A stretch of 64,000 nt of DNA from Syncephalis fuscata S228 (taxonomy: Eukaryota > Fungi > Zoopagomycota), in the NCBI GenBank assembly GCA_025786725.1, contig JAHLTZ010000038.1:123397-187396 (forward strand). Direction: 5' to 3'. Both the position numbers and the translations under genes were made by a program. The notes beneath the pieces are model-generated. The model was not told the origin of the DNA. It worked only from the letters and a program-made list of their open reading frames with translations, and ran no database searches. This document shows, piece after piece, positions 1 through 64,000 of the stretch. Positions within the stretch are counted from its first letter, which is position 1, and each line of letters begins with the position of its first letter.

Positions 1-1169
1 ACACACATGCATCCCCATAAAGCCGCACAAACCATTGAGCAGCAGTCTTGTCTCGTGGATTGGATGGTCACCGCATAAAGACGTGGCGCATGTGTTCTAA
101 GGGTTTGTCCAATGCAGTGACTCCATGGCTGCTTAAAGAACCGTGTACAACGCTTGTGCCATGCCCGAGACCACCAAACTGCTTGAATGGCGCGACAAAT
201 GGGCCCGAGCCATATCTCTATGCGTGTGCGCGTGACATCTGTCCTCCTGCTTCATTGTTTCGTCGTCGGCATCGCTATCTGTGTATAGCCTATGCGCGCG
301 CATATGCAAATGTATGTGTGTCACCAATCCTAGGCCATTGGTTCTGAATTTGTACGCAGTAGGATCGTCGCTACCTCCGTAGACTCGACCTCTGCGAATG
401 GTAGCGTTATTACTGCACTGCATAGGTGGGGCGGCGCGTGCGCGATCTAATGTGACTGAACAGCAAAGTATTTTATTTTTTGGACACATGGAAAAGATAA
501 ACGCAAATAAAGATATTCGTACTCAGATTGTCACGTTGTAAACAAAAAAGAGACGGCCAAAAGCTTATTGAGAGCTGCATCGTTATAGCAGATGTAGCAA
601 TATGCGTGTAAACTGCTATTTTGGTCGTACCATGACGCTCATTTCGCTCTATTTGTCATTTAGAATGATGTTGTGCTATTACAATTCTGTCCATAGCAGC
701 AGCAAAAGCAGCAGAAGCAGCAGCATTTGATAGAATGCATGACATACATTTGCTTGTCTACGTTCAATCCAATCATCGTTATGCAGTGTACTCGCCTAAA
801 CAAACGTGGCAAAAAGGAGAGGACGACAAAGCAAAGGCAACGTGGGACCAGTGATTTGCCAGCTTTACAGGATATGCTTCATTATTACTATCACATGGAC
901 TAGAGAAGCAGTCACACCCAGCTATTGTCAATGAATTCCCATCCAAGTATTATGTAGCGATGGTGGTGGTGGTGGTGGCGTTAGACCGGAATCGGAACGC
1001 GCAGCAATGACCACGGCGGCAATATGCGCGCGCGTCAATGGCTGCCTACTCATAATGATGCAGCCTCTACACAAAGGTAGAAACTCGAAATAGCAACGGA
1101 TCGCTGCACTCCGAAGCGTCGAAGGCAACGGCGTCATTGACCCAAGCCGTGTCCACGACAATAAAAATG

Positions 1170-4168
1170 CCACACGCTAGTATAGCAAGCCCCTCAAGTA
1201 TTCGTTGCTCACTCACCTCTTTGGCTTCTTTATATCCCCCTCAAGTTACTGATACATCAACGCTTTCATCTACCCCACCACTTACCATCCCTTTATCGGT
1301 CTTTTACATTGCTGTTATTTTGGGACTTACGTCGATTGTCTACACGGTTTTTTTACTGAGATTAGTGCACTTTATTTTACTCAAGCTCAACTACGTCGTC
1401 TATACTATCACACCACCACACACTACACTGCTCAATAGATTTACCCACGGATATACGACGCTACCACGCTGGTTACTAGAATCCGTTCTGCTGTTTTTTT
1501 ATTTAGAACAAGTTATTTTTGGTATTTCAGTACCGTTCGTCTATATCTCTATCTCTATCTATTGGCCAACATCTTAAGGAAAAAGCCAGCGCCAGCCGCT
1601 GTATATATATAGTTTACTCTTTGTTTGACCGAATACAATTGGACCCGACCGGTTGTCAGATACACGATTTGTATTCATTTTTGCCGCTCGTCCGAGTCTA
1701 GATTGTTATAATCGCTATTAGTAGCCACACTTTTACATAGTATTGATTTTATTTGCTCATTTTTGCATCCAAAACCACAAAAACACTCTGTCAATTACAA
1801 GTTTTCCGGTATTCTTTTTCTCTGGTAAGTAGTCATGCCGGATGGTTGGTTATCATCCATATCGTTGCTTGGTATCATGAGGTGAATAGTGCACATGTTG
1901 GTAGAATGGATGAGTGCCCAGACGCACACGTCCACTTCACTCCTGTCATGCCATGTCATGTTATCTTATTGCGTTAGAGCATGATTTTATCTGATGACTA
2001 AATGGCCGCCCACACGCTGGTTGATAGACTGTATTCACGTGCATGCCATGGTCAGCATTGCGGACATTGCTGATGCTGTTACTGCTTTGATGTCACTCGC
2101 CCTGTAGCATGACACTCATCACTTGTCCCATGCGTAAAAATACATCCATGAATACCCACACTATACACCCACACCTCCATCCACACATTACATAGATAGA
2201 CAGATAGACAGACAGGCATTACACACATGCATAGTGTAAAATGCTGCTAGATCTAAAACATTGAAATAGAAGTAAAGGGTCTTGTCTGTCTATCCATCTA
2301 ATTCATCTTCATTCTCATTCTTATACACATCTATACACTACTACACTACTACACTATTAGTATTGTTGCTACTGCTATTCTTCTACTACACTCCTCCTAC
2401 TCTATTACAATTCTGATACTCTCTTGCCTTACTGGCGTTTCTGCTTAACCATCTACCTGTTGGTTTCTTTTTGTCCACTTCACTGGTTTGAAAGCAAGCT
2501 ATTTGCCATCTATCTACAGTGATATTCTTTTAGTTTTGTCATTACTGACTATTGTAGATTATATTCTATTCTTTAGCCAAATCTACATATTTTGAATCGT
2601 TTATTTTGGTAATTCAATCGAGCATTTTCCGTGTCTATTCTTTGCTGTCTCATTACTGTTTTTATTGTTATCTGGTAAGTCTATGTTTTTTGTTCATTTC
2701 AATGAAGATGAATGAAAGGATACAGAAAGGTCACTCCCTAGAACACGATATCCATAGACGGATTTGTGTGAATGGATGGATGAATGGATGTATCAATAGG
2801 TATATCCGGTGTGTGTGTGTGTGGGTGCGTGGTCATGGGATCGCGTCCTCTTCTGTCATGCTCAGCTATTTTTACGACATTGCAATGGCGGGCCTTTTGC
2901 CGGCCATTGCTTTGTTGAATGGTGGTGTAGAAAGCCAGTAGTATACGTGTCGTATCTTGGTGAATATCTCCTTTTTTCTTCTTTAATTGTCTGATCATCG
3001 TGGTGATTCAGCAGTCTCCTTATCGACCACCGTATATAATTACTATAGCGATACAGCAGACATGCGTGACCACATGGATTCTGTGAACAATTGCAGATCG
3101 ATGAACACTTTTGGTTGGATACATATTGTGCCCACACGCCATCCAGTACTTCTTGATTTGTTCATCGCCGTCTCGTTTCCGCTCTCTTGGCGGCCACTAT
3201 AGAGGTACGCAGGTGGTGGCAGGTCTGTCAATTACTAAAGGGCCAGTTTTCCTTCTTAATTTACTTGTGCCACCACTTGCCTCCTTCCTCTTTTACCTTC
3301 TACGCTGCTGTCTTTGTTCACTTTCAGCCCTTCAGCTTCTTATTAGATTATATCGATTGTTTCTCCGCTCAGAAACACCGCATCGATCCATTGCTTATAG
3401 AACCAACCGTCCAGCAGATTTTATAGATAGGCAGACATATATAGCCTAGTATTTTTCTCTTTTCCAAACCATCCGTTTGCTTTCATTTCTATTGCTTAAA
3501 CTTTTGGTTATACACTTAGCTATTTGCGACTACATTTATACACTTAGTGCTTTCATTACATTTAGCTATCTATCTTTACACTTTATTCACAGCCAACGTA
3601 TAATACGACTGTGCTTTGCGCCGCAAGTTCGAGGCCTCTCCAGTTCCTTCATTTTCACCACCCTGATACAAGAAGACTCGTTCATTTATCGGCTCCCCTT
3701 CCTTTTTCTTTCTCCTTTCCCCTGAACCGCTACACTTTATTACACTTTTACTTTCTACTACTACTACTACTATCGCCACTTCCCTACTACTACATTTCTA
3801 CTTACTACTACCCTACCCTACTTACATATATATCGCTGACGGAGTTACGACGCAATCCTAAGGAGAAACGTTAATTTTGGCCAAAGTTACTCGCTCTTAC
3901 TTTAAGCCACACCTTTTCTCCCTTTTCTTTACTTTGCGTAGTCATCTTGATTACTTCGTTGCCATATTATCATAGTTGTTTAACAACAATTTATAGAATC
4001 TATTACCTGCGTGACTAATTGCTAGTTAAGCTATATTTTATTCTTTCTATCAGAGTACGTTTTGATTGAATGGCTGTGTGCATGTGACTGCGCCTTGTTT
4101 TTTACCATTATTTATTAATATTAATTGAATTTTACTAACCTACCACTACTATTATTACACTCTTATAG
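1170..4168 (+). promoter_or_regulatory. Multi-exon or alternative 5' leader of the 84-aa ORF
   Basis: ATG-free blocks at 1170-1824, 2244-2674 and 3104-4054 each end exactly at a splice donor (TCTG|GTAAGT at 1825 and 2675; GA|GTACGT at 4055). Sequence right after each donor is ATG-rich. Confidence 0.65.
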
Positions 4169-4194
4169 CAATAGCCAATACTACTTGATTCAGC

Positions 4195-4449
4195 ATGTCT
4201 CACGCTCTTTTGGTCAACCCAGCCGTCGCCACTCCAGTCGCTGTCGGCCTTTTGCCCGACTCGCACCGGTATGGCCTCAGCCCAACTCCTGCTGTTGGTC
4301 AGGATGCGATGCTTCCCTTGGATATCCCAGTCCCCAAGTCGGCGCTTCGTCGCCGTAACGCAGTTGTAGAAGCGATGCTTGAGAGCAAGGTACTAGCTGC
4401 CTTGACAGCCTCCCGCGGCCCTACCGATCAGGTTCCTATTGCCGTTTAA
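4195..4449 (+). CDS. 84-aa microprotein with an RRRNAV motif (PKA pseudosubstrate-like; candidate PKI-like regulator)
   Basis: GC-rich, coding-like ORF. Its ATG is the first ATG after a clean intron (donor GTACGT at 4055, TACTAAC branch at 4133-4139, TAG acceptor at 4168). Long upstream blocks are ATG-free. Confidence 0.7.
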   Translation: MSHALLVNPAVATPVAVGLLPDSHRYGLSPTPAVGQDAMLPLDIPVPKSALRRRNAVVEAMLESKVLAALTASRGPTDQVPIAV

Positions 4450-5874
4450 TGGCAGCCGCGCGCGTGCGCTATCTCTCTCCCTCCCCCTACTACTACAACT
4501 ACAAGCATCTCATTTTTAGAATAGCTCATGATATAGAACAACAACAACAACCACAATAACAATAACAACAACTCAGCTATTGGTGCTGATGGTAATAGTT
4601 TGCTGTGCAACGCTTATACGCATGCCTACTTTTGTCGGTGGTCAATGACCATACTCCACTTGACACTTGTACCAACACGCATGGCAATACTGCGTGCGCC
4701 TGTATGCGGATGCGGTAGATATGCAGAGCAGCCACCTGAACCGGAATGTTATTCCTATGATAGTCATGCTGGTTACTGCTGCCACTACCAATACTGCTAC
4801 TACTGCTACTACTACTACTACGCCACCTCGCTCATCCGTCCCTATCTGTTGCTGCTGCTGTTGCTGTTGCCACCAACCACAGCTCTCTTTCTTTTCTCTC
4901 GTGCTCTCTTTATGGTCATTTCTTGTTGTCGCACTATGCGTTGTGCGTTTGTCTACCTTACATCTTATATACACATATTATATAGTTACACGTAACCTTT
5001 CACTTTTCAACTAGCCACGTAATGTGTTTCCCACCGACGCGTGTCTGTAGATGTATTGTGAAGATGATAGTATGACGTGTTACATCGATATAATATGCGT
5101 GTGATGCACACAATTGTCTAGATTGTTAAGTGACTATCGCCAATGCGCAATGAACATGACATAAAGAGAGTGGAAGATTAGTATAATATCTTCCATATTG
5201 TCAGCCTATTTCTCGTTTCGTATTTGCTTCAAAGTGTTGCGTTTCTCTTTCGTGAATTTCTTGAACTCCACCAGTTACAACAATTATCTCTCAATTGATT
5301 AATAGAGAGACAATATAGATCAGTGCTTTACAAATAACCATCATCATCATTATCACAAGTGTCATTGTTATTATTATTATTATGTGTTTATTATTTGTTT
5401 GTTAGCTTATACAATTATGCAATAAATATCAATGATAGCAACTCCATATTTTAATCTAATCTCTATTCTATTTAGTTAGTTAAATGTCTATACAAAATGA
5501 ATATATTGTATTTGAGATATTAACAAACCGGTTTCAAATCAACTTGCCAAGTCTTTAGATAAATGACCTGTTTAACCACACTATACTGTCAAGGCGACAA
5601 TTAGTCAGTAGATAGCATTCTATACAAAATGCTATTATATCCATTACATTTAGTACATTAATTAGTATTGTAGCTTTAGTATATAATATATATATATAAT
5701 AGTTCATTCCAATATCTTTACTATTTAATCATTAAATATAGCAAATGACAAAAAAGCATGTCTTAATTTATTAATGTAAAAACAATTCCATTGTTACTTT
5801 ACAGTAATATGAACACTTGGCTGTTATTGCTATTACAGTGGATACTGCTATATATATATATATATCAGCAATTA

Positions 5875-6507
5875 TTATTCGTCTGTAGGTTCTTTATCAA
5901 GTAAACCGTCAAATTCAGACTTGTTAGACAATTTAATCTTATAAATCCATCCTAATAAAATGGTAAAATAATTAATCTACGAATTATATACACAACACTG
6001 GTATACGTGCCTTCACCCTCTGCATCATCGTTGATAAGTTCAGGTTCATCCGACAAGCTTGTATTAACTTCAACAATAGTACCAGAAACTGGTGAGAAAA
6101 GCTCGCTAACCGCTTTAACACTTTCTATAGTGCCGATCGCCTCTATAATTAAAAGTTATTTATTAATCTATCTACTAATTGTATATAATCCTTACCTTCT
6201 TTCTTCACTATAGTATCAACCTCTGAACTAGTTTCAACAAACACAATTTCGCCCAATTGTTTCTGGGCATAATTAGTTACGCCCATCGTGCCAATATCGC
6301 CTTCTAGCGTGATCCATTCATGATCATTGGTATACTTTTTTGCTAAGTATCAATTATTACTTATTAGATGGTAACACTATCTAAATACATATATCTACAC
6401 CTACTTGCATAAGTACGACGAACCAACGAGAATGCAAGTGGCTGGTAGGTACGTGGAGCAACAACACGTGCCGAACGAGCCAGAGAACGAACAAGACCGA
6501 ATGCCAT
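5875..6507 (-). CDS. GCV3: Glycine cleavage system H protein (mitochondrial), 4 exons
   Basis: Arg-rich presequence [14 protein letters not shown]; [10 protein letters not shown]; [17 protein letters not shown]; lipoyl-Lys motif [16 protein letters not shown]; WIYKIK. Confidence 0.95.
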
Positions 6508-6718
6508 TGTAGTTGTAATCAAAGGTAATTCACTTAATAACAGAAAGTAGCGGAGATGAGAAAGAAAAGTACACGTCAGCAGTACACTCCTACTTAAATC
6601 ATAAGTTTATGTTTGTTGTACAAGCTATTTGTACTACATATAATCTCACAGTTTTTTAATAGCAAATTAACAGTTTTTTAAAGTAAAATAAATGAATAGA
6701 AATGAAATAGTCGTAAAT

Positions 6719-7887
6719 TCAAGAATGTGTAATAGTTGATCCACCATTAGATGACACTGTATTGATCGATCCTGATCCTGATCCCAATGCTGCTGCCGCT
6801 GCCAAAGCACGCTCCTATTATGACCATAACAGTAACACGAATATATAATAAATCAAAGTTGTTATTAATATAATATAAACACGATTATTACATTATTACA
6901 CTTACTCTCTTTCGCTTCTTTCGTTTACGACGCTCTTCTTCTGTTTCATTTTCCCGTTCATGTTTACGCTTCTTCTTCTATTCAATACCATTAGTTAATT
7001 AATATTAACACCATTAATTAAATCACTTACCTTCTTCTTATGTTTCTTATCCACACCTGAACCTGATCGATGTTGTTTATCTTCATGCACTGAATTACCA
7101 CCTATACCATTTATATGACGCGTATTCAACTGTCCATCTCCCGAACCACGCTGATCATCATCGTCATCATCGTCATCGTCATCATCTTGGTCCAAAGGTG
7201 AGGCATCATACTAATTATACGTTAATCATCTACTATTAATTACTAGTAACTTATTACTACTTACATTATGTAGAATACCTGGATGTAATCGAAATGCCCG
7301 TGCTAATTGATCTTCATCCAAATTCTGCATATAAATACCTTCATTCTGTGGTGGTCTTAATAATAAATCCATTAATCCGCCATGATTTGTATTGTCATCG
7401 GGTGTAGAGGCTACTACTGGAATAGCCGCTTTCTTTCTACCTATTAGTATAGACTATTAGTATAGATATGGAATCTATTAACAAATACACGAACCAGGAA
7501 TATTCGTGATATGTGTTTCAAATGTCTCTGGCAATTGATTAGACGCGGTAACTACACGTCTATAGAACGGTCCAAGATGACATTGAGTTACTAAATCAGT
7601 ATTGCCAAGAGGAAGAGCCGATGAAGTAGTTGCTAGTGGTTCATATAGATCTGTGTCAGTAATAAAGCCTTTTAATAGCCTATAGATTCTACCTGGAATG
7701 TACCAATAAAGAAAAGGTCGTCTGTATTAGTAGTGGTGGTGGTGGTTTGTCATGGTTGAAGTACTCAATGTACATGACCAACCATAGACAATAGACAGTA
7801 GAATAGTCTTAATAACAACAATATAAAAGGTAAGTTGTTAATAGAAAGAAATACCATGAATATGTAAAATAGTCAGTTACCGTCCAT
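6719..7887 (-). CDS. MED19: Mediator subunit 19 (Rox3/Med19), multi-exon; start uncertain (7887, or 7753 with an indel)
   Basis: PLGNTDLVTQCHL...HITNIPG, GLMDLLLRPP...AFRLHPG and a Lys/His-rich tail (KKHKKK...KRKKRKR) match recalled Med19 motifs. Confidence 0.75.
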
Positions 7888-7972
7888 TTTCTACTTCTCA
7901 TCTCGCTTCTCATATCTACTTATTCATAGTTATTGGACCACTAACCGTCTTCTATTCCCTACTTGTTATTCA

Positions 7973-9766
7973 ATGTTGACCATATTCTGGTCATTAACTA
8001 TAGGTCTTGATGAGCCAATACCGCTGTTTTGGCGTGACCAACAGCATCCCTGTAATCTACCACCCTTATTGTCACGAGAACAGCTAGAGAAGGCTCGACA
8101 TGAACAACGGGTTAGACAAGAGGCCACTTCTCATGCAAGACGTGAAGTAAGACGGGCACTTGGTGTATCTCGTCATAAAACACTAGGCAAGTTATTATAA
8201 TAAAATATTCTATAACTATTAATATATATATGTATTATGTATGTATGTATGTATATGTACGTGTACATGTATATAGCGTTGGAGCATCAACAAGAACCAC
8301 AACAACAGTTAGAAACAATCGATACCTTCTTGTTATACTATTTATTAAGTTATCCATTTCGTGCACTTCGTACTCGTTACTATGTAGGCTTATTCGATAT
8401 CTATATCTATATCTATATCTATTTACCTATATCTATATTTACCCATATCTATTTATCTATTTATCTATATACACTTAGGCTGCACCTCGTCAATGGAGTG
8501 ACCATTATCGTTTAGACACTCCAGTCGCGTATATTATGACACTTGATCAAACACGTCAACGATCTGGCTTTCTTTCTTGGTGGTATGGTAGTGTAGCTGA
8601 ACTGGCTAGCTACACCATTACTAGAGGTACACTAGCCTGTCATGAATGGTGGCAGAGATCATGGCGATCATCTTCATCATCATCATCTTCTTCTTCTTCT
8701 TCAAGTCGTTCAAGGATATGGACATCTATCTATCGCCAATGGATATGTAATAGGTAGTTATACATATACATATACACATATACATATACACACATATATA
8801 TATAACATACTAATGAGCTATTTTATTAAATAGTACGGAACTTGTAGGATTTGTAATAAGCTTGCCCTTTTATAGAGCATATATCTATCAATCGGTATTA
8901 GCATCGGCCAACACTACTCAATTGACACCAATCCTTCAACAGAATCTTGCTCGTCATAGTAGTATTGGTGGTCAGTGGACACTTCTATTCAATGTACTTC
9001 GTCATCCTATGACCCATCAAGGTATTCACTATTGGCAGTATACATTTCCTACTTGTCTACTCTATCATATTATATCAACACGGTTGATGAACTATTTAAT
9101 GCAATATACACGTAGTCGAGTTGAACAGGCTGAAACGAATATTGCTACCACAGCACCACTCTCTTCATCAACATCGCCCTGTTAACATCACATACCATGC
9201 CGATTGAAATGGCTCCTATTAATCTATCGAATGATACCACGAATAAACATCGTCGTCGTTTATGGCGATCAAGTGCATGGTCAACGATACATTTATCGAC
9301 CATGTTACTGACTCAGATCCTACTTGCTCCTCTTGAAGCACTTTCAACACGGCTTATTCTCGACAGTATTACGGATGGATCATCGGTCATAATGACTAAT
9401 ACAATGAAACATGGTCGTGTGTCAAGTGGTATAGTATCCCTGTTTATTAGTATGTTACATTTGACAGGTCATCGTGCTTCATGGTCTGGTCTAGCCTGTG
9501 AATGTTTATTAGCAATGTTAGTGGCACAAGTAGATTGGTTTGTTTGTAAACAATTCATTCGTTGGCAATCTAGTAATAACACTAGTTCTAGTTCTAGTTC
9601 TAGTTCTAGTTCTAGTAATAACCATTTTTCTCCTCTTCTTCTTCACCTACTATTGAATCTCCTAATTAGATTGTTATTTTACAACTGTGTATTTATTATT
9701 AAAGATAACGACGGGCAGCTGCTCGTATTTTATTGTCAAAGGCAATTGAGCGAATTGGCATATTAG
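7973..9766 (+). CDS. Degenerate mitochondrial carrier family protein (SLC25A46/Ugo1-like); multi-exon with apparent 1-nt indels near 9180 and 9627, so ends are uncertain
   Basis: Carrier-like Px(D/E)xxxxR remnants (SYPFRALRTR, LPFYRAY, LAPLEALSTR) and a GFLSWWYG motif; hydrophobic helices; GC-AG intron at 8187-8276. Confidence 0.55.
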
Positions 9767-10395
9767 GCTCATAAAATGGATTTAATAGCATCTAAATAGT
9801 TATAAATATAAATATTGCACATGTAAATTAGCCTTTACTTACCTTAATATACAATTCATGACATTCAGTAAGAAAATTCTTTACGCCATCATCCGTCTTA
9901 TTTTCATGAATTAATAATAATTTCATATCTAATATTGGTATAGTCATTAATAATAATAAATAAATAAATAAATAACTAGTTAATACTTACTGCTAGGGGT
10001 TACATAGGCGGATACGGTTTTATCATTATAACGATCCACTGTTTTAAGATATCTAAAGTGTATTAGATGGCATAATAGATGTATTCATGGTAATAAATAC
10101 ACTTACAAAGCATTGGTGCTCCACATCATTTCTTCAATAACATCCAACGAGGAATGAGCTACAAATTGGTTTAAATGGCGTTGGTCATCTCTCTATATAA
10201 ACAATATATATATATATATGTATGTATACGTATATTAATATAGGCTATATACTAACGATAGACTAGATAGAATAGCAATCATCTTAAAAGTCATACCTTA
10301 TTGACAACGACATCTGGTCGGTTTGTAGCTGCACCTAATTCCGCTTCATAGACCGGATTATCTTTAGTGCCTACAATTGCAAAATAGTATGACAT
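9699..10395 (-). CDS. TRS20: TRAPP subunit Trs20/sedlin (TRAPPC2), multi-exon
   Basis: MSYYFAIVGTKDNPVYE; RHLNQFVAHSSLDVIEE; YLKTVDRYN; VSAYVTPS; LLNPFYEPNMPIRS. Confidence 0.95.
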
Positions 10396-10533
10396 GGCAA
10401 GTTGATAAAACACAGAATATATAAAGATATATATAAAGAGAAAGAGATAGATAAATAGATAGATATAGATAGGAGAAAGAGTGTTAAATGATGATGATCA
10501 TCATTAATGTATTTATTATTATTAATTAACTAA

Positions 10534-11615
10534 TTAACCATCGCCTAATCGTTGACCACGACCCCAATTATGAGCCTGTCCACCTGAGGATGGCCCTCGT
10601 TGAGTGGCATTGGTACTGGTTGGTGTGGTATTGCGACCAGTTGAGAATCCAGTACTTGCTGTTGCGCTATATCTACCACTTGTTGTAGCAGTACCAGTAC
10701 CGGTAGTAGTGTCAGGTCGATGTGGACCACCTGCAGATGGTAACCAGCGTTGTCTATTCATATCATTAATATATACATACTATAATATATACTATATACT
10801 ATATATGACTAGTAATAACTTACAATAAAGCTGGTGTAGTTAACCACCGACGTCCACCCCGTGCCGGTAGAATATCCATAAGATAATGATATGCTTGTGC
10901 TGATGCTGCTCCTACTAACGATGTAATAGGTAATCCACCCGAGGTAAGTAGTTCAAATCCCATTAATACAGCAGCTAGATACTTGGCCTATTATTTAATT
11001 ACATACATCAATACATAGAATTAGCGCCATTCTATTACTTGCCTTAAATCGCATACCAAACATAAAGCTAACAACACGCTCGCTATTGCGTAGTGACCAG
11101 TAATGAATAATGGCCAATACTAAGGCATCACTTAGTACAACAAGATCCAACAACACTGCACCCGTCTAATCAATGGTTATTATGAATCTATTTATATATA
11201 TATTGATATATCGATATCGATATATAACTACTTACAAGTGATGTAATACCACAGAATATAAGAAAGAAGGCATAATCTGCTGGTCGACCGGCAAAAGTAA
11301 CCGTTTCAAGTTCCATCGAATGTTGATGAATAAAGTATAAATTCATCAACAAATTAAAGCCGAGTTTATTGTAGAAAAAAGGAGTCACCAGACGCCATAG
11401 CTATTCGTAATTCGTTAGAGGCACAAGTATAGAACTCAAGTAGATCTTGTAGCTTACTTGGAATTGTTTAACAATAGGCGACCATATAAATACAAGCCAG
11501 TACGGCTGGACAATGCCGAAGCGTGCAATCACCGGTACAGCCAACGAGGCTGTAAATATAAACCGAGTATTAACGGTAGACCTAGAAACCAGGTACGAAT
11601 CTCGGATAGATCCAT
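10534..11615 (-). CDS. DERL1: Derlin (Derlin-1-like, with C-terminal SHP box); apparent 1-nt deletion near 11570
   Basis: WRLVTPFF; NLYFIHQHSMELE...FAGRPADYAFFL; FMFGMRFK|AKYL; terminal HNWGRGQRLGDG p97-binding SHP box. Confidence 0.9.
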
Positions 11616-11846
11616 GCTATATCGATTGAATATCCTGCTAGTTAATATCAATGCTCGTTTAAACGTACAAAGCTAGACGGCTAGTGTAGAACAACAGTGG
11701 CAATAACTAGATAGTCAACATTGAAAGGGCGGGAAAGAAACAAAAATGATAACAACTTGTAAAAAGTGATACTTGTCTATCTTTTGGTTTACGTCACTTT
11801 TTCCAATTCACTATTATTGACACTCTTGTTATTCTACTTTATAGTT

Positions 11847-12437
11847 ATGGCTAGCAATCTACGTATGGTAAGTAGACATCAAAGCATGGCATGCCATAAA
11901 AGTAATCAAACACATAGCTTGAAAAGGATGAAGAGGCAGACACTGAGGTTGCTTGGGCGGATCAGCAGCATATTAACGAGTTTAGTCGTTTAAATACTAA
12001 AGTGTCGGACTGGGAAGATCAATTGGCCGATAAAAAGGTACATACATATACATGCCATGTAATAGCCAGTAAATAACAATTATATTGCTACAGAAAGAAA
12101 AAGAGTTTATAGACGATCTATTAGGAGAGTTGGAATTAGCTGATGAAGATGAGCCTGTTCGGTAATAATACACAACATTAATACACCAATATATATATAT
12201 ATATATTAATAAGCAATCTGTTATTTACTATTTATTGCTAATAGATACAAGATTGGCGAAGCATTTGTTGAACTACCATTGGAACAAGTACAAGAAAGAC
12301 TAGCAAAGGAGCAATCCGTGTTAACAGATCAGATTGATAAAATTGATGAGCAAATGTCTACGGCTCAAACGCGTATGACAGAATTAAAAGCTATTCTTTA
12401 TGGCAAATTTGGCAAAGCAATTAATTTAGACAAATAA
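11847..12437 (+). CDS. GIM3: Prefoldin subunit 4, 4 exons
   Basis: EVAWADQQHINEFSRLN; ELELADEDEPVR|YKIGEAF; LKAILYGKFGKAINLDK. Confidence 0.95.
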
Positions 12438-12547
12438 CGATGATGACGATGGCAAATAAATGTCTTTATTAATTAATTGGTAGATGAACTACAATGCCAT
12501 AATTGTTATTGTTACTGTTATACTAATACGGTTAATATTGTCTTCAG

Positions 12548-15219
12548 CTACCATTGGAATAGAATGCGATCACGTAAACAGCGTAGACCTGCATCTTTCC
12601 ATTCGTTTGGACTAAGCCACATCTCGGCGGCACAGTCTAGTCGACTAAGTACTGCTGCTCCTTTCCAGGCTACAGCGCGTGGATCCATTTCACGGGGATG
12701 ACTCGTTACGGTGACTAGGTCAATACCTCGGTCAAGTACGGCCGTCGACATTTGTAATCTAGCATCTAATCATTAGCGAACAGCTAGAATAGCCTACGCA
12801 CCACTTACCGATATTGAAGCGATTCGGCAAAACGAGGCACGAGAGCACCACCACCCACACATATAATGTTGCTATATAGTCGTTTAATACGATCAGCAGT
12901 GCCGGCCATACCAATACTTTGGGTAATGGCTTCATCCAGGGTTAGCCACTTTGGATCTGTGTCCTCTTCTTCAGGTAGCAGTTCGGTATCTTTTAACAGG
13001 GATGTTAATAGGCCATCCTTTTCCATACCGATGCTGCCATGTCCCGACAATTGATTCATGGCACCAGGTGTGCTTACATGGATCGGTGTAGCTGTACCCG
13101 ATACAGGTGCGCTAGACGGGAAGGCTTGAATGCCAGATGGCTCAGGTGTAGATACTTGATTACGTTGTGTTGCATCCAGGGGAGGTGCACCACCTGGGCG
13201 ACTTCTAGCACCCGGTGCTGCCGAGTGCTATACATCACATAGCACATAAGTATAAGTACTACGGGTAGATATATGCTTACTTGAATGGAAAAGTCATGAT
13301 ACCAAGCTACTGGCAAATAAAGTGAAGTAGGTGCATCCAATTCAGCTTGTTGTCGTCGATATTGAATAATCTTATCTACAAATAATAGCTTGTAATCATA
13401 TAAATACACAATTAGTTGCTAATTAATCAATACTCACCATGTTGACCATCATTGTTTCATCAAATAATTTATATGAGTATTTTTGGGTCGTTTGTCCAGG
13501 AACTCGTAAAAAGAATGATTGTAATTGTACAGTTAAATCAGTCTAATAAAAGTCAATTAATTAGTTAGTTAGTTAGCTACTACTATTTACTTGCCTCATT
13601 TAAAGTAGAAAATCGCTCTTTTAACTCTTCCATTAAAAGCCAATCATATGATCGTGTCAAATCAATCCCTTTATAGGGAAAGTTATGTTGTCGTAGTAAA
13701 TCACCAAAAAATACGGTTATATCATCACCACCGTATTCCAGTCTAAATCTATTTACATAGATATGTATATTACTATAATGCTCTATAGTTATGACAATAT
13801 GGCTTCTTACTTTGTACCTGGCATACAAAGACCCTCTTCAACACAGGTGACTGCGGTAGTATGAGAGCCTAGATCAACTACACAGGCTAATGAAGTGCCA
13901 GCACCGAATGTACAACAAACTGCGGCCTATAATACATAGTTCTATTATTGGATCTTTATATACAGCTACTATCCATACCTGAGACACGATAACTGCACGT
14001 ACACCCATGGTCTGTAATAGTATGTCTACCATAGCCAATACAGTTGGTCGATGGAACGCATCAGGTATAATCAATACAACGTGGTAGTTCTAATCATTAC
14101 TATGCATCAGTTACCATAATGATTATTACGATTATAGTTGCTACCAGACTCTATGGCTCACCTTTAATTCCGATGAGGGAATATTTAATTCTTCATAGAA
14201 ACTATCCTGCCATAAAACAGACAAATCACCAATGACCTCTTGTTCCGAATGGTAGTCGGTCATATTGAGCATACCGCGTCGTATGGGATATCTCACTATG
14301 TAGTTTGGCGTATTAAACGGCAACCGTACAGCCTAATATTTATATTGTTGGTAATATAGCTGTTAATACTATTGAGTTAATTCTTACCTTAAGTCCACTT
14401 AAATGATCTGGCTGTTGACTAACATCCGTCCATTCAACTCGATAGGGATCATTGTGATCGGCTATCTTTTCTGGTCTGGATACTTCATTGAATGAAAGTA
14501 CCTAATTTGAAAGTAACATTGGTGGTTAAATGGATAATCACTAATAAATATCAAACTATACATACTTGTTGGTGTGGGTTATTAAGTAGCTTTTTACGTG
14601 TTAACAAAGAATCAAGCTCAACCTCTGCCGCATCTAATGCCTCTTGAAATGATTCATTCTATAATAAAATGCAACTAAATTAGCAGAATATATATATAGA
14701 TAAATATTTTATATCTATTACCGTTGTTTGACCTAATTCTAATTGATGCTGTGGTCGAGATCGATATGCTTTATAGACGGCTGGTACTGTTTTACGCGCA
14801 ATAACATGTGGAATAATACGCGGAAAAGCATCCGATGCTAGTCCTATTCGCAAGTTTTTAGATCCAGGCTGCAATACTATAATGCGCTCTGCTTCTGGTT
14901 TTGTCTAATATAGAACGGGAGTGTAGACAAACGGGAGCACCGCTTTAGTATCAGATATGTCATATTCAGTCTATATCACTGTCGCTGCTGTACTAACCTC
15001 ATCGCGGGGCTCTCGTTGAAAGTACGATGCATCAGTACGTAGATAGTTAGACGCTACACCTTTAATATGGATTGAACTAATAAGTGGAATCGAGGTGAAT
15101 TTAAAACTTGGCTCATAGTCAGCCGTACTAGGAACAGGGTCGTTGCCCGTACCATCAGCGACAGAGATCGTGTCAACCGGTACTTTAACGTCCTCTTCAG
15201 CTGTATTCTCCACGTTCAT
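12548..15219 (-). CDS. ARP8: Actin-related protein 8 (INO80 complex), about 11 exons
   Basis: QPGSKNLRIGLASDAFP; VRYPIRRGMLN; IIPDAFHR; LEYGGDDIT; NIICVGGG; PREMDPRAVAWKGAAV. Confidence 0.93.
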
Positions 15220-17158
15220 GATAGTTGGCTAAACTGATTAGATAAAGACGTGGTATTGTAGTAATAGTAGTTTTGACAATAACGACTAATAAAAACAAAT
15301 ACACGTCAACGGAACAGTTAAAGCGTAAAAATGAACAAGTACAAAATAAATGACCACGATTCACTTCTACATAATAAACAACACTCAAAATGACCGCTCA
15401 TTTCACATGAATAAGAAAAACTGCACAGTTTATTAGCTATTCTCACAATGTTTAATTCTCTAATTCGTTTATTTTAAAAACGTTAATACGCGTATATTTT
15501 TAGATATTCATTCAAATCAATGATCTAATCACCATCTATGATTGTTACGCAATGGTCAGTCGATAATAAAATGTATTGCGTAGTTAAAAGTGTTCTCAAC
15601 TCGTTTATACTACGTTGTGTTATAGCATTGTAAATGGCCGCTTACGCCATATCCTCCGCATAGCAGATGCTACAGATTGCTGACGTGAACTAGCATGCCA
15701 TCCCTTTAATACGTTTGCTAAATCCCTTGTGCTAGCAACGTTGCTTACCCCTGGCCACTTCTATCCTCCTTTTCTTCTATGTTATATAGTCCATTCTATC
15801 AATCGGTCTCCTCATGGCACGTCTCCTTTACACGCTTTTGATCCCGTTGCTTAAGCACTATTCACGCGCGCATATAATACTTGTTTACATTGTGTTAAAG
15901 TTCAATCTTTTTAAATTAGCTTTTGTAGAAACATACGCATTATTCATTGCTTACTTTATTGCTAGGTTATTTTACAAAGTTAAACTAGCCCTTACATTAG
16001 GTATGTTGCTATCTATATATCTGTATTCAGTGCTAGCTGATCGTTGTACTTGGTTGCCAAATGACTACGTCGTCCATCTGTCCGTGCCCATGTTTCGCCT
16101 CATATCATTAATTACAGAGAAATGGTACACTACACTCCTTGCATAATCAAAATATGTATCCCTTTCTCTTTATCCATATTGCTATTTAATTCATGCATCG
16201 ACGCTTATTTGTTTACGATTATGCCGAAAGTGGCGCAGGGTGACTATCACACACCATACCAGGAGTTTAAGTGAAAGGGATACATAACTACATATTGAAC
16301 TATAATAACCAATCAATTTAATGATTAGTTTATTATTCAGTGCTGCAACTGCTGCTTCAACTGCTGCTGCGCTTATTGCATGCCTTAGAATGTAGTATTT
16401 ATGTCAAACTCCCTACCCCTATTTATTTATTTTTATTTACCAGTAAAATACTCCATTATGTATGGGCAAATAGAATAGATTCAATTCTACAGAGCTAGGA
16501 ATGAATTGTTTATGCCCAGTACTATGATGGTTATTGCTGCAATCTAACGATTCTTTGCATAATACATCCAGTTTATTTTTTTGCTCCTTTATTCGATTGT
16601 TTGGCCGTACCAAGTTTTTTAGCTAAGCTGTAGTAATTTGCCATTTTTGAATCTCATAACAGTCACAATTACAAAGTAATTCATTTAGAAATGTTAATAT
16701 TGGATTTAAATCATTTGATTTAAAACACTCTAAATACTTGTATTAACTATACACAATTTCCCACAGCATTTTATAAATACTAAACTTTATAAGATTGTGT
16801 GTTAATTCTTAATGCCAGTCTACCTGTAAACATCGACTTATCCCGCAGATTTTACGGGGGAGAAATTTTGGTCATAACCGTTAATATACTTTGACCCGCA
16901 TCATTCGAATCAAGCCCTTCTATACTCTGCGCTACTATTTTTATTGCACTATCTGTATTCTTATTGCTTGTCCATTTGTTGTACTTTATCGTTTATTAGA
17001 TAATTGTAGCACTTTTGATATCTTGATGTAATTAATCGAACATTGGTCTATTTGTAAATATTGCTAATATTTCTATAATCCCTTTTGGCGTATTTGATGT
17101 GCTTCATTATTAAACTTTGGCTAATAATTTTTAGCATTACCAGATTGCTTTACTGAAA

Positions 17159-17793
17159 ATGTTAAATTCATTTCATTAAACGGACTACTGGTCACCATAG
17201 CTATTGCTGCATTTGCTTCAAGTACTGCTCAAGTCGATGCCTACAGTTCGTCTAAAATGCTATGTCTGGTGAATAGAGAACGAGCTCAGCGCGGGCTTCG
17301 CTCTCTAGGACTTAATCAGTAAGTAGAGACGATAGCTCAGCCTTAAAGTATTTAATTACTTGCCTATTTGCTAGCAAACTTGATAATGCAGCGTATCGAC
17401 ATAGTAAAGATCAGGCTCGACGTAATCATATATCGCAGAAGGTTCAAACGGCTCATCTCCGTCTGAACGCGCATCTGATGTTGGATATGATTGGTCGCGT
17501 GTTGCAGAAAATGTAGCTTATGGATACGACAACGAAGGCCAATGCATGCGGCACTGGATGCGATCTTCAGGTAAGTGGTAGTAAACAACCGATATAACAT
17601 ACATACATGCACACATGCTATATTCAAATAACATTACTACTAAATAGGCCATCGTCGGAATATTCTTGGTGATTATGTGCATTTTGGATCGGCAGTCGCT
17701 TATAGCCGCAATGGAACCCCGTATTATACACAAGAATTTGGACATGATGGACAAAAACAGCGTAGTTATCCTCTCTGTCCGGACGATGACTAG
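17159..17793 (+). CDS. Secreted CAP/SCP domain protein of bacterial (YkwD-like) type, 3 exons, with two apparent 1-nt deletions (about 17161 and 17436)
   Basis: Signal peptide, then MLCLVNRERAQRGLRSL, AAYRHSKDQA, GSNGSSPSERA, VAENVAYG, WMRSSG|HRRNILG and YYTQEFG; two GT-AG introns. Confidence 0.8.
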
Positions 17794-18237
17794 AACCTAT
17801 GCCTTTCATTTTCTAAGCCGGCGACAATTATTATTGTTTATATTAGATAACTGCTTTAGCAAAATTACTAGCGCTCTATTAAGACTTGTTGTTGTTGAAA
17901 GAATATTTGTGCCTAGTGGATGGCTATTATTTTTATTTCGTTGCTTGTTGCATCCTATTTTTAAGTAACTTTATTATTTCTCTACCTTATTGTTTTAACA
18001 ATTTCCGTTAACATCAGCTGCCAAGTGATATGATAGGCTGTTTGAATAGATATTCAATTAAAAACAATTGCGGTATCATTAAGTAGTAATACCAATTGTG
18101 AAATCCAGTTTCAGTGATTATAAACAATTTTTTTCTTCTTTTAATTAAATTTATTGTTGTTTGTAGACTTGGTCTTACATCTGATTCATCGTTTTATTTA
18201 TTGATAGTAGTTAAGTTAGCAATAAGCCACTGCCACT

Positions 18238-19333
18238 ATGAGAGTAAAGCGACACAAGGCATATAAGCGCCTTATGACGCTTTACCAATTTACCTTTGGT
18301 TTTCGCGAACCATACCAGATCATTGGTAAGCGGCTCCATCACTAAATTCTACGATAAAAATAACCGTATTGTTTTTAGTGGACGCCGGGTTCTGTAGAAG
18401 TAGTGCTGCGAATCATATGAATCTCGACACGCAATTGGCGCGTGTTCTATTTGGACAAACAAAACAGAGTAAGAACATGAAGTGTTATTAGTATCAGTTT
18501 TTAAAGCTAACCTGACTGTCGTCAAAGTGGTGACAAACTGTGTTATGGCCGAGTTAAAAGCCAATACTGAAGATCGCACTGCATTAGCAATCTCACGACG
18601 TATGGAACGACGACGCTGTTCACATAAACAACCCGTTCCTGGTTCAGAATGTATTGCAGAAATTGTAGGCAAGTTGTATTGTTATTATTGGAATTTACTT
18701 ACCATTACTTACCATATAATCAACCATTGCACATTATGGATAAATGAAAATAGGTGACAAGAACACATTTAACTACTGTGTAGCCAGCCAGGATTTAGCA
18801 TTACGGGAAAAACTACGTATAATACCTGGCGTGCCATTATTATATGAAAGACGCAGTGTATTAATTGTTGAGCCTCCATCGGCAGCCACTCTAGCTGTAG
18901 CACAAAAGGTAGCAATTTATACAAACTATTATAAACAATACTAAACACTAGCATCTATCTACTTATCTATTTATAGAATGAACGTAAAAAACAAACAGCG
19001 ACTGGCGATGAACGCAAACACATTAAAAAAGCATTAGAAGCAGTAAAGCTGGAGAATAATAATGGCATGACGGCCGAAGAAGCGGTAAATGCCCGTCCTA
19101 ATAAGCGGAAACGGCCCAAGGCTCCTAATCCATTAGCGTGTAAAAAGAAAACCGTAAAAATACAGCCAGTTAAAAAGCAAGAAAACAATACTACAGATAC
19201 TACAGATACCGTTAAACAGCAGCATTCACAGATAGAAGATGAAGGTACTAAACAACGACGACATCGGAAACGAAAGCGCCAATCCTCCAAAGCAACACAA
19301 ATAGCTGACACCAATGTTGAAGCAAGTAACTAG
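18238..19333 (+). CDS. UTP23: rRNA-processing PIN-domain protein Utp23, 5 exons
   Basis: MRVKRHKAYKR...FGFREPYQ; VTNCVMAEL; RRRCSH; YCVASQD..LREKLRIIPGVPL; KRKRPKAPNPLACKKK. Confidence 0.95.
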
Positions 19334-19936
19334 TTAATTAAGCATAGTGGTGGTTTTACACTACTAATAAAAATATTATATTAAATTATATTAATTATAT
19401 TAAAAGTAAATTGTTAATGAATGAAATTTATTAAAAGCACAATCATCGATGTACGCACGAGAAGACAACATTAAACTCAATATTGAATCAGTAAGTTGTG
19501 CCGATAAAGGCGTCTTTCGTGGGTCTTCGCCCGGCGTCCGGGTAGCTAGAGAACTTTCCCGACCAGCCCAGGCACGGCTACTTTCTACTTGTCTTGCAGA
19601 AAAAAAGATCGGATCTTCTTGTGAGCACTAGTATAAAAAACACACGAAAAAGCCATAGGTCCAAAACTGTGTATGTAAGCGTGTGTACATAAAGGAAAGT
19701 ACACACGAAAAGAATATTGGGTATGATCGCTTAAAATGGATCAAATAATAATACTAATAAGAGTGGCAAGTAGACCAAATGAATAGCTTATAATACTATC
19801 CTCTACAATGTATAATTGATATAAGCATTGCCACTACGGAATATTGAATATGCTAGAGTGATTCACATACGCACAAACACTAGTCGTCGTTGTCGTCGTC
19901 GTCGTCGTCGTACGTCCTTATTTTCCGTTCTTTCTC

Positions 19937-21467
19937 TCATACCCGCGTAGTTCGTTGAGGCAGTTCGCTGACTCGACGAAGACCGCTAGGTGTTTCCATG
20001 CGCATGCTGCGCGATCTTACAGTGCGGGTCTTGGGCGTGCTAGGGATTTTGCTAGGGGAGAGAGAACGGGTATTCGACACGACTGGATGGTGGCTGGCGA
20101 CTGGGGAGGCTGGCAGACTACGACCAGCCGGTGTGCATCGACCGCCAGGCGTGGATCGACCGCCAGGTGTGGCCCGTCCGGTCGATATTGACGATGATAA
20201 CATTGGCTTTTTAATACCGGTTAATACGGGACTGCTATTCGCCGTGCTTGAGTAAGAAGGGGGTGGCGTAAGCAACGGCGTGACTAGTGAACGGCAATTC
20301 ACTAAACGGCTTTCCAAACTCTAATATGATTGATACAGTGGTGGTGGTTGTTAGTGTTGTTGTCATTTTGTTAGTATGCTGTATAGTTAAATATTAATTA
20401 ATGCAGTATTACCTTTACTCGGCCAAGCATTTCTTGAACCATCTTTACTGGATTAGCAGCGTTTTCTTCGGGCTTGACGCTTAGTGAGCGACGTTTCATA
20501 TGAACACTTGTGCGATTACTACGCAGTACAGAAACTTCAAGTTGAAGGTCTCGAAGTTCATCCTTAAGTCGTTGAACAACCACAACAAGTTTGTTCTTAA
20601 CCTCAAGCTCGTTTTCAAGAAAGACATTTCGTTCCATTGTTTGGTGTAGCTTAATTTCAATGTCACGAAGTGAAGTGGTAGCAACGCTGTTATACAAATT
20701 AGCCATAATATTAGTATTGTATAGTTAGAGTGCAGCTAATCAACCTACCGGCCATATCGCTCAAGATCGTCATTGTCCTGTTCAAGTGTGCGTGTACGGT
20801 CCTTATACTTTTGATGTGACGTTTTAAGAAATTGGATTTCACGTTGCATAGCTTCTACCGACGTATTAGAGTCGGATTTAGATTCCTGGAACTTGTCCTA
20901 TAGTATACATACACATAAATGGCTTTGTTAGCCTATTTACGACTTAATCTATCAATCATGTCATTTACCTTCCAGTGATCAACCTCCAGCTGAAGAAGGC
21001 TGACGGCGTTTTTCAGCTCTTTGCACTGTGCATCTAAGAGTTCTACATTACGTTCCAACTCTTCTTCATAATCACGACTATCTTGCTGGAACTCTTCCAG
21101 TGTCGTGCGTGTGTCAACCAATGCCGTTTTTAAACGCTCAGCGCGAGTTTTCCAAAACAGCATTTCATCCTCAACGGAAACAAATGGTCTATGTGACAAA
21201 TACATGCTATTGTTAGTTATTTCAAACAAAGTGATGGCCATCCTTATATCCAGGCATAGGTTGTTTGATAATGCCAGTTACACAGCGAGCGGTGTGTTAG
21301 GTAACAACAACACCAGTCATAATGACTACAATATATGCAGCCTATTGCAATTATTATGGCCAATGCTGTTGCCAACGTTGCCGGCGTTGCTGTGCCATAA
21401 TTACCACCACACCGGCTACTTACCCAACTTGCTCATCTTCCAAGAGGCTTTCGTCAAAATCCGCCAT
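19937..21467 (-). CDS. nudE: Nuclear distribution protein NudE (NDE1/NDEL1 family), 5 exons
   Basis: FWKTRAE...LEEFQQDSRDYEEELE; LEQDNDDLER; MERNVFLENELE; VQRLKDELRDLQLE; Ser/Pro-rich tail. Confidence 0.93.
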
Positions 21468-24400
21468 ATTGAACTATGAGACACTAAACAAGGATTTGAC
21501 TAAATAATGATATCAGCTGACTAGAACTATATAGGCATACACACGCTCCACGCTACAAATGATTGTTGCTATGGTGGTTAAGAAATATGATAATGATGAA
21601 GGATAAGAATGAAATGATTGACACGTTGAATCACACGCAAACTATATGAAATAAACGAAGAAAATAAGAGGAAAGATGGGAGATGTGTAGGCGAGTAGGT
21701 GGGCCTTGTTAGAAACGAACAAGGAAAAGTGTAGGTGGTGAATAGGTTGGGGATGCAAAAAGTGTGATATAGCTGCGTAGGATAAGGAAGAAATCTCAGA
21801 ATGAGATTGAGAAGAGAGGGAAAATTATGTGTGTGTTTGTGTGTATAATAGAAAACGAAAGGGGATGTGCAAATGGAAAGCACGGTTGGATTATCACAGC
21901 TTCTCTTAATAGGAAACGACAAATTACATTCATTAATCTGTATATAGACATATTGAATCAAATCACTCAATTATTGCTGTCTCTCTCTATATTCATCACT
22001 AATTCATCCATAGATTGATACAAAAGACAAACAAGTACCCACTCTCTCATCCATACATATTCATATCCACACACACACATATGCACGCATACAGAAGCGC
22101 TTGGGCCATATTCATTCATTGCTTTACAAGCCATAGATACCAAAGATGTCATATACAACACATTAATATACCCTTTAATTCAATAAACTAAATGATATGG
22201 CCAATCATCGTTGTTGTTTTGTTGTTATTGTTGTTGTTGTTATTGTCATCAGTATCATCTCTATTCATTGTTTCCGTTTAACATAGAATGAGGACATCTG
22301 CAGATGTGTGTATAGAGAGGAGGGAGAGACACTGGGCTAGAGGCCAATGGCACGTGCAAGCAAGTCAGCCATCTGGATGGAGTACCAGCATCAAACAAAA
22401 AAGGCATCCACTGTAGACGGAAGAGACCGCAAGGCGGCCGCGATATATGCATACACAAGGAGCCGATTATCAACAAATGGATACTGCAGCAATTTGTTTA
22501 AGAAACAGGAAATGAGGGGTCTAGTCGTTAAGCAGCTGCGCTGCCTGCACGTAGTAGTGCTACTGGCCGTAGCAGCAATAGCAATAACAATAATAAAAGC
22601 TGAGGACATATGTTTATGTTGTGTCCCTTACCGTAATATAAACGAATCAAACAATGGACAATTAAAACAAAATATCTACCATGCATATAGTGCTGTAAAT
22701 ATCATAGATACCTTGGTGATGGTATTGCTGCACCGCTGATAATAGCAGTGGCAACAGCAGTGGCAGTAATAATACGATGATGCAGCAGCTCTAGCAGCCT
22801 CTGCGAAGGCGTAAATAATGTAGATGAAAGATGGCGGAAGACGTGAAAAGGGAAAGATACGCATAAGCAAACAACCAGCAGCCAAACGTTGATAAAAACC
22901 GATATCAAGGCGTAGCGGCCGTGTGAATATCGATGGGCATATGTGCATACACGCGGCTACACAAGCGATAGTAGCATGCTGACTATCAAATTAGCTATCC
23001 GAATAGCATTGCCAGTGTGATAGCTACAGCTATCCTGCTGACGATACGCTTTCATTGTGTGGAGAAGAAAAGCAGACAGCAGGTGGAACCGCGTGGGCCC
23101 AGTCCTTCGTCAGACTTGAAAGCCGACCAAAAATAAATATGCATATCAAGCCCATCCGGAAAATTGCAAATCATCAGCTTGCACAAGCATGGATGACAGC
23201 TAGAGCGCGAAAATCAAGACATTGCAGCACACATAACCAATAAATGATGCATTTGGCTAAAAAACCGATGCTTTACTCTTACAATGCTACAATGGCAGCA
23301 GAATATGACTGCACGAATGGACATCATGCTGGCAATAGCATGCGACAACTACTTGTTGATGTACAGTCAAAGGTATAAAAGCAACATGTCCAACAGTTTG
23401 TCTACATACCTCTTTCTCGTTCTACAATAGCAATCTACGACTGTAAACAGCGCTGCCGTTTGTATTCTATAATAGAAATGAAAATGTAGAATCATACACA
23501 TACACACATACACACGTAAGCGCAGTAATCTACAACGTCACAGCCACAAGGAATGGATGTAATCGTGAGTGTGTATGTGTAATTGCCGAAGACAAGAAGC
23601 GATAATAAGGTATGCGTTGGGCAAAACGAGCTTTTTATAAAGAAATAGCAGTAAATGGTTGTATAATAGAGTAGCTGCGAAAGGAGGCGCAAGGGGAACG
23701 AATGACGAGATGTGAGGGCGATGATAGTGATAAGATTCTAACGTCACAGAAATTATAGTGTACGTTTAGACGGTCAATCTAACAAGTCACCTGGCGATGG
23801 AATAGCGCCAAGACATCCAAGCAGCATCAATCAATGTCAGAAAGCAGCATGCAGTCAATATAGCGCGAAGCAGCGCGTATCTTTTACTTACACCGACAAT
23901 GTAGACTATTAATTGCAATAGTAAAATACAAAGTGTGCTGGAACAAAAAACACAGCACCAGCAGCCAAAAAGAGTTATTGAATATGAATAATGATATAAC
24001 ACGCAGTACAAAGGAAAAGATAAAGATTAATAGAAAGGAGAAGGAACGGTCGACCAAGGCTAAGATGCGCGGCTTTTTGTTGGCTTTACAAGCGGTGTTG
24101 CTTAACCAAGAAGCATATACACCAGACGGTAGTTTTGTAACGATGACTAAGGAAAGAAAGGTCGAGGGGAAGAAGGAGGGGAAGAGGACAGGCAAGCAGA
24201 CGAGAGAGATAAAGGCAGAAAAGCATGAAGATGCTGTGTTGCAAAGGCAAATGAAAAAGTGGTCTTACATTGACTGAGACGTGCAAAAAAGACTATTCTT
24301 TCGCTGCTGCTATCGCCTTTATACATAGAGTCAAGTTCATGTGACCATGTTAAGACGAAATAAAAGCTTGTCTTATCCATTTATTGGTTGGTGGTTATTT

Positions 24401-25702
24401 TGCCATTTTATTTTTGGTACTGTAGTGGTTCGTTTAAACATGAATAAAATTAGAGTTTATCGATAAGTATTATTTTTTGGCGATAATCATTGCGGTGAGT
24501 GTGCTATACGCTGCAATGGTAGCTGCACTATTACAGGAGTTGACGTGGAATGCATACAAATCCGTGCAGTATCAATCGACTGCATACTTACCCATAAAAT
24601 ATTGAATCAGAATATGTAAGGGGGACTACAATTCTCGGTAGCAACATATGTCCACTTGAACTTGGTAGTTTGGACATGCTATTTGTAACTTGAAACCGCA
24701 CGCGTTGCATTTGTCGTCAGCTGAACAATGTCTTGCGTCAATCTCTATCGGAAAAAGTCCTGTGCTATTGTCAGATGACGACTAAGTGCATAGGTAGCAA
24801 TAGATAGAGATAGATAGATAGAGAAGAAGAGGATTGCTGTGTATATGTTTATTGCCGAATAGTAGTAATAATTACGTGCAACTTTATTTATAAATTGTTA
24901 CGCGCATGCCACAAAAATGCAGCAATGTTGATTGTTTTTTTATAGAATAACAGTGCCTTTGCAAGTAACAGATTCCACAGTCAGCTATTTACATTTAGCG
25001 TTGCTTTATCCACGTGGCCATAATTCTTGGCGCCTGGAAATGCGGAGGCAGCATGGCAAATGCCATTTGCAGCTTTTCGAGAGAGCCAAAGGCAGCCCCT
25101 AGCAAACCGAATCTCTGTTAGTTATAGTTACAAGTCTTATTACCTTGAAGCGTTTACAATTAAACCGACTAAAAAAGAACAGCACGTTGGTTTTGCAGCT
25201 AAATAGGCCTCGTGCTTTGTCAGTGATAAACAACACCGATACCAGCGGCAGCAGCAGCAGCAATAGTAGTAATAATAGTAATAGTAGTAGCAACGTGACT
25301 AGTGATACGCCGACCAAGTTTTGAGATGTTTCTAAATAGTGTAAAAACGTGCAGTGAGCATATGTACCATTATCGGTATTAATATCTAATAATCTCCTCT
25401 TCATTTTAAATAAAAGGCAATATTTTGACAATAGACATAATTTCAAACATCTATCCTCTTGCCTTACATCCTGTTACTCTATCCTACTGTATTACGCTAC
25501 ATCGCTTTGCTTGTGTTTTGTCTAGCCATCAGTTTTATTTTAAACAAACTGCCATTTAGAAACCGGTCTTTTCTATCCACCAACATTTTAAAAAATGGAT
25601 ATACAAATGATCGACTCGGTAGAACATTTAGGTAAAATTATAATATATTACCGTGTAAAATATTAACTGATTACCGATTTACAGAAGATAGCAGCTGTAT
25701 CC

Positions 25703-26510
25703 AACTTTGTGAATATATTAATACTTTGGAAATACCTGATATCGACAACATAATTACCGAACAAGAAAGTGCTAGTCAATTTTTTGTTCCAACTAATAAT
25801 GGCACTTAGCTGGTATTCTTTTGCCCGCCAATATGTACCGCTGCCAGTTTCATGAATACATATTTATATGGGCAATCAATCGCATCGTCTATATAAACTA
25901 AATAAGCATATGTCGCCATCCATAGAACTATTACTCAATCCGATGTTATGATATTCATATATAGATAGTTTACCTTTTTTGTTTAATCCGGTGTTGCGCA
26001 CCATATTTTATAGATACCGCAATAAATAGAATTAATTCGTTATTACCAAATATAGTAATACAAATTACTTGATTCTCACACTCAGGGACTATAATGGACG
26101 TTTTTGCCATTTGCACAAAAGTAGATATTTACCTGATTACTTGTTTAACAAAGAATAAGCCATTTTACCACCATTTCTTACGTATACTACATATGTCAAT
26201 AAGTGTACTTTACTTTCATTGTAGTGCTATAATTTACTACACTAACTCTGTGAATATACAACACTTTTAAAATACTTGATATCGACAGCATGGCTCCCGA
26301 GGAAGAAACTACTAGTCAATTTTTATTTTAACTAATAATGGTACTTAACTGTTACTATTTTGCTCATTACTACGTATTGTTACAGAATTTATGAATACGT
26401 GCTCATATGGTCAATCGATACATTGTCTATATTAATAGCAGGGACGCATGTCGCCATTCTTGAAACTATCACACAATCTGATGTCATGATACCATATATA
26501 AATAACTTAC
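25703..26510. repeat. Diverged tandem duplication (~270-bp units, 541-bp period), possibly decayed coding sequence
   Basis: 25703-25973 aligns with 26244-26510. Shared blocks: GTGAATATA, TGATATCGACA, CTAGTCAATTTT, AACTAATAATGG, ATGAATAC, ATGTCGCCAT. Confidence 0.75.
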
Positions 26511-27628
26511 GACAATAAATAGAATCGCTTATACATAAAACTGGATTTCGGATTAATCTAGCCCCTATTAAGCCCATTCTCAGCGCACAATTTTATAACA
26601 ATGCATTATGTATCATACAATGTGTTGCATGTCATGTATTATCCAGTAGAACTGGGCAACGACGTAACAATCCAGCTTCATGCAGCAAAACAAAGAGGTC
26701 TAGACGGCGCCACATGGTTTGACATTGGCCGCATTTGAGTTTTTTATTCGTAGACACAGTAAAAAAAGGAAGAAACAAAACTACCAATAAGCAATAGGAG
26801 TATCGGTGCTAACGACAATGCCACGTTACGAGCCTTTTGTTTCCTTGAATAGTTCGCCTATAGCTGCCATTGCTATACTTAGAATAAAAAACATTTAGCT
26901 ATTATCCTGTTAAACACAGTTTAGCACGTTTTCCAACTACTCTATTGATGATTTGATGAGTAATTGTTGGATATTGAAATTCAAGGGACAGTTTAAAAGC
27001 AATCGTTGCTAGTTCTAGAGCACCTTCAAACAACAACTTAATTGAGCCGCATTAGCTGAGGCGACTTGATATAAACACATAGGCGAATTTAAAACAATCA
27101 AGCTTGCTGTGATTGGTGACATGGATAGCGGTGAAGCCTAGAAGAATGGCAGACATTAGAATACTACGTTTACTAGCCATCACTGTAAGGATGTAGCAGA
27201 AAGGCGACGTTTCACGCCCTGCTTTTAGGTCACACGAAAAGTCGTGAACACAATGTATCGCCTATTGTCTTGCGAAGCAGTATGAAGACAATAATGACTT
27301 TCTTTGTATGACCCGATTTGATACCCCTTGTCCTATTTTCTGCATGCTAGAGTAGAGCTGTACAATGAAGATTGCGGATTGTTTTTTACGAAAACACCAT
27401 AGGCAAGCCATGCACCGCACGTTATTGTTTAGACAGATGTAATATATAAATGGCGGCCAGTTCTCACCTGAAGTATTGTTCGATATCACATCTTCTACAT
27501 TTCTACAGTAAGACTCACATTTGCGAGCACACGCTGGTCCGTCATATTCAATTACAAATCACTTTAACTACATATCGGATTTAATCGATTTCTTGAATTT
27601 ACAGTTTGAATTATTATCATCCTTCAAA

Positions 27629-29308
27629 ATGAGATCCGCCGCAATTTACCTTTTAATGGCTGCCATTGTTGCCTCATGGAGCGTAGAGGCAATGCCAAGC
27701 TATAGCAGCTCTAATGATGCTCCTAAATCATCCTATGGCACCGTCTCACCTCCCACCAATGGTGGCGGCTATGGTACGCCATCTACTGGTACTCCATCCA
27801 CCGGTACGCCATCTACTGGTACACCATCTACTGGTACTCCAAATGGTGGAAACAAAACACCAAGTACTCCATCAACTAGCGGTGGTTATGGTACGCCATC
27901 TACTGGTACTCCATCAACCGGTACGCCATCCACTGGTACTCCATCCACTGGTACGCCATCTACTGGTACTCCATCAACCGGTACGCCATCCACTGGTACG
28001 CCATCCACTGGTACGCCATCTACTGGTACGCCATCTACTGGTACTCCAAATGGTGGAAACAAGACACCAAGTACTCCATCAACTAATGGCGGCTATGGTA
28101 CGCCATCCACCGGTACGCCATCTACTGGTACTCCATCAACTGGTACTCCATCAACTGGCACTCCATCCACCGGCACTCCATCCACCGGTACGCCATCTAC
28201 TGGTACTCCATCAACTGGCACTCCATCCACTGGCACTCCATCCACCGGTACGCCATCTACTGGTACTCCTAACGGTGGCAGCTCCACCCCAAGCACTCCA
28301 TCAACTAGTGGTGGTTATGGTACGCCATCCACTGGTACGCCATCAACCGGTACGCCATCAACTGGCACTCCATCCACTGGCACTCCTAACGGTGGCAGCT
28401 CCACCCCAAGCACTCCATCAACTGGCACTCCATCAACCGGTACGCCATCGACTGGCACTCCATCAACTGATGGCGGTTATGGCACTCCCTCAACTGGCAT
28501 TCCTAACGGTGGCAGCTCCACCCCAAGTACTCCATCAACTGGTACTCCTAATGTTCCTCACCGCCCACGCAAGTGCCGCCCACGCAAGCACCACGGCAAG
28601 ACCGGTGGCAACCCACCAATTACCACTGTGCCAATTGTACCAACTGTACCAACTGTGCCAACTGTGCCATCCACTGGCACTCCTAACGGTGGTAGCTCCA
28701 CCCCATCGACTGATGGTGGCTATGGTACGCCATCAACCGGTACGCCATCCACTGGTACGCCATCAACTGGCACTCCATCCACTGGCACTCCTAACGGTGG
28801 CAGCTCCACCCCAAGCACTCCATCAACTGGCACTCCATCAACCGGTACGCCATCGACTGGCACTCCATCGACTGATGGTGGTTATGGCACTCCCTCAACT
28901 GGCATTCCTAACGGTGGCAGCTCCACCCCAAGTACTCCATCAACTGGCACTCCATCCACCGGTACTCCATCAACTGGTACTCCATCAACTGGTACTCCAT
29001 CAACTGGTACTCCATCAACTGGTACTCCATCAACTGGTACTCCATCGACTGGCACTCCATCGACTGGTACTCCAAATGGTGGTAGCTACGGAAGCACTCC
29101 ATCAACTGGTACTCCAAATGGTGGCAAACAGAAGGTCCCAACCACCTCTACCACCACTCCAGTTACCTCTACCAGCATTCCATCCACCACAAGCGGTGCT
29201 AGCAAAACTCCATGCTCCTCTGGCAAGTCAAACAGCACACCTGCTACTTCCTCCTCTGCCCAACCACCTAAGCCTTCGGCTACAAGCTACGGCACCAGCC
29301 ATTATTAG
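27629..29308 (+). CDS. Secreted 559-aa Gly/Thr/Pro/Ser repeat protein, (GTPST)n with GGYGTP spacers
   Basis: Signal peptide MRSAAIYLLMAAIVASWSVEA; TATA-like TATATAAA near 27443; 15-bp repeat whose variation falls at synonymous positions in this frame. Confidence 0.9.
   Translation: MRSAAIYLLMAAIVASWSVEAMPSYSSSNDAPKSSYGTVSPPTNGGGYGTPSTGTPSTGTPSTGTPSTGTPNGGNKTPSTPSTSGGYGTPSTGTPSTGTPSTGTPSTGTPSTGTPSTGTPSTGTPSTGTPSTGTPSTGTPNGGNKTPSTPSTNGGYGTPSTGTPSTGTPSTGTPSTGTPSTGTPSTGTPSTGTPSTGTPSTGTPSTGTPSTGTPNGGSSTPSTPSTSGGYGTPSTGTPSTGTPSTGTPSTGTPNGGSSTPSTPSTGTPSTGTPSTGTPSTDGGYGTPSTGIPNGGSSTPSTPSTGTPNVPHRPRKCRPRKHHGKTGGNPPITTVPIVPTVPTVPTVPSTGTPNGGSSTPSTDGGYGTPSTGTPSTGTPSTGTPSTGTPNGGSSTPSTPSTGTPSTGTPSTGTPSTDGGYGTPSTGIPNGGSSTPSTPSTGTPSTGTPSTGTPSTGTPSTGTPSTGTPSTGTPSTGTPSTGTPNGGSYGSTPSTGTPNGGKQKVPTTSTTTPVTSTSIPSTTSGASKTPCSSGKSNSTPATSSSAQPPKPSATSYGTSHY
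27773..29120 (+). repeat. 15-bp coding minisatellite with a higher-order duplication (~405-bp period, about 28310-28545 vs 28715-28950)
   Basis: Direct inspection: GG(T/C)AC(G/T)CCATCNAC(T/C) units. Confidence 0.9.
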
Positions 29309-30428
29309 TTGATCTAATTTACTTACACTCAATGTTAACTATTAAATAAATATGCTAATATTTAAAATATTTATTATGCGCAATTGAACTTGTTTATTAA
29401 CAAATATAAATTTGATAAAGTTACTACGGCAACTAGAATAACGTAAATGGCTCAATATTTCATGTTATTGCGTAGTTATTTAAAATTAAATAAAGCACAA
29501 TTTAAAATACTTAAATTATAGTTGTTTTCATATAAATAAAAAATAACACTTTAAATAAATATAATTTAGTCATATTGTTACTGTTCTATAATTCCGGACA
29601 GGGTCTTGTGAAAGTGTGACCAAGAGATATACCATGTGATTGGATCACCAGTTAAAGTCGCATGTGATCGATCACAAGAATAATATATCTATTGGATATT
29701 AGTACCGATTACTAGTAACTAATACCTATTATGACAATATGACGAGTAGCTACTTGTTAGTTGTGAGCATATGAGCAGTCACTTGAACTAATATGCTGCA
29801 TTAATGATGAAATACTACAAGGCATTCAAGTTCTATTATTAGTTATGTTTACTATATAATGATAGCTTTATTCAATATCAATAAAGGAATAATCAAGTTT
29901 CTAGTCCAATATTATTTCTACTTAGTGTCATACAAGTTGTTCAGTTTATTATAGTTAAACTGTGGTAATTAATGACTAATAAGGAGTAATTTTATTATAA
30001 AAGCAATACAACCAAACAACACATTGTATTCTGAGCATTAAGGTGTTACTTGGTCATCTAAGTTGCAATTTCTAAAACTAGAAGCGTAACAATATTATAA
30101 GTTTTTGACCATGAGAACTAAATAATAGGTATTATTGTATTTAATGGTAACACATTTGAATACAACATTTGATCTTCACAATAAAATGGAATGCGCATAA
30201 CATGTGTTGGCAAACACATGTAGCACTATAAACTATAAATAGCGTATATTTGCGTACAAATATTGAATAACTATAAATAAACTGACCCCAGTCTCCTTGT
30301 ATCAATTTGAAACACTCGACGTCAAAGCTTTGCAGTTACTCTGAAAGTGTTTGTAAAAATTAAATTACTTGGCTTTTGTATTACTCATCTATCGGTGTAT
30401 ATTGTTACAATAAATAATTATGTTTAAT

Positions 30429-31878
30429 ATTGATTCTAGCTTTTATTAAACATGCATTTAAATTCACATATTAAGTTGACATTTATTTGACGGTTTATCA
30501 TTTAATAGAAACATATCCGTTATATTTTTATACTTGATACAATATAAAGCATCATCCAATACAAACAGATTGTTTCACTTTTGTTAGCATGTTATTGGTA
30601 CATTGACCGCATTCGACAAAAAACATCATTTCAAAAATGAAACTATCAATTATTATAGAAACAGTAAACGTAACACCGGCAAATGCATCAAATTTTGTAT
30701 CAAATGTGCTACGTATTTCCATAAAATCAATATTAGCGTAATCAATATAAATACGCGATACAATTGAATTCAAAAGTAATACTTATCATCACCAACAACA
30801 ACAACTTCTCCACTCTTCTACGCTTCAACAAGACAAGGCTGTGCCTTAGATCTACGTACACCTACAACGACAAACTCGACGTTTTCTTTTCAACTCAACA
30901 CTTTCAACTTATAGATAGGCTGGTTTCCTACTCAACATTACAAAAATGACTCGCTTCACATCTGTTCTTGGCATGACTGTGTGCGCTGCTGTGCTCTTTG
31001 CTGTTTCTACAATCTCTAACGTATCAGCTCATGGCTACATGAATTACCCAACGCCTCGTGGTATTCAAAAGTTGTCAACTATGGTTGACGATGTCAAGAA
31101 TCCAAATACTAAGGGCAAGTGCCGTGGTGAGCCTGCTGGCCAAGTTACCAACATATCTGGATCCTCCGTGACTCTGCAATTTACAATCACCGCTCCACAC
31201 ATCGGCCCATGCTCAGTCTATCTGCTTGATGAAAACCTGGGCAACGAACAAAAGATTGCCGACAAGAATGACTGTGCCGCCCCTGGTAAAGTCGGACCAT
31301 GGACTGTCAATCTTCCAGCAGGTGTATCTGGCCGCAAGGTTATTCGCTGGCACTGGAAGGCTTCGCACCTTGCTCCTCAAATTGAAAACTACGAGCAATG
31401 TGCCGACATCATGATCGGTGGTGGCGGTGGTAGCTCCGGCAAATCATCTGCCCCATCTGCAAATTCAGGCTCTTCTTCCAGTGGATCTAAAAAGCGTCCT
31501 AGCGCTCCTTCAGAGGAATCATCTGGACCCCCACCTAGCAAGAAGCAGAAGACTACCCCATCTACAAATTCAGGCTCTTCTTCCGGTAGATCTAGAAAGC
31601 GTCCTAGTGCTCCTTCAAAGGGATCATCTGGACCCCCACCTAGCAAGAAGCAGAAGACTGCCCCGAAGAATTCCGGCGGTAAAAAGTCCAGGAAATAAAG
31701 TAGCAGATAGTGCACTGTTTCTGTACTAGATACAATCCAGTAGATATAACGACTCAGCAACGATTAATTGTAGGATACGCAGTAATGTTTTATGCAAATA
31801 AATTAACACATACGTCATTTCAAAACCATATATTGTGGCCATTTAAATGAGATAATTAACAAAAGTGTGTATTTTTAT
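30429..31878 (+). repeat. Segmental duplication, copy A (copy B at 51096-52541)
   Basis: Near-identical ~1.45 kb covering promoter, CDS and 3' region; weaker similarity extends upstream to about 30215 vs 50883. Confidence 0.95.
30946..31698 (+). CDS. Secreted LPMO-like (His-brace) protein with a Lys/Ser-rich repeat tail, copy 1
   Basis: Signal peptide ends VSA|H, giving an N-terminal His; second His in TAPHIGPC; WxWxAxH...ENYEQCADI; 4 Cys; tail of two 35-aa repeats. Confidence 0.85.
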   Translation: MTRFTSVLGMTVCAAVLFAVSTISNVSAHGYMNYPTPRGIQKLSTMVDDVKNPNTKGKCRGEPAGQVTNISGSSVTLQFTITAPHIGPCSVYLLDENLGNEQKIADKNDCAAPGKVGPWTVNLPAGVSGRKVIRWHWKASHLAPQIENYEQCADIMIGGGGGSSGKSSAPSANSGSSSSGSKKRPSAPSEESSGPPPSKKQKTTPSTNSGSSSGRSRKRPSAPSKGSSGPPPSKKQKTAPKNSGGKKSRK

Positions 31879-32583
31879 TGATACTGAATAAAGCTATTGT
31901 TTTATAACAATATAGCTAATGCTAAAGCTTGAATGTTTGTGTTAAACGTCATTAATAAAGTCTATCAATTTATGTAGCTATGCATATTTTCACAGCTAAC
32001 AAGTATTTTCTAAGCATGTCTTCGTAATAGTTGTTTGTTCGCATGCAATCTCAACATAACATTTAATTACATGGCGTATTTCTTAATTATATTATCATAA
32101 TAACATTGTAATAGCAGCAAGATTGTAACAATGCTTAATCAATGGTTTATCATTGCGTATTGTTTTGTTATTATACATGCACTGAAGCTAGATTTAATAC
32201 CAACTGTTGATGTATTTATTGGCAATAATATATTAACAATAATATTAATTAGCATTAACAACATATGGACATGCATTATAATATCAATACTATTCGATAT
32301 GTAATGAGTATTGATGTGTATTTAATCGTAACCAACAACAACGATATTACTATATATCGTGCGATTACTGCAGCATTATTAATTGTTAATATCATATGTA
32401 CATTAACGCGCGACTCAACAGCTGTATGATGCTTAGCTATATGATTGCTAATAGTGTATCTAATATATACATCTCACTGATGTATATTACTATTGGTTGC
32501 CACTTGTCAATTGAATATTATCATCAAAGCTGCAATTATAATAAGCAGCAGTTGTAAATATATCTACTAATGAACATCATCAT

Positions 32584-32852
32584 TGCCGCTGCTTCGTGTA
32601 TTATTGGATGAGTATACATATGTGTATCAATTGCTTAGCATGATGTTTGTACCATAATGCTGCTTTCCATCATGATATTCTGTTTATTTTATTATAAATA
32701 TTATAAATACGGCCATTTTTAATAAATGTTTTATTATTTAGCATATTTTAGATAGATAACTTTGTTATAGCAAGCATACCAGTAGAGTCTTCAGTAGCTT
32801 TGGCATGTCATTGATTTACTGAAGCATATTACAATTCGTTATATTATGTGTA
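32584..32852. repeat. ~270-bp dispersed repeat (inverted copy at 60504-60773), probable non-autonomous element fragment
   Basis: Reverse complement is near-identical to 60504-60773 (e.g. TTGGCATGTCATTGATTTACTGAAGC / GCTTCAGTAAATCAATGACATGCCAA). Confidence 0.9.
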
Positions 32853-33359
32853 GATGCATCCATATTAGTCACTTTAGTAATAGGAGTAATTTATTCATTG
32901 TTTTATTTACTTGAAGACCATTACACTAGTATTAAACTGTTTATTAACAATTTAATATTATTTGGAAGGCGCGTGACTACATTTAATAATATTCAATTTA
33001 TTGAAAATGAAACTGAATGATAATTAATTAGTGTTCAAAATAACCATTATTCTGTACTCATATATACTTTCATTAAAAGCAATAACAAACATTTATTTTA
33101 TGTACTACATATTTTAAATGTTCATAAATTTCGTTTTTAATTACGTCAACTAATTATATAGCTATTTTCTTTAGCAACTAGCTATTTATCAAATAATTCA
33201 AGGCTCATTTATTATTTACGAACAACCCATCATAACTTTATGCAACTCAATATGCATCGTATTTATAAATCAAATAATAGTAATATCCCTTCATTAATAG
33301 TCACGTAAATGTGTAACCATTTTATTGAAAATAGTCCAATTTAGCCCACAATCTTACAA

Positions 33360-34753
33360 GACCTTTTATGGAACGTGTCGCTTTGTTGTGGTTGATGTTA
33401 TTATGGATACATATCATGATATAAAACCAGTAGAGATTGGCGGACCAATAAGTAAGCAGCACTTGCCAATGCCAATGCTTGTATCAGTCATCTATTAATG
33501 CCAATGAAAATAGCAAATGTAGCCGAGATGGAAGCGCAGTGCATTAGAGAAAATGAATATAAAGTTTTTAATGAGTCAAATGAATACTCTACTAACTCCT
33601 CCATCACCACATCTTCCATTGAACAAAAAGCTACTATGAGATGTGCCTTCTTAGTATGACCCATTACCGGCATTTTACCGCCCAGCGTTATTTATTTTCA
33701 ATCTAGAGATAGTGATTGGAAAAGCTTAGATGGACTTTGTTCACCTGCCATTTCTAATGATTGGATGTCTATAGTGGCTAAATATAAAACTATTCATGTT
33801 ATAAATTTTATTTATTTAATTTAGATATAAGCCAATGGATAGAAGGACCAAAGTATTACGATAATTTTTTAACTGCTTCTATCCGGTTTACTTCTTACTA
33901 CCAATGCCAATTTTTAACGTGGATAATAATAGCCTATTCTGAAAAATATAACGTTTATTCTACAGTCACTACTGCTCTAAACCCGCAGGTTGTTAAAAGT
34001 AGCAATGAAGTAAAGCATCTTTAATGGAAAGTATTTAATGCCCAAAAAAGCTAATCTTAGAAAATTTTATTTGGCGGAATTACAGTTCCATATTGTCCGG
34101 ATGCTGTAATCGAGGTATTGATTTATACGGAAAAGATGTGTTTAGTTATTGTATATGATACAAACACTCGTTCAGAACGCATTCACGACGGAACATTTAG
34201 CACCACATTGTCACCATTTGCACTAGGAGTTTTTATAGAATGATTTAGCACAATCAATATTCGACGCTAGATATTATGCTCAATTGCCACCAATCGACAG
34301 CGCCAATCAAGGACGTCTATTGTAGAACCGCAATATAAGCAGCGATCATGTTACAAACTTATACGGCGATAAATTGATTATCGTTATAAACTATGATTCA
34401 GTTGATACATTAGATGCTCGGGATGGAAATTTATTGCGTTCAATTGTTTGTCCATCCTACTTTTGACTCACTTTTTTATTGGATCATTATGCGGATTGTT
34501 TAGCTTGGAACACACAAACAATTGGTTTGTTGATATGCGCACTGGCCGTATATACAACCCATCAACACGTCTTACCAACAGACAAACTAAAAACGACAAA
34601 GAAAATAAGCCATTAAGCCCCGCTGACACAGCACATTTACTACGATTAAACGAAAATAAAGATTGGAAATTTTTGGAATATAGTTTATTGAATGTTGTTA
34701 TTGGTAAAATTAATGAGAATGGTGCTCGTGCATACGAAACATTTACGTTCTAA
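33360..34753 (+). pseudogene. Fragmented gene remnant of unknown family
   Basis: Short coding-like reading segments broken by stops and frameshifts, ending in ORF 34448-34753 (THFFIGSLCGLF...WFVDMRTGRIY). Confidence 0.3.
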
Positions 34754-35048
34754 AAAATAAACATTGAAAATACACAATATCACCAATACCACATGGTTAA
34801 ACGTTTTCAAAATAATAACTGTTAAGGTATTGGTGAACATTGATATAATCTGGAAATGTAATGTGTAAGAAGATATATATATATATGAACATAGGAATTA
34901 ATGTTTTATCAACGCTGCTTATTGGTAGCCAGTGGTTACCCAACTACTAATACTATTTAATCGATGATTTAATAAAATAAGATAATAGCACACTTGATTC
35001 CGTTACATGAATACTACTAGAATACGTTTTTTACTTTACAAATCATTC

Positions 35049-35321
35049 ATGCATTCTCGACAACAAGCCATTGCGCTGTATCGTGCCGCCTTACGTACTT
35101 GCGATACATTTCCCATACCGTCTCTACGCAGTAAATTAAAATACAATGTTCGCGATTTATTTGATTTATATCGCCATGAAACAGAACCTAAGCGAATTGC
35201 TACACTAATAGAAAATGGCCAAGCAGACTTGCGCGTTTTAACCGATTTTAATCGTATAGATAAACCTACGTTAGAATGCTTATTTAAAAAGCGCGAAGTT
35301 GCCCTACAAACCAGTAAATAG
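35049..35321 (+). CDS. LYR-motif (Complex1_LYR) mitochondrial protein
   Basis: AIALYRAALR...VRDLF...ETEPKRIATLIENG three-helix LYR pattern, 90 aa. Confidence 0.85.
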   Translation: MHSRQQAIALYRAALRTCDTFPIPSLRSKLKYNVRDLFDLYRHETEPKRIATLIENGQADLRVLTDFNRIDKPTLECLFKKREVALQTSK

Positions 35322-35443
35322 CTATATTCAGCTGCTGTTTGTTTCTTTGTAATCATTAGTCCAGCCATTGTTTGTATAGCGTATTTTTATATAAATAAAT
35401 ACTTCTATTAATAGTTTAATAATAAAACTGTCGCATAAATGAT

Positions 35444-38400
35444 TTATTCTACTAAAGTATCCCATTCCTGAGGCGTAGCCGTTTGGATACCAAACCATGT
35501 AGCATAGTCAGCCAAACTCGAGTCATCAGTAACAAGAACGACACTGGCACTTAGGAGGGCGCGTACTTCTGAACTGCTTTGAGGCTTAACGCCTGCCTCT
35601 TGTAAGTACCACAAACAACAACCAAGAATAGGGCGGTGTTGGCGTGGTATCGCTTCCATGCTGCGTGGCCGCGTCGTTGTCGCTGCCGTTGCCAATTGAG
35701 CATAATCAATCACTGGTTCGGCCATGTCACCTATCAGCGTATCTGCATTCTCTGCCGCACCATGCGTAGTGGCATAGATCTCCTTACTAATAGTGGCAAA
35801 TACATCATTCTCCGCCGGGGCATGTTTATTTCCTATAGTGGTAGCCGCTGCATCTGCCGTCTCACTCGAAGCGAGCATAAATGGCTCTGCATCCTGCCAA
35901 TGGTTTAGCTGATGACGTGCATCTTGTGTCAAAATAGCACTATCATGTCGTAGCAAAGCCCGGTCCAGCATACGAATAACATCTCTTGCGGCGGTATTCT
36001 CCTTTTGGCTGCCTTTCTTAAGGTCATCCAGCTGCTCAATGACTAAGTTTAAATCAGTATAGTACATCTAATTCAATGACCACTACATCGCTATGACTTA
36101 CCATTAAGTGGCACCATAACACGACAAAGACGCTGTTGAAACCAACGACGTATCAGCGTTTCATGCCACAACAACACACTGGTATCTACTACGGCGATAC
36201 GCCGTCTACTATCTATATGCATCTCCCCTAGACTGGCTTGTAGACTATTGACCTGATCACGTAACCGTTCTGCAGCCAATGTTTGCATCCAGCGCTCTTT
36301 TTCCTTATTTTACATGATCGTTCGTTATTATTAATCATAGTTGCCTTTATTATATAACTTACTTTAATCCGCTCATTTCTCATTTGTAGTCCAGTTTGTG
36401 GTACCCATTCGACTTCGGTGAATTTCTAATAGCAATATTTGTTAATACACCTATTACGTTATTACTCGTTTAATCCATTAGCATACATTACAAGTAGCAA
36501 ATATTTTTGCCGCATGAAGAATACGTGCTAATCGAGCTTTTGCCAATACTATGGGCGCTTTCCCATACTGTGAAGCATAATCAATCTTGGATTGTATAGC
36601 CCGCAATGGCTGTAATCCCCATAGCATCCAGTCTTCAGGTAAAGCACTGCTATTTACTGGCGAATTATCTGAACTGATATCTACAGCTTTAAGCCATTTA
36701 ACAAGCTCTTGGAAGAACGGTTCAAACTATAATTTAATTAATTAATATTATTAAATACATTTATAGTACATCAACATACCATACTCTTCTGTTGAGTCTG
36801 ATGCCGTGTAGAGGCTGGTTTAGAATGACCAGCCAATTGACCCATCAATTCTGTATGGCTAGTGCAAAAATCACACCAAACAACAATTGAAGCCGTCAAT
36901 GGAGATGTCAGCCAGCGTATAACGACATCTTTTTTATTCTCGGCTGCTTTAGACCATTGTTGTTGCATCCAATCAAGTAACCGGGTCTGTAGTTGAATAA
37001 CGAAATGACACGCCATTTGTTGTGATTGCCGTATATCATTGACCTTATCTAATTCAGTATTAATATTTTAATATTATTACTAACATTATTAGCACTATTT
37101 ACCTTTGGATTTCATTAAATCTTGTTGTAAATACCAGATAGTAGTCAAACATACCGCCGAGATCTTGAATGGTATTTGTTGCTTTAATATATTGTTGTTG
37201 TTGTTGCTACTATTACTATTGCCTCTACCATTGACCAGCCCATCAAGCCATTGATCCAAACAAGGTGTTGCAACATTAGACCAAGCAATCAGGGCCGCAG
37301 CTTTCGTTGAGGTATCCGTATCAATCATCGTACAATGATGTAAAATAAACGATTCGGTAAATGTTGAATTAATACTATATTGATCATTAGTTTACGCTTC
37401 ACACTGGTCTATTCACCTACTCTGTATTACTAGATTCAAAAGTAATCTTATTCTGCTTGAGTTTAGTATAGAATGCATAGAGATTCTCACGTGCATTGAT
37501 TGATGGCTTTAAGGTGGCCAGACTATATTATACCGATATAAGCTACAGACTTGTTTATATACATTTACATTCACTATTACCTGAGACAGTTCCAGTAAAT
37601 GACATCCATCCAATGACCTCGACTATTGGCTACAATTGATAGTTGGCCATAGGCTTTACCTTTCAATACAATCATTACCATTAGACTTCTAGTAAAACCA
37701 TGCTAACCACTCAAATCATCTTACCACGGTCGGGTGCACACCAAGCCGCTTGAGTATACCACGTTTCCACTTCATGCCACATGTATTGAAAGTCATTTGA
37801 AGACAATGCTGTGTTATCTTCAAATAGATCAAGTCGGTAACGTCCTAAATCACCGATATAGATGTAGCATTGCTGTATACAGTTGGCATAACTATCTAGT
37901 CGGTTGTATTTGCGAGTATCTCCTTGTAATCGCTCTATTATCCATATAATTATATAAGCTATCATTTAAATAGACAACTAACATCGTCTTACTTAAACCA
38001 AGCTCGTGTAACGGCACATTCATTTGTCGGCGTACATGCTCAACTAGCCATGCATAAAAACCACTGGCCTCATCCAATAAATCACTTAATTGACTATAAC
38101 AGCTTTTGCCCTTCGATGTCATTGACTCTTGATTACGGCGATACTAATCATCATTTAAATTAACACTAAATAGCCACATTGATGAAATACTTACCCGATG
38201 TACTTTACGACGCAATACTTCAATTCGTCGATAATAAGCATGGTTCCATAAGCGTTCATCAACATTCTCCTGTAAGCTTAGATTGATATCTACCAACAGT
38301 AACTCCTCGGCGGTCTCTAAATAACTATCGTTGAAACGAATAAACAAACGTCATATCCACTCGACTATCTGTTACAAACCTTTGAATTTGATCTTGATAT

Positions 38401-38602
38401 TGTGTTTCAGGAACATCGGAGCGCCCTTCTGGACGGGCAGACACTCCATCTTGTGGCAGTCGGGCTCGCTGATGCGCCTCCTTCACCAATTGCTCCTGTT
38501 GTTGGAATAGTCTACACCGTCATCTCCACAGTTTACAATAGGTTCATAGCATATATGACTATACTAGTACCTTAATAGACGTTGTGACTCCTCAGATGGC
38601 AT
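35444..38602 (-). CDS. SMG5: SMG5-like NMD factor (EST1/TPR domain plus C-terminal PIN domain), about 11 exons
   Basis: VDERLWNHAYY; CYIYIGDLGRYR; WYTQA..APDRG|KAYGQL; ARENL; LPEDWMLWGLQPLR; MQTLAAERLRDQVNSL; PIN motifs VVDTSVL, VIEQLDDLKK...ARDVIRMLD, LVTDD. Confidence 0.75.
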
Positions 38603-38792
38603 GCTATCTACGCCTTTTCATAGCATGTAAATACAAAGATGGTAACAATACTACTACGAATACTACGAATACTAGGACAATTAGGGAATGAAAATAGTTG
38701 GTTTTTACGCATTTAATAAACAGCCAGTGGTCTTTTCTTGAATCTCCACCGTACTTCTTAATTTATTACAAAAATTGCAAACTCTTAAGACT

Positions 38793-39535
38793 ATGGATAG
38801 CTTTAGAATCAGTCTACGACCCAAGCATCCAGGTGTACAGCCTCAACTACATCATTTACCGTGCTCTATTGATCATCATGGTTCGGCTAACGTCAATATC
38901 TTCTTCTGTCCCGAGTTGAAATCTACTACTGAAACAGACGGTAAATCATTGATTTATTAAGCATATGCCTATTAATAGCGATAACACAGAATGGCAGGCA
39001 TCATTTCGAGGTAGAGCACTTGTGGGTCGAACTATATCGGTGCCTACTGGATATGAAGGTCATTAACTCGTAGTGTGTGTGTGTGTGTCGGTAACTCAAC
39101 TAACCAAGCAATAACATAATGTAGGTCTAATATTGGAAGAATGTCATACCGCATCTACGACTAGGCCAGCCACCGATGCTTTTATGGATAACGAGTCAAG
39201 TGAACTAGGCAGTTTAGAGGAACAGTTGCAATCGGCTACGTTAAGATATCAAACACAGAGTACATTTGAACAATGGACACGGTGGCGCCATGATTATGCT
39301 CCAGAGACAACGTCTGGTCCATGGATGCAAGCGTTAGAATGGGCAAAACTAAGTGAATTAGTAAGTTATAGCTATTTAATAGCTAATGTAATAAACTAAA
39401 TGCTCTATCTATTACTAGATACATATGGATACACCACAAGAAGACAGTACAAATAACGAGGAAATACATAAACGTAAACGAAATGATAGTCTAATGGTGG
39501 ATACACCCAGTATCAGTCGAGTTCGTATAGAATAA
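38793..39535 (+). CDS. RNH203: Ribonuclease H2 subunit C, 4 exons
   Basis: LHHLPCSIDHHGSANVNIFF; ASFRGRALVG..ISVPTGYEG; FEQWTRWRHD; ALEWAKLSEL|IH. Confidence 0.92.
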
Positions 39536-39570
39536 AGTGTATTTATTATAATGACTATAATATGTGATTA

Positions 39571-40716
39571 TTAAGGACGTTTTGGTACAATAGTGGTATT
39601 TAATTTACGATGACGTCGATCGTGTAAAGCGTATTTATGTCGTATTCGTTGCATTTCCATACGTCGTTCTTGTTCTGTTTGTGTGCGTCGATCTTTTGAA
39701 AGTGTATTTACGGTGGCAGATGTGGCTATTTCTTTACTTTTATTTGCATCGTTACACTGAAGAGATATAGCGTTATTTTCACGTAAAACACATACTTGAC
39801 AACTGCCCCATCCTTTGTATGGATCGTGAATATGTACTTCGAATAGAGTGCTGCCCACTTGAATACAATCACTATGATTTAAACGTCGTGGTTGACTACT
39901 TTTTCGTGAGTCAGATAAACGCTCGTTATTAATAAATGTACCATGCATTGATCCGCAATCCACAATCCAGTAGGGACAACAGTAAGATCTTGTCATAGAT
40001 GGTGTATCTAGATGAGAAGTGCCAGTACTAAGTGATTTCGCTGTTACATCATCATTATCCTCGCTATTTATCTTGCTCAATACGCTTTCTACTGGTATTT
40101 CTCCTTCTTCGCTATCGTCAAGCTCAGCGTAGTTGGATGGTTTATCCACTTGTAAATCGGTCTTTTTAGATTCGGTAGAACTGTAGTAGATCCTGGCGTG
40201 GTATTTAGATACTTGTAATTCCCGTAGACGAAGTCGATGGCCAGGTCCTCGATCCCGTGCCATAATAACTCCACTAGCATCTACAATAACTACACCGCCC
40301 ACTTGCAATACATCGGATTCACGTACGACAAGTCGGATTGTATCATTCTCTGTAGGTTCAGACCATGGGCTATTCTGCTGTGCAGATGATACTGAATGAC
40401 ATTCACCAGTATCTCGATCATATTGTAGCCAAATATTTGTCTGACGATCGTACCAATAGCCAGACTCAGTACACCATACATAGCGATCCTCCATGGCTGT
40501 AGTTGATAATTGGTCTTGTTGAGTAGTAAATGAGCCTGAATAGCTATTATTTTTATTTGAACGACTATAATCGCTTGTAGATTTGAGTTTATTGGCTAGA
40601 CTATTATAGATTATTGAGTTGGTTGACGCATATTGCTCGGTCAGTGCTTCCGAAAAAGAATGGGCAATTAAATATACTATTTGTTTATATAGATCTAGGC
40701 ATAGATATATAAACAC
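39571..40716 (-). CDS. AGGF1: AGGF1-like protein (OCRE-like plus FHA), no G-patch; start uncertain (possibly 40494)
   Basis: ESGYWYD..T...YDRDTG (OCRE-like); FHA core VSKYHARI, IVDCGSMHGTFIN, LNHSDCIQVGST; HIH...SCQVC; EQERRMEMQRIRHKY. Confidence 0.75.
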   Translation of the reverse strand: MFIYLCLDLYKQIVYLIAHSFSEALTEQYASTNSIIYNSLANKLKSTSDYSRSNKNNSYSGSFTTQQDQLSTTAMEDRYVWCTESGYWYDRQTNIWLQYDRDTGECHSVSSAQQNSPWSEPTENDTIRLVVRESDVLQVGGVVIVDASGVIMARDRGPGHRLRLRELQVSKYHARIYYSSTESKKTDLQVDKPSNYAELDDSEEGEIPVESVLSKINSEDNDDVTAKSLSTGTSHLDTPSMTRSYCCPYWIVDCGSMHGTFINNERLSDSRKSSQPRRLNHSDCIQVGSTLFEVHIHDPYKGWGSCQVCVLRENNAISLQCNDANKSKEIATSATVNTLSKDRRTQTEQERRMEMQRIRHKYALHDRRHRKLNTTIVPKRP

Positions 40717-41130
40717 TAGTTAATCTTATTATTTGGCTGTATGATAGTGATTGCAGTAAGCATAATAAACAGATTATAGATAATACAGTAACAATGAGTA
40801 AAATATATAAAGAAAATAAAAAGGTGTAAGCTGAGCCCGCAATATTTATATTAGTTAAAGCATCGGTGATATGATTAGATCTGACCATAGTAATTCTTAA
40901 AAGTGATCACTTTTTATATTAAAGTACAAAAAGATTGTAAATTGCTTTTTATTCTATAGATACTGACAAAACGAACAATAAGACTATATCAATTAAATAT
41001 TATTGATTTAGTCATAGAAAGTGTACAAAAATCACGCTGTTTGATTTAGCAATAAAAAGCTTGAAAACACAAAGCAAATCTTGTTAGATGATTATAGTAA
41101 ATAAAGCAGGGGGCTTTTGTATAGCAATTA

Positions 41131-42369
41131 TTAATGGCGTTCTACAAAAGTTATACTATTAGTTGTTGACCCACGAATTTCATAACTAGAATTATTGAGT
41201 GCGGCCGAGTTTGCACCAGTGCTATTACTTTGCCATGCACTTGTATTGTGGCTACCATTACTTGTCGCAAATGGTACTGGTTTAAACTGTGCGTCTATTG
41301 CTTGTTCTTCACATCTACTAGCGTCTTTTCTTCTATTGATGTTGCTGCTGATAGTATTAGGATTGCTAAGTGGTATGTGTGAGGAGCCAGACATGGTTTT
41401 TTTGCCAGTCATCTGGTTGCATGAACTGCGTAAAATAAACGCAAACACAATGCATTCGACCAGACTATAAATCAGTACTTGTCGCAGTAACATATCTCCT
41501 AGGTCAATCCATTCAAATTTATGTGGATAAAGCGTCAGAAAGTGCTTCATGATTGAAAGTAAAATATTGGCCAAGGGCAGACAAAGTACGGCCAAAAAGA
41601 TGTTGCGAAAGTTACGGGCAGTTCTCTTTTCCTTTTCTTGCACATCGTCGCTTTTGGGAATACAAAGCGTATGGGCCCGTATAATACGATAAAACCCATA
41701 GCAATAGTATCCGCAAATACAAAGCATAAACAAATAGTTGATAAAGGAAGCTGCAGAGAGAATAGCGTTGTTTTGACCAGTAAAGGGATTGCGGCCATTT
41801 ACAGTATCCACAACAACAACAATGCCTATAGCCAGTGTGAATACAAACCACACTGTAGTATAAATGATATTGCCTATATAAATACTGCGTATTGAAGGTA
41901 TATAGAGCAGATAGTCTGTGTGGAGTGAAATTGTTTTAGACGATGTCGCCCTTCGGCTAAACGCCGATGGAATATGTATAATAATGCCTATGACAAACTG
42001 TAGAATAGTTATACGGGCCAATACGGTAGCCAATAGGTAGATAATTTCATAGGCCATAAGGCTTGATGTTCCGTAGATGAAGATGATACCATATGCTGCA
42101 GCGCGGAGTATTTTCTCAATAAACCATCCAATTAATAGCGCATCTACTGGTTTGGGCATCCAGTAATCGTCGAGACGGCGATAAAGCGAGGTGAGAAGCC
42201 CATGGTACAAACGATAGCCGATCACCACAGTGGCCAAAACCGCCGATATAATTACACTGGCAAAACATACGATGAGCACTTGGTGCAACAAATCCTCCTG
42301 GGCACAGACATAGCCGCTTACAGTGACGAGGCAGCGTTTGTTGCTGCTAGCATCGCCAGATCTATCCAT
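41131..42369 (-). CDS. Intronless multi-pass (about 7 TM) membrane protein, receptor-like
   Basis: 412-aa ORF with about 7 hydrophobic segments, a basic cytoplasmic loop (KEKRTARNFR) and a Ser/Asn-rich C-terminal tail. Confidence 0.75.
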   Translation of the reverse strand: MDRSGDASSNKRCLVTVSGYVCAQEDLLHQVLIVCFASVIISAVLATVVIGYRLYHGLLTSLYRRLDDYWMPKPVDALLIGWFIEKILRAAAYGIIFIYGTSSLMAYEIIYLLATVLARITILQFVIGIIIHIPSAFSRRATSSKTISLHTDYLLYIPSIRSIYIGNIIYTTVWFVFTLAIGIVVVVDTVNGRNPFTGQNNAILSAASFINYLFMLCICGYYCYGFYRIIRAHTLCIPKSDDVQEKEKRTARNFRNIFLAVLCLPLANILLSIMKHFLTLYPHKFEWIDLGDMLLRQVLIYSLVECIVFAFILRSSCNQMTGKKTMSGSSHIPLSNPNTISSNINRRKDASRCEEQAIDAQFKPVPFATSNGSHNTSAWQSNSTGANSAALNNSSYEIRGSTTNSITFVERH

Positions 42370-43033
42370 TTTTACAATTAAAGTGTTGTACTAGGTGTAA
42401 ATACGAGTGTTATATTTATAATTGACGAAGTAATAAAACAGAAGAGGAGAAAGCTACTGGCTTTTAATCTATACATGGATCAATGTTGCTTTAGGCAAAG
42501 ATGCCCCAGAGTTGCATGTTCTCGAAAGCAAACCGGTTTTATACAGCAAAACTGAGTGACTTTTAGTGTCACGCGGTTATTTTTTAATGGCAGTTTGCCA
42601 TATCAGCACATTTATTGAAAAGTTGTAACATCAATTTAAGATGCATAGCCAACCAAGTAATAAAGTGTCTGCAAATACTGATCAAAGACTTGCTAGAATT
42701 TTAAATCCGAAAAAGGAAATACATAAAATGTACAAAACTTACTAGCTCAGTCGTCAATTGCCTGTTAATTTATAGTAAATTTAACGTGGTATATTTGCGT
42801 TTTCTATTTACCCTCCTGTTTCATTTACCGCCAATATACCAGTATGGCAATAGACTATTGTATTCAATTGGATGCTACAAGCAAGCACGTGGCTTAAAAC
42901 AAATAAAGCAGTTATAAATAAAACGGTTCAGTACTACGTGCCCATTCAATTTATTTATTTTTGCTTTATGATTTAGTGTTTTCAGCTTCACTATATATTA
43001 TCCATTATACACGTTTAGTTTCGATTTGTTAAA

Positions 43034-45130
43034 ATGCAGCCATCGCAATTACTTATGGCAATTGTAGCATTTAATGCCCAAACTATTCTAGCATTAACGA
43101 CCCCCTCACTATCTAGTAATGGTTCTACTTCACCTAGCACTAGCAATAAATCGCCTAATATAAGCAGTGGTGCTCTACACTCCAATACAAACAACGAACG
43201 TCATTACCAGCACAAAAGGCGCCATCTAGATCCTCCTCCTCCCGTTATTCGTAAAACTAAAGAAGGTCCCATAGTTTTTGCGGAAAATTTAAATCTATTT
43301 CTGCATCCTCCATCGTTTCATGATATTACTGGAGTTAGTGCACTTCATCAGAAAAACGTAAATGGAAATGGTATCCGAATTGGCATCCTAGACAGTGGTG
43401 TCAATTATAGACACGAAGCACTTGGTGGCTGTTTTGGCTACGACGGATGCAAAGTTCGCTTTGGCCATGATTTTGTCGGTGACGATTACAATAGCCAAAA
43501 TCTTCCAAAAGAAAAAGATGATCCCATAGGCCAGCCTTGTAATGGACATGGCACCAAGGTTGCCGGTATCATTGCTGGAGAAACTGGCACATTTGTTGGT
43601 GTTGCACACAAAGCTATCCTTGGTGCATATCGTATTTCTAACTGTTACAGAGTCGCAGATATATTGATTATAGAAAAAGCGTTTGCGATGGCCATTCATG
43701 ATCAAATGGATGTTATCAATTTCTCCTTTGCTACTCCAACGCTAAATATGGCTGCATATGATAAGATTGTAAAAGATGCAGCTGAACACGCTGTTACTGT
43801 AATAGTGTCAGCAGGAAACGCACCACCTTATAATATGTGGCAAATGCGTGCTCCATCTATTATAAACAGCTTTATATCTGTTGGTAGTGCAAACATACCA
43901 ATGGTAGGCATGCGTTGGTTCACAGCTGCAGTCAGCGGTGGAAAGCTTGCGCGTATTCGATATACAACACCGTGTATGAGCACAACGCACATCTTCACAG
44001 TTAATCAAGCGATGATGCCCACTATCTCTGACGACAGTAAATGTCAAATAACTGGTGATGTGAGCGGAAAGATGCTTTTTATTCCAAAATACAAGTGCAC
44101 CAGACGTATTTTACTCGATGTGGCTCGCGGAATGAGAGCTACAGGAATTATAACCGTCAATGCTAACGAGAAGCCAGGCAAGAGCTATTGTGATATTCCT
44201 TTTTTTGCCATTAGTCCTATTGATATGGACGCTTTGGTCGATAGTCTGCAACATGGCCAGCTAGGACAATTAATTTTTGATAATAAATTCGACTACTATC
44301 CACAGATAGAAGACATTCGTCCAGCAGACCATTCGATATGGGGACCATCCCATCAACTTACTCTAAATACCGATGTTACAGCTCCCGGTGAAAATGCTTT
44401 TACAGCATCGGCTTTGGGGGAAGATCGCTACGAGTATATGACAGGCACTTCTGCTGCAGCACCTTATGTTGCAGGAATAGCTGCTCTTTATATACAAAAG
44501 CATGGCAAGAGTTCTACGGCTCCAGAAATTTTAAAAGACCTACTTATCCATACAGCATCTCCTCTAAAATCGGATACCAACGGACTTTATGCATCAGTAG
44601 CGCATCAAGGCGCTGGTTTAGTCAACGCCTTAAAAGCTGTTAATGTCGAGCTATATATAGGTCAATCGCTTCTTACTCTTTGGGACACACAAGTTAGACA
44701 AACGGGCATGGCTTCAGATATACAAACAATCACCATATACAATAATAGACCCACTTCAGAGACATACAGGCTATATCATTTGCCTGCAGTCTCTGCCCAC
44801 GGCTTTGACATAAATGGCAACCCCTTAGATCGCCCAGAAACTAGCACACAGGTGGCGCAAGTCCTATTTCCACCACATAAAATTGCAGTAGACTCATATT
44901 CCAGCAAAGATGTGAATATTCGTATAGTTGCACCTTCTTCGCTACCTCCAGCTAGCCATTGGGTATACTCTGGCTATATCAAGGTTATTGGTACTAGCAC
45001 TGGACCTAATTCTAATGCTTTAACATGTCAAACTCCTTACATTGGCGTTGTAGGTGATTTAAAAATAGTTGGACCTTTTGTTGTAAATCAAGCTTTAAAA
45101 ATTAACCATCAAATGCATTTAATGCCATAA
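43034..45130 (+). CDS. Secreted subtilisin-like serine protease (S8, Vpr/pyrolysin-type; PA-like insert plus Fn3-like C-terminal domain)
   Basis: Catalytic triad motifs GILDSG, NGHGTKVAG and GTSAAAP; oxyanion motif SAGN; HEALGGCFG..CKV.FGHDFVGD; SVAHQGAGLVNA. Confidence 0.95.
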   Translation: MQPSQLLMAIVAFNAQTILALTTPSLSSNGSTSPSTSNKSPNISSGALHSNTNNERHYQHKRRHLDPPPPVIRKTKEGPIVFAENLNLFLHPPSFHDITGVSALHQKNVNGNGIRIGILDSGVNYRHEALGGCFGYDGCKVRFGHDFVGDDYNSQNLPKEKDDPIGQPCNGHGTKVAGIIAGETGTFVGVAHKAILGAYRISNCYRVADILIIEKAFAMAIHDQMDVINFSFATPTLNMAAYDKIVKDAAEHAVTVIVSAGNAPPYNMWQMRAPSIINSFISVGSANIPMVGMRWFTAAVSGGKLARIRYTTPCMSTTHIFTVNQAMMPTISDDSKCQITGDVSGKMLFIPKYKCTRRILLDVARGMRATGIITVNANEKPGKSYCDIPFFAISPIDMDALVDSLQHGQLGQLIFDNKFDYYPQIEDIRPADHSIWGPSHQLTLNTDVTAPGENAFTASALGEDRYEYMTGTSAAAPYVAGIAALYIQKHGKSSTAPEILKDLLIHTASPLKSDTNGLYASVAHQGAGLVNALKAVNVELYIGQSLLTLWDTQVRQTGMASDIQTITIYNNRPTSETYRLYHLPAVSAHGFDINGNPLDRPETSTQVAQVLFPPHKIAVDSYSSKDVNIRIVAPSSLPPASHWVYSGYIKVIGTSTGPNSNALTCQTPYIGVVGDLKIVGPFVVNQALKINHQMHLMP

Positions 45131-45708
45131 ATACATAAACATTATTAAAGTTTACAGTAGCAAAACACCAAAAACATCCATTGTATAGCAAACATGTATA
45201 ATTAATACCATAAGCATAATGTAAAATGTACCTTTTATCATCGTTTTGATTATTAAATTTAATATTTTACCAATTATTTTTATTTATAGTATTTTATTTA
45301 TTTAATAATTTTATTTATGCTTATTTAAAAACAAGGCATTTTCAAAACTCCCTATTAATTTAACTTATAGGTAAAAATAATATCGACTTTACTAAGCGCA
45401 ATACTAGCTATTGGTGCCATTAAATCATTTATGTTTACACAAGTATATGATTGCTTAACAAATCTAAAATTGTATTTGTTTTTTTAAAACTATATATTTT
45501 TAATTTATTATTTACGCTCTATAACACCCGTTTCTTGTCGTCAATACATTCCATGTACAATTTTGCTACTACTCAGCTAATATTAGAAACGGAATATAGT
45601 GGAATTCCTATAAATACCCTGCTGTTGGTCTGCTTAGCACGACACCAAAAACCAGTATAGGAATTTGTATAATCGAAGCTACAGCTGGGTAATCAAACGT
45701 GCTGGCTA

Positions 45709-48486
45709 ATGTCGCGAACACGCTGCTTCACGGCTACTCCAGTGAAATACATACGTCAGCACTTGCAAATTACAACTTGTGTGCCTAGCCTTCTACCATG
45801 GTTAGCACCATGTTATGCAGAACTAAATACGTGTCCGTTAGAATTGACAAAAAAGTTTGACACAAAAACTAAACGACAAAGCAAGGAGCAGCACCATTTT
45901 ATTCAACGCAATGATAGCACTGTATTTCAAAATACAAAAGCTGGCGATTTGTTAAATAGCACCTCTTGCTGTTTGTGGAGAAAAAAATTGTCTAGAAAAT
46001 CAGTATTTAGCTATAATCATCAATGGTTGTATGACCAGCAATCGACAAGATGCTGGAATCGCACCATGTCCACGCTATCTCATGATACACTGAGCAAAAA
46101 AACCGACATTCATACACCAACATCTAATGAGCAAACGAAAAGCAAAAATACAACACCTGCAACAAACAAAAATTCCAAACAAGATGGATGGAAATATGAA
46201 TTTTTGGACGATGAAACTATGCCAAAAGTGGATCGAAATGATGTTTATTGGAAACGCAGCCCAGTAGTTTCAATGGTAGCAACAAAACTGGCTAATTGGG
46301 TCCTTCGTTTTCGCAAACGTAATGGCAGAGCGGCAATAGACTGGTACAAGGATGTAATGCCGACACTCGCACTGGATAAGCAAGTTTATTTAGGTCGTGG
46401 ATGGCATCCAATACCGCGTGCTAAACAAATTGGCCAATTAGTAGTGCAGCAGGCCGGCGAGAAATGGGTAATTGAATCTGCTGTAGCGCGATCCATGCGC
46501 CAAGGTCACCGTGTTGATGTATTTCTTTACGCGGTCTTGACCACTGCGGCAGCCCGTGCTGGCGACGGAGAAATGGCCTGGCAGGGCTTAAGACGGCTTG
46601 CTTGGTTAGAGGCAGTGCCTACTAATAATCTATACACAAATGTAATTCAACGACTAACTAAGGCTTACGAGGAACAAGAGCAGCTGAAAACACTGCTAAG
46701 AAAGGCACCTCCAGTAACTTTTGGGCCTCGTACAGCGACAGATCTGGAGCTATCGGTAATGAACACTAAAGCAAAAAAGCTACAAACGGTATTGGTCGAT
46801 AGAGCGCCACATTGGATAGAACAAATTGCACTGTTAATGAAAGACGAAAGCGAACCCGATAATTCATTGACAGCTACTTGTAGAATGGTTGCGTGTATAG
46901 GCAATGGCGGCCTTCCAGTACTTAATGATGTAATGCTTAATGAAGTCATAATCTTGCTAGAGAATGGCGCTGATGAAGAAACGTTGGATCCACAGATGGC
47001 CGCATTGCTAAAATTTGAAAAGCTGTTTATAGAATTCAAACAAGCAAATCTAACACCTAACGGATCAGTTCATGGACGTGTACTAAATATACTGCTGGCC
47101 AACAATTTACTGGACTATGCACTGGCCTGGCATCTACGTGTATCGCAACTTATTAGCTGGGAGGCAGTATCCTCATCTTCCGCCGTTACGTTTTCAATAA
47201 GCGACAGTTCTAGTTCAAACGAGCTGCCTGAACTCCAGTCTATGGACCAATTTGATGAGTTTACATCTTCAATTAATGCCACACTACTGACAAACAACAC
47301 GTGCCTGCCTCCATCCCTCGAGCCGTGTAACCGTCTTCTGGCCGCACTTATACGCGCTCAACGCTCGGTTGATGCCGTTGCCGTCTATGACGATCTATTA
47401 CGTTTAGGTGCAAAACCAGACCGGTTTACACTTTGCATTATAGCATTTTGTTGTGCAATGAAAGGTAATTACGATTATTTACGACGAATTTGCGCAGACT
47501 TTATTCGATTCGATCTGCCGGTCACCATTGTTTTTTACAATAGCCTGCTTTCAGTACTGGTTGAGCGGGGAGATCAACCGGCCATCCGCCAGCTTTATTC
47601 TGAGCTTGTTGATTCAAAAAACATTGCGCCAAATCGACGTACATTCAATTTGCTTTTATCTTCATGTGCAAAAATAGGCGACGCAGAAAGTGCACAGCAT
47701 TTCTACATGCAGCTGATCAACGCATCCTATCGACCAAATGCCCGTACATTTGCCCATTTACTTGATCTTTACGCACGCCACACAGATGTAAATGGCGCAA
47801 CGCGGGTAATGAAAGAAATGAAATTACGCAATGTCAGAATGGCACTTTCAATAGCCAACTCGCTACTATCGGTATACGTTCGAACGGCAAACCCGTTGGC
47901 GGCCAAGCGATGCTTCCAGCTAATGCTTGCGCAACCAATAACTTCAAAGCTCCGACCAAGCATCGTTTCCTATTTGTGGCTGTTTCGCGGCTATTATTGG
48001 GAAATTTTGCGGGGTCAGGCTGCAAGTCGTACACAATCATTGTACAACACAACACACACACTGGCCGGCAAGCAGCTATCTTATTCGATGGAAACACTTT
48101 ATTTATTAAAAATGCTAATGGATACGCACAGTCTATCCAAAACAGCTATTTTGCCTGAATCATTACACGTTGTTTTGATGGAACCAATAGCAAGCCATAA
48201 TCCGGATGTTATTCCAGACACCTATTTTTCTCCATTGCCATCCGTTAGTTTGCAGCCAGCGATAAATACGCCTTGGCAGTTATTTCGCTGCATGACCATT
48301 CACGACGGTTTGATGCCCAACTCGATTATTTATGACACACTGCTTGAAACGCTAGCTATTCAAAAGAAAATCGTCGAATTTAATTATGTTTGGAATGATT
48401 TGCAGCAGCACTCTGAACACGACACTGGATTGGCAGAATATACGAAATCACTGATGCATTTAGTAAAAACAATGCCTGTAAAATAA
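45709..48486 (+). CDS. Pentatricopeptide-repeat (PPR) protein, probably mitochondrial
   Basis: Tandem ~35-aa PPR motifs (PDRFTLCI, VFYNSLL, PNRRTFNLLLSSCAKIGD, PNARTFAHLLDLYAR, PSIVSY); basic N-terminus. Confidence 0.9.
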   Translation: MSRTRCFTATPVKYIRQHLQITTCVPSLLPWLAPCYAELNTCPLELTKKFDTKTKRQSKEQHHFIQRNDSTVFQNTKAGDLLNSTSCCLWRKKLSRKSVFSYNHQWLYDQQSTRCWNRTMSTLSHDTLSKKTDIHTPTSNEQTKSKNTTPATNKNSKQDGWKYEFLDDETMPKVDRNDVYWKRSPVVSMVATKLANWVLRFRKRNGRAAIDWYKDVMPTLALDKQVYLGRGWHPIPRAKQIGQLVVQQAGEKWVIESAVARSMRQGHRVDVFLYAVLTTAAARAGDGEMAWQGLRRLAWLEAVPTNNLYTNVIQRLTKAYEEQEQLKTLLRKAPPVTFGPRTATDLELSVMNTKAKKLQTVLVDRAPHWIEQIALLMKDESEPDNSLTATCRMVACIGNGGLPVLNDVMLNEVIILLENGADEETLDPQMAALLKFEKLFIEFKQANLTPNGSVHGRVLNILLANNLLDYALAWHLRVSQLISWEAVSSSSAVTFSISDSSSSNELPELQSMDQFDEFTSSINATLLTNNTCLPPSLEPCNRLLAALIRAQRSVDAVAVYDDLLRLGAKPDRFTLCIIAFCCAMKGNYDYLRRICADFIRFDLPVTIVFYNSLLSVLVERGDQPAIRQLYSELVDSKNIAPNRRTFNLLLSSCAKIGDAESAQHFYMQLINASYRPNARTFAHLLDLYARHTDVNGATRVMKEMKLRNVRMALSIANSLLSVYVRTANPLAAKRCFQLMLAQPITSKLRPSIVSYLWLFRGYYWEILRGQAASRTQSLYNTTHTLAGKQLSYSMETLYLLKMLMDTHSLSKTAILPESLHVVLMEPIASHNPDVIPDTYFSPLPSVSLQPAINTPWQLFRCMTIHDGLMPNSIIYDTLLETLAIQKKIVEFNYVWNDLQQHSEHDTGLAEYTKSLMHLVKTMPVK

Positions 48487-49713
48487 ATTAATAATTTTAT
48501 TGCTTAATACATAAAAGCTTTTTGTTAATGTTTATTCTAATTATCTATTAGTAGTTAGTATTTAAACAAATCTTTTAAAAAAATTAAAATAAATCATAAC
48601 AAAATATCAATAAAGCTAAAGTTCTATTTTGCTTTTCAGGCCTATCTTGCACGTTGTTTAAGACCGGACGCAATTACGGGTGGGCACAGAAAAGATTTGA
48701 AGCGTGAAAAGTACATTGTACGTTTGCTGCTTATTGATGCAAGCAGAGGACTATTGTATGTCAATTCTTTACATTCATTTGTTCCGTCGCCTGCAATACC
48801 ATTAGGCCACAATAGTTGGCGCTCGCCTTTACACTCTTTCAAATGCATCTCGCCCCTGCCGGTGCTTAACGCGTGATATCGCTGATGCTGCATCCTTCAA
48901 ATGACATCATTTTGTTTCTAATAAATGAGCAATGGCCAGAACGTTGCCTTCATTTGATGTGTTTTGACATGCAAAATACACCTATCAGCTGCAAATGATT
49001 AAACATTATCCGTGCGCGGGTCTATTCGTGCCACGCGCTTTGCATGAATTGATATTTTTCCAGTTTACTATTGTTCAAATGATCAAGCACCCTTTGTATC
49101 TTTGCATGGTTTGCGCTTATGAGACAATACAAAAGCCAAAAAACCGTCATTTCAACTCTGGGGGTATCAATTGTGCGACAATGCGTTGCGTACGTGTTCT
49201 CTTTTTTAGAAATAACTGAGTTTGCCTTACTTGCCTAATGATGCGAAGTTAAACGGCCAGATAGCTGAAAGTTTGTAGGTTGAATGCAACGCATGTGCCA
49301 CTATGGCTACTTCGCCATTCAAGATTCAACACCAATGTGATGCCACCACATCCGAAATCCACGTTGTTCGGCAGTGGATGCCACAATACTGCAGCTCATT
49401 GCGATGAAGCCAAGGATCTTCCATTTACCGGTTGATTATTTCAAAGCTGTGATTCGTAGAAAATACTGGCGTGGCAAGATCCTGTTGGTTAGACTTCCGA
49501 GCCGATACAGTGCAATACATGGATGGACAAACGGTATTTAAATCTGTGCCCGTTAAATAGCAAAATAATATTATCTCAACGCCGCGCTCTACTTCTTATT
49601 CTACACTCCATTTACTTTACAAGCAACAACTATCTTCGCTAGTACAGACAGCCTATCAACATTCTTGGCTATTTACTACTGCTGTATATTGTAGTCAAGC
49701 TTAATCATTTAGA

Positions 49714-49940
49714 ATGACTGATTGGTCCATTAAAACTACGTTTTTAGAATATAATGGTATGTGTAACAACCTCTTTCTTGGGTGATACTAAAAGTTTGTC
49801 TTTTATTAGTTGGAAATGAAAATAGTTTAGTTCAAGTCGACGTAATGAGCACGCCAGTCCCAGACACTCAGTTTGTAGTAATAAGAGGAGTAGAAGAGGA
49901 CGTAGATGACATGGCTGTTCCGGATATCTTTTATTTTTAA
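49714..49940 (+). CDS. Candidate 57-aa spliced microprotein (exons 49714-49756 and 49810-49940)
   Basis: A 53-nt GTATGT...ACTAA...TTAG intron joins two open exons in frame: MTDWSIKTTFLEYNVGNENSLVQVDVMSTPVPDTQFVVIRGVEEDVDDMAVPDIFYF. TATTTAAA near 49535 and a pyrimidine-rich leader lie upstream. Confidence 0.5.
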
Positions 49941-51095
49941 ACAGCCTTGATGTTTATGTCGATTGCTATAGCCTACAATACTAGAATTAGCATCGGCACA
50001 ACAGCAAAGTAAATAGATTAGGCATTTGGTGATACTTCTCAAAGCCACCATGCCTCATTAATTACTGTAATTAATACGAACCATTTTTCTAATGAGATTT
50101 TGTGTTATTTTTAAAAAATTCATCGCAAATCCATATCTGCGTTCTATATCCATTCACACTAGACCCTGAGTTACTTTTGTGATAATAACTTGTTTCTTTA
50201 ATAACAAATATTTATTACCTTTGATAATGAAATAAATACGTACTGAATATAATACTTTAATTATTTCAGTCTTTTATAACCAAAATACGCGGCTTTTATT
50301 AACTAGAATAATACTAAATTTTCAAAAATAAAAGTAGATAGTATTTTTGTTTAATAAAATTCAACTGCTATTAGCTTTATAAAACTATCTTCTGCGTCTT
50401 TATTTTTATTATACTACATTTATAATGCTCATGTTAATAAACTGTTTAAATTCTAATATGTCGTAAATAAATTCTTAATAAAAAACATTAGTTTGCCGAT
50501 ATGGCTGCGTAATAAAATTATATCATTATAACAATTTATTCAAATATAAACTGGCAATGTTCAAATTACCAAACATTGTACCATAATGATGAAATGCTTA
50601 GCTAATTAATACACTAAATGAGTCCCATAGCTCAATTGAGTAATGCGTAGAAAACTTATTGCAATTTAATATTGCCACAGTGTTTTACCACAAAAATAGT
50701 ATGAATTAGTCCATGATGTATGTACGCTGAAACATTAATAGAAACGTACGGAGTAACTTGCACAACAAACGGCAAAGCTAGCTTTTGAAATAATATTTTT
50801 ATTAAGAAACCAATGATTTACAAAATACATTATATGATTTAAAAACAATATAAATAATACAATTTCTTCAACTTTTTGTCAGCACATGTAGTCAATATAG
50901 GCTACAAATAACATAAAGCTGTACGTGGATATTGAGCAATTAAAATAAATTGGTTTCTGTCTCTTTGTATTAACTTAAAACACCCAGCACCAACATTCTA
51001 AAACTATTCCGGAAATGTATTTAGAAACTAAGCTGTATGTTTTTTGCTATTTATTCAACATCTATATACTTTTACAATAAATAGCTATACTCAAC

Positions 51096-52541
51096 ATTGA
51101 TTCTAGCTTTTATTAAACATGCATTTAAATTCACATATTAAGTTGGCAGTTATTTGACGGTTTATCATTTAACAAAAATATATCCGTTATATTTTAATAC
51201 TTGATACAATATAAAGCATCATCCAATACAAACAGGCTGTTTCACTTTTGTTAGTATGGTATTGGTACATTGACCGCATTCGACAACAAACATCATTTCA
51301 AAAATGAAACCATCAATCATTATAGAAACAGTAAACGTAACACCGGCAAATGCATCAAACCGTGTATCAAATGTGTTACGTATTTCCATAAAATCAATGT
51401 CAGCGCAATCAATATAAATACGCGATACAATTGAATTCAAAAGTAATACTAATCATCATCATCATCAACAACAACTTCTCCACTCTTCTACGCTTCAACA
51501 AGACAAGGCTGTGCCTTAGATCTACGTACACCTACAACGACAAACTCGACGTTTTCTTTTCAACTCAACACTTTCAACTTATAGATAGGCTGGTTTCCTA
51601 CTCAACATTACAAAAATGACTCGCTTCACAACTGTTCTTGGTATGACTGTGTGCGCTGCTGTGCTCCTTGCTGTTTCTACAATCTCTAACGTATCAGCTC
51701 ATGGCTACATGAATTACCCAACGCCTCGTGGTATTCAAAAGTTGTCAACTATGGTTGATGATGTCAAGAATCCAAATACTAAGGGCAAGTGCCGTGGTGA
51801 GCCTGCTGGCCAAGTTACCAACATATCTGGATCCTCCGTGACTCTGCAATTTACAATCACCGCTCCACACATCGGCCCATGCTCAGTCTATCTGCTTGAT
51901 GAAAACCTGGGCAACGAACAAAAGATTGCCGACAAGAATGACTGTGCCGCCCCTGGTAAAGTCGGACCATGGACTGTCAATCTTCCAGCAGGTGTATCTG
52001 GCCGCAAGGTTATTCGCTGGCACTGGAAGGCTTCGCACCTTGCTCCTCAAATTGAAAACTACGAGCAATGTGCCGACATTATGATCGGTGGTGGCGGTGG
52101 CAGCTCCGGCAATCATCTGCCCCATCTGCAAATTCAGGCTCTTCTTCCAGTGGATCTAAAAGCGTCCTAGCGCTCCTTCAGAGGATCATCTGACCCCACC
52201 TAGCAGAAGCAGAGACTACCCCATCTGCAAATTCAGGCTCTTCTTCCGGTAGATCTAGAAAACGTCCTAGTGCTCCTTCAAAGGGATCATCTGGACCCCC
52301 ACCTAGCAAGAAGCAGAAGACTGCCCCGAAGAATTCCGGTGGTAAAAAGTCCAGGAAATAAAGTAGCAGATAGTGCACTGTTCCTGTACTAGATACAATC
52401 CAGTAGATATAACGACTCAGCAACGATCAATTGTAGGATACGCAGTAATGTTTTATGCAAATAAATTAACACATACGCCATTTCAAAACCATATATTGTG
52501 ACCATTTAAATGAGATAATTAACAAAAGTGTGTATTTTATT
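51096..52541 (+). repeat. Segmental duplication, copy B
   Basis: Direct alignment with 30429-31878. Confidence 0.95.
51616..52361 (+). CDS. LPMO-like secreted protein, copy 2 (tail frameshifted in this assembly by seven 1-nt deletions at 52110-52215)
   Basis: Catalytic domain is identical in protein sequence to copy 1; all deletions shorten base runs. Confidence 0.8.
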
Positions 52542-52921
52542 CTACAATGTAATGCTACATTCGAATGCAAATTTTAATTTCCGCAATTAGTAAAAGTGGA
52601 ATATACAAACACGTGTCTCTTTTTCCTCAACTTGGTAATATCGGAGAATTGTTACTGCAATTAAACATTATTGATTCAATCAAGTAACTACCATGCATTG
52701 ATTTGTAACAATAAGAAACCGCTAATCCAATTAAAATTAAGTATACTTCAAAATAGATAATTAGTTTTTTTTTGAATCTCCACTATTTTATTGCGTTTTT
52801 CGTAGTTTTTAAAACCGCTCCATTATAAAGAGGTTTTGAAAAGTACAGAGATTTAGCCACATTCTATTTTACCCTCTTTCTTTTTCTTGATAACCGTTAC
52901 GCCTTTAGATTAACGTTTATT

Positions 52922-53382
52922 ATGTACACCTTTAAACTTACCACACTGGCTTATGCTGCCCTTGTTGGCATACTTACTACCACACTCGACTCGACAGCTG
53001 ATGCCGTACCTCGTCAACAGATACGCCCAAATCCATACAAATTTAACAACTACGAAGCAATACTATATAACCTACAAAATCCTAAAAATAGTTTCAATGC
53101 ATTCGAAAAGAAGGGACTAAATATTGTCAATCCCTGGCAAATTGATGATTCAAAGGATTGGATATATACTCGAATTACTTATAACGGTTTTCCTGGTAGG
53201 ATTCAATGCACTAAAGATCGCGAACTTTATAGAATAACTACGATTAATATTTCGGTAAGCGGAAACGCGTTTTTTTTGTAATTTACTAAACCACCATTAA
53301 CAATTATACTTTATAGAATCTTCAACAAACATCTCCATTTGGCACGAGTGGCTGTATTGTTTTACCAGATTCTAGTAAATAA
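52922..53382 (+). CDS. Small secreted protein, 132 aa, 2 exons (52922-53254 and 53317-53382)
   Basis: Signal peptide ending ...STADA; phase-0 GTAAGC...ACTAA...TATAG intron; 2 Cys; TATAAA near 52824. Confidence 0.75.
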
Positions 53383-53528
53383 ACATTTTATTTCTAGCCA
53401 ATATTATACTTTATATTGTAATTAGTAATTTTATTTTATTTAAAATGTCATGCTAACTACTATATTAATTGCCATAAACACGTTATATCATCCATTTACT
53501 ATTATTAATAATCATTTTAATTAACTAA

Positions 53529-55818
53529 TTAAACGGCACGATGCGTACCACGCTCCTTGCCGCTTTCCATCTTCGCCGTACGTGCACCAAATTGAATTGC
53601 CCGCTTCCATCGGGTACTAGTTTCCTTTAGACCCAATTCACAAGCCGCCATGGTTCGTAGTAAAAGCTTCTCGCCTACGCCACGCGGCAAATGAGGATTG
53701 ATCTTCAAATGAATCGGCAGTGAGCACGCATAGCTTATGACACTTTCGTCCAAGAACGGAAACCGCACCTCGCGTGCTCTATCCGATATCACTCTATCGT
53801 CACGGCCTATCCATTACTTACTAGTTAACATTTGGTTATGTATATTATTTATTTAGCTTACCTAAATTACGTGACGATATTCGATCTAGATCTAATTGAA
53901 CCTACATATAATATTAATAAACCATTCATAACATATATGCACTGTTTTAACTTGCCTCTTCTATTAAACTATTCCAACCGTTTCGTCGCCATGCTTCTCT
54001 ATGGCGTGTATAGCCAGCAAATAGCTCATCAGCCCCTAGGCCACTAAGCAATACCGGACATGGACTATTATATGATACGCGTACTGTGTCTTCTTTATCA
54101 TCAACGCAAACTGATCCAGCAATGCTACCATTGCCTCCAGCAGCAAACCATAATGCCATGGCAATACTCTAATCATCTATTAACAGCTATTTTAATCGAC
54201 GACTTCTTTCTTACCATATCCATAAGCGTACTGGCAGGCGACATTAACCGTGCAATATGGGGTTTGGCCGCACAAGCATCGGCATAAGGCACATTAACTT
54301 CGACAAACTGCCAACATCGATCCGGCCGCAATTGTCTAGTGTTATTACCGTAAGTGATCTACTCTAACCATTCATCGTACTACCTACCGTAGCTCAGCAA
54401 GACCACATCGACCTGTTTTCCGATCTGGTACATCATAAGCGGCTGCCGTATGATTTTTATTTAAAGTGCGTGGATTTTCAAACGCAACATTGATCAAATC
54501 AATCGGTTCACCGGCCGGCACATGACGATCCGCCAACATAGCCAAACACATGCAGTCAATACCTCCAGAAAATAGAATTCCTAGTCGTGCTCCGTCCTGA
54601 CTACTATATCATTAGCTCTGGTACAATAGCATTATTATTTTACCACTTACACATGAGGCGGTATACCGATGACTCGACAGCTAACTGCCTCTGACAGTAA
54701 CTGTGCCAGATTTAATTGGATTGGTTCCAATATATCCATGCACTCTGGACTATCCCAAGGCAACACTTCTTCGCTCACCAATGACAAGTCTCCATCAGTA
54801 GGCAACACTTTATTGAGTCTATAAAATGGTAATGGCTTATATTACCGATTAACTAATTATAATCAACCATCTGTAACTACTTACCAAATAGTTGACACTA
54901 TCAGGCTGTATCAAGTCTGGCGATATCCATTGAGTGAGACGCATCGCTTGACAAATAGTCATCGATGGCTCAAATAGTAATGGTAAATGAATTGAAAAAA
55001 TACCCGATGCTGGCACTTCAGTAGCATATTCATTAGGCTGTATTTTACCATTCGTATCGTCTTCTACTTCATTTAATGCATCAGCATCTGTATTCACTGG
55101 TCCAAGTCCAACTGAAGCTAGCGTAAGATGTGCCACATCTTTCTCTTCACGATAACGCCATAGTAACGATCGTCGACCCAAACAATCACGCCCAAACCAT
55201 AGACGCTGCTCTTTTGCCTAACCAAACCAACCAATTGATATATGCCATCTAAATTATCCATTCATTTATCAACTTCATTACCTACTTGATAATAAACAAA
55301 TCCATATGGCCCACGAATGGTGTGCATCACAGATAATGGACATTGACTTGCTGCAAGTGCCTTTAACAAGCATACACCGTCATTCCTATTGCCAATCTAT
55401 ATATTATTATAGTCCAATTAGAATACATAAACCCGTATACTCATCTACTTACTTCAAGTCCTCCAAATACCTCGCCATTCCAACATAGCACATTGCCTTG
55501 CTCATCCACTATTGGTTGCTGTGTTGTTTCTGGTCCTCTTAAATGAAGTGTTGCACCCATAAAATGCAGCTTTATGCTAGATGCAGTATCTAAGGCGGCC
55601 ACTTCGTTCTCTATCCTACATGTATGCTCGCCAATAGCATCGGGGCCTTATAGTATCCATATTAATTGATATATACTTGTTCGATCTTTGTATTTCAAAT
55701 TACCACGTCGTCGATTATCCTCGGCTAGTTGCTGCCATTCCTTAGCCGTCTCGCTAGATTGGTCGGAATCTACCGCCGCTACCGTGCCTACTTGCAACGT
55801 AAATACGATACCGCACAT
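53529..55818 (-). CDS. ASNSD1: Asparagine synthetase domain-containing protein 1 (YML096W-like), about 9 exons
   Basis: MCGI N-terminus; RR|GPD; ATLHLRG; [13 protein letters not shown]; ILFSGGIDC; [10 protein letters not shown]; VPDRKTG; [14 protein letters not shown]; RNLG|RDDR; [13 protein letters not shown]. Confidence 0.95.
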
Positions 55819-55980
55819 ACGAACAAGGAAATCAAGAAAGTGTAACCGTACTGGCTCAAAATATTTCTTTCATCTTCACTCTTGTTCATCCTAACTTTTT
55901 CCTTTCAATTTAACTGCTATACGCAATTTATTGTTAGTATCCATTGAATATATATATATATATATATATATGGTTCAAGT

Positions 55981-57189
55981 ATGCAATCAATATCCTCAGA
56001 AAATGGAGATTCGAGTCGATTGGCTATTGTAGAAGTAGCCTCGCAGCTTAATGAACTACGCATTAATGCTACTGAATTCATACCAACCTTCTCCTTGTCA
56101 GGTAGGCTTGACCTAACGGCAAACCGCCCTACCACCACCTGTGACTGACTAATCAACCTCTAAAGAAGGAGAGCCGTTGTTTATGTCGTCGTCGGCAGTG
56201 CCACAACAAAGTACAGAAGCCGTAATGGCAGTATCTGGAGAAATACTCCCTTCTAATAGTTTATTAAAGACATGGGAAACAGATACCACTTGGAAGCGTC
56301 CAAGCTATACGTTGGGCTTCACTAATACTGGATCGTCAGCAGCTGTAGTGCCAACAAAGCATACCGATGATACAGAACAAACCTTTGACTCTTTTGTCGT
56401 TGATTTGACGCGAAATCTGCTCGAATTAACGGAAATTGAAGACGAAAAGGACAGACAGTACCAGAATGAAGTGTCAAATGACGCTAATAGCCCCGTAATA
56501 GACGCTAGTATGGATTGTCCAGCAGTGGATATATCCATAGTAGAACCAGAGACATTGAAACAAGATCCATTTGAGCCAGAAAGTATGTCTCCATTCCAGT
56601 TATTACAGGCTGTCTTTTATGACCGACCAGACGAGAGTATTACTCGATTACTTGAAGATAATAATTATGATGTTGAGGCAGTATTCTCTTCTATTACAGG
56701 TATTATACCTGGTAATGGTAGTGCTGCATCTAATAAAGATTCAGAAGAGTCGACTGAACGACGATTACGTCGACGAGAAGCGGATAAACTACGTGGCAAT
56801 CAAATATGTCGGCATTTTTTAGATGGTGGATGTTTCAGGTCTGATTGCTGGTATAGTCATGACTTGGATGCATTTCTATGTAAATTTTGGATACGTGGTC
56901 AATGTCTGAATAGTCAATGTCCATTTCTACATGGTGTAGATGAACAAGTGGCTGCACGCTTTCTTTCCTCGCAAGGTTGGAATGATGACGATGAAAGCGG
57001 TATTTATGGTCATAATGGCAGTAGACAATCTGCACAAAAGCCACCAGATATGTCGGATTTTCCACAGCTTGTAGCGTCAGATACAAAGGAAAAGACATCA
57101 AGTAAAAAATTAGCGAATAAGAAAAAGAAGCCATTAGAATTTTCTAAAGCTATTTCAAAACCTGCTACATTAATAACTAATAATAATGA

Positions 57190-57224
<35 letters not shown>

Positions 57225-57874
57225 ATAGCTGCAACAATAATAGTAACAATATTGCTTTGAATGTAGGCTATTCAATTAATGTTACTTATGAATCAAGCAA
57301 CAATACCGATACCGATCATTATGGTGATGATTTTCGCTATGGTAGTCGATCACTTGCGCATCCTGGCCTACTCCATCGTGCAATACCACTTCCCCGTTTA
57401 ACGACAGGTGACAGTGTAGCTGCACTTTATTATCAGTATCGTCGTGAAGCTACACTACAATATCGTACCCGGTCAGCCTATCTACACCGGGCCCATGAAG
57501 CCTATCGGCAAGGCAAATACGCCATGGCCAAACGCTTTTCCCTATTAGGTCAGGGACATAACGCTGAAATGACTAAATACCACCGAATGGCGGCAGAGCA
57601 GATATTCTCTGCACGTAATCAGCCAGGTCGTGAAGCGATCATCGATTTACATGGCCTACACGTCGATGAGGCGGTCTACTTTTTGGATGCGCGTCTTTGG
57701 GATCTTGAAGCGGAAAATACACGTCGCTGTTTCGTATTTACCGGCTCAGGTCGCCATTCAGCGGGTCGGGCTAAACTTCTTCCTGCCGTATTAGAATACC
57801 TAGTTGATGAAGGATTTAACGTGGCCGACTGTTCACCCGATCGACGTGGTGGCATGTTAATTGTGGAATGGTAA
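55981..57874 (+). CDS. PAM2-CUE-like-2xCCCH-DUF1771-Smr protein (putative mRNA endonuclease); exon 1 is 55981-56101, exon 2 starts at 56166
   Basis: PAM2-like LRINATEFIPT; CUE-like LLQAVF...LEDNNYDVEA; CRHFLDGGCFRSDCWYSH and CKFWIRGQCLNSQCPFLH; Smr motifs IDLHGLHVDEA and FTGSGRHS. Confidence 0.9.
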
Positions 57875-57949
57875 TAAAACAAAATAAAATAAACAGAAAT
57901 GTAAATGAATTATAAAGTGATTGTTATTGTTATTATTATTTAAACCAGT

Positions 57950-60070
57950 TTATTCATAGCTAATGGTATTGATCATAGCAAAAAGTCGCTCATCAATAGC
58001 TTGAATACCACTGGGACGTGCATCTAGTGTGATACGTTTCTGATCTATATCAATATAACTAGCAATGACCGTATTCATCATTTTTCTATAATAATCTAAA
58101 CGTTGATCCCTATGATGTAGTTGATAAAGGGCAATGGCCATAACGGCAAGTTGTTGTCGTTTACCGCGTAGTTCAGTCGTCGATGATCGATCTGTTAATA
58201 GATCAGCTTCATAGGCATGTAATCGTGGCAGTGGCACCGTTGTCGATAATGAGGACAACATTGATGATGCATTAAACATAATAGGATCATTAAGCAGTGT
58301 TAATGCATCATTATATCGTTCATTCCGTATAAATAATACAGCAATATAAATGTCTGATAGAAATCTACAAATGATCAAATTATTACATTAGTTAATATTA
58401 TAAATCAATACTTACTTTATACGCTTTGCTGCTGTCTTTGCCTCTTCCTCTTCCTTGTCATCGCCCGTTAACCACTCCGTATCAATGTCAATAAACTGTC
58501 TCAACAACAGTTTGGCCATAACATAATCTTGTCTTTGTAATTCACACCATGACCATGCCAATAGACCATAGGCATAGGCCAGACGGTATCCCATAGGTAT
58601 TACATCTAAATAACTGATCAAGTAATTTGTTTCATTACTTTCTAACACTCTATTGACTTCGTGTATCAGTGTCACTAAATATTGACGAAAGCATCCAGCA
58701 GCATATTCCAATGAATAAGATGTTTCGTCGGATACTCTACTCAATAGTAAGTAACTATAAATTAAATAGGATAACAACTTACACTATGGTAAATTCATCT
58801 TCTAACCAATGTATAATATTTTGCTGTCTATTCGATATTTGTCGGTCTGGTTGACGCTGACTTGTATCCTAGATTGACTTTAATACGTCTATTCTTATTT
58901 AATAGTTTATATTTACCTTGTTGTCTACATGTAAATAGATAATGCCCTCTCCTAACATTAACCAATAAATAGATGATACTGGTTGATGTCTATTCAACCG
59001 CCGATTGATTTGCGTTTCTATTTGATATACAGATGCGGTAGTGTTTCCAGTAAATAGTTGTATTAAACATTGGTTAATTAGTGTTGCTTCTTCAAGAGAA
59101 CAGCAGCCATGTCGTATTGGCTGGCCTATTAGCTAGTTAGTATTTACATCTATATACTGCCATTGATCCAACGGTATAACCTACTATGATTTACCGGTAA
59201 CAGTTGCTTATCCTCTACATCACTATGATCTTTTTCACTCTCTTTTAATAATTGAGCTGCTTGACTAAACGCAAATGAAGCAAGCCCCCATTTACTCTGT
59301 TCAAAATACATACAGCCACGGGCATTCTGATCCACTGCCTTACTATCAGCGGTATCGGTATGCCAAGCAACTAAATCATACGCGGTATCTGTTTGATAGC
59401 ATGCCATAGCCAATTGAGAGCGTAAATGCCAATGAGCTACACCAAGTACCCGGCCATTGCTTTCCTGTTCATCGGGAATAGATAATTGTAATAAACTATT
59501 AACAGCATCCCATTTACGACCTGATGCCAATTGAATACGCGCCTCATACAAATGGTAGATAATGTCATAGAATGATTTAGCATCGGATGGTGCCGCAACG
59601 GCATCTAACTCGCTCAAATTAAGCTTTTCAAAGTATTCTACTGCTTGCTGAATATTCCGCGTGCCAAGAAACAAATCAAGCGCTAATAGTACGGAAGAAG
59701 TCTCCAGTCGAGATTCGGCCTTTCTACCGGTAAAGCACAGTGATTGCAATGCTTCAAGCGCTTTTTGTGGCTGATTTGCATAAAAATAGTAGACTGATTG
59801 GTTGAACTGTGCAATGAACGCCGCGTTAGTGCAAGGCTTGCCCTTAGGAATCGACTCATGGATATCTAGCCATTGCGCAAAAGACGTGCTATAGATTTGT
59901 TGAGCGGCATACCACTGCGCAACAACAAGATTATGTTTTACTACGTCATTGCCGCCACTGAGTAGTGAATCTAAGCTTGTAAGCAACTTGACCGCCCGCT
60001 CATACTCTCTTAAACGAAAAGCAACCGTGGCCTCGAGAACGAGCTGGCGCGACTGACTAGACATAGACAT
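57950..60070 (-). CDS. CNOT10: CCR4-NOT subunit 10-like TPR protein, about 5 exons
   Basis: AF..REYE.A...VVKHNL; FNQSVYYF; LLALDLFL; NARGCMYF...WGLASFAFSQA; IWLMLGEGII; SLEYAAGCFR follow the recalled CNOT10 motif order. Confidence 0.7.
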
Positions 60071-60503
60071 TAGTTGAAGGAGCAATAAACAAATGAGAAT
60101 GAAAAGGCCATTTACTGTAACGTCAGCTTTCCCTCTCAATATATGAGCACTTTATTTAGTATCTTTAACCACTATTTGGTATACAGAACACGTTCTACCA
60201 TATACATATATATATCATACATAAAAATATAATGAATAAATAGTTAATCAACTAAATCATCTAGTCCATTAAATAAATAATTACCAATATAATATACACT
60301 ATGATGAATATACAAAAAAAGCTTATGATTAGCACTGATGAGGTTATAGTGCAATAAGTAAATTGAGTAAAGTTTATTGAAATATATAATAAATAGAATG
60401 TATCTAGTATATCATAGAACAATATAGATATGTGAATATTAGCGTTAACGATATGGATAGATAGTAAATATGCATACTGGATAATAAATCTATAAGTATT
60501 TTG

Positions 60504-60773
60504 TACACATAATATAACGAATTGTAATATGCTTCAGTAAATCAATGACATGCCAAAGCTACTGAAGACTCTACTGGTATGCTTGTTATAACAAAGTTAT
60601 CTATCTAAAATATGCTAAATAATAAAACATTTATTAAAAATGGCCGTATTTATAATATTTATAATAAAATAAACAGAATATCATGATGGAAAACAGCATT
60701 ATGGTACAAACATCATGCTAAGCAATTGATACATATATGTATACTCATCCAATAATACACGAAAGCAGCGGCA
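60504..60773. repeat. Inverted copy of 32584-32852
   Basis: Reverse-complement match with few differences. Confidence 0.9.
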
Positions 60774-62696
60774 GTTGTAATTATATTTGCCAATAAACAT
60801 TATCATTGCTGCTGTCTTTGTGCATCGTTAAATGAGTATGCAGAGGTATGTTAACTGTTTAGTATGGAATTTATATAATAATGTCAACACAGACCCTTGT
60901 AATGACTACTGCACCGATGTAATCAACGATGCAGAGTATTGAATCTAATGTATATGTCTGTAAATCAACTGCCATACATACTATTTTATCGGTATGCTAT
61001 ATTACAAACTCCATACTACTACTTTTTTGTTGTGCTACTGTATATACATTGATTATAGATATTAAAAATATGGTCACTTTTTATAACTAGTTTAACATTT
61101 AGTATACTTTTGAATAAATAATTTTATTGTAATATCAATGCTAATAGAGTTCCTAGTAGCTGTATTATGTCATTCAGCTATTTAAGTTGAACTAGCTTAT
61201 TAACCCATTACAATTTGTTGCATTATACATAGCTACATGCACATTAGTCATTTTAATAACAATCCTATTGTTCTGTCTGATTGTTTTATTTATGCTTAGG
61301 CTATTATATTAATACTAAACAATATATTAGCAATTCAGTATAACTTTAAAGTTAAATGATTACAATTAATAATGTTTGTTATATTAAATTACACATTTGT
61401 TCTATTGATCATAAACCTAAATAGTGAGTGACATCAAGGCTTAAAATTATTATTATCATAAATTTGTTATCCATTATGCATACATAATCCCCATTATATA
61501 CTTTGCTGTTATACATTATTATATGATATACTAGACATATTCTATTGTTTATAGGTTTCAATAAACTCCACTCATTCCATTCATTGCATTATATGCACTA
61601 TAGTTTCAATAGCATTTTATATGCTTTTTCGCCGTATATTTAGCATTTTATATATTCTTCTACACTCGCCTGGCCTTGCTCTGTTTAAAGCTGCTTTTAT
61701 TTTTTGTTCTAGCACTATTATTAATAAATGTCAACTAAGTCAGCTCATTAATCATGCATATATGGTCAATAAATTTAACACTGCTAATCGGCACTTCATA
61801 TTGCATATTGTTTATATATTTTATTGTTTTTGTTGTTTTGCTATATAATAAATACACACTATCCAATACTATTATTTTCTTAATTTAGCTTTATCATTAA
61901 TAGAATTCAATTTATTTCGTTTGTCTATGTATCTACTCATGCGTATATACTTTGTAACTTCAATAGTCATTTTATGCCTTATTTGTAAGCCTGTCTTGAC
62001 ATATAGCATCATATTATGTATTAATTTTAATTTATGCAAATACTTCTTTATTTGTTATAGTTTTACTCGTTATAATGTTTGACTTATTTCGTTAATTAAT
62101 TTATTGGTTGCTCATTATGTACTGTGTAGCTATTATTTACGTTTTACATATATTCAGTTTATTGTATATTTTTACACGATAATGATTATTGATACTATGC
62201 CACTTAACCAATTTATCTGTTTTGCCTGTTCTAATTTGCTTTTTTTTGAGCCAATCAGCTTCAATCTCCAGTGTGACTGCTATATCTATTTTTGTTTTTG
62301 TACCACCTTCCTAATATGGAGTATTGCCGTGACTCGGTTTAACATTCAACTCAGAGCCCGTAGTAATACAGCCACCCATTGGGCCATTTCCGGCTGACCT
62401 TGCCATTACTGTGGATACACATTGTTTTGCTTGATCAACACCAAAGCCATTGCTAATTAACAATTGCCGGTTTGTCTAGCAGACGGTTACAATAATTTGA
62501 TTTGTTAATAATTAGCCTGGTGCAAAAATAAACACGATTTTGGATAGAGGAAAGATGGGCGATCATAGAAAACATAAAAAGCGGTGTCAAAGCTGCAGTG
62601 TGTATAGTGGAATGAGTGGAAGGAGCAAAGTATATTGCCGCGTATAAACAATAAAATGTGTCTAGTGTATCGTAGAATGATACATAGTAGTGTGGG

Positions 62697-63848
62697 ACAG
62701 AATGGGAATGATATAGGTAAATGGTGGATATATGCATACTGGATAACGAATCTATGATGACGAGTATTTGATGACTGATGTCACTCACCGCCCATCATCA
62801 TGTTCAATAGATTGGTGTTATTAAATATTAGTCATTTGTCCCCAAAAAGCAATAAGTGTGATGATGTGACGATTAAATAAAACTCACCACTTGTCCCCAT
62901 GTTCAATAGATTGAATGTGCAGTGCAATTGCGCGAATGTTATTAAATTTAGTCATTTGACCCCCAAATCACACTACATGTAATAATGTAATGATTAAATA
63001 AACAATTATAAAAATATACATATTGTTATATACCATTATATGACGGTGTAAGACGGTGTAAGACGGTATAAGACGGCGTACCGCTCCGTACCGCGGCGTA
63101 CCGCTCCATAAGACGGTGTAAGAAGGTATAAGACGGCGTAAGACGGTGTAAGGCGGTGTAAGGCGGTATAAGACGGCGTAAGGCGGTGTAAGACGGTATA
63201 AGACGGCGTACCGCGGCGTACCGCTCCATAAGACGGTGTAAGACGGCGTAAGACGGCGTAAGACGGTATAAGACGGCGTAAGACGGTGTAAGACGGTATA
63301 AGACGGTATAAGACGGTATACCGCTGCGTACCGCTCCGTACCGCTCCATACCGCTCCATACCGCTCCATAAGACGGTATAAGAAGGTATAAGACGGTGTA
63401 AGGCGGTGTAAGGCGGTATAAGAAAGTATATATCACTATATACCACTATATACCATTATATACCACTATATACCATTATATATCACTCATACATATATAC
63501 CACTCTATACCATTATATACCACTATATAGCACATTATAGCTTTTTTTAACTAAAATCGTTTATTGCTTAGTGTGATTTGGGGGTCAAAGACTTTTTTTT
63601 GTAACATTCGCGTAGTTGAACTACATTTTCGTTCTATTGAACATGGGGACAAGTGGTGAGTTTTATTTAATCGTCGCATTATTACGTTTATTGTGATTTG
63701 GTGGTTAAATGACTAATATTTAATAACGCCCAATCTATTGAACATGATGATGGGCGGTGAGTGACATCAATCATCAAACACTCATTATTGTAGCTTTATT
63801 ATCCAATATGCATATATCCACCATTTACTTGCATTATTTCCATTCTGT
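62697..63848. repeat. ~280-bp inverted repeats (62697-62975 and 63569-63848) flanking a satellite core
   Basis: For example GATGTCACTCACCGCCCATCATCATGTTCAATAGATTGG vs CCAATCTATTGAACATGATGATGGGCGGTGAGTGACATC; TTTGACCCCCAAATCACACTA vs TAGTGTGATTTGGGGGTCAAA. Confidence 0.95.
63029..63530. repeat. 10-bp satellite (TAAGACGGYR, TACCGCTCCR and TATACCAYTA units)
   Basis: TA recurs every 10 bp without slippage from 63029 to 63480 (46 consecutive units). Confidence 0.95.
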
Positions 63849-64000
63849 TTATGCTGTACACTTTTATTTTATTAAATGTTGTTGTACATTGTTATACAGT
63901 ATATTGGCCACACTCTATCGGTTGGCGTTGTCCATTCGACTCTAGCTTTATAGTTGAATTGGCCCTTCATTACGCTTTTTCTGCTAATGACCATATTACA

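Follow-up and report, generated by a model that had tools for sequence, protein, structure and literature searches.

The DNA analysed here, referred to as the window, is a 64,000-nucleotide stretch of contig JAHLTZ010000038.1 from Syncephalis fuscata S228, a member of the Zoopagomycota. On its plus strand, at 4195..4449 (stop included), lies an ATG-to-TAA frame of 84 codons, a single exon drawn from the open reading frame list whose start and stop codons align with those of its homologues. The product carries ALRRRNAVVEAML; within its 84 residues KSALRRRNAVVEAM comes first and MLESKVLAALTA follows downstream, and the frame with both sequence stretches noted in the original prediction lies on these coordinates exactly as had been claimed. 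Alanine (13 residues), leucine (11), valine (11) and proline (10) make up much of the protein. At 0.58-0.60 G+C, the frame forms an island between flanks of 0.31-0.40, and the gene is single-copy in its own genome (one match, G000:C304:127591-127842). Trinucleotide-type repeats (ACT/CTA and CAA/CTG runs) flank it in the presumed UTRs, at 3760-3830, 4480-4580 and 4790-4870. A glycine-cleavage H-protein gene with introns lies on the minus strand at 5890-6350, tail to tail with the microprotein gene, an arrangement that a JGI metagenome contig (L037) and Thamnocephalis share. Over ∼6.5 kb the genes are collinear with those of a Thamnocephalis contig: microprotein, GcvH, Med19, a 506-aa gene and Sedlin.

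The protein draws attention through the motif RRRNAV, which resembles the pseudosubstrate site of animal PKI, the inhibitor of the protein kinase A catalytic subunit (PKA-C). Among the 128,000 six-frame residues of the window, RRNA[IVLMF] occurs once and the looser RRxA-hydrophobic 11 times. The motif alone is therefore weak evidence, and it is conservation that lifts it above chance. Searches for known relatives returned little: the window protein had no Pfam-A match by hmmscan at E<=10, the PDB sequence search yielded a single chance match, to a photosystem I subunit (E = 0.63), a search of the ESM Atlas for look-alikes produced nothing usable, and nothing was found in Rfam for positions 1-6500. 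Codon comparison with the closest relative, a homologue with 90% amino acid identity, gave a dN/dS of 0.057 (33 synonymous and 8 nonsynonymous differences). Across residues 40-63 the same comparison counted 14 synonymous and no nonsynonymous differences, and against more distant relatives synonymous sites were saturated and the core protein sequence was unchanged. Judged by this substitution pattern, the 84 codons form a genuine gene on which purifying selection acts strongly.

Upstream of the gene, three blocks of the plus strand are devoid of ATG: 1170-1834 (665 nt), 2244-2682 (439 nt) and 3104-4069 (966 nt), in a window where the mean ATG spacing is 46 nt. Dinucleotide-preserving shuffles (500 per block) predicted 6.1, 6.5 and 7.6 ATGs, i.e. 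∼20 in total, against none observed, and zero was reached in 0/500 shuffles for each block. ATG is the sole missing triplet in two of the three (1170-1834 and 3104-4069). Each block is ended by a canonical donor (GTAAGT at 1825, GTAAGT at 2675 and GTACGT at 4055), and ATGs return within 8-15 nt of each donor. From these features we infer a spliced leader of ∼2 kb that is kept free of upstream AUGs. Its putative first exon, 1170..1824 (plus strand, as for all leader elements), would lie inside the first block and end at the donor at 1825. The second, 2270..2674, would lie within the second block between an AAATAG acceptor and the donor at 2675. The third, 3147..4054, would occupy the ATG-free stretch between the ATGs at 3101 and 4070, with an uncertain acceptor position (CATCCAG ending at 3146) and the GTACGT donor at 4055, 15 nt ahead of the ATG that ends the block. 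The predicted third intron, 4055..4168, runs from this donor through a TACTAAC branch site (4133) and a pyrimidine tract to a TATAG acceptor ending at 4168, and contains the only two ATGs (4070 and 4082) between 3101 and the start codon. A last leader piece would then span 4169..4194, between this acceptor and the start codon. Because a leader spliced in this way has no upstream AUG, 4195 would be the first AUG of the mRNA.

The Thamnocephalis locus (L002) also has long stretches without ATG, one of 1323 nt that reaches the start codon and two more of 903 and 522 nt; at the Glomeromycotina and Basidiobolus loci such stretches were of ordinary length (150-256 nt). An AUG-free spliced leader of this length is unusual and suggests scanning-dependent or regulated translation, and it would be an indirect sign that the frame is translated at all. 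The contig carrying the 90%-identical homologue (L040:1-922, a Logan contig from run SRR31163102) begins exactly at the position that matches the acceptor (window 4169), terminates in Illumina adapter sequence and is barely alignable to the window outside the ORF. A break at an exon edge would fit an assembly graph derived from RNA. A frame this short and without a Pfam match could also be a chance ORF or non-coding sequence, a reading that is refuted by the selection and conservation data and to which we attach next to no probability, given the dN/dS value, 21 homologues with aligned start codons, conserved synteny and the leader free of upstream ATGs.

Homologues were collected by several routes. 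A word search, which covered proteins of 41-131 aa, recovered three relatives, 84-99 aa long, whose start and stop codons align with those of the window protein; THASP1DRAFT_28481 of Thamnocephalis sphaerospora is one of them. A profile built from the four Zoopagales sequences and run against 1.84 billion representatives added one true relative, a distant 75-aa protein (P0006); two other candidates from this first profile search (P0004 and P0005) were rejected as spurious repeat proteins. A metagenome scan added one locus (L041), a Rhizophagus-like member of 79 aa with the site RRNAI. The profile of all six sequences then retrieved 21 relatives of 67-135 aa, all annotated as hypothetical or unnamed, from the Zoopagales (Syncephalis-like and Thamnocephalis), from nine genera of Glomeromycotina (Rhizophagus, as R. 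clarus, Funneliformis, Gigaspora, Diversispora, Acaulospora, Racocetra, Ambispora, Dentiscutata and Geosiphon) and, weakly, from two species of Basidiobolus (E about 0.15). Not one of the 22 members matches any Pfam family at E<=10, PKI (PF02827) included. On sequence grounds, this is an unnamed microprotein family of early-diverging fungi, and the idea of a stand-alone microprotein in such a fungus is supported.

Alignment of the window protein with its 21 relatives (22 sequences, A4) revealed a single block common to all three fungal lineages, the conserved core P41-L62 (PLDIPVPKSALRRRNAVVEAML, 4315..4380, plus strand). Residues P41, L42, D43, P47, R52, R53, R54, N55, A56, V58 and E59 do not vary, I44, L51 and A60 hardly do, and position 57 is always V or I. 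The putative pseudosubstrate, R52-R53-R54-N55-A56-V57 (4348..4365, plus strand), spans P-4 to P+1 in the alignment and in the complex model described below, with alanine at the phospho-acceptor position. This P0 alanine is never replaced by Ser or Thr, and all four of its codons are used in the family (GCA, GCG, GCC and GCT). RRNA[IV], which had been put forward for checking as the conserved core, is invariant in 22/22 sequences and sits at the centre of the sole all-lineage block. Homologues that did not conserve RRNA-hydrophobic had been named as grounds for abandoning the proposal; the homologues keep it.

Several smaller features lie outside the core. In the N-terminal half G18 is conserved outside the modelled interface (S-G-F-G-P in Glomeromycotina, V-G-L-L-P in the window protein), as are P21 and an aromatic-x-L-P element (LP being residues 40-41); these small elements may act as additional linear motifs that bind other partners. 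Several of the Glomeromycotina models (P0134, P0137, P0140, P0141 and P0139) diverge or stop right after ...NA[IV]VEA, which suggests an unrecognised intron or truncated models. The Basidiobolus members continue after the core as ...VVEA[NT]YGEPF.

For the free protein, AlphaFold2 with alignment A4 gave pLDDT values below 50 for most of residues 1-29 and predicted a helix over residues 48-73 (4336..4413, plus strand; block pLDDT about 77-86). The expectation that the protein is probably disordered thus holds for the N-terminal region and not for this helix. The C-terminal half of the helix (VLAALTA) is conserved within Zoopagales only, and tails differ between clades: MLESKVLAALTA is found in neither the Glomeromycotina nor the Basidiobolus members, and in Glomeromycotina the protein stops 12 residues past the site. 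The tail had also been read as a leucine-rich nuclear export signal (NES), making the protein an export adaptor. This part of the proposal is not supported: the sequence that follows the motif contains no class 1a-1d NES pattern, either in the window protein or in its Zoopagales relatives, the tail is restricted to Zoopagales, and it makes no confident contact in the complex model. Two further readings of short segments were considered and rejected. An AKAP-type R-binding helix at residues 56-73 was dismissed by inspection against the published consensus, and the tail is also not conserved; a calcineurin LxVP reading of LDIPVP was dismissed because the conserved pattern is L-D-x-x-[V/I]-P and not L-x-V-P.

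The genome encodes at least two Tpk-type PKA catalytic subunits (L016 and L023, which a kinase-exon query recovered) and two PKA regulatory (R) subunit genes (L028 on G000:C338 and L029 on the minus strand of G000:C317). A search with Pkinase_C (PF00433) identified PKC-, Sch9- and ROCK-like kinases and another AGC kinase, and did not pick up PKA-C. Three pairs of contigs (C201/C148, C90/C52 and C169/C168, carrying L023/L024, L021/L022 and L032/L033) gave identical scores and spans with the kinase and cNMP queries, which suggests duplicated contigs or uncollapsed haplotypes. One of the two R-subunit genes has a long poly-Asp linker. The inhibitor sites of the fungus's own R subunits, RGRRTSVSAE and FNRRGSVSAE, are phosphorylatable and RII-like and lack an L-D-x-x-V-P block. 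Neither of the two R genes found is of the RI type (Ala or Gly at P0), which would leave the microprotein as the one true pseudosubstrate detected in the genome.

The mammalian RII inhibitor region, LDVPIP-GRFD-RRVSV (peptide quoted in PMC13150408), looks like LDIPVP-KSAL-RRRNAV of the window protein, which raises the idea of a detached remnant of an R-subunit linker. We consider this highly improbable, because the fungus's own two R subunits are without that upstream block, BLASTP of the microprotein against its own R subunit gives nothing (E = 12) and a cNMP-binding domain is present in 0/22 members. An R gene is thus an unlikely recent source of the microprotein, which shows no similarity to the R subunits of this fungus.

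A complex of the microprotein with fungal PKA-C, as called for in the original prediction, was modelled from residues 36-84 with ATP and two Mg. Since L016 is split by an intron, the PKA-C of Syncephalis plumigaleata (P0007, 373 aa; residues 55-373 used) stood in for it; its kinase domain is identical to exon 1 of L016 and 97% identical to exon 2. The microprotein was placed in the active-site cleft in the PKI register, with ipSAE 0.92 in 3/3 runs against 0.00-0.33 for controls (best of three controls, 0.33). In calibration this mark was reached by 51/78 solved complexes and 2/108 mismatched pairs, counts that are only a rough guide here because ligands were included in the model. The runs share at least 80% of contacts, and partner pLDDT is at least 63. 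Structures of PKA:PKI complexes have already been solved, and the score may be memory of RRNAI; the model pass therefore speaks for likeness, not for binding.

All contacts modelled with confidence involve residues 38-62, and none is confident for residues 63-84. Bovine Cα numbering equals P0007 numbering minus 21. R54 contacts E191, K189, T222 and D224 of P0007 (in bovine terms E170, K168, T201, P202 and the Asp equivalent to E203), and R53 contacts E191 and F150 (bovine E170 and F129). At the phospho-acceptor site, A56 touches C220, G221 and T222 (bovine C199, G200 and T201), and V57, in the P+1 pocket, touches G221 and T222 (bovine G200 and T201). Upstream, L42, V46, A50 and L51 pack on the Tyr235/Phe239 patch (Y235, the Tyr equivalent to F239, and R133). 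The modelled register (P-3, P-2, P0 and P+1) is that of PKI, as are the contact residues. In terms of the consensus, in which R-R-x-(A/G)-hydrophobic sits in an acidic cleft (E127/E170/E230), the motif is invariant and the model contacts the equivalent of E170.

The same residues could instead serve as a pseudosubstrate or decoy for another basophilic kinase: a CaMK-group or PKD-like enzyme, Aurora/Ipl1, or PKC with A50 at P0. A hydrophobic P-5 residue is preferred by CaMK-type kinases and unneeded by PKA, and P-5 is L or F in all members, as in the CaMK/PKD-type pattern L-x-R-x-x-S; the core residues also fit the Aurora-type R-R-x-S-hydrophobic. In another register K-S-A-L-R-R-R-N resembles the pseudosubstrate of PKC-alpha, K-G-A-L-R-Q-K-N, and the genome encodes PKC-like, Sch9-like and other AGC kinases. 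However, R-R-N-A-[I/V] is identical letter for letter to the PKI site. The basic residues before A50 that the PKC register calls for are not conserved (position 48 is K, H, N, T, A or S), the Arg required at P-5 by Sch9-/Akt-type kinases is absent, and PKA, the one kinase modelled, passes with the correct salt-bridge partners. Taken together, we judge a different kinase target unlikely.

Nor do we think it likely that the core is a short helix or linear motif for a non-kinase partner, such as an importin bound through the RRR patch or a helical bundle, with the likeness to PKI a coincidence. The helix predicted for the free protein would suit such a partner, and of the conserved upstream elements (G18, P21 and the LP at 40-41) the PKA model leaves G18 and P21 unused. 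Against this, it would be an unlikely coincidence for a run of seven positions to match a known PKA inhibitor site, exactly or with equivalent residues, across three deep lineages, alanine is fixed at P0 through all four of its codons, and the model controls scored only 0.00-0.33.

The best reading of the microprotein, to which we assign a probability of roughly 0.6, is a PKI-like, cAMP-independent pseudosubstrate inhibitor of PKA-C. Under this proposal the gene would be translated into a microprotein with a disordered N-terminal half, whose invariant 22-residue core would act as the pseudosubstrate. R53 and R54 (P-3 and P-2) would pair with the acidic cleft, V57 would fill the P+1 pocket, and A56 would occupy the phospho-acceptor site, where it cannot be phosphorylated. 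The upstream L-D-x-x-[V/I]-P-x-x-[A/V]-[L/F] would pack on the Tyr235/Phe239 patch, the site used by Phe10 of PKI. From this modelled docking geometry we infer that in vivo free PKA-C would be clamped independently of cAMP, much as by animal PKI and by the RRGAV motif of ARHGAP36, and that in Zoopagales synthesis of the inhibitor would be controlled through the ∼2-kb spliced leader free of upstream ATGs. Several points speak against the PKA reading: the P-6 Arg and P-11 Phe of PKI are absent, no profile match to PKI was obtained, the residues also suit other kinases, and the helix predicted at residues 48-73 of the free protein contrasts with the extended form of a bound pseudosubstrate.

In fungi, nutrient sensing, morphogenesis, symbiosis and parasitism are under the control of PKA, and to our knowledge the cAMP-sensitive regulatory subunit is the one direct brake on the kinase known there. 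With a free pseudosubstrate microprotein, PKA would come under a further control that does not depend on cAMP, as it does through PKI in animals, and we found no paper on a fungal PKI or on this motif of the microprotein. In our estimate it is an even call whether the family, spread over arbuscular mycorrhizal fungi, mycoparasitic Zoopagales and Basidiobolus and leader-gated in Zoopagales, represents the first inhibitors outside animals that are dedicated to PKA-C and independent of cAMP. The lineages concerned (Glomeromycotina and obligate mycoparasites) are genetically hard to study, and the microprotein may offer a genetically encodable PKA inhibitor of fungal origin. The case also illustrates how one invariant linear motif can be enough to recognise a microprotein family that domain databases have overlooked.

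Among known PKA inhibitors, the closest parallel is animal PKI (alpha, beta and gamma; PF02827). Both are small stand-alone proteins (∼75-85 aa and largely disordered for PKI); members of the fungal family are 67-135 aa long, with a mixed disorder prediction in which low pLDDT at residues 1-29 stands beside the moderate-confidence helix at 48-73. Both have the site R-R-N-A-[I/V], in which P0 is Ala, and both continue with an acidic P+3 residue and then hydrophobics; in the model they also share the cleft register and the Tyr235/Phe239 patch. There are also differences. No sequence relation is detectable by Pfam in any of the 22 members, and the P-6 Arg and P-11 Phe helix of PKI, noted from the outset as missing, are indeed absent from the alignment, where Ala or Val stands at P-6, and Pro, Ser, Ala, Arg or Glu at P-11; an invariant P-L-D...P block takes their place. 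The fungal proteins have an additional Arg at P-4 and no conserved NES, whereas PKI, a metazoan protein, has two functions, inhibition and NES-driven export (PMC7723848). The best-supported reading is that the family would work like PKI and yet cannot be recognised as part of the PKI family from its sequence. In a bolder version, the microprotein would be anciently homologous to animal PKI, an idea that draws on the likeness from P-3 to P+6 (R-R-N-A-I, then V-E-A-V-L here and H-D-I-L-V in PKI); such homology would mean that PKI had already arisen in the opisthokont ancestor.

The published PKA consensus is R-R-x-S/(A/G)-hydrophobic, with RRNAI contained in PKI(5-24), and RRGAV of ARHGAP36 was found in experiments to bind PKA-C in the nanomolar range and to match PKI(5-24) approximately in binding and inhibition (PMC5059767). 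ARHGAP36 shares with the microprotein R-R-x-A-V with Val at P+1, and its potency implies that Val at P+1 and the missing Phe10 helix are compatible with potent inhibition. In ARHGAP36, however, the motif lies inside a large vertebrate multidomain protein that also drives degradation of PKA-C, whereas here the motif is essentially the whole protein. The R-subunit inhibitor sequences (the RI pseudosubstrate RRGAI and the RII substrate RRVSV) use the same docking principle, and the L-D-[V/I]-P-[I/V]-P upstream in the mammalian RII linker resembles the microprotein core. Unlike R subunits, the microprotein has no Pfam domain and thus neither a cNMP-binding nor a D/D domain; without a cAMP-binding domain, inhibition would not be relieved by cAMP. 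Finally, the PKI motif in the C-tail of Smoothened is reported to be a decoy substrate that blocks the PKA-C active site (bioRxiv 10.1101/2021.07.05.451193); there the motif sits within the tail of a metazoan GPCR, in contrast to the free microprotein described here.
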